This document shows, in pieces, positions 1-64,000 of a stretch of DNA of 64,000 bases (within the stretch, counting starts at the first letter, position 1; every line of letters starts with the position of its first letter). Position numbers and translations under genes: made by a program. A model generated the notes under the pieces. The model saw only the letters and a list, made by a program, of their open reading frames with translations, was not told the DNA's origin and did no database searches. The DNA comes from an uncultured bacterium (GTDB lineage Bacteria; Krumholzibacteriota; Krumholzibacteriia; JACNKJ01): positions 2,688,001-2,752,000 of the forward strand of contig CAVOFT010000001.1 in NCBI GenBank assembly GCA_963695095.1. Reading direction: 5' to 3'.

Positions 1-1112
1 GCTTCCGCGGGCCAGGAGCCCAGGGGACCGAGCTCGAGATCGACGGGCGTGCCCGCCGCAAGCGGCCGCCAGTCGCCGCCGCCGGGCACGAAGACCGCCG
101 CGCCGGCGATGTCCTCGAGATCCGGCGCCGGCCGCGGCGGCGTGCCGGCGCTCGGCAGCGCGGCGCGGAAGGCGAGCCAGCGCTCGCCGGCCTCGTCCAG
201 CCAGGCCTGCCGCAACTCGCCGCGCTCCAGCGCGGCCGCCATGGCGTCCAGCAGGAACTCGGCGCCCGGCTCCCAGCGCGCCAGCGTGAGCAGGTGACAG
301 CCCGCGGCGAGGGCGGCGGCGCCGCGATCCGCGGCCGGGATCACGGCGGCCCCGGCCATCTCGAGGGCGTCGGTGATGACGAGCCCGGCAAAGCCCAGCT
401 CCCCGCGCAGACGATCGCGCATGAGATCGGGGCGGAAGGTGGCCGGCCGGGCGTCCGCATCCCCGGCGAGCTGCAGGTGCGCGCTCATGAGGGCGGGCGC
501 CGCGGCCCCGGCGCGGAAGGGAATCAGGGCCTGCCCGCGGTCCGCCGGCACGGCAGGCAGGCTGAGGTGGCTATCCTCCAGGCTGTCGCCGTGGCCGGGG
601 TAGTGCTTGATGACGGCCAGCACGCCGCCCGCCGCCAGGCCGGCGAGGGCGGCGGCCACCGCTGCAGCGGCCGCCGCGGAATCGCCGCCGAAGCTGCGCG
701 TGCCGATCACGGGATTGCGGGCGCCGTCGTCGAGGTCGGCCAGGGGAGTGATCAGGACCTCGATGCCCTGCGCGCGGGCGGCCGCCGCCATCGCCTGGTG
801 GCAACCCTGCAGAGCGGGCAGACCGGCCATCGCCTGGGCGCGGGGCGCCGGCCAGGGCAGGGCATGCAGCTGCTGGATCCAGCCGCCTTCTTCATCGAGA
901 AAGACCAGCAGCTCGCGTCCGGCCGCCTCCTCGAGGCGACGGCGCAGCGGAGTCAGCGAGGCGGCGCCTGCGGGCAGGTTGTCGCGGAACAGGATGACGG
1001 CCGGCGGCGCGTGGCGCTCGAGCAGGCGGAGGAAGTCCGCAGGCAGTTCGGGGCCGCGCCAGCCGAGCAGCCAGTGGGCCCCGATCCGGCGGTGCGCGGC
1101 CGGCGCGATCAC
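1..1112 (-). CDS. nagZ: Beta-N-acetylhexosaminidase, GH3 family (runs off window edge)
   Basis: Manual translation from GTG at 1112 (GTGA overlap with upstream stop) gives VILFRDN, FLDEEGG, KHYPGHG and ITDALEM, the NagZ/GH3 motifs. Absent from the ORF track because no stop lies in the window. Confidence 0.85.
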   Translation of the reverse strand, partial: MIAPAAHRRIGAHWLLGWRGPELPADFLRLLERHAPPAVILFRDNLPAGAASLTPLRRRLEEAAGRELLVFLDEEGGWIQQLHALPWPAPRAQAMAGLPALQGCHQAMAAAARAQGIEVLITPLADLDDGARNPVIGTRSFGGDSAAAAAAVAAALAGLAAGGVLAVIKHYPGHGDSLEDSHLSLPAVPADRGQALIPFRAGAAAPALMSAHLQLAGDADARPATFRPDLMRDRLRGELGFAGLVITDALEMAGAAVIPAADRGAAALAAGCHLLTLARWEPGAEFLLDAMAAALERGELRQAWLDEAGERWLAFRAALPSAGTPPRPAPDLEDIAGAAVFVPGGGDWRPLAAGTPVDLELGPLGSWPAE

Positions 1113-1432
1113 GCCAGCGGCTCCACGCGCACGGCCGTGCCGTAGGCGAGCAGCTCGGAGGCGCCGGGCATGATCTCCGCAGTGACGAAGCGCAGGCCGA
1201 GGACGGCGTTGGCGCCCAGTTCCTCCGCCTCGCCGCTCAAGCGATCCAGGGCCTGCTCCCGGCATTCGGCCATCATCTTCGTGTACTCGAAGACCTCGCC
1301 GCCCACCAGGTTCTTCAACTGGGCCATGACGTCGTGGCCGAGGTGGCGCGTGCGCACGGTGTTGCCGCGCACGAGGCCCAGCACCTCGACGATGCGCTGT
1401 CCGGCCAGCGCTTCCGTTGTGGCCAGAATCAT
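1109..1432 (-). CDS. YbjQ/UPF0145 family protein
   Basis: VLGLVRGNTVR...LKNLVGGE...GANAVLGLRF...LLAYGTAV is typical of YbjQ. Confidence 0.9.
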   Translation of the reverse strand: MILATTEALAGQRIVEVLGLVRGNTVRTRHLGHDVMAQLKNLVGGEVFEYTKMMAECREQALDRLSGEAEELGANAVLGLRFVTAEIMPGASELLAYGTAVRVEPLA

Positions 1433-1445
1433 GGCGACCTCCGGT

Positions 1446-1880
1446 TCAGCGAACGATGTAGCGATAGGGATCGTGAGCCCGCTCGAGCCAGCGCTCCCTG
1501 ACCTTCACGCCGAAGAGCAGGGCCAGTCCGACGAGGAGACCGGCCGCCGAGCCGCGGAAGACCAGGGGGAGCGCCGGATCGCGCAAGACGGCAATGACGG
1601 CCGCCGCGAAGAGGATCAGGGCGCCGCCGCCGGCGAAGAACCAGCCCAGATGCAGGCCGGTGCGGGCGACCACGCTGCGGGACAGGGCCTCCAGCACTTC
1701 GTCCGCGGGATCCTTGATCCGGTAGCGACTGAGTTCGCGACCGAAGGCCTCCCAGCGCCGCAGTTCCTGGCGCAGCGCGGGATCCAGCGCGAGGGCGGCG
1801 TCGAGTTCGGCGGCCTCGCCGGGCGCCAGTTCGCCGTCGAGCTTGGCCATCAAGAGCTGGCGGGCGCGATCGCTGTCCAT
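1446..1880 (-). CDS. Membrane-bound anti-sigma factor (degenerate zf-HC2 N-terminus, 2 TM)
   Basis: Directly downstream of the ECF sigma. N-terminal LDGEL motif and two hydrophobic segments. Confidence 0.7.
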   Translation of the reverse strand: MDSDRARQLLMAKLDGELAPGEAAELDAALALDPALRQELRRWEAFGRELSRYRIKDPADEVLEALSRSVVARTGLHLGWFFAGGGALILFAAAVIAVLRDPALPLVFRGSAAGLLVGLALLFGVKVRERWLERAHDPYRYIVR

Positions 1881-1881
1881 C

Positions 1882-2490
1882 TCAGGTCGCCTCCGAGGAT
1901 TCGGCCAGGGCCGGGGCTTCGCCGCCCAGCCCGGCCTCGAGCGCCCCGCGCAGCGCCGCGCGGGCGTAGAAGAGTCGGCTCATCACCGTGCCCCGGGGAA
2001 TGCGCAGCAGGGTGGCGATCTCCTGGTAGCTGAGGTCTCGGAAGTGGCGCAGGATGATGATCTCCCGGTGCTCATCGCTCAGCGTGCACAGGGCCGCCCA
2101 GAGCTTGTCTGCCCGCTCACTGGCGATCAGGGATTGCAGCGGACTGGTCTCGCGCCCGGCGGGATCGATGCCGCCATCGCTCTCGAGCACGAGTGGACAC
2201 TCCCCGTGGCGCCCGCGCTTGGCGAGGAAATTGAAGCAAAGATTGCGCAGGATCCGATAGAACCAGGGGAAGAAGGGACGCTCCACGTCGAAGCTGTGCA
2301 TGTGGGCCAGGGCGCGCAAGAAGGCCTCCTGAGTCAGGTCCCGGGCGTCCTCGAGGTCGCCGAGGAAACCGAGAGCGACCTGCAGGGCCTCCCGCCGGTG
2401 CTGGAGCACGAGGACGGCAAAGGCCTCGCGGTCGCCGTCCCGCGCGCGGCGGAGCAAGTTGGATTCGGGCTCCTGGCCGCGGGACGCCAT
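1882..2490 (-). CDS. ECF RNA polymerase sigma-70 factor
   Basis: DARDLTQEAFLRA, PWFYRILRN, LSYQEIA..L.IPRGTVMSRLFYAR. ATG at 2490 preceded by GGAGG. Confidence 0.93.
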   Translation of the reverse strand: MASRGQEPESNLLRRARDGDREAFAVLVLQHRREALQVALGFLGDLEDARDLTQEAFLRALAHMHSFDVERPFFPWFYRILRNLCFNFLAKRGRHGECPLVLESDGGIDPAGRETSPLQSLIASERADKLWAALCTLSDEHREIIILRHFRDLSYQEIATLLRIPRGTVMSRLFYARAALRGALEAGLGGEAPALAESSEAT

Positions 2491-2546
2491 CGCTACCTCC
2501 CTCCCCGGCGGGAATTCGGAGTGTAGCCCATGTTTCAGCACCCCGC

Positions 2547-2581
2547 AAAAAAAAGAGCGGGTTGCTCAGGCCCGCTCAAAA
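2547..2581 (-). terminator. Intrinsic terminator
   Basis: GAGCGGG/CCCGCTC stem followed by U8 on the minus strand. Confidence 0.75.
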
Positions 2582-2786
2582 CTCACTAGGGGGGGGAATC
2601 GCGTCTCTCCAGGCCTGTCGTATCAAGTGGCGTGCCATTCGTTCCCGCTCGCCTAAAATGAAGCCAACACGGTGCGGCAGCAGCAGTTGATCCGGCGGCC
2701 GCGCCTACACCCCCGGCGGGCATCGTCTGGAGATGCCCCCCGTCGAGGGCAGTTGGGGCGCGAGCTGTCCACCTCCGGGGACTGCC

Positions 2787-2827
2787 CAAAATGCGCCGAG
2801 GCCATCCCAGCAGGACGGCCTCGGGCG
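2787..2827 (-). terminator. Probable terminator of HU gene
   Basis: CCGAGGCC...GGCCTCGG stem just after the HU stop, with a short U tract. Confidence 0.5.
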
Positions 2828-2844
2828 AAAGCATCAGCGGAAGA

Positions 2845-3138
2845 CTAGAGCGTCTCCTTCAGCGTGGTCGAGGGCTTGAAGCCGACGGTCTTGCTGGCCT
2901 TGATCGTGATCGCCTCGCCGGTCTGCGGATTGCGGCCGGTGCGAGCCTTGCGCTTGCGGACCGTCCAGGTGCCGAAGCCGGGGTAGGAGAAGCGGCGCTC
3001 CTTGCGAATGGTCTTGCCCATGATGTCGAAGCACGCGTCCACGACTTCGCCGCAGGCCTTCTTCGTGATTTCGCCGTTGACGCTCTTGCTGTTCCAGACG
3101 GCGTCGATCAGCTCAGCCTTGGTCATTCTAGCCACCAC
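2845..3138 (-). CDS. hup: HU family DNA-binding protein
   Basis: MTKAELID...GFGTW...RKARTGRNPQTGEAITI.ASKTVGFKP. Start may be the ATG at 3126. Confidence 0.95.
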   Translation of the reverse strand: MVARMTKAELIDAVWNSKSVNGEITKKACGEVVDACFDIMGKTIRKERRFSYPGFGTWTVRKRKARTGRNPQTGEAITIKASKTVGFKPSTTLKETL

Positions 3139-3270
3139 CTTTCAGGGGTCGGAGATTGCGGACAGGGATCGTCACGGGGCTCTATGTAGGCCAAGCCCGA
3201 AAACCTGACAAGCAAAATCTTCGCGGATCCGCACTGGAGGCGGATTGGCGGGGGTCGAGGTGCCGCGGAC

Positions 3271-3726
3271 CTAGGGCTCGCGCGACTTTCCGGGGTCGAC
3301 CTCGGGCAGATCGTGGAGATCGCCCAGCGGATCGGAATCCATCGCGCGCTGGCGAAAGTCCACGGTGTTGCGGTCCCGCTGCCAGTGGGTGAGCAGGCCA
3401 TTCTCGAAGAAGAGCCGCGCGATCACAGCCGGCTGACCCTCCCCCGGATTCGGCTCGCGGAATTCGTAGACCCAGCGCTGCTCGTGCTCGGTCTTGATGC
3501 GCTGGAGCGGTCGTCCCCAGGCCAGGTAGACCTGGGTCGGATTCATCCCCTGCCGCAGTTCGCCGGCCTGGATGTTGTCGCGATAGGGATCGTCAGGGTA
3601 GAGGGCGAAGTAGCGGTCGCGCAGGGCGACGTGCTCGGGCGCTGCCGGCAAGGGACTGCGCAGCACCGGGCTGCAGGCCGGCATGCCCAAGGCAGCCAGG
3701 GCCAGGATGCTCAGCCAACGCCGCAT
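3271..3726 (-). CDS. Lipoprotein, BamE/SmpA-like domain
   Basis: Lipobox-like signal ending PAC, then GMNPTQVYLAWGRP...WVY and LFFENGLL pattern. Confidence 0.6.
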   Translation of the reverse strand: MRRWLSILALAALGMPACSPVLRSPLPAAPEHVALRDRYFALYPDDPYRDNIQAGELRQGMNPTQVYLAWGRPLQRIKTEHEQRWVYEFREPNPGEGQPAVIARLFFENGLLTHWQRDRNTVDFRQRAMDSDPLGDLHDLPEVDPGKSREP

Positions 3727-3763
3727 CGCGACCTCCCTCCGGATCCCCCCCGTCGATCCACGC

Positions 3764-5137
3764 TCAGTCTAGCGATTCGGCGGGAAGAAGCAAACCCAAA
3801 GTCGCCCGCTCGGGCAGCAACAGGCGCGCCGCCTCCTGGGCCAGGCTCTCCCGGGAAGCGGCCAGCGTCTGCTGCACGAATCGTTGGCGCCAGCGCGCGA
3901 AGTAGAGCGCTTCGCGCAGGACCTCGCGGCACCACAGCGAGAGGGCGCGCACACCGCCGTCGGCGGGCGGCGAGCCCTGACCTGCCGCGGCGTCGATGCG
4001 CGTGAAGAGCTGATCCTTGGCGGTGATCACCTGGTACTCGGAGAACTCGCCCTCCCGCAGGCGCTCGAGAACGCGCTCCACCCACGCCTCGAGCGCGGGC
4101 AATCGCTCGGGTTCGAAGCCGCGCAGCTGCAACTCGATCGGGCGCGGGCCCGGGCAGGCGAAGTCGTACCAGGCCGAGCCGGAGGCCACCAGGCCCGCAG
4201 CGCGCAGCTCGGTCTGGACGAAGAGATTCAGGACCCCCGCCAGCAGGGCGGCCGCGGGCGCGTCCTCGCTGTCTCCGGCCGGACCCGGGAAGTGATAGAG
4301 CAGCAAGGTCGGCGTCGCCGCCGCGCGCAGCAGCTCCCCGCCCTGGACGGACTGGCTGGGCCGCGAGGGGAGAGGCAGGGGATGCCCGGGCAGGGCGTCG
4401 AATCGAGCCTGCCAGGCGTCCAGGAGCGGCTGCGCTTCGAGGTCGCCCGCCAGCAGCAGCACCAGGCCGCCTGCCTGATAGCGCTCGCCGAGAAAGCGCG
4501 CCAGATCCGCCCGCGGCGGCGTTGCCCCGGCGATGGCCAGCCTGCCCTCGCCCCCTGCGTAGGGGTGTCCGGCGAAGGCTGCCGCAGCCATGGCTTCGCG
4601 CAGGGCGAGCTCCGGCGAGGTGGCCGCGCGCGCCCAGTCGGCTTCCAGTCCCTCCCAGGCGGCCTCTAGATCCTCGGGTGCGAGGCTGGCCGGGTCTTGC
4701 AGTCGCTCGATGAGGAAACCCAGAACGGTCTCGAGGCCCCTGGCCGGGCCGAGCAGGGAGATCTCGGCGCTCTCGAGGCCGCAATGGCTCTCGACGCGCC
4801 AGCCCAGGCGGGCGAGGGCCGTCTCGAGCGCCTCCCCTTGCTCCCAGGTGGCCGAGGCGCCCAGGAAGGCGCGCGGCGCAAGCAGGGGCAGCAGCGGAGC
4901 CTCTGGGCTGCTGGTCAGGCCCGCCGGCAGCGCGAGGCAGATGCAGGCCAGACCCGGGCTGATGCCCCCCGCCAGCACGACCCGCCCCCCCGCGGGCAGC
5001 CCGCGTTCCTCCCAGACCAGGGCGGCCAGCGGCCGCTCGGCCGCGCCGCCTAGGACGAGGACCGCGAGCGCCGCCGGCAGCAGGCGCGGCCAGCCGGAAC
5101 GCCAGGACCTGGCGAGCTTCTGCGGGCGAAGTGTCAG
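3764..5137 (-). CDS. Exported M16 (insulinase) family protein, probably non-catalytic subunit
   Basis: M16-like segments (FAGHPY, DLARFLGERY, LVLLLAGD) and no HxxEH. The frame extends to a CTG at 5137 carrying a signal-like peptide; the ORF track starts at GTG 4978. Confidence 0.65.
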   Translation of the reverse strand: MTLRPQKLARSWRSGWPRLLPAALAVLVLGGAAERPLAALVWEERGLPAGGRVVLAGGISPGLACICLALPAGLTSSPEAPLLPLLAPRAFLGASATWEQGEALETALARLGWRVESHCGLESAEISLLGPARGLETVLGFLIERLQDPASLAPEDLEAAWEGLEADWARAATSPELALREAMAAAAFAGHPYAGGEGRLAIAGATPPRADLARFLGERYQAGGLVLLLAGDLEAQPLLDAWQARFDALPGHPLPLPSRPSQSVQGGELLRAAATPTLLLYHFPGPAGDSEDAPAAALLAGVLNLFVQTELRAAGLVASGSAWYDFACPGPRPIELQLRGFEPERLPALEAWVERVLERLREGEFSEYQVITAKDQLFTRIDAAAGQGSPPADGGVRALSLWCREVLREALYFARWRQRFVQQTLAASRESLAQEAARLLLPERATLGLLLPAESLD

Positions 5138-5928
5138 GGTTGACTCCCGGGTTCAGGGTCGGCAGGTGGATCGGGATGGCGCAGCCCGTCCTCGAGCATG
5201 GCGAGGAAGGGCAGCAGCCAGGGGCGCAGACCATCCCGAGGCTTGCTCTGATAATCGGCTCTGACGGCGCGCAGGGCAAGGTAGTAGGCGGCGCCCGCCC
5301 GCTGGACGGCCGCTTCGCAGTAGAAGCCAGTGCCCTGCCAGCCCCTCCGCGCCAGCGCCGTGCTGAGGAGGCGACCCAGGCGACCGTTCCCATCCGCAAA
5401 GGGGTGGATGGACTGGAACTCGTAGTGGAAGCGGCCCGCCTGCAGGAAGGGATCCTCGCCGGGATCCAGGCTCTCCAGCAAGCCACCCAGCAGCTCCGGC
5501 ACGCGCGCGGCGTGAGGCGGCGCGAAGACCTGCTCGCCGCGCTCGGGCCCGGCCGCGCGCACGATGCGCACGGCGTGCCGCCGGTAGCTGCCCGCCTCGG
5601 CACTCAGCCCCTGCATCAGCAGGCCGTGCAGGTGGCGCAGGAGGGCCTCGCGCCAGGGCAGGGCAGGCGGCTGGGCGTCGATGAAGTCGAGGGCGCGCAG
5701 GCAACCCAGCAGCTCGGCGTCGGCCAGATCCTGCGGCTTTCGCTCGCCGCGCAGGAGGGCACGCGCCGTGCGCCAGGGCAGCGGATTGCCTTCGATGCCG
5801 GCAGTGGCCCAGGCCGCGTAGTGACGCCGCCGGCGCAGGGCCGCCGCCGGCGCCGGGGCCCAGCCGGTCCGGAGCTCGGCCAATTCGGCGAGGCGCGCAG
5901 TGAGATCCACCCCTTGCTCCCCCGGCAT
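5134..5928 (-). CDS. Fic family protein
   Basis: HPFADGNGRLGR catalytic motif and N-terminal TAGIEGN. Confidence 0.92.
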   Translation of the reverse strand: MPGEQGVDLTARLAELAELRTGWAPAPAAALRRRRHYAAWATAGIEGNPLPWRTARALLRGERKPQDLADAELLGCLRALDFIDAQPPALPWREALLRHLHGLLMQGLSAEAGSYRRHAVRIVRAAGPERGEQVFAPPHAARVPELLGGLLESLDPGEDPFLQAGRFHYEFQSIHPFADGNGRLGRLLSTALARRGWQGTGFYCEAAVQRAGAAYYLALRAVRADYQSKPRDGLRPWLLPFLAMLEDGLRHPDPPADPEPGSQP

Positions 5929-6004
5929 CAGGACACGCGGGCGACCCCGACGGGGCCGCCCGCAGCATGCTAGACCAGTGGCGGCGCTGAGACCAGCGCG
6001 TCCC

Positions 6005-6676
6005 TCAGGAGGCGAGGCGCTGCAGGCCGTCCACGGCCGCGATGGTGATCTGCCGGCGATCGACGTCGATCAGGCGCTTGCGCCGGAACTGGTTGAGCGT
6101 CGCCGTGGTGGTCTCGCGCGTGGAGCCGATGAGCCCGGCCAGTTCCTGGTGAGTGATGCGGCCCCGCAGGCGATCGCCGTCTGCAGCCGGCTGACCGCTG
6201 CGGCTGGCGAGATCCAGGAGCAGGGCGGCCAGACGGGCCTTGACGTCCTTGAGCAGCAAGCGCTCGATCACCTGCTGGGAAGCGCGCAGCTTGTCGCCGA
6301 GAATCGCAACCAGGGCCATGCTCAGCCCGGGGTGTTCGGCCAGGAGCTGCTGCAGGCGAGCGCGTCCGATCAACATGACGCGGCTGTCTTCCATGGCCTG
6401 GGCACTGGCCTCCCGCTCGGAAATGCCCTGCAGGCACTCCAGGCCGCAGAGTTCACCGGCTTCCACCATGCCGAGGGTCAACTCGCGCCCGCTCTCCTGG
6501 ATGCGGCTGAGCTTCAGACGACCCGAGAGGACCACGCAGAGGCCCTCGCAGGGTTCGCCCGGCAGGAAGAGGTAGCTGCCCCGCCGCAGGGTGGGCTGGG
6601 GACAGTCCAGGCTGAGGCGAAGCCTCTGCTTGGGGTCGAGAACGCCTAGGAAGTCCTGACTGGGGGTCGCGCTCAT
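6005..6676 (-). CDS. Crp/Fnr family transcriptional regulator
   Basis: cNMP-binding fold (GRLKLSR..ESGRELTL..GEL.G) and HTH THQELAGLIGSTRETTT. Confidence 0.93.
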   Translation of the reverse strand: MSATPSQDFLGVLDPKQRLRLSLDCPQPTLRRGSYLFLPGEPCEGLCVVLSGRLKLSRIQESGRELTLGMVEAGELCGLECLQGISEREASAQAMEDSRVMLIGRARLQQLLAEHPGLSMALVAILGDKLRASQQVIERLLLKDVKARLAALLLDLASRSGQPAADGDRLRGRITHQELAGLIGSTRETTTATLNQFRRKRLIDVDRRQITIAAVDGLQRLAS

Positions 6677-6734
6677 GGTCCACCTCGCTGCTGGGGGGCA
6701 GTACCGGGAATCGGGCCCCCTTTGCCTCCCTCAT

Positions 6735-6751
6735 GGCAACCCGCATGCCCA
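6735..6751 (-). promoter_or_regulatory. Putative sigma54 (-24/-12) promoter of the Crp gene
   Basis: Minus strand reads TGGGCATGCGGGTTGCC, i.e. GGCA-N6-TTGC with correct GG/GC spacing. Confidence 0.55.
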
Positions 6752-6843
6752 TATCCGGCGGTGGATTCGGCCCCGTAAATGCTTATGATGGATTTGGTTC
6801 GACCATGTAACGAAGACGCAACACGAACTGGACTCCGCGCTGC

Positions 6844-6878
6844 CTCCAGGATCTGGAATAATCTCCATGATCTGGAGA
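6844..6878. promoter_or_regulatory. Tandem palindromic sites (candidate enhancer/operator)
   Basis: CTCCAGGATCTGGA and CTCCATGATCTGGA, each TCCA-N5-TGGA, 19 bp apart. Confidence 0.5.
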
Positions 6879-6959
6879 CATAGGGAACTTTTCGGCCTGC
6901 CGGGGTTTCGCGGGGCTCAGCAAAGCCCTACCTTGAAGATACCGAGCCCAATCCCCGCA

Positions 6960-6988
6960 TTGACAGATGGCTAGTATTAAGGTAAGAA
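6960..6988 (+). promoter_or_regulatory. Putative sigma70 promoter of carD
   Basis: TTGACA-N17-TAAGAA in an AT-rich patch. Confidence 0.5.
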
Positions 6989-7020
6989 CTAGTAATCGCC
7001 GTCCGAAAAATGGAGGCAGC

Positions 7021-7506
7021 ATGGATTTCGACCAGCAGGAATTCGTCGTCTATCCACGCTATGGAGTGGGACGCGTGCTCGGGGTAGCAAAGAAGGAGTT
7101 CGCGGGGCAGGCCGAGCGCTGCCTGGGCATCCGCTTCGAGGAGCAGAATCTGGCGCTCTACATCCCGGTGCACCGTCTGGAACATGTCCGCCTGCGCAAG
7201 ATCATGTCCCGCACGATGACGACCGAGGTGATGTCCGCCATGAAATCCCGGGCCCGCTTCGATACCAGCAACAGCCACAAGGAGCGGGTCAAGCGCTACC
7301 AGGAGAAGTTCAACACGGGCGACCCCGTGGAGATGGCCGAAGTGGCCCGCGACCTGGCCCGCCTGTCCAAGCGACAGGATCTCAGCATGGAGGAAGAGGG
7401 CCTGTGCCGGGACTCCATCAACCTCCTCGCCCGTGAGATCGCCATCAGCCGGAATGGCGATCCGCAGCGCATCCGCCGGGACATCGAGACCGTCCTCTAC
7501 CGCTAG
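7021..7506 (+). CDS. carD: CarD family transcriptional regulator
   Basis: FVVYPRYGVGRV, LYIPV..L..VRLRKIM, KFNTGDPVEMAEVARDL. GGAGG precedes ATG 7021. Confidence 0.88.
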   Translation: MDFDQQEFVVYPRYGVGRVLGVAKKEFAGQAERCLGIRFEEQNLALYIPVHRLEHVRLRKIMSRTMTTEVMSAMKSRARFDTSNSHKERVKRYQEKFNTGDPVEMAEVARDLARLSKRQDLSMEEEGLCRDSINLLAREIAISRNGDPQRIRRDIETVLYR

Positions 7507-7593
7507 CCGCTCGGCGCTCCGGCCGAGGCGCCGCTTGCTGCGTCTGCCAATTTCGCCCTAGGAGCCGACCGCTCCAATCCCTATGCTCGCCGC

Positions 7594-9153
7594 ATGAATG
7601 CCAAGATCCACCTCGTCGAGCACAGCCGGCAGTCCTACAACTTCATGGTGGCCGCGGCCCGGAGTTGCTACTCGGCTCGCGGGCTCGTGACGCCTGAGCA
7701 GGTGGGAGCGGGCAGGCGGCAGGCTGTCCCCGCAGAGCGCTACGCGGCGCGGGACCGACTGGCCCTCAGCGTGTTCGAGGCCGGCCATCACACGACGCTG
7801 CAGCACGGACAGGTGCAATTCGCCCTGGAGGGCGTCAGCCGGCTCTTCATCTGGAGCTTCCTGCATTCGCATCCCTTCTACAACTCGGAGCAGGTGAGCC
7901 AGCGCTACGTGCCGGTGGCCCCCGAGCACTACTACCGGCCGGCGCTTGCCGGGTCCGCGCTCGCGATCTACCGGGAGCAGGCGGAGCGCGCGGCTGCGGC
8001 CTACCGGGCCCTGGCCGCCCTGCTCGAGCCGCGCTGCCGCGAGCTCTATCTCGAGCGCTTCCCTGCCCGCCGGCGCAGTCCACGCCTGGAGACGGATCCG
8101 ACCAAGCTCGCCCTCGAAGCGGCCCGCTACGTGTTGCCCTTGGCCACGACGGCCTACCTCTACCACACCGTGAGCGTGCTCACGCTCTTTCGCTACCAGC
8201 GCCTCGCCGAGCAGCGCGACGCCCCCGCCGAGACGCGCGCGGTGGTTGCGGCCATGGTGGCCGCGCTCCTCGCTGCCGAGCCCGAGTACGCGAAACTCCT
8301 GCAAGAGCCCCTGCCGCTTGCGGACACGCCGGAGGCCGGCTTCTTCGCCGCTCGCGAGGCGGCGCCCGGGGAGGCGGCGCGCTTCCGCGCGGCCTTCGAC
8401 GCCGACCTGGCCGGCCGTCCCAGTCGCCTCGTCGCCGCCAGCGAGCCCGCGGAAGCCTTGGTCGCCGACGCCGTGCGCGAGGTGCTGGGGCTGCCCGCCA
8501 GTGCACTCGCCGACGAGGAGGCCATCGCGCTCTGCCTCGACCCCACCCGCAATCGCCTCTGGGGTGAGACGCTCAACCTCGCCACGATGGACCGCCTCGC
8601 TCGACCCCTGCACCACGTGCACTACAGCTTTCGCCGCCGGATCAGCCACGCGGCCGACAGCCAGGACCAGCGCCACCGGATGACGCCGGCCAGCCGCCCC
8701 TCGCTGCTCAGCCAGGAGGACGGCCAGCCGGACTACATCACGCCCCGCCTCATCGAGCAGCTGCCCGCCGCCGAGCGCCTCTACCGGGAGACGATGGAAC
8801 GCACCTGGGACGCCGTCGCGCGCTTCCGCGCCGCCGGGGGCAGCGCCGAGGACGCCCTCTACCTGCTCCCCAACGCGAAGTGCCTCCGCTACACGGAGAG
8901 CGGCGACCTGCTCAACTTCCGCCACAAGGCGGCGATGCGCCTTTGCTACAACGCGCAGGAGGAGATCTGGCGGCTGACCTGGGAAGAGGCGCGTCAGGTC
9001 CGCGAGCGTCACCCCACCCTGGGCCGCTACCTCTTGCCGCCCTGTGGGCAGCGGCAGCTCGCCGGCAGTCACCCGCTCTGCCCCGAGGGCGAGCGCTACT
9101 GCGGCGTTCCGGTGTGGCGCCTGGCCTTCGCGGACTACGACCGGGTCCTCTGA
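7594..9153 (+). CDS. thyX: ThyX-like FAD-dependent thymidylate synthase with duplicated domain
   Basis: AARSCYS, GHHTTLQH, EGVSR, SEQVSQRYV and ARYVLP in the first half; QDQRHR, ALYLLPN and RLCYNAQEEI in the second. Confidence 0.8.
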   Translation: MNAKIHLVEHSRQSYNFMVAAARSCYSARGLVTPEQVGAGRRQAVPAERYAARDRLALSVFEAGHHTTLQHGQVQFALEGVSRLFIWSFLHSHPFYNSEQVSQRYVPVAPEHYYRPALAGSALAIYREQAERAAAAYRALAALLEPRCRELYLERFPARRRSPRLETDPTKLALEAARYVLPLATTAYLYHTVSVLTLFRYQRLAEQRDAPAETRAVVAAMVAALLAAEPEYAKLLQEPLPLADTPEAGFFAAREAAPGEAARFRAAFDADLAGRPSRLVAASEPAEALVADAVREVLGLPASALADEEAIALCLDPTRNRLWGETLNLATMDRLARPLHHVHYSFRRRISHAADSQDQRHRMTPASRPSLLSQEDGQPDYITPRLIEQLPAAERLYRETMERTWDAVARFRAAGGSAEDALYLLPNAKCLRYTESGDLLNFRHKAAMRLCYNAQEEIWRLTWEEARQVRERHPTLGRYLLPPCGQRQLAGSHPLCPEGERYCGVPVWRLAFADYDRVL

Positions 9154-10391
9154 GGCCGCGCCGGGCTCAGCGCCTCGGCGAGGAGCTCGGCGGGATGCTG
9201 CACCGCGACAGGACTGCCCGCGCGAGCGAGGGCCGCCTCCCACTGCAGGCGGCAGCCGGGGTTGGCACTCAGCAGCGTATCGGCCTCGGTGCCGGCGAGA
9301 TCCTCCAGCTTGCTGTCGATCATCGCCCGGGAGAGCAGCGGCTCGCGCAGGAAGTAGCTGCCGCCTGCGCCACAGCAGCGCTCCGCGTGCGGAAGCTCCA
9401 CCCGCTCCAGACCGGCCACAGCGTCGAGCAGCGCGCGCGGCCCGGCCGCGATCCCCTGCGCATGGACGGCGTGGCAGGCATCGTCGTAGCTGACGCGGCG
9501 CGGCGCCGGCAGACGCAGGGCGCCGAGCTCGGCGGGGCTCACGCACTCGCTCCAGTCCCGCACGCGAGCGCTGAAGCGGGCCGCGGGCTCAGCCCAGTCC
9601 GGGTCCTCGGCCAGCCAGTGGGCGTACTCCTTGAGCGCAGCTCCGCAGCCGGCCGATCCCGTCACGATCGGGACCTCGTCGCCCTCGGCCGCGCAGGCGG
9701 CGATGTTCCTGCGGGCCAGGCGCAGGGAGCCCTCGATGTCGCCCAGATGCCTGGCCAGGGCGCCGCAGCAGGTCCAGCCCGCGGGCAGGGCGTAGCCGCC
9801 GCCGGCATCCAGCAGGCGCAGCAGCGCCGCCTCCGTCGCCGGAAAGAGCAGGCCCTCGACGCAGCCCGGGAAGTAGAGCTGGGGGGCCGCAGGCCGCGGC
9901 GGCGGCGGGGCGGCCGGGCGCGGCAGGCGCCGCGGCAGCCAGGCCAGGCCGCGCAGGGCGCCGAGGCCCGGCAGGGGCGCGAGCCGCGCGAGCAGGCGCG
10001 GCAGACGGAGCCAGATGGCGATGCGCAGGGGCGCGCGCAGGCGGCGCAGGCGCTCCGGATGGGCGATGAAGACCTCCAGCGCCCAGCGCGAGACCAGCGA
10101 GAGCCCGCCGCGCCGCTCGCGCAGGCGGGCCTGCGCGCGGTCGAGCATGCCCGCGTAGGGCACGCCGGCCGGGCAGCGCGCCTGACAGGCCAGGCAGCCC
10201 ACGCAGTGATCGAGGTGGACCTCCCAGGACTCGCGTTCGGGCGAGGCCTGGGCGAGCAGTTCCATGAGACGAATGCGGCCGCGCGGCCCCTCGGCCTCCT
10301 CGCGTCCGATGTCGTAGGTGGGACAGACCTCCAGGCAGAGGCCGCAGTTCACGCATTCGAGCAGGTCGAAGGGCCGGCTGAACTCAGCCAA
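9135..10391 (-). CDS. glcF: Glycolate oxidase-type iron-sulfur subunit
   Basis: Two CxxCxxCxxxCP motifs, GPRGRI, CCG domains, SANPGC. Confidence 0.88.
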   Translation of the reverse strand: MAEFSRPFDLLECVNCGLCLEVCPTYDIGREEAEGPRGRIRLMELLAQASPERESWEVHLDHCVGCLACQARCPAGVPYAGMLDRAQARLRERRGGLSLVSRWALEVFIAHPERLRRLRAPLRIAIWLRLPRLLARLAPLPGLGALRGLAWLPRRLPRPAAPPPPRPAAPQLYFPGCVEGLLFPATEAALLRLLDAGGGYALPAGWTCCGALARHLGDIEGSLRLARRNIAACAAEGDEVPIVTGSAGCGAALKEYAHWLAEDPDWAEPAARFSARVRDWSECVSPAELGALRLPAPRRVSYDDACHAVHAQGIAAGPRALLDAVAGLERVELPHAERCCGAGGSYFLREPLLSRAMIDSKLEDLAGTEADTLLSANPGCRLQWEAALARAGSPVAVQHPAELLAEALSPARPQRTRS

Positions 10392-11586
10392 AGAGCCACC
10401 TCCCCGGCGCCAGGCGGGCCTCGGGGTCGAGAGCCCGGGCCACGCGCTCGAGGAAGGCGGAACCGACGAGCCCCTGGAAGCTGGCCTGCCCTTCGGCGCT
10501 GCGGGCCCCCAGCTCGGCGCGGCGCAGCAGCAGGCTGCCCGTGGCCAAGGGCTGTTGGCCCTCGCGGAAGTCGGACGAGGGCTCGCTGCGCAGGCGCCGG
10601 CCCGGAAAGTCCAGCGCCCAGCGCGGCCCGATCGCGGGCACCAGGGCCAGCAGGCGCTCGAGAGCGCCTCGGTACTCTCGAAGCGCCGGGCGCGGCTCGA
10701 GCAAACCGCTGCTGGGGAAATCGCGGATGGCGCGCAACCAGGGACCCTGGTCGATCCCCTCGCGCGCCGTGATCACCGGCAGGAGGCCCTCCTCGCCGAG
10801 GAGCGCGAGCAGCCGTCCTTCCTGCTCCTCGATGGCGGCGGCGCGACCTTCCAGGCCGAAGACGAGGTGCAGGGCCGGCTCGAGGCCCTCGAGCTCGAGC
10901 CCGGGGCCGAGCAGCAGCTGGCCGGCAGGGAAGTCGCAGCGCCGGAAGAGCAGGCGCCCGGCCGCCACTGCCCGTTCCGGGAGACGGTAGCCCAGGACGA
11001 GCAAACGGCGCGCCTCGGGCCGCGGCCGCGTGCGCAGGCGCAGACGCGTGAGAATCGCCAGGGCGCCGCGGCTGCCGGCCATGAGTCGGCAGAGATCGTA
11101 GGCGGTGACGTTCTTCATCACCCGCCCCCCGCCGACGAAGGGGCTCCCATCGCTGAGCAGGCCGGCGACCCCGAGCAGCCGGTCGCGGGGACTGCGCTGG
11201 CCCCCGCGCCAGGGCCAGGATTCGTCGCAGGCGACGACGCCGCCCACGCTGCGCTGTTCGGGATGCGAAACCTGCCAGTCGAGTTCACGGTCGTCGGCGG
11301 CGAGGGCGGCCTGCACGTCGATCCAGGGCGTGCCGGCCGCGACCTCCACGAAGAAGTCCGCGCGGGAGTGCTCGAGGACCCCCCGCAGGGAGGCCGTCGA
11401 CAGCAGCCACTGGGCGGGCCCCGGCAGGGGCGGCAGCTCCTCGAGCAGGCGGGCGCCCGTCGGGTAGAGCAGCTTGCCGCGGCCGGCGCGGTCTTCGAGC
11501 AGGCGAGCAAGCTCGTCCGCGGCCTCGGGGCGGAACAGCCGCGGCGCCTCCTCGCCCTCGCTGCTGCCGGCCCGCGTGGTCACCAC
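10384..11586 (-). CDS. glcE: Glycolate oxidase-type FAD-binding subunit
   Basis: SVGGVVA, RDRLLG, GGRVMKNVTAYDLCRLMAGSRGAL. Confidence 0.85.
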   Translation of the reverse strand: MVTTRAGSSEGEEAPRLFRPEAADELARLLEDRAGRGKLLYPTGARLLEELPPLPGPAQWLLSTASLRGVLEHSRADFFVEVAAGTPWIDVQAALAADDRELDWQVSHPEQRSVGGVVACDESWPWRGGQRSPRDRLLGVAGLLSDGSPFVGGGRVMKNVTAYDLCRLMAGSRGALAILTRLRLRTRPRPEARRLLVLGYRLPERAVAAGRLLFRRCDFPAGQLLLGPGLELEGLEPALHLVFGLEGRAAAIEEQEGRLLALLGEEGLLPVITAREGIDQGPWLRAIRDFPSSGLLEPRPALREYRGALERLLALVPAIGPRWALDFPGRRLRSEPSSDFREGQQPLATGSLLLRRAELGARSAEGQASFQGLVGSAFLERVARALDPEARLAPGRWLFG

Positions 11587-11609
11587 GCGCAGGGGATGGC
11601 CGCCGGGTT

Positions 11610-12995
11610 TCAGATCGGCGGGGGAAAGATCTTGCCCGGATTCAGGATGCCCCGCGGATCGAGGGCCTTCTTGAGCCGCAGGTGCGGCTCGCGGTCGGCG
11701 AGGCTCAGGGCGCGCGGCAGGTAGGCCGCCTTCTCGATGCCGATGCCGTGCTCCCCGCTCAGGGTGCCGCCCAGTTCGACGGCGAGATCGGCGAGGCCCT
11801 CGTTGAGCCGGTGCAGTCGGCTCAGCTGGGCCGGGTCCTCGCGATCGAAGCCGATGTTGGGGTGAAGATTGCCGTCGCCGGCGTGGAAGACGTTGGCCAC
11901 CGGCAGCTCGTGGGCGGCGGCGAGTTCGCCCACGCGGCGGATGGCCTCGGGCAGACGGCTGATCGGCACGCAGATGTCCTGCACGACGATGTCGCGGTAG
12001 AGCCGCCCCAGCGCGCCGAAGGCGCCCTTGCGGCCGCGCCAGAGCAGCTTGCGCTCGGTCGGATCCGTCGCCTCGCGCAGCCAGAGGGCGCCCTCGGCCG
12101 CCAGCAGGCTCGCCAGTTCCGCGCGCTCGGTGGCGACCTGGCCCGGCAGGCCGTCGAGTTCGACGAGCAGCACGGCCTCGGCCTCGGCCGGGTAGCCCGC
12201 GCGAAAGACCGAACCCTCGACGGCGCGCAGGGCCTCCCGGTCGAGGATCTCCAGGGCGGCGGGCCTGAGGCCCCGCTCGAGGATGCGGCTCACGACGGCG
12301 CAGGCCGCCTCCAGGCTGGCGTAGGGCGCGAGCAGCGTCGCCACGGCCTCCGGCAGCGGCGTGAGCGCGAGTTCCATGGCCGTCACCAGCGCGAGCGTGC
12401 CCTCGCTGCCCGTCAGCAGGCCGACGGCGTCCAGGGGGTCGCCGCCCGGCGATCCGCTCCCCAGGCGGTGCTGCGTGCCGCGATCATCGACGATCTCCAG
12501 ACCCAGCACGTGCTGCGTGGTGACGCCGATCTTGAAGCAATGGGGACCGCCCGCGTTCTCGGCGACGTTGCCGCCGAGAGTGGCCACGGTCTGGCTGCTG
12601 GGGTCCGGCGCAAAGCAGAGCCCGGCCGGAGCGAGCGCCTCCTGCAGCTCGCGGTTGACGAGACCGGGTTCCACCCAGGCGCGGCGCGAAGCGGCATCCC
12701 AGCTCAGGATGCGGCGCATGCGCGTGAAGGCGACGAGCAGGCCGCCCTCCAGGGGCACGGCGCCACCGGAGAGGCCGGTGCCGGCGCCGCGGGCGGTGAG
12801 CGGCAGCCCCTCTTCGGCGGCCAGCTTGACGATGGCCGCGCACTGCTCGGCGTTGCGCGGCAGCAGCACGAGGTCGGGCGCACGCCGATAGAGGCGCTGG
12901 CTGTCGCTCTCGTAGAGCGAGCGCAGGGCCGGCGACTCCAGCAGGTCCCCCGCCGCGAGCAGGCGCCGGAGTTCCCTGCGGACCCGCTCGATCAC
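11610..12995 (-). CDS. glcD: Glycolate oxidase-type FAD-linked subunit
   Basis: ARGAGTGLSGG, PDPSSQ..ATLGGNVAENAGGPHC.K.G, HAGDGNLHP, SGEHGIG. GTG 12995 overlaps the upstream stop. Confidence 0.92.
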   Translation of the reverse strand: MIERVRRELRRLLAAGDLLESPALRSLYESDSQRLYRRAPDLVLLPRNAEQCAAIVKLAAEEGLPLTARGAGTGLSGGAVPLEGGLLVAFTRMRRILSWDAASRRAWVEPGLVNRELQEALAPAGLCFAPDPSSQTVATLGGNVAENAGGPHCFKIGVTTQHVLGLEIVDDRGTQHRLGSGSPGGDPLDAVGLLTGSEGTLALVTAMELALTPLPEAVATLLAPYASLEAACAVVSRILERGLRPAALEILDREALRAVEGSVFRAGYPAEAEAVLLVELDGLPGQVATERAELASLLAAEGALWLREATDPTERKLLWRGRKGAFGALGRLYRDIVVQDICVPISRLPEAIRRVGELAAAHELPVANVFHAGDGNLHPNIGFDREDPAQLSRLHRLNEGLADLAVELGGTLSGEHGIGIEKAAYLPRALSLADREPHLRLKKALDPRGILNPGKIFPPPI

Positions 12996-14836
12996 GGCCT
13001 GTCGCCCCGCGTCGGATCGCAGAGGCTCACCCAGTCGCCGCTGAGCAGGCTGACGACGGGCCCGCCGGGCTCCAGGCGGCCGAGCGCGACCGGGGACTCG
13101 ATCTGGTCGAAGCCGGCGATGAGGGTCGCCGTCGTCCCCGACCAATCGAGGGCATAGCCCATCACGCGGGTCTGCCCGACCAGGCGCCCCCACCATTCGT
13201 CGCCGCCCGCGCTGAAGCGGCCGAGGCTCATGAATTCGGGCAGCGTGATGCTCGTCTGCGCGGCGAAGTCGCCGGCGTCGATGCGCTGCAGCGAGCTCGC
13301 GGCCACGTAGGCGAGCAAGAGGCCGCCGGCGCCGTCGAGCTGGAGGGCGATCGGGAAGCCGGGCAGATCGATGCTCTCGGCGAGGAAGGGCGAGCCCGTC
13401 AGGTCCACGCGCAGCAGGCGCAGGTTGCCGCCGGTCTCGGCGACGAAGAGCTGCTTGCCGTCGGGATCGGCGGCGAGCCGGCTGCCGGGGCTCAGGCTGC
13501 CCAGGAAGTCCAGGGTGTCCAGGGGCAGGAAGTTCAGGACGTCGTAGAGCACCGGAGCGCCGCCCGCGGCCGGCGCGAGGATGAGGCTGTCGCCCCCCAG
13601 CCAGGCGAGCGCGCCGGGCAGCAGCGCCGCGCTGCCCTCGCGCAGCAGCGCCAGCGGATCGCTGTCCAGGAGCTGCAGCGTGGCCTGCTGCCCGCCGGCG
13701 GCCGCGGCGGCCCAGAGGCGGCCGTCCGGCAGCGGCAGGATGACGGCGGGCGAGGCGCCGAGCGTGAGCGAATCCCGGGCGACGCCCTGGCCGTCGACGC
13801 TGAGCAGGCGCCCGCCGCTGTCATCGGCCAGCAGGAAGCGATCGCCGCCGGTCGGGAAGACCAGGCTTCTCTCCTCGGCATCGAGGCCGGCGAAGCGCTG
13901 CGCCGCGGCTCTGACATGGCAGAGCCCCAGCGGGCTCGTCGCCTGGCCCTGGCTGTCCAGCGTGTAGAGGCGATAGGTGTAGACCGCGTTGGCGGCCACG
14001 GCGAGGTCGGTGAAGAGCGTATCCGCCGGATCCGCGCTCGCGAAGACGAGCAGGTCGAGACTGTCGGCCGTGCTATCGCCCGTGTCACGGTAGAGGCGAT
14101 AGCCGGCGAAGTCCGCGTCCGCGTTCGCGGCCCAGCGCAGGGGGATCCGCGCGTAGTCGCCCGTGGGCTGGAAGCGCAGGCGCGAGGCCGCGGGCGGCGC
14201 GTCGATGGCGGCCGTCACCGTGAGCGCAGCGCTCAGATTGCCCGAGGGATCGATGCTGGCCAGCGTGTAGATGTAGTCGCGCTCCGGGGCGATGGCGATG
14301 TCCAGCCACGCGTTCACCGCGATGTCGAAGCGCTGCGCCTGCGGGTCGCCCGGGCTCTTGGTCACCCAGTAGCCGTCCAGGTCGCTGCTGTCGGCCGGGG
14401 CCGTCCAGACGAGGCGCAGGAACTCGCCCCCCACGCTCTGGACGCTGAAGCTCAGCGGCGCCGGCGGCGGCGTCACATCGAAGGGCAGCAGGGCGAAGCT
14501 CTGCTGCTCGTCCGCCTCGCCGAGTTCGACCCAGCGGCTCTCGGCGGCGAAGCCCGGCAGGCTGACGCGCAGGCTGTCGGCGCCGGTCGCCGTCGGGGCG
14601 AGGGTGTAGCTGCCGTCGGCGGCGCTGGTCGCGCTCAGCCCGCCCCAGCTCAGCGTGGCGCCGGCCAGCGGCACTTCCGGATTGAGGCGCTGGTAGATGG
14701 CGCCCTGCAGGCGCCCCGGGGCGACCTGCTCGGGCGGGGTGACCTTGCCGCTCTCGTCGCAGGCGCTGATCAGCGCGGCGAGAGCAAGCAGCGAGAGGGC
14801 AGCGGCGGACAGGATTCGGCGCGGCGGCGTGCTCAT
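12992..14836 (-). CDS. Large lipoprotein (carboxypeptidase-regulatory-like, FN3-like and beta-propeller-like regions)
   Basis: Lipobox LISAC, TSAADGSY, FN3-type W...GYWV / YTLASID.SGN repeats. Confidence 0.65.
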   Translation of the reverse strand: MSTPPRRILSAAALSLLALAALISACDESGKVTPPEQVAPGRLQGAIYQRLNPEVPLAGATLSWGGLSATSAADGSYTLAPTATGADSLRVSLPGFAAESRWVELGEADEQQSFALLPFDVTPPPAPLSFSVQSVGGEFLRLVWTAPADSSDLDGYWVTKSPGDPQAQRFDIAVNAWLDIAIAPERDYIYTLASIDPSGNLSAALTVTAAIDAPPAASRLRFQPTGDYARIPLRWAANADADFAGYRLYRDTGDSTADSLDLLVFASADPADTLFTDLAVAANAVYTYRLYTLDSQGQATSPLGLCHVRAAAQRFAGLDAEERSLVFPTGGDRFLLADDSGGRLLSVDGQGVARDSLTLGASPAVILPLPDGRLWAAAAAGGQQATLQLLDSDPLALLREGSAALLPGALAWLGGDSLILAPAAGGAPVLYDVLNFLPLDTLDFLGSLSPGSRLAADPDGKQLFVAETGGNLRLLRVDLTGSPFLAESIDLPGFPIALQLDGAGGLLLAYVAASSLQRIDAGDFAAQTSITLPEFMSLGRFSAGGDEWWGRLVGQTRVMGYALDWSGTTATLIAGFDQIESPVALGRLEPGGPVVSLLSGDWVSLCDPTRGDRP

Positions 14837-14970
14837 CGAGGCTCCCTGGCAGGGGGGAATACCCTGAGATAAGCGCATTGGGAGGCCCGGGTCAATCGGC
14901 CAGCCGCCGGCCTTGCCTGGCGGCGGCCTCGCCCCTATCCTGCACAGGTACCCCTGCCCGCGGAGAAGCC

Positions 14971-15843
14971 GTGAGTCCGCGACCCGCCCCCCTGCGCCGC
15001 CCCGACTGGCTGAAGGTCCGCCTGGACACGGGCGAGGACTATCGCGAACTCAAGCGCCTGATCGGCGAGCAGGCCCTCAACACGGTCTGCGAGGAGGCGC
15101 GCTGCCCCAACCTGCACGAGTGCTGGAACGCGCGCAGCGCCACCTTCATGATCCTGGGCGACACCTGCACGCGGCACTGCGGCTTCTGCAGCGTGGGCAA
15201 GGGGCGGCCGCTCGCGCCCGACGCCGACGAGCCGCGCCGCGTGGCCGAGGCCGTGCGCGCCATGGGCTGCCGCCACGCGGTGCTGACCAGCGTGGACCGC
15301 GACGACCTCGCCGACCTCGGCGCCGGCCACTGGGCGGCGACCCTGCGCGCGGTGCGCGCCGCGAGTCCGGGTCTCACGATTGAAACGCTGATTCCCGACT
15401 TCCAGGGCCGCCGCGATTGCCTGGCCACGGTGATGGCCGAGCGGCCCGAGGTGCTCAGCCACAACGTCGAAACCGTGCCCGAACGCTACAAGCCCGTGCG
15501 CCACGACTCGAGCTGGACGCGCTCGCTGGCCGTGCTCACGATGGCGAAGGAGTGGCAGGTAGATTACCGCGTGGGCATCAAGAGCGGGATGATGCTGGGC
15601 CTCGGCGAGACGCGCGAGCAGCTCATCGCGGCGATGGGCGGCCTGCTCGGCGCGGGCTGCGAGATCCTCACGCTGGGGCAGTACCTGTCGCCGACGCGGC
15701 ATCACCTGCCTGTGGAGCGCTTCGTGCCGCCCGACGAGTTCGCCGAGCTGAAGCTGATCGGCGAGGCGATGGGCTTCAAGCACGTCGAAGCCGGCCCCTT
15801 CGTGCGCTCGAGCTACATGGCGCACAAGCACGTTGGGCTCTGA
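14971..15843 (+). CDS. lipA: Lipoyl synthase
   Basis: CEEARCPNLHEC, CTRHCGFC and C-terminal VRSSY. Confidence 0.97.
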   Translation: MSPRPAPLRRPDWLKVRLDTGEDYRELKRLIGEQALNTVCEEARCPNLHECWNARSATFMILGDTCTRHCGFCSVGKGRPLAPDADEPRRVAEAVRAMGCRHAVLTSVDRDDLADLGAGHWAATLRAVRAASPGLTIETLIPDFQGRRDCLATVMAERPEVLSHNVETVPERYKPVRHDSSWTRSLAVLTMAKEWQVDYRVGIKSGMMLGLGETREQLIAAMGGLLGAGCEILTLGQYLSPTRHHLPVERFVPPDEFAELKLIGEAMGFKHVEAGPFVRSSYMAHKHVGL

Positions 15844-15890
15844 TCGGCCAGTGCCCGGCGCAGGCATACCTGTACCGCACGCCGTGGGCC

Positions 15891-16565
15891 TCACTCCTCC
15901 TGTGCCGCCTCCATTGCCGCCACCGAGCGGCGAAAGAGATCCAGGACTGTACCGCGGTATTCGTCGAGGTTCTCACGGCACTCTGGCGAGGAGAAGACGA
16001 AGACAGAAGACCAGTGCAGTAGTGGCGTATCGCCGAGACGAGGGTTGGTGTTCCGCATCATCAACCCCGCGATTTCGGCGCCGGGACGCAACAGCTGGAC
16101 TTTGAGTCGGGAGTCGAAGAATCTTGGAGAATCGGGAGTGCGGGCATCACTGACGACTTCTGCGATCTTTCCAGGAGACTCGCCGGACAGGACGGAAGCA
16201 ATGCGAATCCTCAGAACGGAGTAACTTGTATACCGGAGACGGGGGAGGTCTGTCTCGGGGTCGAAAAGCGATGGGAATCGCTCTTTCCAAATTGGGGCGA
16301 TCCCGAGGACGGTGCCCGTGAAGTACACATAGTCTCTATGGAAGTCAAAGCCCGGGTCCATGCGATATGGACCGGGGAGGTGCAAGGCGGCGATGGAATC
16401 GCCCGCGGTGGCAGAAGCGGGAAGGTCGAAGAAGTCGTGGTAGTAGAGAGACTCTGGGTCATCGGCGCGCGGTCCCTGGTTGGTCATCTGCGAGCCAGCA
16501 ACGGCCGACGGCGACAGAGCCATTACCCCGATTGCTACGACAAGTGCGGCACGATGCGTCACCAT
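15891..16565 (-). CDS. Hypothetical exported protein, atypical lower GC
   Basis: Signal-peptide-like N-terminus. Many A/T third positions relative to neighbours. Confidence 0.55.
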   Translation of the reverse strand: MVTHRAALVVAIGVMALSPSAVAGSQMTNQGPRADDPESLYYHDFFDLPASATAGDSIAALHLPGPYRMDPGFDFHRDYVYFTGTVLGIAPIWKERFPSLFDPETDLPRLRYTSYSVLRIRIASVLSGESPGKIAEVVSDARTPDSPRFFDSRLKVQLLRPGAEIAGLMMRNTNPRLGDTPLLHWSSVFVFSSPECRENLDEYRGTVLDLFRRSVAAMEAAQEE

Positions 16566-16635
16566 ATCCCCACTCCAGTACGGGAGTCCCAACCCCTGAC
16601 GGCGGGCCACGGCAAGTCTGTGGCCCAGCCGCAAG

Positions 16636-17001
16636 CTACCGCAGGCGCCAGAAGCTCCAGGCGAGCAGCAGCCAGCCGGCGAGGAAGGCCAGACCGCCCA
16701 GCGGCGTGATCGCCCCCAGCCAGCGCAGGCCGGAGAGCGCGAGCGCGTAGAGGCTGCCCGAGAAGACCAGGGTCCCCGCCACGAAGCACCAGCCCGCCGC
16801 GCGCGCGGCGGTCTGGCCGCCTGCGTGCAACGCCCAGGCCACGGCGATGAGCGCGAAGGCGTGGTAGAGCTGGTAGCGCACGCCGGTCTCGAAGATCGCC
16901 AGCATGTCGGGGGCGAGGCGGCTCTTCAGCCCGTGCGCGGCGAAGGCGCCGAGGGCGACGGCGATGAATCCCGAGAGCGCGCCGAGGACTGCGAAGATCA
17001 T
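16636..17001 (-). CDS. DUF423 (YgdD/TMEM256) membrane protein
   Basis: VALGAFAAHGL, FETGVRYQLYH, FSGSLY, GAITPLGG. Confidence 0.92.
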   Translation of the reverse strand: MIFAVLGALSGFIAVALGAFAAHGLKSRLAPDMLAIFETGVRYQLYHAFALIAVAWALHAGGQTAARAAGWCFVAGTLVFSGSLYALALSGLRWLGAITPLGGLAFLAGWLLLAWSFWRLR

Positions 17002-17068
17002 GGCCGCAAGATAGCAGAGCCGCCGGCCGCGCGCATCACCTGGCTGGCGCTTCGCGGGGCCGCGCCGA

Positions 17069-18445
17069 TCACTTGAGAAGCACGAGGCGCGCACTCGTCG
17101 TGCCCGCCGCCGTCTCGGCCCGCGCAAAGTACAGGCCACCCGGCAGATCCTCCGGTCGCCAGACGAACTCGCGCCGTCCCGCCGGCTGGACGCCCTCGTG
17201 GAGCGTCGCCACGCGGCGGCCCAGCGCGTCGTGGATGCTGAGGCTGAGGGCACCCGCTAGGGGCAGTTCGAGCACGAGCGTTACCGCCGGATTGAAGGGG
17301 TTCGGCCAGGCGGCGAGACGGAGGGCCGCGGCCGGCGGCGTCTGGGCGGTCGTCGAGCCGCCGGGCATCACGATGTCGAAGGGCGGCAGGCCCAGGTTGA
17401 TCGCGGGGCTGAGCAGCTCGCCCGTGGCGGCGGCGTAGACGCGCAGGCCCTCGGCGCCGAGCCTGCGGTCGGCGAGGAAGAGCTCGCCCGCCCCGTCCAG
17501 CTCCATGTCCGTGAAGTCGTAGCCCGTGCCCGTGGCCAGGGTGCCGAGCAGCGCGCCCGTGCTCGGGTTGAAGCGCTTCACGCGCGTGACGAAGGCGGCG
17601 TCGGCGACGATGGCGTAGGCCAGTGCTTCGCTCACCCAGACCACATCGACGAGGTCGCCGCCCAGGGTGCTCTCGGTGACGCAGTGGCCCAGGCTCGCGA
17701 GCGCGACCGGGTCCACCAGCTCGACGCCGCCGTCGGCGAGGCCGTAGTAGCCCACGCAGGCGCAGGCGATCGACGCGCCCGCCCGCCCCAGCTCCCAGGT
17801 CGGATTCGCACCCTGCAGCGCGATGGCCTGCACGCCGGCCTGCCCGGGGTCGCAGTCCACGAGCGTGTCGGTCGCCATGTCGATGACGGCCAGGTAACTG
17901 TCGCCGACCGGTGCCCAGTAGAAGTCGCGGTCCAGGCGCAGGATGGCCACGAAGAGCAGCCCGTCCACGGCGATGCAATCGCCCGGCTCGCAGGAGCCGT
18001 CGGCGTCCGCCCAGGCCGAGAGGTCGATGGCGCCCAGCCAGGCGCCCGTCGCGGGGTTCATGATCAGCACGTCGTCCGCGTTCTGGCGCGGCAGGTAGGC
18101 CTTGGCGCCATCGGGACTGAAGGCCACGGCCTGCGGGTTGGTCGCCGTGCCCACCGAGAACTCGTGGAGAGTGGCAAAGTCCTGCGCGGGGTCGAGCACC
18201 TGCAGGTTGTCCGCACCATAGCGATTGACGATGTAGACGAGCCCGCCATGCGCGCGGCCCACGGCGTCCGCGTGGACGGTCGCCACGTCGCGCGTGGCGG
18301 TCCAGGGCGCATTCGATTCGCAGACGCTGAACTTGCCGGTCACCCAGTCCGTGCAGACGGCGCCCACGAAGGGCTGGGCGGGCGCGGGCGCCGCGGCGGC
18401 CGCGACGATGAGGGCGATGGCGAAGGCGCAAAGGTGCGGGCGCAT
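17069..18445 (-). CDS. Secreted YncE/BtuG-like beta-propeller protein with FlgD/T9SS-like C-terminal tail
   Basis: Signal peptide, propeller-type repeats (VYIVNR, NPQAVAFS..G.KAY), tail WPNPFNP...GLYFAR...LVLLK. Lies in the B12 riboswitch operon. Confidence 0.7.
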   Translation of the reverse strand: MRPHLCAFAIALIVAAAAAPAPAQPFVGAVCTDWVTGKFSVCESNAPWTATRDVATVHADAVGRAHGGLVYIVNRYGADNLQVLDPAQDFATLHEFSVGTATNPQAVAFSPDGAKAYLPRQNADDVLIMNPATGAWLGAIDLSAWADADGSCEPGDCIAVDGLLFVAILRLDRDFYWAPVGDSYLAVIDMATDTLVDCDPGQAGVQAIALQGANPTWELGRAGASIACACVGYYGLADGGVELVDPVALASLGHCVTESTLGGDLVDVVWVSEALAYAIVADAAFVTRVKRFNPSTGALLGTLATGTGYDFTDMELDGAGELFLADRRLGAEGLRVYAAATGELLSPAINLGLPPFDIVMPGGSTTAQTPPAAALRLAAWPNPFNPAVTLVLELPLAGALSLSIHDALGRRVATLHEGVQPAGRREFVWRPEDLPGGLYFARAETAAGTTSARLVLLK

Positions 18446-18455
18446 GGGAGTCCTC

Positions 18456-20610
18456 CTAGCGGGTCGGCAGGTCACCGGCCCAGGCGAGGCCGGCGAGCCA
18501 GTGGCGGCCGGGCAGGGGGTAGCCGAGCTGATCCTCCACGCGCGTGTCGCCGAGGTTGCGGCCTTCGATTGAAAGGGTCAGCTTGCCGGTGACGCGCAGG
18601 TTCAGCCCCCGCCGACCAGAGCACGGCGGCGGGAAGCCTGCGATCGGGGTCGTTGTAGCGATCCGAGTAGGTGGCGGCGCGGGCTTCGCGCTCGGCGAAG
18701 AGGCCCAGGCGCTCGCTCTCCCAGCCCAGGCGAGCCAGCCCGCGCTGCGGGCTGCGGTAGGGCAACTGCTTGCCGTCGTAGGCGGCCAGGCCGCTGCGGT
18801 CCCGGGCAAAGAGCCGCGTGTCGGCGAGGGTCGCGCGCAGCCCGCGCCAGGCCAGCGCCAGCGACAGCTCGCGGCCCGTCACGCGGCTGGCGCCGATGTT
18901 CTCCGCGCGCACCGAGTACTGGCTGTTGCGCAGGTAGAGGATCTCATCGGCGAGGTCGCGGCGGAACCAGCTCAGCTCGCCGTCCAGCTCGAGACCGCTG
19001 CGGCAGAGGCCGAGCGCAAGGCCGGCGTCCGTCTGCGTGCCGGTCTCGGGGCGCAGGGCCGGATTGCCGCTGATGCTCACGTCCTGGCCGAAGAGCTCGA
19101 GCAGGCTGGGCGCGCGGTAGGCGTCGCCGGCATTGGCGCGCAGCGTGAGGGCCAGCGCTCCTCGCGCGGCCTCGAGGGCGCGCCAGCTGATCCCGCCGCG
19201 CCGCGTGCGTGCGGCGCTCTCGTGCTCGGGCTTGGGCAGGGCCGGCAGCCAGGGCAGGGGCGGCGGGCCGAAGTAGTTGTCGGCCAAGCGCTCCTCGCCA
19301 TAGCCGCCGACGAGCAGCAGACGGCCGCCGGCCGCGAGCCAGCGCGCCTCGAGCTCGCCGCGGCGGGTCTCGCGCCGGCGCTCGAAGCCGGCGGGCTTGG
19401 CGGGGTTCAGGTTGTCCGGCAGGAAGCGCTCGTCCTTGCGCTCGATGCGCAGCACGAGGTGCAGCGGCGCGAGCAGCAGCTCGGCGCGGGCCAGCGCGCC
19501 CTGGGCGGTAAGGCGGTCGCGCGTTTCATCGGCGACGAGGAAGGGTCCCGTCTCCCCGAGCGGATTGAGGAAGCGCGTCCAGCCCAGGCGCGCGAAACCC
19601 TCGGCGCCGAGCGAGAGGCGACCGGCGAGCAGCGGGCTCTCCCAGATGAGGCGGCCGTCGTGGCCGCTCCGCGCCGAGCGCGTGGCGCGCGTGGGCAGGC
19701 TCTCGGTGCCCGGGACGCCGTTCTCGCGGGCGAGGTAGCGATAGGCGAGCGTCCAGCGGCCTCCCCAGCGGCCGGCGGCGGGGGCCCAGGCCAGGCGCGC
19801 GAGCAGGTCGCGGGCGGCGAGCTCGGCGTTGGCGCGCAGGCGCAGCGTGTCGTCGGCCGTGTTGCTGAAGACGGTGCCGTTGCGATCCAGGTAGCTGTAG
19901 TCGGCCGCGCTGGCCAGGCCGCCCGCGGCGAGGAAGAGCGCGGTTTCGCCCGGACCCGCGAGCGCGAGCGAGAGCCCGCCGCGGCGGGTGGCGAAGCTGC
20001 CCGTGCCGAGGGCCGCGCGCAGGCCGCGCTGGCCGCCCGTCACCACGTTGACGGCGCCGGCGGCGCCAGCCGCGCCGAGTTCGACGGGCACGCCGCCGCG
20101 ATAGACCTCCAGGCGCTCCACGCCCACCAGCGGCAGTTCGTCGAGCAGGGCCATGCCGCTGAAGGGGCTGCGCAGGTCCATCCCGTCGACGAGCAGGGCC
20201 ACCTCCTCGCCCCCCGAGCCGCGGAAGCTGGCCGTGCTGAAGCTGCCCAGGCCCCCGAGACTGCGCAGTTCGACACCCGGCAGCTCGGCGAGCAGGGCAG
20301 CCGGCGCGGCGAGGCGGCGCGGGTGCGCCGCCGGCAAGATCACCGCGCGGGCCAGGCTCTCGCGCTCGGCGGCGAGGCGGCGGCGCAGGGGATCGCCCTC
20401 GACGGTGACCGTGGGCAGGGGAAAGATCGTGTCCAGGGGGGACCAGGCCTCGGGCGCCAGGGGTGCGGGCGCTGGCGCCATGGGCGCAGCCGGGCCGCCG
20501 TCCTCGGCGCCGGCCGCGGCGGCCGTCGAGAGCCCGAAGAGAAGAACGAGCGCGGCCAGGCCGACGCTAGGGCGAGAGCCCCGGCGCGCGCGGCGTCGAG
20601 CTTGAGCCAT
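18456..20610 (-). CDS. btuB: TonB-dependent receptor, BtuB-like (one +1 frameshift near 18608)
   Basis: Plug LPGV...SFRGS...LLVDG...ERLEVYRG...GAVNVVT, GNPALRPE, and C-terminal RNL.D...YPLPGR in the shifted frame. Downstream of a cobalamin riboswitch. Confidence 0.8.
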
Positions 20611-20671
20611 GATCAGCGGGGAGACCGTGCGTGCGCACGCCCCTCACTCCTTCCACGAGAGTGCCGGAACG

Positions 20672-20849
20672 AGGGTCGGGGCAGGTCTCCTGACTTACGG
20701 GGGGCCGAAGCCCTCGCGACCGCCGCCTTCCCAGTTTCCCAGTGGCGTCGTGGCGGTCTCCCGATCACAGTGGCGGGACCGTGGCGGCTTCACACCGCGC
20801 TTCCCTATTCTACCCTTGGGCGGACGCCCGCGGGTCACCACCGACCCTG
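20672..20849 (-). promoter_or_regulatory. Cobalamin riboswitch
   Basis: AATAGGGAA..GGTG..CCCGCCACTGTGA..GCCACTGGGAAACTGGGAAGGC..AGTCAGGAGACCTGCC, closed by an AGGGTCGG/CCGACCCT stem. Confidence 0.95.
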
Positions 20850-20906
20850 AACGCCGCCGAGCATAGCGCCATTGCGCACGGGCGGCAAGTCGCTTTCTTG
20901 GGGCGC

Positions 20907-21839
20907 ATGCTATCGCCCCCCGCGGCCCGGGATCCCTGGACCGTCACGCTCGCCCTGCTCGCCGTCCAGCTCCTCTTCGGCGTCCACTATGTGGTGGCCA
21001 AGCTGATCGTGACGGCCATGGACCCGGCGGCCTGGGCCTGCCTGCGCTCGGCCAGCGCCTTCGCCGTGCTGCTCGCCCTCGCGCTCATCTTCAAGCGCCG
21101 CCTGCCGGCGCCGCGGCGCCTGGCCTGGCTGGCCCTCTGCGCGGTCTTCGGCGTCATCCTCAACCAGGCGCTCTTCCTCGAAGGCCTGGCCCGCACGACG
21201 GCCGCCCACGCGGCCGTGATGAACAGCCAGATCCCCAGCTTCGCCCTGCTCGCCGCCGTGCTGATGGGCCAGGAGCGCCTGTCGCGGCGCAAGCTGGCCA
21301 GCTTCTTCCTCGGCCTGGCTGGCGTGCTCGTGCTGCTCCGGGCCGAGACGCTCCGCTTCGACGCGGCCACGCTCACGGGCGACCTGCTCAACCTGGCCAA
21401 CGCGGCGAGCTACGGCCTCTTCATCGCCCTGTCGCGCAAGGTCATGGCCAGGGAGGACGCGCTGGCGGCCACGGCCGTGCTCTTCTTCTTCGCGACGCTC
21501 GGGCTCGGCGCCTACGGGCTGGACGAGGTGCTCGCCCTGGATGCGCGGATCATCACGGCGGGGCTGGTCGGCGCCATGCTGTTCGCCGTGCTCGGCGCGA
21601 CGGTGGCCAGCTACCTGCTCAACGTGTGGGCGATCAAGCGCACGCAGGCCAGCCACGTGGCGCTCTTCATCTTCCTGCAGCCCCTGGTGGCGGCGGCGCT
21701 GGGGGTCGTCGCCCTCGGCGAGCGGGTGACGCTGCGGCTGCTCCTCGCCCTCGCCCTGGTCTTCCTCGCCCTGGCCCTCCGCGACGGCCGCGTCCCCGCG
21801 GCCCCGCCTGGCGCCGCCCCGGCCGAAAGAGCGGCTTGA
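20907..21839 (+). CDS. DMT/EamA family transporter
   Basis: About ten TM segments in two EamA repeats (GQERL, LQPLVA, LGERVT). Confidence 0.9.
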   Translation: MLSPPAARDPWTVTLALLAVQLLFGVHYVVAKLIVTAMDPAAWACLRSASAFAVLLALALIFKRRLPAPRRLAWLALCAVFGVILNQALFLEGLARTTAAHAAVMNSQIPSFALLAAVLMGQERLSRRKLASFFLGLAGVLVLLRAETLRFDAATLTGDLLNLANAASYGLFIALSRKVMAREDALAATAVLFFFATLGLGAYGLDEVLALDARIITAGLVGAMLFAVLGATVASYLLNVWAIKRTQASHVALFIFLQPLVAAALGVVALGERVTLRLLLALALVFLALALRDGRVPAAPPGAAPAERAA

Positions 21840-21892
21840 CGGTTTCAGAGAGATGCGACAAACTTCAGGAAACCTTAGCCCCGAGGCCAGCC

Positions 21893-22222
21893 ATGGACCC
21901 CCACCACTTGCTCAAGGACCCCAAGGTCGTCGCCCTGCAATCGGCCATCTGCAAGATCATGAGCAATCCCCGGCGCGTGCAGCTGCTGCACATCCTGGAG
22001 ACCGGCGAGAAGAGCGTGGGCGAGCTGGTCGAGCTGACCGGCCTGCGCAAGGCCGCCGTGAGCCAGAATCTGGGCCTGATGCGGGCGCGCAAGCTCGTCA
22101 CGGCGCGCCGCGACGGCCAGAAGGTCTACTACACGCTCCGCAGCCGCCGCCTGCTGGCCGCCTGCGCGAGCATGGAAGAGCTGCTCACCGAGCTGATCGC
22201 CCTGGAGCCCGAGACCGACTGA
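21893..22222 (+). CDS. ArsR/SmtB family regulator
   Basis: SNPRRVQLL..L..GEKSVGEL...VSQNL..MR...V..RRDGQKVYY. TTGACG-N17-CAAACT promoter upstream. Confidence 0.9.
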   Translation: MDPHHLLKDPKVVALQSAICKIMSNPRRVQLLHILETGEKSVGELVELTGLRKAAVSQNLGLMRARKLVTARRDGQKVYYTLRSRRLLAACASMEELLTELIALEPETD

Positions 22223-22384
22223 AGCCGGCCACCGCCCCCCTCGCCTCCTCGCATGACAGATTCAGGCCATTCGGGCCTTTAACTACGGGCGCCTCCTGCC
22301 TACATTGCCCGGGTCCCGCCCGGCCGAGCGCCCACTGGGGCGAGCGCCGCGGCCTGGATTTCGCGACAACCGCAGGGGGTTTGC

Positions 22385-23233
22385 ATGCCGTACACCATCC
22401 TCGCCAAGCGGACCCTCGCCCCGAAGACCGTGCTCTTCGAGATCGAGGCGCCCCAGGTGGCCCGCAAGGCCAAGGCCGGCCAGTTCATCATCCTGCGCGT
22501 GCAGGACCAGGGCGAGCGCATCCCGCTCACCATCGCCCAGACCGATCCGGAGCGCGGCAGCGTCACCATCGTGATCCAGGAGCTGGGCAAGACGACCTTC
22601 GACCTCAACCGCCTCGAGGCGGGCGAGAGCTTGCTCGACTTCGTCGGCCCCCTGGGCAAGCCCACGCACATCCAGAAGCAGGGCACCGTGGTCTGCGTGG
22701 GCGGCGGCGTGGGCAACGCCGTGGTCTGGGCCCAGGTGCGCGGCTTCAAGGAGGCGGGCAACCGGGTGATCACGATCATCGGCGCGCGCAGCAAGGAGCT
22801 GCTCATCCTCGAGCAGGAGATCGGCGCGCTCAGCGACCAGCTCATCGTCACCACCGACGACGGCAGCTACGGCCGCAAGGGCCTGGTCACGGAGCCGCTC
22901 GCCGAGCTGCTCGAGAAGGAGAAGGTGGACGAGGTGGTCACCATCGGCCCGGTGATCATGATGAAGTTCGTCTGCAAGACGACGGCGAAGTTCGGCGTGC
23001 CCACGCAGGCCAGCCTGAACCCGATCATGGTGGACGGCACCGGCATGTGCGGCGCCTGCCGCGTCACGGTGGGCGGCGTTACCCGCTTCGCCTGCGTGGA
23101 CGGCCCCGAGTTCGACGGCCACCAGGTGGACTTCGACGAGCTGATGACCCGCCTGGCCTTCTACAAGGACCTGGAGACCGCGGCCTACGAGCGGGCGCGG
23201 GACCACGAATGCAACCTGCTCAAGCAAGGCTAG
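22385..23233 (+). CDS. nfnA: Electron-bifurcating transhydrogenase small subunit (NfnA/SudB type)
   Basis: GQFIILR..GERIPLT, GPLG, TDDGSYG, SLNPIMVDGTGMCGACRV, CVDGPEFD. Confidence 0.9.
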   Translation: MPYTILAKRTLAPKTVLFEIEAPQVARKAKAGQFIILRVQDQGERIPLTIAQTDPERGSVTIVIQELGKTTFDLNRLEAGESLLDFVGPLGKPTHIQKQGTVVCVGGGVGNAVVWAQVRGFKEAGNRVITIIGARSKELLILEQEIGALSDQLIVTTDDGSYGRKGLVTEPLAELLEKEKVDEVVTIGPVIMMKFVCKTTAKFGVPTQASLNPIMVDGTGMCGACRVTVGGVTRFACVDGPEFDGHQVDFDELMTRLAFYKDLETAAYERARDHECNLLKQG

Positions 23234-23243
23234 GGGGTGCAGC

Positions 23244-24707
23244 ATGAGTGACGAGAAGCCCAACGGCGGCAAGCCCAGGCGCGTGATCAACAAGCAGAAG
23301 CAGAAGACACCGATGCCGGAGCAGGCTCCGTCCGAGCGCATCAAGAACTTCAACGAGGTGCCCCTGGGCTACAGCCCCGAGGACGCGGTCAACGAGGCCC
23401 TGCGCTGCCTGCAGTGCAAGACCCAGCCCTGCACGGGCGGCTGCCCGGTGGACGTGGACATCCCCGGCGCCCTGGGCTTCATCGCCGCCGGCGACTTCGA
23501 GGCCGCCTACCGGCGCATCAAGACCACCAACTTCCTGCCGGCCATCTGCGGGCGCGTCTGCCCGCAGGAGGACCAGTGCGAGATGTACTGCGTGCTCGGC
23601 AAGAAGGGCGAGCCGGGCGGCATCGGGCGCCTGGAGCGCTTCGTCGCCGACTGGCACATGAGCCAACCCGAGCTGGAGACCCTGCCCGAGACGGCTCCGC
23701 CCACGGGCAAGAAGGTGGCCATCATCGGCAGCGGGCCGGCGGGACTGACCGCAGCCAGCGATCTCATCCAGCGCGGCCACGAGGTGCACGTCTTCGAGGC
23801 CCTGCACAAGCCGGGCGGCGTGCTCTTCTACGGCATCCCCGAGTTCCGCCTGCCCAAGAAGATCCTGCTCAAGGAGATCGACGGGCTGCAGCAGATGGGC
23901 GTGAAGCTCCACCTCAACTACGTGGTGGGCGCAACCGAGACCCTGAGCGAACTGCGCGAGCGCTTCGACGCCATCTTCGTCGGCGTGGGCGCGGGGCTGC
24001 CCTGGTTCCTGAACATCCCGGGCGAGAACCTCAATGGCGTCTACAGCGCCAACGAGTTCCTCACCCGCGTGAACCTGATGGGCGCCTACGACTTCCCCCG
24101 CCGCGACACGCCGGTGAAGGCGGGCCAGCACATCGTGGTGGTCGGCGCGGGCAACACGGCCATGGACTCGGCGCGCACGGCCAAGCGCCTGCAGCCCGAG
24201 CGCGTGACCCTGCTCTACCGGCGCAGCCGGGCGGAGATGCCCGCCCGCGGCGAGGAGATCCACCACGCCGAGGAAGAGGGCATCGACTTCATGCTCCTGC
24301 ACAACCCGCTGGAGATTCTCAGCGACGGCCAGGGCAAGGTGCGCGCCGTGCGCGTGCAGAAGATGGAGCTGGGCGAGCCCGACGCGAGCGGGCGGGCCAA
24401 ACCGGTGCCGGTCGCGGGCAGCGAGTTCGAGCTGCCCTGCGACAGCGTCGTGGTCGCGCTCGGTTGCAGTCCGAACCCGCTGATGACCAAGGTCGAGCCC
24501 GAGCTCACCCTGACGAAGCGCGGCACGATCGTGGTCGACGAGGAGACGATGGAGACCAGCGTGCCCGGCGTCTTCGCGGGCGGCGACATCGTGACCGGCG
24601 GCGCGACGGTGATTCTCGCCATGGGCGCGGGACGACTGGCGGCGAATGCCATGCATCGCTATATTGCGACCGGTTCGGCGAAGCCGGCTGCAGAGACGGT
24701 GAGCTGA
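23244..24707 (+). CDS. nfnB: Electron-bifurcating transhydrogenase large subunit (NfnB/SudA, GltD-like)
   Basis: RCLQC...C..GCPV, CGRVCPQE.QC, GSGPAG, YGIPEFRLPK, GAGNTAMD, GGDIVTG.ATVILAMGAG. Paired with nfnA. Confidence 0.9.
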   Translation: MSDEKPNGGKPRRVINKQKQKTPMPEQAPSERIKNFNEVPLGYSPEDAVNEALRCLQCKTQPCTGGCPVDVDIPGALGFIAAGDFEAAYRRIKTTNFLPAICGRVCPQEDQCEMYCVLGKKGEPGGIGRLERFVADWHMSQPELETLPETAPPTGKKVAIIGSGPAGLTAASDLIQRGHEVHVFEALHKPGGVLFYGIPEFRLPKKILLKEIDGLQQMGVKLHLNYVVGATETLSELRERFDAIFVGVGAGLPWFLNIPGENLNGVYSANEFLTRVNLMGAYDFPRRDTPVKAGQHIVVVGAGNTAMDSARTAKRLQPERVTLLYRRSRAEMPARGEEIHHAEEEGIDFMLLHNPLEILSDGQGKVRAVRVQKMELGEPDASGRAKPVPVAGSEFELPCDSVVVALGCSPNPLMTKVEPELTLTKRGTIVVDEETMETSVPGVFAGGDIVTGGATVILAMGAGRLAANAMHRYIATGSAKPAAETVS

Positions 24708-24771
24708 GCCGCCATTCCTCTTGAGTGTTGTGTGCCGGCGCCTCCCATGGGGCGCCGGTTTTCGTTTGCTG

Positions 24772-26079
24772 CTAGCGGCCCCGGAGCGCCGGCCAGAGCA
24801 TGAGCACCCCCACCGCACGGCCGCCGAGCAGGGCCAGCGAGGCGGCGACCGCGCCGGGCAGGTCGAAGCTCAGCACGCCGAGCGCCAGCAGCAGGATGAC
24901 CGCCGCCACCTCGGCCCCCGTCGCCCAGGTGATGGGCCGCGTGCGCCGCGCGACGACGAGGATGGCCCTCTGGAAAGCGTTGATCACCACCAGGGCCGGG
25001 ATCGCCACCTGCAGCATCAGCGGCAGGCGCGAGAAGGCCGCCAGCGTGGGGCTGAGACCCGAGACGCGCTCGAACCAGAGACCCGACAGCGGCGTGAAGG
25101 CGAGCAGGCAGAGCCCGCCCGAGAGCAGCAGGGCCAGCCGGATCACGAAGCGCCGCAGGGGCGGCCGCTGCAGCTCGCCTCGCGCGAGGAGCGCGATGCC
25201 CACCTCCTGCACGGCCAGGCCCGGCGCGCGGAAGATGAAGCCCAGCGAGCCGATCACGGGCAGCACGGCCAGCGACTCCAGCGAGTAGCGCGCCTGGCCC
25301 ATGAAGAAGGTGACCAGGGGCTGCACGGCCATGGTCAGCCAGGCGGTCAGGGCCAGCGGCGTGTAGAAGTCCAGGATCTTGCGATAGCCGGGCGCCTCGC
25401 CCGCCGCCTCGAGCGGCAGGCGGCGCAGCGCGGCCAGCGGCCCGCGCGCGAGCCAGCGCGTGACTACGGCCTCCACGCAGACGCCGGCCGAGAGCGCGGC
25501 CGCGCCCAGCCAGGCGCCCTCGATGCCGCCGTGGGCATAGAGGGCCAGGCCCATCGCGAGCATGGCGGCCACGCGCGTCATCGTCCCGTAGGCCACGCGC
25601 CGCGTGTAGCCGTGGCGAATCAGGATCCCCTGGTAGAAGCGCCGGTAGCCGATGGCGCCCGGCCAGGGCAACAAAATGAGCAGCGCGCGGCGAGTGAGGC
25701 GCTGCACCTCGGGCGGCAACTGGATGAGGTCCGCGAAGATGAAGCGGTAGATGGGCGGAATGAGGATGAAGAGCATCGTCGCCGTGATCAGGGCGATGAG
25801 CGCCATGTTGAAGCGGCGCAGGCGGCGGTAGGCCGTGGGCGCGCCGGCCAGCGCCGTGGCCGCGCTCATCATCATGATCACCGGCGCCTCGACGATGATG
25901 GCGAAAGCGAAAGCGACGCCGTAGGCCGCCAGGTTCATCTTGGGCTCGGCGAGCCGGGCGATGAGGGCGGCCAGCACGGGGCCCTCGACGGCCATCATCA
26001 GCCAGGTGGCGGCCAGTGGCGCCCAGAAGCGGACGATGGCCCGCTGCCGGAGCGGCAGCTCGGGAGCGCCGGCGATCAT
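24772..26079 (-). CDS. MOP superfamily (MATE/ANKH-like) membrane protein
   Basis: About 12 TM segments; FWAPLAATWLMM, LAAYGVAF, RRFYQGILIR. Confidence 0.7.
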   Translation of the reverse strand: MIAGAPELPLRQRAIVRFWAPLAATWLMMAVEGPVLAALIARLAEPKMNLAAYGVAFAFAIIVEAPVIMMMSAATALAGAPTAYRRLRRFNMALIALITATMLFILIPPIYRFIFADLIQLPPEVQRLTRRALLILLPWPGAIGYRRFYQGILIRHGYTRRVAYGTMTRVAAMLAMGLALYAHGGIEGAWLGAAALSAGVCVEAVVTRWLARGPLAALRRLPLEAAGEAPGYRKILDFYTPLALTAWLTMAVQPLVTFFMGQARYSLESLAVLPVIGSLGFIFRAPGLAVQEVGIALLARGELQRPPLRRFVIRLALLLSGGLCLLAFTPLSGLWFERVSGLSPTLAAFSRLPLMLQVAIPALVVINAFQRAILVVARRTRPITWATGAEVAAVILLLALGVLSFDLPGAVAASLALLGGRAVGVLMLWPALRGR

Positions 26080-26080
26080 G

Positions 26081-27403
26081 CTAGGAGGGGTCCGCGGGGG
26101 CGGGCGCGGCCGCCGGCATCTCGCTCCGGCGCGGCCGCAGGAAGGGAATGAGCAGAATCGGCAGGAAGGCGATCCAGGCGTCCAGGCGCAGGGTCGCCAT
26201 GTAGCCGTGCAGCTCGGCGTACTGCCCCTGCCAGGCGCTCGAGTAGGTGTACATGAGATTGCGCAGGGCCATGTAGCCCGAGAACTGCGTGGCGGCGACG
26301 AGCGGACTCGTCAGCCCCATGAAGACGGCGATGTTCGTGCCCGAGATCAGCCCCGAGAAGAAGCTGTAGATGAGCGACACGCCCCAGTAGCTCGCCACCG
26401 TCACGCCCTCCGTCCCGGCCGCGCCCGAGAACTGGCCCGAGAGCCAGAAGGTAGGCAAGGTGGTGAGCGCGTACCAGAGGGCCAGCATCTTGCGATGGCC
26501 GAGGCGATCGCTGATCCAGCCGCCCAGCACGCAGCCGATGGCGGCCAGCACCGTGCCCTGCACGTTCAGGTTCGCGATCTGGTCCTCGCTGAGCCCCAGG
26601 TCCACCTGCATCGTGTTGCCGAGCGCGAGGCCGAGCGCGAGGGCGCCGTTGGGCACGGCGGCGAAGAACACGCCCAGCAGGGGCCCGCGGCCGGAGCGAA
26701 AGAAGCCGCGCCCCAGCTCGATCAGGTAGGCCTTGAGCCGGCCGAGGATGGCCCCGAGCACGGCCAGCCGGCCGGCGATGGCCACCTCCGCCGCCGCGAG
26801 GGCCCGCTGCGGCTCGACGATGCGCATCGAGACCGCCACCAGGATGATCGCCAGCAGCCCGCAGACGAAGGGGTAGCTGGCGCCGAAGCCGAAGCGGCCG
26901 GCGATGTAGAGCGCCCCGCTGCCGCCCAGAGCCTGGCCCAGGTAGCTCGCCCCGAACATGAAGCCGTTGGCCACCCCCCGCTCGCTCGCGGGCAGCACGT
27001 TCACGGCCAGGGCATCGATGGCGATGTCCTGCGTGGCCGAGAACACGTTGTGGATGATGATGAGCAGGGTGAGCAGCTTCAGGTTCGCGCCCGGGTCCAC
27101 GGCCCACACCAGCGCGAGGGTGAGGATCATCATCAGCTGGGCGCCGACGATCCAGGCGCGGTAGTGGCCGAAGCGGCGCAGGTCGACGAGATCCACGATG
27201 GGCGCCCAGAGGGGCTTGAAGCCCCAGGGCGCGTAGAGCGAGGCGATGAACAGGCCCACCTCGCCGATCGATAGCCCCGACTGGCGCAGATAGGTGGCCA
27301 TGGCCGTGGCCGTGAAGCCGAAGGGAATGCCCTCGCTGAGGTACAGCAGGCTGAAGGCGGTCAGGCGGCCGCGGCGGGAGGCGAGGATGTTGGCTGGGAG
27401 CAT
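26081..27403 (-). CDS. AmpG-like MFS transporter
   Basis: LYLSEGIPFGF, PWGFKPLWAPIVD, SATQDIAIDALAV, ATQFS.YMAL.N. Confidence 0.85.
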   Translation of the reverse strand: MLPANILASRRGRLTAFSLLYLSEGIPFGFTATAMATYLRQSGLSIGEVGLFIASLYAPWGFKPLWAPIVDLVDLRRFGHYRAWIVGAQLMMILTLALVWAVDPGANLKLLTLLIIIHNVFSATQDIAIDALAVNVLPASERGVANGFMFGASYLGQALGGSGALYIAGRFGFGASYPFVCGLLAIILVAVSMRIVEPQRALAAAEVAIAGRLAVLGAILGRLKAYLIELGRGFFRSGRGPLLGVFFAAVPNGALALGLALGNTMQVDLGLSEDQIANLNVQGTVLAAIGCVLGGWISDRLGHRKMLALWYALTTLPTFWLSGQFSGAAGTEGVTVASYWGVSLIYSFFSGLISGTNIAVFMGLTSPLVAATQFSGYMALRNLMYTYSSAWQGQYAELHGYMATLRLDAWIAFLPILLIPFLRPRRSEMPAAAPAPADPS

Positions 27404-28575
27404 CAGGCGGGCTTGGCCTGCCCGCGTGCCGGCGCCGCCGCCTCATCCCATTCGGCCGGCAGCTTCTGGCCCGGCGCCTCGCCCAGCTTGGCCTTGCGCG
27501 CGGCGAGCCCCGGCCGCGCGAAGCCCGGGTGGCCCTCCTTCAGCGTGCGGCCGTTGATGGGCGCCTCGGCCCGCGTGCGGAAGCCCACGGTCTTGTCGAG
27601 CTGGCGGCCGAGCTTGAGGATGCGGTCCACGTCGTAGCCGTGGGCGATGCCCATCTCGTCCACCATGACGAGCAGGTCCTCCAGGCAGACGAGGCCGACA
27701 TAGCGCGGGTCCCGGTAGTAGTACTCCCCGGTGCCGGGCACGGGCGAGTCGTCGAGGAAGTTGGCCGGCTGGCCGCCCAGGCCGCCCAGCGTGGCCTCGA
27801 ACTGGGTGATGCCCGCCTGCAGGGCCGCGAGCACGGAGGCCGCGGCCACACGCTTCGTCTCGTGGAAGTGGGCGATGTGCAGGGCCGTGTCGGGCAGCGC
27901 GTCCAGGGTCATCGCGAAGTAGCGGTAGACCTCGGGCGCCGAGGCGCTGCCATCGTGGTCGGCGTGCTCGATATCGTCGGCGCCGATGGCCAGCCAGCGG
28001 CGGGTGAAGTCCAGCGCGTCCTCCAGCTTGGTGGCGCCGCCGATGGGGCTGCCCCAGATCGTGCTCACCGTGCCGCACATCGTCATGCCGGCGTCGTGGC
28101 ACTTGCGGATGGAGCGCTCGCACTCGCGCCAGTACTCCGGCAGCGTGCAGCCCGAGTTGGCGAAGTGGTGCTCCTCTTCGGTGGAGACCATCATCAGCAG
28201 GCGATCGGGCCCGACGCCCTGCTGCGCCAGCTCGACGGCGCGATCCACGCCGGATTCACGGATGGTCACCGCCGTGGTGACCACCTGGTCCAGGTCGATG
28301 CCGCGCTTGGCGCAGCGCTTGCGGAAGGCCGCGCTCTTGAGGTGGGCGAGCAGGATCTCGGCGTCCTCGAACTGCGGCATCAGGTGCGGGTTGCCCAGGT
28401 TCGTCACCTCGATCGAGCGGCAGCCGGCGAAGATAAGCTCTTCGAGGTAGTAGAGCTTGGCCCGCGTGGAGATGAAAGTCTCCAGGTGCTGGAAGCCGTC
28501 GCGCACGGTGATGTCGCCGATGCGCACCCGGCGGGGCATGCGGGGGAAGATGCGCCAGTAGTCGTGCTCGCTCAT
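27403..28575 (-). CDS. HMG-CoA lyase-like (DRE-TIM) enzyme
   Basis: DITVRDGFQ, HFHET, ATLGGLGG, EDLLVM. Confidence 0.8.
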   Translation of the reverse strand: MSEHDYWRIFPRMPRRVRIGDITVRDGFQHLETFISTRAKLYYLEELIFAGCRSIEVTNLGNPHLMPQFEDAEILLAHLKSAAFRKRCAKRGIDLDQVVTTAVTIRESGVDRAVELAQQGVGPDRLLMMVSTEEEHHFANSGCTLPEYWRECERSIRKCHDAGMTMCGTVSTIWGSPIGGATKLEDALDFTRRWLAIGADDIEHADHDGSASAPEVYRYFAMTLDALPDTALHIAHFHETKRVAAASVLAALQAGITQFEATLGGLGGQPANFLDDSPVPGTGEYYYRDPRYVGLVCLEDLLVMVDEMGIAHGYDVDRILKLGRQLDKTVGFRTRAEAPINGRTLKEGHPGFARPGLAARKAKLGEAPGQKLPAEWDEAAAPARGQAKPA

Positions 28576-28675
28576 GCCGTCCCGGTCTCCCTCACCCCAC
28601 CGGTCCTGGCGGGGAGGCGGATTCTAGGACAGCACACGGGCAAAGGTCAAATCGGACGGGGATGGCCGGCGCCGG

Positions 28676-29059
28676 CTAGGCTCGGCTCCAGGCCAGGGCG
28701 CTTTCCAGATCCGGGAAGACCCGGATCTCCCAGGTCGAGCCCAGGGTCCGGGTCCGATTGGCGTAGTGCTCGCAGAGCCGCACATCGTGCGGGCTCGTCG
28801 TGACGAGCGCCACCCGCACCTTCACGTTCATCCGACCCGCGACGAGGTCGATGGCGCTCGGCTGCTCGATCTCCCGCGCGGTGATCGAGGCCAGGCTGGC
28901 CTTCAGCATGTCCCAGACCTGGTAGCGCATCGTGTCGAAGCGCGCGTCGCCATGGAGCCGGCCGTTGGCCTCGTTGATCTCCTCGATCTCGATGCTGCCC
29001 GTCATCGTGACGAGCGCCCCGTCGTCGCTCCACTCGATTTGGTAGGCCACGGCCTTCAC
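28676..29059 (-). CDS. Hypothetical protein (SpoIIAA/STAS-like)
   Basis: GGAGG RBS and C-terminal IRVF.D.ESALAW pattern. Confidence 0.55.
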   Translation of the reverse strand: MKAVAYQIEWSDDGALVTMTGSIEIEEINEANGRLHGDARFDTMRYQVWDMLKASLASITAREIEQPSAIDLVAGRMNVKVRVALVTTSPHDVRLCEHYANRTRTLGSTWEIRVFPDLESALAWSRA

Positions 29060-29275
29060 CCTCCCTTGGGCATCTCCCCTCGGCAGCAGCGGCCTGCGCC
29101 GGGTCGGGATTCCGAACCGCTTCGGAAGCGGCCGCTCCGATATCGTAATTCAAAGACTATGGCGCAATCGCTAGGTCGCCGTCAATAGGGTCGCTGCACT
29201 TCCGCGCTGGGAGAAGCCGCCCCCGGGGGCGCCACCCGGCGGCGCCCCCGGTGCATCGAAGCGCGGCTCAGCCGC

Positions 29276-29488
29276 CTAGCGCCCGCCGCTGGACTTGAGC
29301 TCGCGCAGTTGCAGGGCAATGACGAAGAGCAGGCTCACGACGGCCAGCTCGAGCAAGCGCGAAGGCGAGTAGATGCGCAGCAGGGTCATGCCCGCGAAAT
29401 TCGCCAGCTTCTCCCAGATCGCCACCCCCGCCAAGAGAAAGGCGAGCACGAAGAGCGCCCGGCTGATGAGACTCACCAATGCGGTCAT
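29276..29488 (-). CDS. Small 2-TM membrane protein
   Basis: ATGA overlap with the upstream gene, GGAGGTG RBS, two hydrophobic helices. Confidence 0.6.
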   Translation of the reverse strand: MTALVSLISRALFVLAFLLAGVAIWEKLANFAGMTLLRIYSPSRLLELAVVSLLFVIALQLRELKSSGGR

Positions 29489-29790
29489 CGCGTCACCTCC
29501 GCGCTGCGGGGAATGAGGCGGCCATCGCTCTGGAAGACGTTCGCTCGCACGTCGTAGAAGGCCACGCGCACGGCGCCGGCCTCGTCCTCGAACCAGAGCT
29601 GGAAGACATGCCCGGAGTCGGCGCTGTTGCTGACGGCCACCAGGTGGCCCCAATCGGCCGGAATCGCATCCTTGGCGACCATCTGCACATAGGCGACGTC
29701 GCCGCGCAGCGGCGCCGGTTTCTCGGGCAGCTTGGCGCAGCTCGTGGCGATCAGCAGCGCCAGCATCGACGAAAGGACTAGCACGCGCAT
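29485..29790 (-). CDS. Small lipoprotein
   Basis: Lipobox IATSC; GGAGGG RBS. Confidence 0.6.
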   Translation of the reverse strand: MRVLVLSSMLALLIATSCAKLPEKPAPLRGDVAYVQMVAKDAIPADWGHLVAVSNSADSGHVFQLWFEDEAGAVRVAFYDVRANVFQSDGRLIPRSAEVTR

Positions 29791-29909
29791 GGTCCATTCC
29801 CTCCTCGGCTGGGGTCAGGCCGCCAGCCTATCACTTCTCGACGCGCACTGCATCCCTGCTTGCGCCGCGAATCCTAACATTTCCGACATTTTTGGGACGA
29901 ACGGCTCCG

Positions 29910-30656
29910 CTAACCGCGCAGGTGGGCATCGGCCGGATCCTCGCCGCAGCGCTGGGCCAGCCACCAGATGCGCGCGGTCTTCTCGAGCACCTCGAGGCGG
30001 TCCAGAGCCTGGGCGAGGCGCTCGCCGACGGCCAGGGCGCCATGCCGCTCCCAGACGAGAGCGCTCGCGCCGGCGGCGATGGCCGCCGCGCTCGCCAGCC
30101 CGAGCGCCGCGCTGCCCGGCACCCCGAGGCGAAGCCGCGCCAGGCCGCCCGGCAGCAGCGCCGCCGTCTCGGGCATCAGGCCGAGCAGGGCCGCCTCGAG
30201 CGCGCCCTCGCCGGCCAGGCGGGGCAGCAGGCTCAGCGCGATGAGGAAGTCCGTGTGCGCGTGGAGCAGGGCCCCCGGTGCCCCGCGCGCGGCATGCACG
30301 GCCAGGTGGCAGGCCAGCTCGCTGGTGGGAGGCGGCGTGCCGCGCAGGCGGAAGAGGCCGCGGGGGCCATCGCCGATGATCGCCAGGTGCGCGGCCGGGT
30401 CGGCGGCGAGAGCGCGCAGGGGGCTGCCCGCCGCGCTCGCGACGAGCAGGTGACCGGCCGGCAGGCGGCAGGGATAGCCCGCCGGCAGGCCGGGCTCGAA
30501 GATGTCGCCGTCATGGAGGCTGCGCGTGAGCTGGGCCGGCGCGAGCAGCAGGGACAGGTTGCCCGCGCCGGCCTCGGCCCAGCCCAGCTCGGCGACGCGG
30601 CCCGCGCAGCTGGCGATTTGCGCCAGCAGCTCCTCGCCGATGGGCAGGCGCGTCAT
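29910..30656 (-). CDS. Class II aldolase/adducin family protein (RhaD-like)
   Basis: GWAEAGAGNLS, PTSELACH, LHAH, WERHG. Confidence 0.8.
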   Translation of the reverse strand: MTRLPIGEELLAQIASCAGRVAELGWAEAGAGNLSLLLAPAQLTRSLHDGDIFEPGLPAGYPCRLPAGHLLVASAAGSPLRALAADPAAHLAIIGDGPRGLFRLRGTPPPTSELACHLAVHAARGAPGALLHAHTDFLIALSLLPRLAGEGALEAALLGLMPETAALLPGGLARLRLGVPGSAALGLASAAAIAAGASALVWERHGALAVGERLAQALDRLEVLEKTARIWWLAQRCGEDPADAHLRG

Positions 30657-30808
30657 GCCCCGCGCCCCCCGCGCTCGGCGCGGCCGCCGCTATGAAGAGC
30701 CAAAGGTCTGATAGAACGCAAGTTCCATGACTCCTCGGGTAGACCGGGGCTTACGCCCACGGTCGAGCGCGGGTATATTAGCAGGAGGACCCCAGCGAGG
30801 AAACGACG

Positions 30809-33527
<2,719 letters not shown>

Positions 33528-33653
33528 GTCGGCGACTTGAAGTGCCGGGACTCCGCATCCCGCGCTGCGAAATTCAGCCTTAGCTCTGGCCAGCGCCGCC
33601 GCCAGCGCCTTTAATAGAGCTCCAACACTCCCGGAGAGCGAAGCGCCACCCCG

Positions 33654-36466
<2,813 letters not shown>

Positions 36467-36499
36467 ATCGGCGCCCGCCGGGCGCCAGAGGCGAGTAGC

Positions 36500-37752
36500 G
36501 TGCAACTGACCGTGCCTGCCTTCGGCGAATCGATCAGCGAAGTCCTGATCAGCGAGTGGCTGGTGGCCGAAGGCGCCAGCGTGGCCCGCGAGGCCAACCT
36601 CGTCGTCATCGAAACGGACAAGATCACCAGCGAGGTGCCCGCGCCGATGGATTGCCGGGTGACGCGCATCCTCAAGCAGGCCGGCGAGACGGCGACGGTG
36701 GGCGAGGTGATCGCCGAGCTGGAGGAGCTGGCGGCGGGCAGCGTCGCCGCGGCGGCGCCGGTCGCACCGGCCGTGGCGGCGCGCCCGGCTGCGCCGGCCA
36801 CTCCCGCCAGCCCGCCCCCGGGCGCGGATCCCCCTGCCGCGCCGGTGATGCCCGCCGCCGAGCGGCTGATGGCCGAACAGGGCCTGGCCGCCGGTAGCGT
36901 CGCCGGTAGCGGGCCGGGCGGCCGCGTGCTCAAGGAGGACGTGCTGCGCCACCTCGAGGCCGCTGCCGCGGCCCCGCCGGCTCCCGCGGTGCGGGCCGGA
37001 GTGGCTCCCCCGAGGCGACGCTCGCAACGCCAGTTGCGAGCGCACGAACTGAAGAGCGCGTGCCGATGAGCCCCCTGCGCAAGAAGCTCGCGCAGCATCT
37101 GCTCGCCGCGCAGCAGAACGCCGCCCTGCTCACCACCTTCAACGAGGTGGACATGAGCGCGGTCAGGCAGCCTGCGCCGCCGCGTGCAGGAGGAGTTCCA
37201 GGCCAGGCACGGCGTCAAGCTGGGCATGATGTCCTTCTTCGTGAAGGCGGCAGTCGAAGCGCTCAAGGAGTTCCCCGCCGTCAATGCGCGCATCGATGAC
37301 AAGGGCGACGCCATCGTCTACCGCAACTACTTCGACATCGGCGTGGCCGTGGGCGGCGGCAAGGGCCTGGTGGTGCCGGTGCTGCGCGGCGCCGAGCGCT
37401 TGGGCTTCGCGGACATCGAGAAGGCCATCGCCGATTTCGCCCGCCGCGCTCAGGAGAACAAGCTGACACTGGAAGAGCTGCACGGGCGGCACCTTCACCA
37501 TCTCCAACGGCGGCATCTACGGCAACCTGCTGTCGACGCCCATCGTCAACGCGCCGCAGAGCGGCATCCTCGGCCTGCACGCCATCCAGGAGCGGCCCGT
37601 GGCGCGCGAGGGCCAGGTGGTGATCCGGCCGATGATGTACGTGGCCGCTCACCTACGACCACCGCCTCATCGACGGCCGCGAGGCCGTGGGCTTCCTCAA
37701 GCACGTGAAGAGCGCCGTCGAGGAACCGAGCCGCATCCTGCTCGAGCTGTAG
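36500..37752 (+). CDS. sucB: Dihydrolipoamide succinyltransferase E2 (about 4 frameshifts)
   Basis: Lipoyl [42 protein letters not shown]. Confidence 0.95.
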
Positions 37753-40907
<3,155 letters not shown>

Positions 40908-40918
<11 letters not shown>

Positions 40919-41204
40919 CGCCCGCCTCGCGCGCGAGTTCGCCCAGCAGGCGGATGGATTCCACGCCCGCCAGCGGCAGCTCCAGGCGCAGGGCCTTGGG
41001 GAAGACGCCAAAGGCCGCGGCCTTGGCCAGAAACTCCGCGCGCGTGCCCGGGTCCTCGCCCTCGCGGTGCCAGCCTGCGTCGAGCAGCAGGATGCTCTCC
41101 GCGCGGATGTCGTCGCAGCGGCCGACGTAGGCAGCCTCGGCGGCGATGACCACCACGGTCATGCCGTGCAGGGCGTCGCGGTCGTGATGGAAGGTGCGCT
41201 CCAT
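40908..41204 (-). CDS. Small hypothetical protein (in frame with the RCC1 ORF)
   Basis: GGGAG RBS before ATG 41204 and host-like codon usage. Confidence 0.5.
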
Positions 41205-41309
41205 GGGCTCGCTCCCGGCCGGGGTATGGCCTTCAGGATCGGCCACGAGCGCCGGGCGCGCAAGCGCCAAGGGGGCCCCACCGGTCGGGGAGCCCCTCGC
41301 CTCTCCCGT

Positions 41310-42716
41310 GCTGCCGTCCGCCTTGAGGCCAAGACTGTGCAGAACCCCTGCCGCCACGGCCACGAAGTCGCTGTTGGGCTCGGGCACGTTGCATTGGCCT
41401 TCGTCGTTCAGACCCCAGGCGACGATCGACCCGTCGGCTTTGAGGCCGAGGCAGTGGTCGTTTGCGGAGATGGCCACGAAGCCGGAGTTCGGCGCAGGTA
41501 CCTCACACTTGCCGTTCTCGTTGTTTCCCCAGGCGACGATTGAACCATCCGCTTTCAGCCCAAAGTTGCATTTATTTCCGGCCGCCACCTTGACGAAGTC
41601 GCTGTTTGGCGGAGGCACGTTGTAGACATCATCGTAGTTATTCCCCCAACACGCGATCGAGCCATCCGCCCTCAGCCCCAAGAAATGAGTAGTCGCTATC
41701 GCCCAGCTCACCGTGTCATTGCCTGTCGCAATGGCCACAAAGTCATTGTTCGGCGCCGGCACACCACACTGACCATAGGTGTTGTCGCCCCAGGCCACCA
41801 GGGAGCCGTCGTCTTTCAGCGCGAAGCTGTAACGTATTCCGGCAACCATAGCAGCATAGCCGGTATTCGGCTGGGGGATCTCACACTGACCGGACTCGTT
41901 CCAACCCCAGGCGACCAACGAGCCATCGGCCCTGAGGCCGAGGCTATGAAAGGCGCCGGCGGCAACAGCTACGAAACCGGTGTTTGGTTCCGGCACATCG
42001 CATTGGCCATCCCCATTATCGCCCCATGCGACAATGACGCCATTCGCCTTCAGGCCCAAGCTGTGCACACTGCCCGCCGCTATCGCAGTGAAGTCGGCGT
42101 TCTGGCCGGGTATGTTGCACTGACCTTCGGCGTTCAGACCCCAGGCGACGATGGAACCATCGGCCTTGAGTGCCAGGATATGATGGCCTCCCGCCGCCAT
42201 CGTTAGGAAGTTGCTGTTGGGTTCCGGCACGTCGCAGACGCCGTATGCGTTGTATCCCCAGGCAACGATGGAACCGGTAGCTTTTAGTCCCAGATTGACA
42301 ACATACCCTGCGGACACGGCGACGAAGTCGGCATTGGGCTCCGGTACGTCGTTCATGCCATAGCTGCCATCTCCCCAGGCTAGGATTGATCCATCATCTT
42401 TCAGGCCCAGGAAGTGAGTCCAGTGACCCACCGACACAGCCTGGAAGCCCTCGTTGGGAATAGGTAGCTGCGCTTGCCTATACAGGTTGCGTCCCCAGAC
42501 GATCACGGAGCCGTCAGCCTTGAGCCCGATATTGCTGTCACCCACTGGAGAAGCCGAGATGGCTGCGAGGTTCTCGAGTTCCCACTGGGGCAGCACGATC
42601 GCCTCACCCCAACTGCGGATTCCATACCCTTCCTGGGCCCAGGCCACACCGCCCGTGACCAGCCATGCCAGCACGACGAACGCCAAGAACCCTCTGTGTC
42701 GGATCCTCATCGCCAT
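41310..42716 (-). CDS. Exported RCC1/BLIP-II-like repeat protein, lower GC, apparently truncated and reading through into the next gene
   Basis: Signal peptide and about 11 repeats of GLKADGSIVAWG.N..GQC.VP.PN..FVAVAAG..H. No stop at the end of the repeats. Confidence 0.75.
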
Positions 42717-42832
42717 TCCCTCGCTTTGGTCTTCGGGTTGATCGGACGCTCTGCCCCAGCTGCGGGGCGACCCGGCGAGGAATGGGACACAGAGGCGCCG
42801 CAAGTATCACGGCGTCGGAGGCAGGATCAGTG

Positions 42833-42862
42833 AAAAAAGGCCCCGCCGCCTGGCGGGGCCCC
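42833..42862 (-). terminator. Intrinsic terminator of prxU
   Basis: GGCCCCGCC/GGCGGGGCC stem followed by U6. Confidence 0.85.
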
Positions 42863-42887
42863 GGAGCAGTCGTCGTTGAAGTGGAAA

Positions 42888-43587
42888 TCAGGGCTTCCAG
42901 ACCTGCCAGACCTTGCCGACCAGGTCCGGGCCCACCTTGAGCGTGGGCTTGCCGGGCGTCCAGCCGGCGGGCGTGGCCTCGGCGCCGCCGCTGGCGCGCA
43001 CGAGCTGGAAGGCCTGCACCTGGCGCTCCAGCTCGGCGAAGTTGCGGCCGACCGGCGGGGTCATCACTTCCATGGCCTGGATCACGCCGTCGGGGTCGAT
43101 GAGGAAGCGCCCGCGGATGTCCACGCCGCCGTCCTCGTCGAAGACGCCGTAGATCTGGCCGATGCGGCCGCCGGCGTCGGTGAGCATGGGGAAGGGCACG
43201 CCGCCCTCCACCATCTTCATGAGCTCCTCGCTCTGCCAGATCTTGTGCACGAAGCGGCTGTCCGTGCTCATCGAGAGCACCTGGACGCCGAGCTTGACGA
43301 GGCTCTTGTGCTGGGCCGCGACCGCGGCCAGCTCCGTGGGTCAGACGAAGGTGAAGTCGCCGGGGTAGAAGCAGAGCACCACCCACTGGCCCTTGTAGTC
43401 GCTGAGGCTGATGTTCTTGAAGCCGCCGTCCACGAAGGCCGTCGCCTCGAAGTCCGGGGCTTCCTTGCCGACGCGTGCTAGCACTCTTCGTACCTCCCGT
43501 TGCCGCGGGCGCCGCGCTCTCGTCGGCGCTCTCCACCACCTTGGGGCCGCGGGCACTCGCGACGCAGCCCTGGTGCTTCTCGGCCAT
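42888..43587 (-). CDS. prxU: Selenocysteine-containing peroxiredoxin (in-frame UGA at 43341-43343; +1 shift in the N-terminal extension, alternative GTG start at 43484)
   Basis: [16 protein letters not shown] replaces the AhpC DFTFVCPTE motif. The frame continues to GRNF.E..RQ and EATPAGW. SECIS-like hairpin follows. Confidence 0.9.
43311..43343 (-). promoter_or_regulatory. Bacterial SECIS element
   Basis: UGA, then 11 nt, then a GGCCGC-GGUC-GCGGCC hairpin with G-containing apical loop as in E. coli fdhF. Confidence 0.75.
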
Positions 43588-43646
43588 GGCACCTCCTTGC
43601 GCCCCGCGCGCCGGCAGCCGCCGCGCGCCTCGGACGCCATGGTTGC

Positions 43647-43674
43647 ATTGTACTGAAACATCGCGGAATTGCAA
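43647..43674 (-). promoter_or_regulatory. Putative sigma70 promoter of prxU
   Basis: TTGCAA-N16-TACAAT. Confidence 0.55.
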
Positions 43675-43695
43675 GGAGGGCCGGGCAGGGGGGGC

Positions 43696-43727
43696 AAAGA
43701 AAGGGGCCCCGCCGAACGGCGGGGCCC
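43696..43727 (-). terminator. Intrinsic terminator
   Basis: 10-bp GGGCCCCGCC stem followed by CUUUCUUU. Confidence 0.8.
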
Positions 43728-43968
43728 GGAATCGGTCGGCATCGGTGACGTTGGGTTTCCCCGCCGGGCGGGGGATGATCCCAAGTCAGCGGATGACGTC
43801 GGGATGGCCCGTGGTTACGGGGACGCCACCTCCGCCAAGCCGCGTATACCTGAAGTCACTGGACCACCTCCTTTTCCGGGCGAACCGGAATTCGGTGAGA
43901 CCCACCTCACCCGGCCCCCTGACCGCCCTCGTCTCGGGGACCGCCGCAGCGTCTGCGGATGGATACCT
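43696..43968 (-). ncRNA. Candidate structured small RNA with 14-codon ORF (43859-43815) and extended Shine-Dalgarno
   Basis: Several hairpins, AAAGGAGGUGGUCCAG, own terminator, weak upstream promoter TTGGCT-N17-GATCAT. Confidence 0.5.
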
Positions 43969-44093
43969 GTCCACTATGATCGGGCATTTCCGGGCGGAAG
44001 CCAAGGGGAAAATGCGGGCGGCCGGGGCAGCAGCCCCCCGGGCGGCCCCCCACGCTGGGGACTGCCCGCAGGCAGAGCGCAGCCCTGCGCCCC

Positions 44094-44843
44094 CTACTCG
44101 ATGTTGTACTGGATGGTGACGACGACGCGGGCCAGCTTGTCGATGGTGCTCTTGTCGTAGCGTCCGCCGTACTCGTAATCCCCGTCGCTATCGCCCGCGG
44201 CCAGGATGTAGAAGGCGCCCTGCGAGGCGCTGCGCATCGAGCCCACCTTGGCGTCGCCGTTCTTGGCGAACTCCTCGGCGCGAACGCGCGCGTTCTGCGT
44301 GGCGGCGCCGATCAGGGACATCTTCACGTCTTCCAGGTTCGAGATCATGAACAGCGGCTGGTCGTGGGTGACGGCCAGGTGCTCGGCCTCGAACTCCAGG
44401 ATCGGCCCTGCGCATGCCAGCACCCGGGCCAGGTCCTGCGTGGCGAGCGTCGTGGACTGCCGAGCCTCGAAGCCGGACTGGACGCGGCGATCGCGACCGT
44501 CGCGCCCCTCCCGCATCACCCAGTGCGGTTCCACGAACTCCTGCGACTCCGTGATCGCGTCGGCGGGAAAGCCCTGCGCCAGCAGGAAGGCGCGCACCTT
44601 GGGCTGCGTGGCGCGCAGGGCGGCCAGCGCGGCGGCGAAGGTGGGAGCCGTTTCCGTGACGTTCACGGTGCACTCCGCGCGGTCGGCCTCGACCGGTTTC
44701 TCGGCCAGACCCTTCACCATGATGCTCTGGTTGCTGTCGCGCAGGTGCTTGATCTGCGTGCCGAGGACGTAGGCCGCGACGACGAGACCGATCGCGAGGA
44801 TCGCGGCCACGGCCACCGAGGGGCGCGAAGGGGAAGCGTTCAT
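44094..44843 (-). CDS. SIMPL domain (DUF541) protein
   Basis: N-terminal TM, VKGLAEKPVEAD, ATQNAR.RAE, ASQGAF.I, K.ARVVVT. Confidence 0.85.
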   Translation of the reverse strand: MNASPSRPSVAVAAILAIGLVVAAYVLGTQIKHLRDSNQSIMVKGLAEKPVEADRAECTVNVTETAPTFAAALAALRATQPKVRAFLLAQGFPADAITESQEFVEPHWVMREGRDGRDRRVQSGFEARQSTTLATQDLARVLACAGPILEFEAEHLAVTHDQPLFMISNLEDVKMSLIGAATQNARVRAEEFAKNGDAKVGSMRSASQGAFYILAAGDSDGDYEYGGRYDKSTIDKLARVVVTIQYNIE

Positions 44844-45008
44844 CGCTGCTCTCCTGCTCCGTTTCAGGTAGTATGCTCCTGCCGACTCGCGGGGCGAGTG
44901 TAGCAGCGAGGTCGGCAAGAAGGCCATCGACTTCGTCGGTTGTCATATCGCCGTGACTGGCGCCGGGGATCGCCGCAGAGGCCGGGAAATCCGCGCGGAG
45001 AAGGGCAA

Positions 45009-46374
45009 ATGAAGCAGCGAGAATTCGAGAGCGTCAATCCCTACACGGGCGTGCCGATCGCCACCTACCCGGGCCATGCGCCGGGGGCGCTGGCGGCGAT
45101 ACTCGCGCGATCGCAGGCCGCCTTCGCGAGCTGGCGGCAGGTGCCGCTGGCCGCGCGCAGCGCCTTGCTGGCCAGGGCCGGCGATCTCCTGCGCCGGAAC
45201 GTCGATCGCTACGCGCGCACGATCACGCTGGAAATGGGCAAGCCGATCGCGGAGTCCAGGGCCGAGGTCACGAAGTGCGCCTGGGCCTGCGACTACTACG
45301 CCGAGCAGGCCGCGGCCTTCCTGGCCCCGGAGCCGATCGCGACCGATGCCCACGAGAGCTTCGTCCGCTGCGATCCCATCGGCGGCGTGCTCGCGGTCAT
45401 GCCCTGGAACTTCCCCTTCTGGCAGGTGATCCGCTTCGCGGCGCCCACGCTCACGGCCGGCAACGTCGGCCTGCTGAAGCACGCCGCCAACGTCTGCGGC
45501 TGCGCCCTTCACATCGAGGAGCTGTTCCGGGAGGCCGGCTACCCGGAGGGGGTGTTCCAGACCCTGCTCATCGGCCACGAGCAGGTCGAAGCCGTCATCG
45601 CCCATGAGGCCGTGCGGGCCGTGACCCTGACCGGCAGCGAGCAGGCCGGAGCCGCGGTGGCCGCCCTCGCCGGCCGCCACCTCAAGAAGTCGCTGCTCGA
45701 GCTCGGCGGCAGCAACGCGCTTCATCGTCTGGCCGGACGCCGATCTCGACGCCGCGGTGCGCACCGCCGTGGCCGCGCGCATGGTCAACGCGGGTCAGAG
45801 CTGCATCGCGGCGAAGCGCTTCATCGTCGTCGAGCAGGTCCGCGAGGAGTTCACGACGCGGCTCGTGGCCGCGCTGCGCGGACTCCGGGCCGGGGATCCG
45901 CTGGAGGAGGCGACGCAGGTGGGTCCCCTGGCGCGCAAGGATCTCGCGGAGGAGTTGCAGGCGCAGGTCGCGCGCTCGCTGGAGCTGGGCGCGCAGGTCC
46001 TGCTGGGCGGGAGCCACGAGGGCGCCTTCTTCGAGCCGACCGTGCTCGCCGCCGTCCGGCCGGGAATGCCGGTCTTCGACGAGGAGACCTTCGGCCCGGT
46101 CGCCGCCGTCGTGAGCGCGCGCGACAGGGACCACGCCTTCGAGCTGGCCGAGCAGTCGACCTTCGGCCTCGGGCTGACGCTCTGCACGTCGGATCTGGAC
46201 GCGGCACGCCGCTACGCGGAGCGCGTGAGCGATGGGGCCGTCTTCGTGAACGAGCAGGTGAAGTCGGATCCGCGACTGCCCTTCGGCGGCACGAAGCGCT
46301 CCGGCTACGGTCGCGAGCTGGCCCGCGACGGCATGCTCGAGTTCGTGAACCGCAAGACGGTCTACATCAAGTAA
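45009..46374 (+). CDS. NAD(P)-dependent succinate-semialdehyde dehydrogenase (frameshift near 45720)
   Basis: MPWNFPFWQV.RF, LTGSE, LELGGSN, NAGQSCIAAKR, EETFGP, PFGGTKRSGYGREL. Confidence 0.9.
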
Positions 46375-46500
46375 GTCTGAGCGCCGGGGCGCCGCGCGGA
46401 GCTCGGAGTTGTCGGCGGGCTTGGAGGTGAGGAGCGCAGGTCGAAGGGCCTGGGCAGGGCAGCCACTCCGCCGGAGGGACAGGTCACCCCGCTCATGACG

Positions 46501-46535
46501 AAGCCCCTCCGCAAGTCGTTGCGGAGGGGCTCTTT
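46501..46535. terminator. Hairpin downstream of the tRNA operon
   Basis: AGCCCCTCCGCAA/TTGCGGAGGGGCT 13-bp inverted repeat. Confidence 0.6.
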
Positions 46536-46541
46536 ACCGGG

Positions 46542-46614
46542 TGGGCGATACTGGGATCGAACCAGTGACCTCATGCGTGTGAAGCATGCGCTCTCCCAGC
46601 TGAGCTAACCGCCC
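46542..46614 (-). tRNA. tRNA-Val(CAC), CCA not encoded
   Basis: GGGCGGTTAGCTCAGCTGGGAGAGC...CATGC-TTCACAC-GCATG...GGTTCGATCC...ATCGCCCA. Confidence 0.95.
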
Positions 46615-46616
46615 CT

Positions 46617-46692
46617 TGGTGGACCGCAGGAGGATCGAACTCCTGACCTCTGCATTGCGAACGCAGCGCTCTACCAGCTGAGCTAGCGGCCC
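46617..46692 (-). tRNA. tRNA-Ala(CGC)
   Basis: Cloverleaf, anticodon loop TTCGCAA, G3:U70 pair, CCA end. Confidence 0.96.
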
Positions 46693-46890
46693 TGAAAGCG
46701 GATGCCAATGTAGCGGAAGGACCCGGGGAAGGCAAGCCCCCGGGGGCGCCTCGCCGCGGGCGCCCGCGGCCGCGGCACGGGCGGCCCCGCGCGGCCGCTC
46801 ACGCCCGGCGCGACAGAGGCCAACAAAGGCGCGGGGCCCCTCGCGCCGGGCGATGCCACGGCGCGGGAGGCCCCGCAGCGAGGGGGGTGT

Positions 46891-47331
46891 CTAGCGGACC
46901 TGGATCTCGCGGCCGGCCACCTGCTCGGCCTTGGCGATCGAGATCATCAGCAGGCCGTTCTTGAACTCGGCCTCGATCTTCTCCGGATCGGCCTCCTTGG
47001 GCAGCCGGAAGCTGCGCTCGAAGCGGCCGTAGAGGCGCTCGACCCGGCGGAAGCGGCGCTCCTTCTCCTCCACGATGCTCTTGCGCTCGCCGCTGAGGAC
47101 CAGCAGGCCGTCCTCCACCTTGAGGCTGAGGTCGCTCTTCTCGAGACCGGGCAGCTCGACGTGGATCTCGTACTGCTTGTCCGTCTCGGCGATGTCCACG
47201 CGGGGGCTCCACTGCACCTGGGCCTCGGGCTCGCAGGTGGCGCAGCCCGCCGGGGCCTTGAAGAACTCGTTCCAGAGGCGGTCGATGTCGTTCATGCCGG
47301 CGTACTGGGGCTTCCACTTGATGAGAGTCAT
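46891..47331 (-). CDS. Hsp20/alpha-crystallin small heat-shock protein
   Basis: WSPRVDI.E, VELPG, SGERK, ER.YGRFERSFRLP, FKNGLL. Confidence 0.95.
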   Translation of the reverse strand: MTLIKWKPQYAGMNDIDRLWNEFFKAPAGCATCEPEAQVQWSPRVDIAETDKQYEIHVELPGLEKSDLSLKVEDGLLVLSGERKSIVEEKERRFRRVERLYGRFERSFRLPKEADPEKIEAEFKNGLLMISIAKAEQVAGREIQVR

Positions 47332-47404
47332 CTCGGCTCCTCCTGATTCGTCTCGAGCCTGCGGGCTCGAAGGGCTTGGGGGGTTATCTGCTCGACCTCG
47401 CTAC

Positions 47405-47421
47405 AGCAACCGCCTTGCCAA
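47405..47421 (-). promoter_or_regulatory. Sigma54 promoter of hsp20
   Basis: TTGGCAAGGCGGTTGCT matches TGGCA-N6-TTGCW. Confidence 0.7.
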
Positions 47422-47671
47422 ACTGGGCACATCGCCACAAGTGGCTATCTGAATTGGACTTGGCATGTGTACACGTGTACACTCGCAGGCCCGCGCCTCG
47501 AATTACTGCCATCGTGGCGCACTCATGCGCTGCCATATCGGCTGGCCTCGGACGACCCGTCACCGGCCTGACAGGCCCCCTGGCAGAGTCGCCGCGAACT
47601 GCCCGCCGGTGGACTTGTGGAGAAGCCGCTCCGGGATTACCCTGCGCTCAGTCCAGCACCGGAGGTGCAGC

Positions 47672-48878
47672 ATGGCCATGAAGACGCAGCCCGGCCTGTC
47701 CCGCCGCGGCCTCGCCGTCCCCGCGAGCCCCATCCGCCGGCTCGTGCCCTACGCCGATCGCGCCAAGGCCGCGGGCACCAAGATCTACCACCTCAACATC
47801 GGCCAGCCGGACATCCCCACCCCGCGCGAGATGATCCGCGCCTACCAGGCCTTCACGGCCGAGGTGCTCGCCTACGGGCCCAGCCAGGGCATCCCCGAGT
47901 TCCGCCGCGCCGTGTCCACCTACTGGAAGGGCTGGCAGGTCGATCTCGCCCCCGAGCAGGTCATCGCCACCACCGGCGGCAGCGAGGCCATCCTCTTCGC
48001 CCTGCTCGCCCTCTGCGACCCGGGCGACGAGGTGCTCATCCCCGAGCCCTTCTACACGAACTACCTGGGCTTCGCGGCCGTGGCCTCCGTGAACGTGGTG
48101 CCCGTGCCCGCCAGCGTGACGGACGGCTTCCGCCTGCCCGCCGACGCCGAGTTCCAGCGCCGCATCACGCCGCGCACGCGGGCCATCCTCTTCAGCAATC
48201 CGGGCAACCCGACGGGCGCCGTCTACACGGCCGCCGAGCTGCGTCGCCTCGGCAACCTGGCCGGCGAGCACGGGCTCTTCCTGCTCGCGGACGAGGTCTA
48301 CCGCGAGTTCGTCTACGACGGCGCCCGCTTCACGAACGTGTTCTACGCTCACGGATGTCGCCGACCGCGTGATCGTCCTCGACAGCGTGAGCAAGCGCTA
48401 CAGCGCCTGCGGCGCGCGCGTGGGCTACCTCGCCACGCGCAACGAGGCGGTGCTGGACGCCGCGCTGCGCCTCGGCCAGGCGCGGCTCTGCCCGCCCACC
48501 GTGGACCAGCTCGCCGCCGCCGCCGCCTACACGACGCCGCCCAGCTACCTCGAAGGCGTGCGCGTCGAGTACCAGGCGCGGCGCGACACCCTGTTCGCGG
48601 CCCTCTCGGGCATTGCCGGCGTCACCAGCTTCAAGCCGGCCGGCGCCTTCTACACGGTGGCCAAGCTGCCCGTGGCCGACGCCGAGAAGTTCGCCATCTG
48701 GCTGCTCACGGACTTCCGGCACGAGGGTGCCAGCGTGATGCTGGCGCCGGCCAGCGGCTTCTACGCCACCGAGGGCAGCGGCCAGGACGAGGTGCGCATC
48801 GCCTACGTGCTCAAGAACGAGGATCTGAAGGCCGCCATGGCCGTCCTGGCCGCGGGGCTGAAGGCCTTCCCGGGCTAG
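47672..48878 (+). CDS. Class I PLP-dependent aminotransferase (frameshift near 48345)
   Basis: LNIGQPD, NPGNPTG, ADEVY, DSVSKRYSACGARVG. Confidence 0.92.
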
Positions 48879-48952
48879 GGTCTTCCTCGACGAGGGCGGG
48901 ACCGGCTGTGCTATGCTTGTAGCGCCGCGCACTCTCGCCTCGGAGGAGCCCC

Positions 48953-51900
48953 ATGCCTCGCCTCGCCGCCTTCTGCCTCCTGCTCTGCCTCGCCCTGCCC
49001 GCCGCGCCGCCGCCCGGGGGCCGCGGCGACGTGATCGCCGACTTCGAGTCCGGCAGCGTCACGCTGGCGAGCTACCCCGACCAGGACCTGGATCCCGGCG
49101 ACTGGGCGCTCATCACCACCGGCACCCACGCGGGCAGCGCCTACTCGCTGCGGCTCTTCGGCAACACCTGGAAGACGCAGGCAGTGACCCCGCGGGCGGT
49201 GAGCCCCGGCACGGTCTGGCAGGTGGCGGTCCATGTCGAGGCCGAGGCGGAGATGCAGGCCTTCGGGGTGAGCGACGGCACCAACGAGCTGCTCTACACG
49301 CTCGCCGGCGAGCAGCTGCCCACGGGTCCCCAGTGGTGGACCGTCTACCAGGGCGCCTTCCCGAGCGGCGAGTGGCGCGTCTACCTGCTGCCCATCGGCG
49401 AGGACTGGCCGGCCACGCACGGCTACCTGCCCGAGATCACGACGCTCATCTACGTGAACGACCGCGACGCAGGCGGCAGCGCCGCCACGCGCTTCGACGC
49501 CGTGATCGACGTCACCGCCGACCTGCCCGTCGCCCCCACGGTCGAGGCCGGCTACGCGATCCAGCGCCTCACGCGCCTGGGCAAGGATCGCTACCGCGCC
49601 GGCATCCAGTTCAGCGCCCAGGTCACCGACCCCGACTCCCCCACGCACGACTACCACTGGGACTTCGGCGACGGCGCCACGAGCAGCGAGGCCGCGCCCT
49701 TTCACGACTTCATCGTCGAGGCCGACTACGCCTACGCGGTGGGCCTCGTCGTCACCGATCCTGACGGCCTCACCGGCGGCGACACCTGCCAGGTGGCCGT
49801 CGAGCCGGGCGAGGCACAGGGGCCGATCACCGTGAACTTCGTGGGCGACATCATGATCGCCCGCGCCTACGAATCCAACGGCGGCATCATCGACACCTAC
49901 GGCGTCGACGCCATCTTCGCCCCGACCAAGCCCATCTTCGCCGACGCGGCCGACCTCAGCGTCTGCAACCTGGAGTGCTCCTTCACGGACCAGGGCACGC
50001 CGCACCCGACCAAGAGCGTCAACTTCCGCGCCCGGCCCGAGAACTTCGTCGGCGTGGTGAACGCGGGCATCGATCTGTGCGACCTCGGCAACAACCACAT
50101 CATCGACTACGGCGAGGTCGGCATGCTGCAGACGATCCAGCTCTGCGCCGATGCCGACATGCCCACCATCGGCGCCGGCCGCAACGACCGCGAGGCCCTG
50201 GCGCCGGCCTTCCTCAGCGAGCGCGGCATCCGCCTGGGCTTCCTCGGCCTGTCCAACCGCACGGGCCGGCGCTGGAACTACCAGCCCTTCCTCGACGCGG
50301 GCGCGAGCAAGCCCGGCTTCGCCTACCTGATGCCCAAGAACCTCGAGGAGTCCATCGCCGCCGCCCGCGACGAGGCCGACGTGCTCATCGTGCAGACGCA
50401 CAGCGGCGACGAGTACCTCGCCGCCGGCGCCCCGGATGAAGACAGCCCGGGCGGCGCCAAGGCGCTGCCGGCCGACGGCTTCCTCGCCGAGCCGCCGGTG
50501 GAGGCCTTCGCGCCGGCTCTCGGCGATCCCGACTTCCGCTTCCGCAACGAGCCCCTGCCCACCGAGCGCGCGCTGCGCCGGCAGGCGCTGGACCTGGGCG
50601 CGGACATCCTCATCAACCACCATCCGCACGTGCTGCAGGGCTTCGAGTCCTACCAGGGCAAGCTGATCGCCCACAGCCTGGGCAACTTCATCTTCGACCT
50701 CTACTACCCCGAGACCATGCCCACCCTCGTCCTCACGCTCGAGATCGAGAAGACGGGCATCACCGGCTACACCTTCGTGCCCGCCTGGATCGACGACTAC
50801 ATCACGCAGCCCGCCACGGGCATGCTCGGCCGCGAGATCATGGACCGCCTGGCCGACTACTCGCGCGACATGGGAGCGCTGGTCGCCGTGGACATCTACA
50901 CCAACAGCGCGCGCATCTACCTGGATCCGGCCGCCGCGCCCAGCAGCGTGGAGATGATCCAGGCTCAGCTGCCCTTCCGCGCCGAGGCCGGCGCGGCCAT
51001 CAGCCGGCCGCTGGAGCTGGCCGGTGGCGGGCCCCTCTCGCGCATCGTCGATCTCAGCGGCGAGGGCCTGGGCGCCTGGGAGTACCGCTGCGGCCGCGAG
51101 CTGCTCTGGCACGGGGGCTTCGAGGACGAGGGCGCGAGCTTCTGGGACCTCACGGCGCCGGACGAGTGGCTGGACGAGAGCGAGGCCGCCGCCGGCCAGC
51201 GCTCGCTGGCGATTCGCCGCAGCGCCGGCCAGGCCGAGGCCGGCAGCGACCAGGAGCGCCATCTCCCATGCGATCCGGAGAAGGAACACAGCCTGCTGGG
51301 CTGGATGCGGGGCGACAATGCGGCCGCCGCCAACGTGCTCGCCCGCTTCTACGTGGATCGCAACGCGGGCAGCCCGCTGAGCAGCGAGGCCCTCGGCCCG
51401 GCGCTCGCGGGCACTGTTGACTGGCACCTGCAGTGGGCGGAACTCGCGACGCCAGGCGAAGGCGACTGGTTCGAGGTGCGCTGCACGCTCGGCGCCCCCA
51501 GCAGCGGCAGCGGGCAGGCGAACTATGATGGCCTTGCCTTCATCGAGTGGGAAGCCTGGCAGACCGGCGCGCCCGGCGCCCTCGTCCCCCATCCGCACAA
51601 CTTCCGGTACATCCAGTTCCGCAGCGCGAACCCCGCCTTGACCCAGGCCCTGCTCAGCTACGAGGAGACCCGCTACGTCGAGGATCTCAGCGGTCTGCCC
51701 GGCGAGGCGACTCCCGCAGCGCCTCTGCTCGCGCAGAACTACCCGAATCCCTTCAATCCGAGCACGCGCTTCACCCTCAGCCTGCCGGCGGGCGAGGCGA
51801 GCGCCCCGGTCGTGCTGAGCATCCACGACGTGCAGGGCCGGCAGCTCGCCCTGCTCTTCAGCGGTCGCCTCGCCGGCGGCGAGCGCCTCAGCCTGGACTG

Positions 51901-52006
51901 GGACGGCCGCGACGGCGAGGGCCGGCGCCTGCCCAGCGGGGTCTACTTCGCGCGCGCGCGCCTGGGCGAGCGCAGCGAGTCGCGGAAGCTGGTGCTGCTC
52001 AAATAA
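48953..52006 (+). CDS. Secreted CapA-family metallophosphoesterase with PKD domain and FlgD/T9SS-like tail
   Basis: WDFGDG (PKD), GDIM, NLEC, GNNHIIDYG, HHPHVLQG, SLGNFIF, QNYPNPFNP...KLVLLK. Confidence 0.85.
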   Translation: MPRLAAFCLLLCLALPAAPPPGGRGDVIADFESGSVTLASYPDQDLDPGDWALITTGTHAGSAYSLRLFGNTWKTQAVTPRAVSPGTVWQVAVHVEAEAEMQAFGVSDGTNELLYTLAGEQLPTGPQWWTVYQGAFPSGEWRVYLLPIGEDWPATHGYLPEITTLIYVNDRDAGGSAATRFDAVIDVTADLPVAPTVEAGYAIQRLTRLGKDRYRAGIQFSAQVTDPDSPTHDYHWDFGDGATSSEAAPFHDFIVEADYAYAVGLVVTDPDGLTGGDTCQVAVEPGEAQGPITVNFVGDIMIARAYESNGGIIDTYGVDAIFAPTKPIFADAADLSVCNLECSFTDQGTPHPTKSVNFRARPENFVGVVNAGIDLCDLGNNHIIDYGEVGMLQTIQLCADADMPTIGAGRNDREALAPAFLSERGIRLGFLGLSNRTGRRWNYQPFLDAGASKPGFAYLMPKNLEESIAAARDEADVLIVQTHSGDEYLAAGAPDEDSPGGAKALPADGFLAEPPVEAFAPALGDPDFRFRNEPLPTERALRRQALDLGADILINHHPHVLQGFESYQGKLIAHSLGNFIFDLYYPETMPTLVLTLEIEKTGITGYTFVPAWIDDYITQPATGMLGREIMDRLADYSRDMGALVAVDIYTNSARIYLDPAAAPSSVEMIQAQLPFRAEAGAAISRPLELAGGGPLSRIVDLSGEGLGAWEYRCGRELLWHGGFEDEGASFWDLTAPDEWLDESEAAAGQRSLAIRRSAGQAEAGSDQERHLPCDPEKEHSLLGWMRGDNAAAANVLARFYVDRNAGSPLSSEALGPALAGTVDWHLQWAELATPGEGDWFEVRCTLGAPSSGSGQANYDGLAFIEWEAWQTGAPGALVPHPHNFRYIQFRSANPALTQALLSYEETRYVEDLSGLPGEATPAAPLLAQNYPNPFNPSTRFTLSLPAGEASAPVVLSIHDVQGRQLALLFSGRLAGGERLSLDWDGRDGEGRRLPSGVYFARARLGERSESRKLVLLK

Positions 52007-52260
52007 AGACTATTGCCTCTGCTTTGCGGCCTACCCCACGGGGCTGCGCGGGGCTTCCCATGACTCCCCAGCATTCCCGCTTGCGCCGCGCACGCTTCGC
52101 GCAACATTTTCCGGCAGGCAGCAGCCCCGCCGCCTGTGCTACACTGATGGCTACCCCTGCAGGGCCGTGACCCGCCATGCCGCCCACCGCGCGGCGGATG
52201 TCTGTGCCCGCGCCGATACCAACGGATCATCCGCGACGAGCTTCGACCAAGGACGTACCG

Positions 52261-55200
52261 ATGACTCGCAGCCTGCTGACCCGCCTCATCGTCTCCAGTC
52301 TGCTCCCGCTTGCCCTCCTGCCGACATCAAGCCTCGCCGGCTCCAGCGAGCGGCCGCTGCCCCTGCAGGCCGCCTGGGACCAGTCCCTTCCCACCGGCCG
52401 CTGGCTGGCCGAGGTGATCGCCGATCCCGCTGCAGACCGCAGCTTGCCGCCCAGCCTGACCTGGTACTGGCTCCTGGACGGCGGCGAGCGCCTCGTGGCG
52501 GCCGATCTGGTCGGCGTCGAGGAGGAGCCGGTGGCGGCCCTGGCCGAGAGCCCGCGGCGCCTGCCCCTGATCGGCAGCGAAGGCACGGTCACTCGCGATG
52601 CCGGCGGCGAAGCGCTATGGACGGCCGACTACAGCGTCGAACTCGGCGCGCCGCAGCGTCTGCACGGGCGCGCGGTTCAGTCCGTGACGATCAAGCCCTT
52701 CCGCCTGGCCGATGGCCGGCTCTACGCCCTGCGCGGCGCCAGCCTGCGCCTGCGCACGGCCGCTGCTGCGGAGCTTCCGTTTGCGCTGAGCCCCCTGCGG
52801 CCCGACTTCCCCCTGCGCCAGCGGCTGGAGAGCCGCCTTGGCGCGCTGCTGCTCAATCCGGAGACCCTGCCCGGCTCCCCCGGTGACCGCGCCGTCGGCG
52901 GCGGCGGCTTCCCCACCAACGTGCCGGGCATCGAAGGCGCAGCGGTCGCCATGGTCATGGTCGCGCCCGACTCCTTCATGGACCTTTGCGAGACTTACGC
53001 CGCCGCGCGCACCAACCAGGGCGTACCCACGGTGGTGCGCAGCATGGAGTGGATCGCCAGCCACTACCCGCGGGGCGGCGATCGGGCCGAGATGCTGCGC
53101 GGCTTCGTGCAGGACGCCTATGCGAAGTGGTCCATCGAGCATCTGCTGCTCGTCGGCGACGCGGCGCTCATCCCGCCCCGCTACGCCTACACCGAGATCT
53201 TCGGCGGCGACATCACCACCGCCCCCACCGACATGTACTACGCCTGCCTGGACGGCGACTGGAACGCCAACCGCAATTCCCGCTGGGCCGAGGCGGCCGA
53301 CACCCTGGCGGGCGATCCCGGCGACGTGACGGACTGGCTGGCGGAGATCAACGTCGGCCGCCTGCCCGCCGCCACGCGGGCGGAGTGCAGCACCCTGCTC
53401 AGCAAGCAGAGCAGCTACCACGACGCGGCCATGAATCCCTACCAGCAGCGCTTCCTGATGCTGGGCGAGGTGCTCTTCCCCTCCGACTGGGTGCCGGGGC
53501 AGAACATCATCTCCGACGGCGCCGCGTTCTGCGAGTCGATCTACGTCAAGTACACGGGGCCGCAGCACCAGGTGAAGCGCCTCTATGAGAACAACACGGC
53601 CTACCCCGGCTCCTTCCCCCTCACGGTCCAGTCGGCCCTGGACTCCATGTCCAACGGCTTCAACATCGTCCTGCACAACGGCCATGGCCAGCGGCAGACG
53701 ATGCGCGTGGGCAACGGCAGCATCGACAACAACATGGCCAGCCAGCTCGACAACGGCAACCGTACCTTCCTGCTCTACATGATCAACTGCACGGCGGCGG
53801 CCTTCGACTACAACTGCATCGCCGAGGCCTTCATGAAGAACCCGGGCGGCGGCTCGTGGGCGGTCGTGGGCTCCACGCGCGAGACCTTCGCCAACATCAA
53901 CGCCCTCTACATGGACATCTTCTTCAGCTCGATCTTCAATAACTCCGCGATGCGCGTCGGCGACCTGTTCATGGCCAGCCTCGCCTACTACAACAGCCAG
54001 ACCCTCCTGGACAGCGGCCACCGCTGGGCGCATTCCACGCTCACCCTGATGGCCGATCCCAGCAACTGGCTACACTACGCGGGGGCCGGCACGCTGTCGA
54101 CCAACCTGCCCGCCTCGGCGGCCCTCGGCGGCGGCCCGCTGACGATCACCGTGACCCAGGGCGTGAGCACGCCGGTGGCGGGCGCCATCGTCACCCTGCG
54201 CAAGGGCGAACAGGACTACCAGTGGGCGGCGACCAACGGCGCGGGGCAGGCGAGCTTCACGCTGAAGGCTTCCACCGCGGGTACCTATGAAGTCAACGTG
54301 GAAGCGCGCGATTTCCGGCCGAAGACGGCGAGCTTCAGCGCTACCGCCCCGATCGGCGCGCCGCGGCCCTACATCGCCGCCGTGACGCTGAATGATACGA
54401 ACGGCGGCAGCATCATCGGCAACGGCAACGGCGTTGCCGAGCGCGGCGAAACGGTGCGGCTGACCCTGACCCTCGCCAACAGCGGCACGACCACGGCCAG
54501 CGCGGTCACGGGCCTGCTGACCAGCAGCTCGCCCGATGTCACCGTGCTGGACGGCGCCGACAGCTACGGCAATCTCATCGCGGGCGGCAGCAACCCCGGC
54601 AGCGACCCCTACCTGATCCGGATCCTGGACAGCGCCGTCGACGATGAGATCCTGCCCTTCGCCCTGGCGATCACCACGGGCCAGGGCGTCTTCGGCGAGG
54701 ACTTCTTCCTGGAGGCGGCCGCGGCTCGCCTGGCCCTCCACGGCAGCACTCTCGACGACAGCCAGGGCGGCGACGGCGACGGCCTGCTCGAGGCCGGCGA
54801 GACGGCCGCCTTCGCCCTCTCGCTCGCCAACTGGGGCCGCGCCGATGCCGTCGACGTCCAGGCCGCGGCCTCCCCGACCGCGGGCAGCAGCCTGATCGTG
54901 AACTCCGGTTCCGTCGATCTCAACACGCTGGCCGCCCTGACGGCGAACCTCGGGCCGGCGACCTTCAGCGTCACCCGCAGCGGCGCGAACGCCGCCGGAG
55001 CTGCTGGTGGTGCTGAGCGACAGCTACGGTCACACCGACAGCCTCACCCTGCTGCTCGAGCGGCCGCTGAGCCTGCCCTCGGCGCCGCTGTTCGCCTTCA
55101 GCGAGGATCCGACCCGGATCACGCTCAACTGGGAGCCCGGGCTCCCCCTCGATGCGGCCGGCTACCGGGTCTATCGCGCCGATGAGGCAGCCGGACCCTA

Positions 55201-56975
55201 CGCGCTCATCTCCCCCGACTGGGTGAGCAACGCCACCTACAGGGACGACGGTCTCGCCCCGCTCACCAGCTACTGGTATCGCGTGCAGGCGCTCTCGGCC
55301 GCCGGCCTGACGGGCGCCCTCTCCGACTCCAGCAAGGTGACCGCGCCGCTGCCCCTGCGGCCGGGCTGGCCGCAGACGCTGAACCTGGAGACGGCGAGCA
55401 CGCCGGTGGTCGGCGATGTGAACGGCGATGGGGTGAACGAGATCTTCGTCGCCGCGGACAAGGTCTACGGCTTCGCCCTCGACGGCAGCGAGCTGGCCGA
55501 CGGCGACAACAATCCGCTCACCAAGGGCGTCATCAGCAGCCTCGGCAACTTCTATCGCAACTGCCCGCTGGCGATGGGCGACCTGACCGACAGCCCCGGC
55601 CTCGAGCTGGTGGCCGGCAGCTGGGACACCGGCCAGGTCATCGTCTTCGAGTTCGAGCGACGGCCCCGGCGGCATCGAAGCCAGCCCGGCCCCGGGCTGG
55701 CCGCGCACGATCGCCGCCCCCGGCGGCATCGGCATCTGGGCCGCGCCGGCGCTGGCCGACATCGACGGCGATCGCCGGCTGGAGATCCTCGTCACCGACA
55801 TCGGCGGCTACCTGAACGCCTGGTATGCGAACGGCAGCACCGTACCGGGCTTCCCCAAGTCCGGCCAGGGCTCCTGGACGCGCTCGACGACGGCCTTCGG
55901 CAACATCGACGGCGACCTCGACTTCGAGATCTTCCAGGCCACCTCGACCGGGCGCCTCCACGGCTACCAGGGCAACGGCAGCGTCCTGTCCGGCTTCCCG
56001 AAGACCGGCATGACGGCCATCTTGTCCAGCCCGGCCGTGGGCGACATCGACGACGACGGCTTCCCGGAGATCATCGTCAGCGCCGAGAACGACTCGATCT
56101 ACGCCTTCAACCACACGGGCACCCGCGTGCCCGGCTGGCCGAAGCGGCTCGTCAACAACATCGACAACACCATCAAGGCTCCCAGTCCTGCGCTCGCGGA
56201 CATCACGGGCGACGGCGTGCCGGAGATCTTCGCGGTCAGCGTCCACGACAGCCATCACACGGAGCTGGGCTGGCTCGACGCCGGCGCGAACTGGCTGCCC
56301 GGCTGGCCCGTCACCTTCGACGGCTTCACCCAGGCCGGCGCCACCGTGGGCGACCTTGACGGCGACGGCGACCTCGAGGTGGTACTACCCCAGGAGAGCG
56401 GTATCATCAGCGCCTGGCATCACGACGGCACCCCCGTGGACGGCTTCCCGCTCACGACCAGCGAGTTCGCCCGCTCGGCGGCCTGCTTGATGGACATCGA
56501 CAAGGACGGCCTGCTCGACCTGGTCTTCGCCGGCTGGGACCGCAGCCTCTACATCTGGGAGTTCCCCACGGCTTACGATCCCGAGCTGACGCCCTGGTAC
56601 ACCTACATGCACGACTTCCGGCGCACGGGCAACACGAGCACCCTGGACTGGGTGGTCGGCGTGGACGATGAGGATCCGCTGCCCGCCGGGCGCGTCTTCC
56701 GCCTCGACGAGAACTGGCCCAACCCCTTCAACCCGAGCACCAACATCCGCTTCACGGTGGGCGGCAGCACCTCGCAGCCGGTGCTGCTGGAGATCTACGA
56801 CCTGCGCGGCCGCCGCTTGAAGAGCCTGACCCAGGGCACCCTGGCGCCGGGCACCTACGTGCACAGCTGGAACGGACGCGACGAGGCCGGCAACGAGCTG
56901 GCCAGCGGCATCTACTTCGCGCGGCTGAAGGTGGGCAAGGCCAGCGAGACGAAGAAGCTGACCTTGCTCAAGTAG
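52261..56975 (+). CDS. Secreted C25 (gingipain-like) cysteine peptidase with FN3, FG-GAP repeats and FlgD/T9SS-like tail (frameshifts near 54995 and 55655)
   Basis: LLLVGD, TDMYYACLDG, VGRLP, HNGHG and MINC dyad, GDxxGDG repeats, NWPNPFNP...KLTLLK. Confidence 0.85.
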
Positions 56976-57046
56976 CGGGAGCGCGCGGAGCCTCCCGCTC
57001 GCTCGCGCTGCGAAGCTCGTTCGCAGGAGGCCCCGCGCGCTCCTGC
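56975..57046. repeat. REP-like inverted pair
   Basis: GCGGGAGCGCGCGGAGCCTCCCGC and, in inverted orientation, GCAGGAGCGCGCGGGGCCTCCTGC. Confidence 0.45.
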
Positions 57047-57061
57047 GGCTCGAACAGCATC

Positions 57062-57096
57062 AGCCCCTGCGCCTCCCCGGCGCAGGGGCCTTTTCG
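57062..57096 (+). terminator. Intrinsic terminator
   Basis: GCCCCTGCGCC/GGCGCAGGGGC stem followed by CTTTT. Confidence 0.75.
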
Positions 57097-57242
57097 TTGC
57101 GGCGCCCGGCAACCCCTGCCACCCGGCGCGGGAGCTTCGGCTTTGGGGAGGAGAGCACTGCGACCTTTCCCGAGTGATCTGCGCAGCGAGAACGAGGGGA
57201 AGGTCGCAGCGCTCCCCCTGGCCGCCGCCGAAGCCCCCGCGC

Positions 57243-58622
57243 CTAGATCGCGATGCGCTGCCAGGCGCCGTGGCGAAAGCGCAGCGTGAGCAGCGTGGCG
57301 ATGCAGGCAAAGGCGATCACCCCGCCCAGCCAGGCGCCGAAGATGCCCATCTCCAGCCGATAGGCGAAGACGAGGGCCAGGGGCAGGAAGATCGCGTAGG
57401 AGCCGAAGCCCGTGATCAGCATGGGCGCCCGCGTGTCCCCGGCGCCCTGCAGGGCGCCGCTCATCGTCATCTGCACGGCGTCGCCGATCTGGAAGAGCGC
57501 GAGCAGAGGCACGATGCCCAGACCCGCCGCCACGACGGCCGGATCCTTGTTGAACAGCGTGAACAGGTGCGACCGCGCGGCGAAGAAGGCCAGCGCCACG
57601 ATCAGCGAGTAGGCGAGATTCAGGCGCAGGCTCACCCAGCCGCAACGCGCGGCCAGGGCCGCCCGACCGGCGCCCAGGTACTGGCCGACCATGGTGGTCG
57701 CGGCCTTGGCGATGCCGTTGGCCGGCATGAAGCTGAAGCTCAGCAGCTGCACGCCGATCTGGCTAGCGGCCAGCTCGTCCGTGCCCAGCCGCCCCATCAG
57801 GGCCATGAAGATGGTGAAGCTGCCCATGTCCAGGAAGGTCTGCACGCCGATGGGCGTGCCCACCCTGAGCAGTCGCCGCATCGCAGCGGGCTGGAAGGAG
57901 CGCTGCCCCCGCGTCAGGTACTGGGCCGCCATGCGCGGGCGCAGGAAGAGGGCGAGGCCGAGTGCCGCAGCGACGAGGTCCGAGATGCTCGTCGCCAGGC
58001 CGGCGCCCTGGGTGCTCAGCGCCGGGAAGGGGCCCAGGCCGAAGATGAGCAGCAGATCCAGCACCAGGTTGACCACGTTGGAGATGATCGAGATCATCAT
58101 CGAGGTGCGCACGTCCCCGACGCCGCGAAAGAAGCTGTGCCAGACGAAGGAGGCGAAGAGGAAGTAGGCGCCCAGCATGCGGGCGCGCATGTAGCGCAGA
58201 CCCTCCTCGATCACGGCGGGCTCGGGACCGGCCAGGGTGAGCAGGCGCTCGCTCTGCCAGTAGAAGATGCCGATGACGCCCGCCGCGGCCACGGAGAGGT
58301 AGAGCCCCTGCCAGGCGAACTGCGAGCACTCGCCGTGCCGCCCGCCGCCCTTGGCCTGGGCGACGAAGGTGCTCACCCCTTGCACGAGGCCCACGAAGAA
58401 GGTGTAGAGGGTCCAGACCAGCACGCCGCCGAGGCCCGCCGCGGCCAGTTCCACCTTGCCGACGCGGCCGAGCAGCAGCGTGTCCACGGTCCACATCAGG
58501 GTGGCCGAGAGCATGCCGATCACGGTCGGGTAGGCCAGCCGCCAGGCCTCCCCCATCGAACCCGCCCGCGCGCCCGGCACGATGATGCTGGGCTCGTCCG
58601 CAGTGCCTACGGTGTTTGCCAT
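57243..58622 (-). CDS. MATE family efflux transporter
   Basis: VDTLLLGRVG..ELAA, FRGVGD, NLVLDLLLIFG, GALQGAGDT. Confidence 0.92.
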   Translation of the reverse strand: MANTVGTADEPSIIVPGARAGSMGEAWRLAYPTVIGMLSATLMWTVDTLLLGRVGKVELAAAGLGGVLVWTLYTFFVGLVQGVSTFVAQAKGGGRHGECSQFAWQGLYLSVAAAGVIGIFYWQSERLLTLAGPEPAVIEEGLRYMRARMLGAYFLFASFVWHSFFRGVGDVRTSMMISIISNVVNLVLDLLLIFGLGPFPALSTQGAGLATSISDLVAAALGLALFLRPRMAAQYLTRGQRSFQPAAMRRLLRVGTPIGVQTFLDMGSFTIFMALMGRLGTDELAASQIGVQLLSFSFMPANGIAKAATTMVGQYLGAGRAALAARCGWVSLRLNLAYSLIVALAFFAARSHLFTLFNKDPAVVAAGLGIVPLLALFQIGDAVQMTMSGALQGAGDTRAPMLITGFGSYAIFLPLALVFAYRLEMGIFGAWLGGVIAFACIATLLTLRFRHGAWQRIAI

Positions 58623-58786
58623 CGCCCGTCCCTCGCGGGGCGCGCGCGAGCGCCCCAAAGGGCGACACGCTAGCGGCTCGGGCCTTGCCTGGCAAGCCCC
58701 GCGGCGCCCTTGCACCGCCCGTGGCCTTCGACTACGATGAGGGCCCCTCGCCACTCCCCGGTCGACCTTCGCACGAGGTGCAGAAC

Positions 58787-59977
58787 ATGGCTGAGCTCCG
58801 CGATGTGGTCATCGTCTCCGCTGCCCGTACGCCCATCGGCTCCTTCCTGGGCGCCCTGTCCAGCGTGCCCGCGCCCAAGCTCGGCGCCATCGCCATCAAG
58901 GCCGCGCTCGAGCGCGCGGGCCTCGACGGGCGATCAGGTGGACGAGTGCATCATGGGCTGCGTGCTGCCGGCCGGCGTCGGCCAGGCGCCGGCCCGCCAG
59001 GCCGCCCTCGGCGCCGGCCTGCCGGAGAAGGTCGAGTGCATCACCATCAACAAGGTCTGCGGCTCGGGCCTCAAGAGCGTGATGCTGGCCGCGCAGGCCA
59101 TCGCCGTGGGCGACGCGGACATCGTCGTCGCCGGCGGCATGGAGAACATGAGCCTGGCGCCGCACTACGTCCAGAACAACCGTGTGGGCACGAAAATGGG
59201 CGACTGGACGCTCAAGGACGGCATGGTCATGGACGGCCTCTGGGATCCCTATCACGACTATCACATGGGCAATGCCGCCGAGCTCTGCGCGCGCGAGTGC
59301 AAGTTCGACCGCGCCGCCCAGGACGCCTTCGCCACCGAGAGCTACCGCCGCGCGCAGGCGGCCATCGCCGACGGGCGAGTTCAAGCGCGAGATCGTCGCC
59401 GTGCCCATCCCCCAGCGCAAGGGCGATCCCGTGCTGGTGGACACCGACGAGGAGCCCGGCCGCGTGGACTTCGCCAAGATCGGCACGCTGCGGCCGGCCT
59501 TCGACAAGGACGGCACGGTCACGGCGGCCAACGCCAGCAGCATCAACGACGGCGCGGCGGCGGTGGTGCGTGATGGCCGCGAGCCTGGCCGTCAAGCTGG
59601 GCCTGAAGCCCCTGGCGCGCATCGTCGCCCAGGCCAGCGCCGCCCAGGCGCCCGAGTGGTTCACCACCGCGCCCGCCAAGGCGATCGAGAAGGTGCTGGC
59701 CAAGGCGCAGCTCAAGGCCGGCGACATCGACCTGTTCGAGATCAACGAGGCCTTCGCGGTGGTATCCCTGGCCAACAACCAGCTCCTCGGTCTCGATGCC
59801 GCCAAGGTGAACGTGCGCGGCGGCGCCGTGGCCCTCGGCCATCCGATCGGCGCCAGCGGCGCCCGCGTGCTGGTGACGCTCCTCCACGCGATGCAGGATC
59901 GCCAGGCCAGGCGCGGCCTCGCCAGCCTCTGCATCGGCGGCGGCGAGGCGGCCGCCCTCGTCGTGGAGCGTTTGTAG
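58787..59977 (+). CDS. atoB: Acetyl-CoA C-acetyltransferase (thiolase; 3 frameshifts)
   Basis: [50 protein letters not shown]. Confidence 0.93.
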
Positions 59978-60050
59978 CCGACCCCAGCGTAGCGCGCGCG
60001 GCGCTTCGGCGGGGCGCCGCGCGCTTCCCCCGCGCTTGCCAAGGAGAAGC

Positions 60051-61439
60051 ATGCTCTACCCCAGCATCGCAGCCCTGCGCGCGGATCTCGCGCCGGCCTA
60101 CGAATACGATGCGAAGAATCAGCTCGACGTGCGCAGCGAGGCGTTCTGCCGCGAGCGGGCGGCCGCATGCCTGGCCGAGAATGCGGCCCTGAACCCGGAT
60201 GCCGCCGTGAAGGCGGCGGCCTGCGCCGACGCCCGCGCGCTTGCCGAGGCCCTCGGCGCCTGGCCGGCCTCGATCCAGGGCCTCTACGCGGCCATGGGCC
60301 GCGGCGAGCTGGACGGCCTCACCGTGCCGGCCATCAACGTGCGCGGACTCAGCTTCGAAGTGGCCGGCGCCCTCTTCGAGGCCGCACAGGCCGCCGGCTG
60401 CGGCGCCTTCATCTTCGAGATCGCGCGCACGGAGATCGGCTACACTGAGCAATCGCCGGCCGAGTTCGCAGGGGTGATCCTAGCCGCCGCCGTGGCCACT
60501 GGCTACACGGGGCCGGTTTTCATCCAGGGCGACCACGTGCAGGTGCGGCCGGGGCCTTACGCCGCCGATCCGGACGCGGAGCTGGCGGCGGTGGAGGCGC
60601 TGATCCGCGCCGAGATCGCCGCCGGCTTCTACAACATCGACGTGGACACTTCCACCCTGGTCGATCTCGCCCAGCCCGATCTCGACGCCCAGCAGCGCCT
60701 CAACTACCGGCTCGCCGCGCGCCTGACGGCCTTCATTCGCCGGCACGAGCCCGCGGGGGTCGCCATCTCGGTGGGCGGGGAGATCGGCGAGGTGGGCACG
60801 GCCAACTCCACGGTGGCGGAGTTCGCCGCCTACATGGCGGGCTTCCGGCGCGAACTGGAGCGGCTCGCGCCCGGCGCCCTCGGCCTGAGCAAGATCAGCG
60901 TGCAGACCGGCACGAGCCACGGCGGCGTGCCCTTGCCCGATGGCGGCGTGGCGGACGTGAAGCTGGACTTCGGCGTGCTAGCGGCAATCGGCGGCCTCGC
61001 CCGCCGCGACCACGGCCTCAGCGGCGCCGTCCAGCATGGCGCGAGCACCCTGCCCGCGGCGCTCTTCCACCGCTTCCCGGCCAGCTGCTGCAGCGAGATC
61101 CACCTGGCGACGGGCTTCCAGAATCTGATCTTCGCCCATCCGGATTTCCCCGCCGAGCTGCGCGGCGCGATCGATGCCCATCTGCGCGCGGCCCACGGCG
61201 GCGAGCGCAAGGCGGGCGACAGCGACGAGCAATTCGTCTACAAGCTGCGCAAGAAGAGCTGGGGGCCCTTCAAGGCCCAGCTCTGGGGACTCGAACCGGC
61301 GCGGCGGGCAAGCCTGCGCGCGGCGCTGCGCGAGCAGTTCGGCTTCTTCATCGATCAGCTCGGCGTGGCCGGCAGCCGCGAGCGGGTCCACCGCTGCGTC
61401 GGCGCCGCGCAGGAGGCGGGCGGGCGAGGCCGGGGCTAG
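60051..61439 (+). CDS. Class II fructose-bisphosphate aldolase family protein with N-terminal extension
   Basis: [31 protein letters not shown]. Confidence 0.82.
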
Positions 61440-62629
61440 TGGATACGCGGTCTCTCGCCCTTCTCGGCCACTTGCGCAAGGCTGCCCTGCTGATGACAGC
61501 CTTGGGCATGCCCTTCTCGATCGCGCTCTCGCAGGGGGCGCTGGCCCTGGCCATCGCCTGCGCCCTCGCGGAGGCGCTGGGCGGCCGCCGGCCGCCGCGC
61601 CTGGGCATCGAGCTGCCGCTCTTCGCCTTCGTGGCCTGGGCGCTCCTCACCATCGCCTTCTCGCAGGACCCCGGCGAGAGCCTCCGCCATGCCAAGCGCT
61701 TCCTGCTCCTGCCCGCGCTCTGGCTCTTCGCGGCTGCCGGCCGCGAGGAGCGCTGGCGCTTGCGCCTGCTCGCCGCGCTGGCGCTGGGCAGCGCGGGGGT
61801 GGCCCTCTTCGGCATCCTGCAGTACCTGCGCGGTCCAGGCGGCCTGGCCGGCCGGGCCATGCTCACCCAGGGCTACATGACGGCCGGCGGCCTCATGATG
61901 CTGACGGCCCTGGCCCTGCTCGCCTTCTGCCTGCGCCCCGGCGCCGCGCGCGCGCGGCGCTGGCTGCTGCCGGCCTTGGCGCTCACGCTCGTCGCCCTCG
62001 TCTTCACCCACACGCGCAACGCCTGGCTCGGATTTGCCGCCGGCGCCCTGCTGCTCTTCCTGCTCGTGCGACCGCGACTGGCCCCGCTCGCGCTCGGCCT
62101 GCTCCTGGCCGCCGGCCTCCTCGCCCCGGGCGGCTACCGCGAGCGCCTGTTCTCTTCCTTCGATCCGCAGCATCCCAACAACGTCCAGCGGGTGATCATG
62201 TGGCGGACGGGCTGGGAGCTGCTCGCCGACCACCCGATCACCGGCGTGGGCGACCTCGATCTCAAGGCCATCTACAGGACCCGCCACGCCGACGAGCAGG
62301 TGGAGATCAAGGGCCACCTGCACAGCAATCCGGTGATGTTCGCCGTGCTCTGGGGCTGGCCGGGTCTCCTGCTCGCCCTCGGTTTCCTGGGGGCGCTGGC
62401 CTGGCAGCTCGGCCGGCGCTGGCGCGCCCTGGCGGCGCTCGGCGAGCGCGCACCGCCCTGGGCGGCGGGCTGGACGCTGGCCGCGCTCGCCGGCTGGCTG
62501 GGCTTCATGCTGGGTGGCCTCTTCGAATGGAGCTTCGGGGACGCGGAGATCGCGCTGCTCCTGTGGAGCCTCTGCGGGCTCGGCCTGACGCCGCTGCCGG
62601 CCGCGACGCGGGCGGAGGTCGCCGCGTGA
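61439..62629 (+). CDS. O-antigen ligase family protein
   Basis: Multi-TM; THTRNAW, RVIMW, HPITGVG, HLHSN. Confidence 0.85.
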   Translation: MDTRSLALLGHLRKAALLMTALGMPFSIALSQGALALAIACALAEALGGRRPPRLGIELPLFAFVAWALLTIAFSQDPGESLRHAKRFLLLPALWLFAAAGREERWRLRLLAALALGSAGVALFGILQYLRGPGGLAGRAMLTQGYMTAGGLMMLTALALLAFCLRPGAARARRWLLPALALTLVALVFTHTRNAWLGFAAGALLLFLLVRPRLAPLALGLLLAAGLLAPGGYRERLFSSFDPQHPNNVQRVIMWRTGWELLADHPITGVGDLDLKAIYRTRHADEQVEIKGHLHSNPVMFAVLWGWPGLLLALGFLGALAWQLGRRWRALAALGERAPPWAAGWTLAALAGWLGFMLGGLFEWSFGDAEIALLLWSLCGLGLTPLPAATRAEVAA

Positions 62630-63186
62630 AGGAACTGCAGCTGCGCGACGAGGTGGTCTGGCTGCGCCGCGCCCGCATGGCCGAAGCCCCCCAGCTCGCC
62701 CGCGCCGTGCAGCTCAGCTTGCCCGAGCTGGCGCCCTACTTGCCCTGGGCCACGGCCGGCTACGACGTGATCGCCGCGCGCGAGTTCCTGGAGTTCGCCC
62801 GCGAGGAAGCCCGCGGGCGGCGGGGGCTCCACCTGAGCGTCTTCGATGCCGAGAGCGAGGCGCTCCTGGGCGGCGTCGCCCTCATGCTGCGGCCCGCCAC
62901 GCAGAGCGGGGAGCTGGGCTACTGGCTGCGCAGCGATGAGGCAGGCCAGGGCCTGGCGACGCAGGCGGCCGGCCTCCTGCTCGCCCACGCCTTCGGGCCG
63001 CTGGCCCTGCGGCGAGTCTGCCTCACCTGCGACGTCGCCAACCGCGGCAGCCGCCGTGTGGCCGAGAAGCTGGGCATGCGGCGGGAGGGCCGCCTGCGCG
63101 CCTTCATGCTGCATCGCGGCGAGGCGCGGGACCACTACCTCTATGCGATCCTCGCCGCGGAGTTCAGGCCCGGTTTCCGCGGCTAG
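62626..63186 (+). CDS. RimJ/RimL family GNAT acetyltransferase
   Basis: L.PYLPW, ELGYWL, GQGLATQA, N.GSRRVAEKLG...EG. GTGA overlap with the upstream gene. Confidence 0.88.
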   Translation: MKELQLRDEVVWLRRARMAEAPQLARAVQLSLPELAPYLPWATAGYDVIAAREFLEFAREEARGRRGLHLSVFDAESEALLGGVALMLRPATQSGELGYWLRSDEAGQGLATQAAGLLLAHAFGPLALRRVCLTCDVANRGSRRVAEKLGMRREGRLRAFMLHRGEARDHYLYAILAAEFRPGFRG

Positions 63187-63289
63187 CCCCACCCTGACTG
63201 CGGTCCCTTGACTCCCGGGTCCAGGCGGCGTTAATTGTACCAAAGCAGTCCACTTAACGCCCCGCGGCACTTACCCCGGAGGCTTGCTC

Positions 63290-63901
63290 ATGAACCGCAG
63301 CCTAGTCCTCGCGTTCGCCGCCCTGGCGGTGTTCGCTCAGAGCACGGGAGCCGACACGATGAACGCAAAGCTCGAGACCGCCACCCTGGGCGGTGGCTGC
63401 TTCTGGTGCGTTGAAGCCGTCTACCAGGAACTGACGGGCGTGACCGAGGCCGTCTCCGGCTACGCGGGCGGCAGCGTGGCTGATCCCGACTACAAGGCCG
63501 TCTGCTCCGGCAAGACCGGGCACGCCGAGGTCGTGCAGGTGCACTTCGACCCGGCCCAGATCAGCTACGCCGACATTCTCGAGATCTTCTTCAGCGTGCA
63601 CGATCCGACCACGAAGGACCGACAGGGGGCCGACGTCGGCAGCCAGTACCGCTCCATCATCCTCACAGCGAGCGACGAGCAGGCGCGCATCGCCCGGGCC
63701 GCCCTGGCCGCTCTCAAGGAATCCGGGGTCTGGCCGCGGCCGGCGGTGACCCAGATCGCGCCGCTGACCACCTTCTACCCCGCCGAGCAGGCCCACCAGG
63801 ACTACTACCAGCAGAACAAGCAGCAGGGCTATTGCCAGGTGGTGATCTCGCCCAAGCTGGAGAAGTTCCGCAAGCAGTTCCGCGCGCGTTTGAAGCAATG
63901 A
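63290..63901 (+). CDS. msrA: Peptide-methionine (S)-S-oxide reductase with signal peptide
   Basis: GGCFWC, SGYAGG, HDPT, QGADVGSQYRS, FYPAE..HQDYY. Confidence 0.96.
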   Translation: MNRSLVLAFAALAVFAQSTGADTMNAKLETATLGGGCFWCVEAVYQELTGVTEAVSGYAGGSVADPDYKAVCSGKTGHAEVVQVHFDPAQISYADILEIFFSVHDPTTKDRQGADVGSQYRSIILTASDEQARIARAALAALKESGVWPRPAVTQIAPLTTFYPAEQAHQDYYQQNKQQGYCQVVISPKLEKFRKQFRARLKQ

Positions 63902-64000
63902 GGGCAAGCTCGCTCTTGACCTCTCGCGCTCGCTGCTTAGACTGAAGGCTGCGTCCCCCAGCGAGAGGAGGCTGCCTTCAGGAAACGCAAGCGCAACGGA

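Follow-up and report, generated by a model that had tools for sequence, protein, structure and literature searches.

Background

Why a bacterium would maintain a small RNA whose ribosome-binding tract complements nearly the whole 16S rRNA tail, yet opens a reading frame of only 14 codons, is the question raised by a locus in an uncultured member of the Krumholzibacteriia. The window analysed here is a 64,000 nt stretch of contig CAVOFT010000001.1 (assembly GCA_963695095.1), and the locus occupies positions 43969-43696 of its minus strand as a stand-alone, single-copy gene for an RNA of about 270 nt. Small mRNAs with such a near-complete complement have been the subject of one experimental paper, were supposed to occur in Alphaproteobacteria only, and are without known function. 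A search for literature on the same RNA outside the Alphaproteobacteria, with most subscription journals outside its scope, turned up only that paper (PMC5711450).

Results

Identity and predicted boundaries of the RNA gene

Scanning the whole window against Rfam at gathering cut-offs, together with a permissive scan of 43400-44200, gave only sub-threshold matches at the locus. The best of these, both for the region and for the whole genome, was CC2171 (RF01867; 23.2 bits, E 0.0099-0.011, against a gathering cut-off of 75), hence the Rfam comparison suggested in the first-pass annotation of this DNA produced no match to a known family. The CC2171 match is carried by the anti-16S tract, and the second-best match to this model in the genome, at 18.5 bits, is the 16S 3' end read in antisense. 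ARAGORN found neither tRNA nor tmRNA in the region, and covariance models of tmRNA, SRP RNA, RNase P RNA and 6S RNA had no match there; tRNA genes, as well as those for tmRNA (185.8 bits), SRP RNA (70.9 bits) and RNase P RNA (319.7 bits), lie elsewhere in the genome. The original proposal that the RNA is independent, structured and about 270 nt long is consistent with these scans, and is strengthened by the comparative data below.

The features of the locus are listed in Table 1. The promoter-like site agrees with the consensus at 8 of 12 positions and falls slightly below the scan threshold; a T-run, a TTGnnn motif and a TAnnnT-like box can be seen by eye at an equal distance in many homologues. 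At the other end, the strong closing terminator already recognised from the sequence was recovered at 43727-43704 with its T-run, and compensatory changes affect 10/10 pairs of the stem, which is 95.0% paired. Beyond it the peroxiredoxin gene, prxU, has a separate promoter-like site, as had been anticipated.

The RNA appears as its own short contig in metatranscriptomes of sediment, sludge and groundwater. Four metatranscriptomes, from four studies, hold one contig of 209-229 nt each, covering only 43726-43954 and carrying no strand, ends or level, and 14 RNA runs contain 42-50% of the sampled words. These RNA-only contigs end inside the RNA, in the 5' half of the terminator stem.

Table 1. 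Features of the RNA locus, in window coordinates, with helix numbers and pairing in the alignment
Feature	Position	Strand	Details
Promoter-like site	43976..44004	-	TTGGCT (44004-43999), 17-nt spacer, GATCAT (43981-43976); putative, by eye; start predicted near 43969
P1 hairpin	43944..43958	-	CCGCAG / CUGCGG; helix 1: 5 pairs, 4 compensatory, 87.6% paired
P2 stem with inner stem	43912..43943	-	CGGUCCCC / GGGGGCCG; helix 2: 7 pairs, 6 compensatory, 93.7% paired; helix 3: 4 pairs, 3 compensatory
P2 loop	43928-43923	-	GGGCGG; conserved
P3 hairpin	43894..43911	-	GGUGAG / CUCACC, loop GUGGGU; helix 5: 6 pairs, 4 compensatory, 98.5% paired
CGCCC block	43878..43882	-	Conserved; candidate pseudoknot partner of P2 loop, or local SD mask
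Extended Shine-Dalgarno (SD) tract	43859..43874	-	AAAGGAGGUGGUCCAG; complement of 16S 3' end; final G is first base of start codon
Small ORF	43815..43859	-	MTSGIRGLAEVASP, 14 codons; GTG 43859-43857, TAA 43817-43815
Long-range helix, 5' strands	43823..43838	-	UUGGC (43838-43834) and GGUGGCGU (43830-43823); within ORF codons 8-13
Stop-codon hairpin	43808..43821	-	CCCGU-AACC-ACGGG; stop codon at tip
3' hairpin	43752..43783	-	Outer UGGG / CCCA, inner CCCCGC / GCGGGG; helices 8 and 9
Long-range helix, 3' strands	43736..43751	-	ACGUCACC (43751-43744) and GCCGA (43740-43736); inside conserved block AACCCAACGYCACCGA
Intrinsic terminator	43696..43727	-	Predicted; 10-bp all-G:C stem (43727-43704) and U-rich tail; helix 10
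Promoter-like site of prxU	43674-43647		From scan

Distribution and homologue sets

A DNA search found the RNA in 19 of 41 relatives. With a covariance model (R1), full-length homologues were recovered from 76 of 151 Krumholzibacteriia genomes, with one match each in 75 of these, from 25 genomes out of 121 in another class, labelled Thermoanaerobaculia, and from all five genomes reached through named loci. Both classes have been little studied. The RNA is not universal in the first class, since R1 found it in 0/35 and 0/7 genomes of two families.

The sequences, aligned with MAFFT L-INS-i, number 89: 70 were collected with a pattern requiring two GGAGGTG motifs and their spacing, and the other 19 are the relatives from the DNA search. 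As the pattern demands both motifs and the spacing, motif conservation in this set is partly built in, a bias only partly offset by the 19 relatives and by a further 34 model-found sequences. Prior to counting, 38 of 119 pattern loci were set aside because they matched by chance, in coding DNA or repeats; three truncated homologues and nine duplicates were removed as well. Matches to the pattern in Alphaproteobacteria were chance ones, in coding DNA.

The anti-16S tract

The minus strand at 43874-43859 reads AAAGGAGGTGGTCCAG, and the 3' end of the genome's own 16S is ...GCGGCTGGATCACCTCCTTTCT; the two therefore pair across 16 nt, with one G:U. The tract was originally described in these terms, with its last G opening a GTG ORF, and the description holds against the 16S of the same genome. 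In a genome-wide scan that counts G:U pairs the complementarity extends one base further 5', to 17 nt, which is the longest found outside the rRNA gene; one coding site equals this length, requiring three G:U pairs, and the remaining GGAGG sites do not exceed 13 nt. The length of the tract is more than chance. The predicted duplex has an energy of -31.3 kcal/mol when the last 22 nt of 16S are used and -18.2 kcal/mol when only the last 14 nt are, the canonical SD being about -9.

Within the family, complementarity ranges from 11 to 19 nt counting G:U (n = 89, all scored against the 16S tail of this genome) and extends to the start codon in 72 homologues. After GGAGGUG comes a variable position occupied by A or G in 89/89, either of which pairs with U, and the next five bases are AUCCA in 51/89 and GUCCA in 15/89. 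Thermodynamic folds leave the SD core mostly paired, with a mean unpaired probability of 0.33 that exceeds 0.5 in only 5 of the 89 sequences, its main partner being the 10 nt upstream; access to the SD may therefore need a seed and melting, as proposed for the alphaproteobacterial small mRNA rreB. A possible internal mimic of the anti-SD, GGGAUCACCCC, was rejected: it pairs with the SD only in a subset of folds and is not conserved.

A covarying, multi-branched fold

A crude all-against-all helix scan was swamped by G+C-rich false positives and served only as a lead. RNAalifold predicted 54 pairs, 25 of them compensatory, from 19 sequences, and 52 pairs, 32 of them compensatory, from all 89. 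A curated structure of 56 pairs is 93.6% paired, as opposed to 85.6% in shuffles and 38-49% when slid, and its double changes, spread over 35 pairs and 456 cells, were reached by none of 500 shuffles. Collecting homologues for covariation, a check called for when the locus was first annotated, has thus provided 35 pairs with compensatory changes.

The consensus fold is multi-branched; outside the ORF it has a covarying 5' region of approximately 95 nt and a 3' block that is conserved. The P2 loop and the CGCCC block could form a pseudoknot (helix 4, GGGC at 43928-43925 with GCCC at 43881-43878), which is 97.5% paired with one compensatory event, in two sequences of one genus; RNAalifold pairs the CGCCC block with the SD instead. 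The long-range helix between the ORF and the 3' block consists of helix 6 (5 pairs, 3 compensatory, 89.7% paired) and helix 7 (8 pairs, 2 compensatory, 99.9% paired). A local stop-codon hairpin can be formed by 89/89 sequences, and in 86 of them its apical loop holds two or three nucleotides of the stop codon. The 3' hairpin shows little covariation in either helix, and the alignment is gappy there.

Hairpins had been proposed from the single sequence, and most have counterparts in the alignment: GGUGAG/CUCACC covaries, CCCGU/ACGGG is the hairpin found in all 89 homologues, and UUGGG..CCCCGC/GCGGGG..CCCAA is 89.3% paired in its inner stem and 83.2% in its outer GGG/CCC stem. The fourth, UUCCGG/CCGGAA, is not conserved.

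Kissing between the P3 loop (UGGGU) and ACCCA was also considered as a tertiary contact; its pairs (92.6% paired) are nearly invariant, and therefore uninformative, and it was set aside. Several single-sequence minimum free energy structures contain an alternative 3' fold, in which the GGAGG of the ORF pairs with a downstream CCUCC and a mid-region GUGGCG pairs with the 3' block. This was 78.7% paired versus 78.0% in controls, its covariation score was reached by 53/500 shuffles, and its native duplex energy was -13.3 kcal/mol versus -12.7 with swapped and -11.2 with shuffled partners. One position of the alternative fold (257:353) covaries, in seven sequences.

The small ORF and its peptide

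The ORF was first called as 14 codons from a GTG to a TAA at 43815, and this call is corroborated by the conservation of start, length and in-frame stop in homologues. Every sequence of the pattern-collected set (89/89) retains the extended SD, a start that is GTG or TTG, and an ORF 13-15 codons long; the SD, the start codon and an ORF of 14-15 codons are likewise kept in the 34/34 model-found homologues not selected by pattern. Among the 89, the start is GTG in 80, TTG in nine and ATG in none, ATG being present in one of the 34; of the 89 ORFs, 54 have 14 codons, 34 have 15 and one has 13. Following GUCCC, a stop triplet occurs in frame 0 in 89/89 sequences and in the other two frames in 1/89 and 3/89. 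Indels are free in the spacer between SD and start, and the sole length change within the ORF is of 3 nt. Judged by these sequence comparisons, the ORF and the SD are under clear selection.

The peptide itself is conserved only in its C-terminal half, the N-terminal half not being conserved. Across codons 2-8 the entropy is 6.96 at the first codon position, 9.12 at the second and 8.15 at the third, and there is no excess variation at the third position. The EV of a C-terminal E-V-A motif is kept in 29/34 of the unselected homologues, and a function of the peptide is possible, as the constraints on RNA and peptide overlap at the C-terminal codons.

These data bear on the suggestion that the RNA is a conventional mRNA, translated with high efficiency into a micropeptide of 14-15 residues, with the peptide as the effector and the RNA structure only stabilising the message. 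The strict maintenance of the ORF start, length and stop would be expected of such a gene, as would the recurrence of a C-terminal G-[LS]-x-E-V-A even in homologues outside the pattern selection, and the RreB and RreR peptides are conserved within their respective alphaproteobacterial clades (PMC5711450). It is nevertheless an unlikely explanation: residues 2-8 vary freely, with the second codon position the most variable, and codons 9-13, which are conserved, show no synonymous variation and lie in covarying helices. Furthermore, the covarying 5' structure and the conserved 3' block extend beyond the ORF, ATG starts are almost absent, and the same combination of SD and GTG is described as lowering translation in rreB (PMC5711450).

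A divergent housekeeping RNA with an incidental ORF, for instance the 6S RNA missing from this genome, is scarcely credible by comparison with this evidence for selection on the ORF and SD. The 6S model RF00013 has zero matches in the genome, and the RNA is present in many metatranscriptomes, as this explanation would have it; however, little weight can be given to the silent model, which matches only 5/14 control genomes. The consensus fold, moreover, branches several times instead of forming a rod with a central bubble, and two families of the class yielded no copy of the RNA.

Phasing of the GAGGUGG motifs

GAGGTGG occurs on the minus strand at 43826, 43864 and 43902, precisely 38 nt apart, and the window contains 32 copies where 11.5 would be expected. 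The earlier observation of this triple is accurate for the present genome and, relative to the 89 homologues, particular to it; relatives have either variable spacing or no upstream copy. The first, upstream copy forms part of the P3 hairpin loop, in which a G/U position varies; the motif is therefore present in only 49/89 homologues and absent in 40/89. Among carriers it lies 35-39 nt away in 48/49 but at 38 nt in only three. The distance between the SD copy and the copy in the ORF is 38 nt in 81/89, within the 36-40 nt that was all the collecting pattern allowed. This third copy lies inside the ORF, and its GGUGGCGU part forms the covarying long-range helix.

It had also been envisaged that three phased SD motifs might hold several ribosomal subunits, and in its full form this would make the RNA a non-translated decoy, storing several 30S subunits on motifs one footprint apart. 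Although the 38-nt intervals in this genome and the common SD-to-ORF spacing would suit such storage, the idea is not supported by the homologues and is highly improbable: the first copy is not conserved, the third is base-paired in a covarying helix and has lost its GGAGG in 5/34 unselected homologues, and the conserved reading frame with its in-frame stop argues for translation. In addition, rreB overproduction is described as not slowing growth (PMC5711450).

Gene neighbourhood

Among the homologue loci examined, no gene neighbour was shared outside local synteny. In the family to which the window belongs, a gene for an RF-1-domain, ArfB-like protein lies on the same strand within 1.5 kb of the RNA in 5/9 RNA-carrying relatives, in one of them directly after the terminator, and about 2.7 kb downstream in the window. 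Such linkage could mean that the RNA acts in cis on arfB or prxU downstream, as a leader or a ribosome-dependent attenuator, the small ORF serving as leader peptide and overlapping a helix that could switch. This, too, is improbable, as neither ArfB nor any other common neighbour was found outside this family; the genes that follow the RNA either have no relation to one another or lie on the opposite strand, and in one relative arfB is upstream of the RNA. Moreover, no conserved anti-terminator was found, the terminator covaries in every pair, the RNA-only contigs end in the 5' half of the terminator stem, and the peroxiredoxin gene has its own promoter-like site.

Discussion

Taken together, the data make it probable that the locus encodes, as a gene standing on its own, a highly structured small mRNA some 270 nt long. 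It would be a counterpart, larger and from outside the Alphaproteobacteria, of the 'rre' small mRNAs (rreB, rreR and Rfam CC2171); binding to 30S subunits, translation and the ends of the RNA are what we infer as the best explanation of the data. In the mechanism proposed, the unpaired A-rich 5' edge of the tract would seed pairing with the 16S tail, leading to very tight docking of the 30S subunit, and the 5' domain, comprising P1-P3 and the candidate pseudoknot with CGCCC, may set the extent of SD masking. The over-long SD and the non-AUG start would make initiation and clearance slow, such that the RNA would be mostly ribosome-bound and weakly translated. A translating ribosome would have to open the long-range helix between ORF codons 8-13 and the 3' block, allowing the 3' domain to refold. 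On these proposed steps, the peptide is a less likely output than ribosome occupancy or than a ribosome-dependent change in the RNA, be it refolding or decay.

A more speculative extension, which we put forward tentatively, is that the RNA acts as a ribosome-sensing or ribosome-parking device. The folded 5' domain would gate the near-perfect anti-16S tract, which captures a 30S subunit; the weak GTG or TTG start and the 14-codon track would then meter a single slow round of translation, melting the helix between the ORF and the 3' block and ending at a stop codon on a hairpin tip. The internal GGAGGUG, located 8-11 nt before the last sense codon in most members, could re-tether the terminating ribosome. 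Occupancy would toggle the RNA between folds, reporting or buffering the free 30S pool or the capacity for ribosome rescue. Were this correct, a role in rescue capacity would fit the ArfB linkage in one family, and the alphaproteobacterial rre RNAs would represent minimal versions of the same principle.

The large alignment separates constraints on the RNA from those on the peptide, which makes the question of the product, whether peptide, bound ribosome or refolded RNA, directly testable. The covariance model also now allows the RNA, which no Rfam family matches at threshold, to be annotated in genomes of Krumholzibacteriia and Thermoanaerobaculia.

Comparison with known systems

Dual-function small RNAs such as SgrS/SgrT and RNAIII/hld, which have ordinary ribosome-binding sites and known base-pairing targets, resemble the RNA described here in being structured and also carrying a small ORF, but what distinguishes it is a tract complementary to almost all of the 16S tail. 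Leaders of ribosome-dependent attenuators, trpL being one, similarly place an ORF of about 14 codons over one strand of alternative helices upstream of an intrinsic terminator. By contrast, this RNA is without a conserved downstream operon or a regulatory codon run; no common downstream gene or conserved anti-terminator was seen among its homologues, and the alternative fold stayed within controls. CC2171, a Caulobacter sRNA also expressed in Methylorubrum (Rfam), has a consensus that starts with GAAAGGAGGUGAUCCAGUG and ends in a terminator, like the present RNA, although its internal helices do not align.

The closest parallel is with rreB, described as 165 nt long, with an SD of 17 nt whose last base is the G of a GTG, and with an ORF of 14 codons; it co-sediments with 30S subunits, is weakly translated owing to its SD and GTG design, and has a stability dependent on its start codon (Hahn et al. 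2016, RNA Biol 14:1353, PMC5711450). The comparison with rreB and rreR is by published description (PMC5711450), and no sequence homology was detected beyond the tract. There are further differences: rreB and rreR belong to Alphaproteobacteria, rather than to Krumholzibacteriia and the class labelled Thermoanaerobaculia; the present RNA is around 100 nt longer than rreB, with a covarying three-hairpin 5' domain; a long-range helix locks the 3' half of its ORF; and its stop codon sits in a hairpin loop. The rre RNAs are stand-alone small transcripts with a terminator, and the present RNA probably is too, judging from its predicted terminator, its promoter-like site and the RNA-only contigs; in all, the tract is predicted to be partly sequestered in a hairpin that leaves a 5' seed unpaired; and in all, genomic context is not conserved between clades and the function is not known, as far as the description of rreB and rreR goes (PMC5711450). 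The RNAs of the rre type are recognised by a small ORF preceded by at least 16 nt complementary to the 3' end of 16S, a last tract base that is the first of a GTG, and a clade-conserved ORF of approximately 14-18 codons; here the complement is 16-17 nt, its last base begins the GTG in the window and the start codon in 72/89 homologues, and the conserved ORFs have 13-15 codons. Binding to 30S subunits has been shown for rreB only (PMC5711450), and by analogy capture of 30S subunits by the present RNA is plausible. The same design recurs here with a much richer covarying architecture, in single copy, in roughly one in two of the genomes sampled from one class and one in five of those from another. 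Taking this together with the short RNA-only contigs from sediment, sludge and groundwater, we would argue that 'over-perfect' docking of the ribosome on a tiny ORF is more than a curiosity, being a solution that recurs under selection.

The locus and its anti-16S tract

The gap of about 600 nt between a SIMPL/DUF541 gene, which stops at 44094, and a downstream peroxiredoxin gene, which starts near 43485 and contains an in-frame TGA, is the site of a third minus-strand gene, that of a ~270-nt structured RNA (43969-43696). Features of the locus are listed in the table below; all statements of the first-pass annotation on the sequence itself were borne out when the window was re-read. The 3' end of the genome's own 16S rRNA is ...GCGGCTGGATCACCTCCTTTCT, and therefore the extended Shine-Dalgarno (SD) tract pairs with it over 16 nt, including one G:U. 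When the 3.64-Mb genome was scanned, this was the longest anti-16S complementarity outside the rRNA gene, and amounts to 17 nt with G:U included, as the scan reaches one base further 5'; one coding site ties with this length, but needs three G:U pairs, and the remaining GGAGG sites have at most 13 nt of complementarity. The predicted duplex between tract and 16S tail has an energy of -31.3 kcal/mol with the last 22 nt, or -18.2 kcal/mol with the last 14 nt, compared with around -9 kcal/mol for a canonical SD.

Features of the RNA locus and the nearby ArfB-like gene (window coordinates)
Feature	Position	Strand	Basis
SD tract AAAGGAGGTGGTCCAG	43874-43859	minus	read in window sequence
Small ORF, 14 codons	GTG at 43859, TAA 43817-43815	minus	read in window sequence
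Three GAGGTGG copies	43826, 43864, 43902	minus	motif scan
Terminator: 10-bp all-G:C stem, then T-run	43727-43704	minus	
Promoter-like boxes: TTGGCT, 17 nt, GATCAT	44004-43976	minus	by eye
Promoter-like site of next gene (peroxiredoxin)	43674-43647	minus	
ArfB-like gene, small RF-1-domain protein	41011-40535	minus	

Distribution of the RNA

A DNA search found the RNA in 19 of 41 related genomes, always as a single copy. Scanning one genome per species with a sequence pattern returned at least 119 loci, and a profile made from the 19 relatives identified full-length homologues at 101 loci or more, comprising those relatives and 82 of the 119 pattern loci listed. Thirty-six of the other 37, among them every alphaproteobacterial locus, contained chance matches in coding sequence or repeats, and the last lay in a cluster of GGAGGTG-type direct repeats and had a second, overlapping match besides. 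With nine duplicates and three truncated copies set aside, the homologues among the matches listed formed a set of 89 distinct sequences.

R1, a covariance model likewise built from the 19 relatives and run on 151 genomes of the window's class, detected the RNA in 76, of which 75 have a single match. Six families harboured it (9/11, 32/43, 4/7, 17/23, 7/10 and 6/13 genomes), and R1 found none in three others (0/35, 0/7 and 0/1). The class holding a record labelled Thermoanaerobaculia yielded it too, with R1 matches in 25 of 121 genomes, as did all five genomes reached via named loci. True members bear the submitter labels Krumholzibacteriia, Krumholzibacteriota, Latescibacteria, Latescibacterota, Eiseniibacteriota, uncultured 'Fibrobacteraceae', Gemmatimonadota (one MAG), Thermoanaerobaculia, Holophagales, Acidobacteriota, Multivoradales and Acidobacteria bacterium Mor1. 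As these labels are inconsistent, with one 'Latescibacterota' chromosome belonging to the window's class, the claim is limited to two clearly separate classes carrying the RNA. In the class of genome G151, 13 species genomes (loci L169-L181) have in common a 14-residue ORF product, from which one deviates at two residues, and the SD variant GGTCTAGTG; this has the look of a genus with many species and a frozen copy of the RNA.

Conserved secondary structure

RNAalifold predicted 54 pairs, 25 of them compensatory, from 19 sequences, and 52 pairs, 32 of them compensatory, from 89. A curated structure of 56 pairs has three hairpins in its 5' part, P1, P2 and P3, the second of which includes an inner stem, and further on a 3' hairpin and the terminator. 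In it, ORF codons 8-13 also pair with the conserved block AACCCAACGYCACCGA..RCYGA through a long-range helix of two parts, and GGGC in the P2 loop pairs with a conserved GCCC in a candidate pseudoknot of 4 bp. Pairing in this structure reaches 93.6%, as against 85.6% in shuffles, and only 38-49% when its 3' partners are slid by 1-3 columns; changes on both sides occur at 35 pairs (456 cells), and none of 500 shuffles matched any measure. The pseudoknot has one compensatory event, in two sequences of one genus, and hence stays a candidate; RNAalifold instead offers pairing of the CGCCC block with the SD rather than with the P2 loop, and an alternative 3' fold is not established. Two homologues (L085:1378-1690 and L027:1378-1684) carry an extra insertion of ~30 nt, a potential hairpin, between the CGCCC block and the SD, such that this spacing is tolerant.

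In thermodynamic folds, the mean unpaired probability is 0.33 for the SD core and 0.78 for the three A's upstream. A hairpin lies immediately 3' of GUCCC in 89/89 sequences, and in 86 its apical loop includes 2-3 nt of the stop codon.

The small ORF

Across the 89 sequences the ORF starts with GTG (80) or TTG (9), never ATG, at 4-7 nt 3' of GGAGGTG, and comprises 14 codons in 54 cases, 15 in 34 and 13 in one, ending in TAG (33), TGA (30) or TAA (26). A stop triplet occurs within 16 nt past GTCCC in the frame of the ORF in every sequence, compared with 1/89 and 3/89 in the other frames; the length of the SD-start spacer varies freely, and the sole length change within the ORF is of 3 nt. Since parts of these sequences were fixed by the collecting pattern, 40 homologues found by R1 were retrieved, six already in the earlier set and the other 34 all without the pattern. 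Each of these 34 (one read by hand) has the extended SD, a start codon (GTG 32, TTG 1, ATG 1) and an ORF of 14-15 codons. L145, in genome G026, is the sole homologue seen to start with ATG, and its SD-start spacer is longer too. The small ORF is real.

Codons 2-8 have no third-position excess of variation (entropy sums 6.96, 9.12 and 8.15 for positions 1-3), and codons 9-13, the 5' strand of the covarying long-range helix, are near-invariant, synonymous sites included; conservation therefore applies to a frame that can be read and has a set length. The predicted amino-acid sequence lacks conservation bar a C-terminal G-[LS]-x-E-V-A motif, itself inseparable from the constraint on the RNA, and the ORF probably matters for something other than its peptide.

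It had been suggested in the first-pass annotation that three SD motifs, phased at 38 nt, near one ribosome footprint, might store 30S subunits, which comparison across homologues contradicts. The first GAGGUGG forms the P3 loop; 40 of 89 homologues lack it, and its distance is 35-39 nt in 48 of the other 49. The third is within the ORF and paired, and 5 of the 34 unselected homologues have another sequence in place of its GGAGG. This internal motif lies 8-11 nt ahead of the last sense codon in most members, a spacing whose place in a reading of the RNA as a ribosome device is speculative. Alongside its observed conservation, fold, SD tract and reading frame, the RNA may dock 30S subunits tightly on that tract, which would be accompanied by throttled translation of the ORF and ribosome-dependent refolding.

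Gene neighbours and transcription

Only local synteny emerged when 149 flanking ORFs were scanned with Pfam and all the flanking ones were clustered. Downstream genes include those for peroxiredoxin, an ArfB-like protein, pyruvate:ferredoxin oxidoreductase, an AMP-binding enzyme and DNA ligase, and others are on the opposite strand; the RNA is a stand-alone gene. In many homologues, as read by eye, P1 is preceded at a constant distance by a T-run together with TTGnnn and TAnnnT-like boxes. The peroxiredoxin (AhpC-TSA family, 42888-43485, minus strand) reads ...FTFV-TGA-PTE..., with the TGA (43343-43341) at the expected place of the peroxidatic Cys, which suggests a selenocysteine-containing PrxU-type gene; a close homologue is also 3' of the RNA in the relative L003.

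Among nine RNA-carrying relatives from the window's family, five have an RF-1-domain gene (ArfB-like, GGQ motif) no more than 1.5 kb from the RNA and on its strand, once directly 3' of the terminator and once upstream of the RNA; none was seen near it in the other families. This linkage in one lineage is suggestive, because trapped ribosomes and rescue were proposed by the authors who described rreB (PMC5711450). At L002, L003, L004, L006 and L009, the gene keeps its strand near the RNA despite rearrangements, lying downstream, upstream or parted from it by inserted genes. A 631-residue ORF (40908-42803, minus strand), largely of RCC1-type repeats, the L001 portion of which matched Pfam RCC1_2, shares ~100 nt with the stop-to-stop frame of the ArfB-like gene.

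Fourteen metatranscriptome runs, from at least 12 studies, contain 42-50% of sampled words. For four runs from four studies, the only matching record was one contig of 209-229 nt; these span 43726-43954 at ~96-98% identity and cover neither flank, which hints weakly at a discrete transcript of comparatively high abundance, from contigs that give neither strand nor ends. The four share three differences from the window (43855, 43919 and 43920), one of which (ACT to AGT, codon 2) is a return to the family consensus; their source is a close relative, widespread in sediment, sludge and groundwater samples.

Comparison with known RNAs

At gathering thresholds, Rfam models matched only a cobalamin riboswitch (20663-20858, minus strand, 85.2 bits) and two tRNAs in the window, the neighbouring tRNA-Val(CAC) and tRNA-Ala(CGC) genes (46540-46692, minus strand), with no match at the RNA. 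A permissive scan of its region gave 14 matches, all below threshold, the best being CC2171 (RF01867; 23.2 bits against a cut-off of 75). Across the whole genome, RF01867 ranked this locus first and the antisense strand of the 16S 3' end second, indicating that the match is driven by the anti-16S tract. ARAGORN had no match in the region, and the genes for tmRNA, SRP RNA and RNase P RNA sit elsewhere in the genome. The 6S model RF00013 had no match in the window's genome (93.5% complete), so that a 6S RNA, if present, is unrecognised; this model matches only 5 of 14 control genomes.

The closest known kind are the rre small mRNAs (PMC5711450). For instance, rreB of the Bradyrhizobiaceae, 165 nt in length, has 17 nt complementary to the 16S tail, the last being the G of the GTG that starts an ORF of 14 codons; the RNA sediments together with 30S subunits, and replacing its start codon makes it more stable. 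The rreR ORF of the Rhodobacterales has 18 codons, and analogues were reported from four alphaproteobacterial orders only (PMC5711450). CC2171, whose consensus opens with the same tract, is evidently the Caulobacter representative, with expression confirmed in Methylorubrum (10.1101/2022.01.24.477521). No such RNA outside Alphaproteobacteria was found in the literature searched, most subscription journals being beyond its coverage.

This small mRNA, structured and conserved, is real and extends the rre design to new phyla. It has the defining design features of the rre RNAs, and the mostly unpaired A's and mostly paired SD core of its thermodynamic folds follow the arrangement set out for rreB (PMC5711450), where the 5' seed of the tract is single-stranded and the rest is in a hairpin. 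By contrast, it fails membership by sequence and by model, its hosts belong to other phyla, and it possesses ~100 nt of extra covarying structure.
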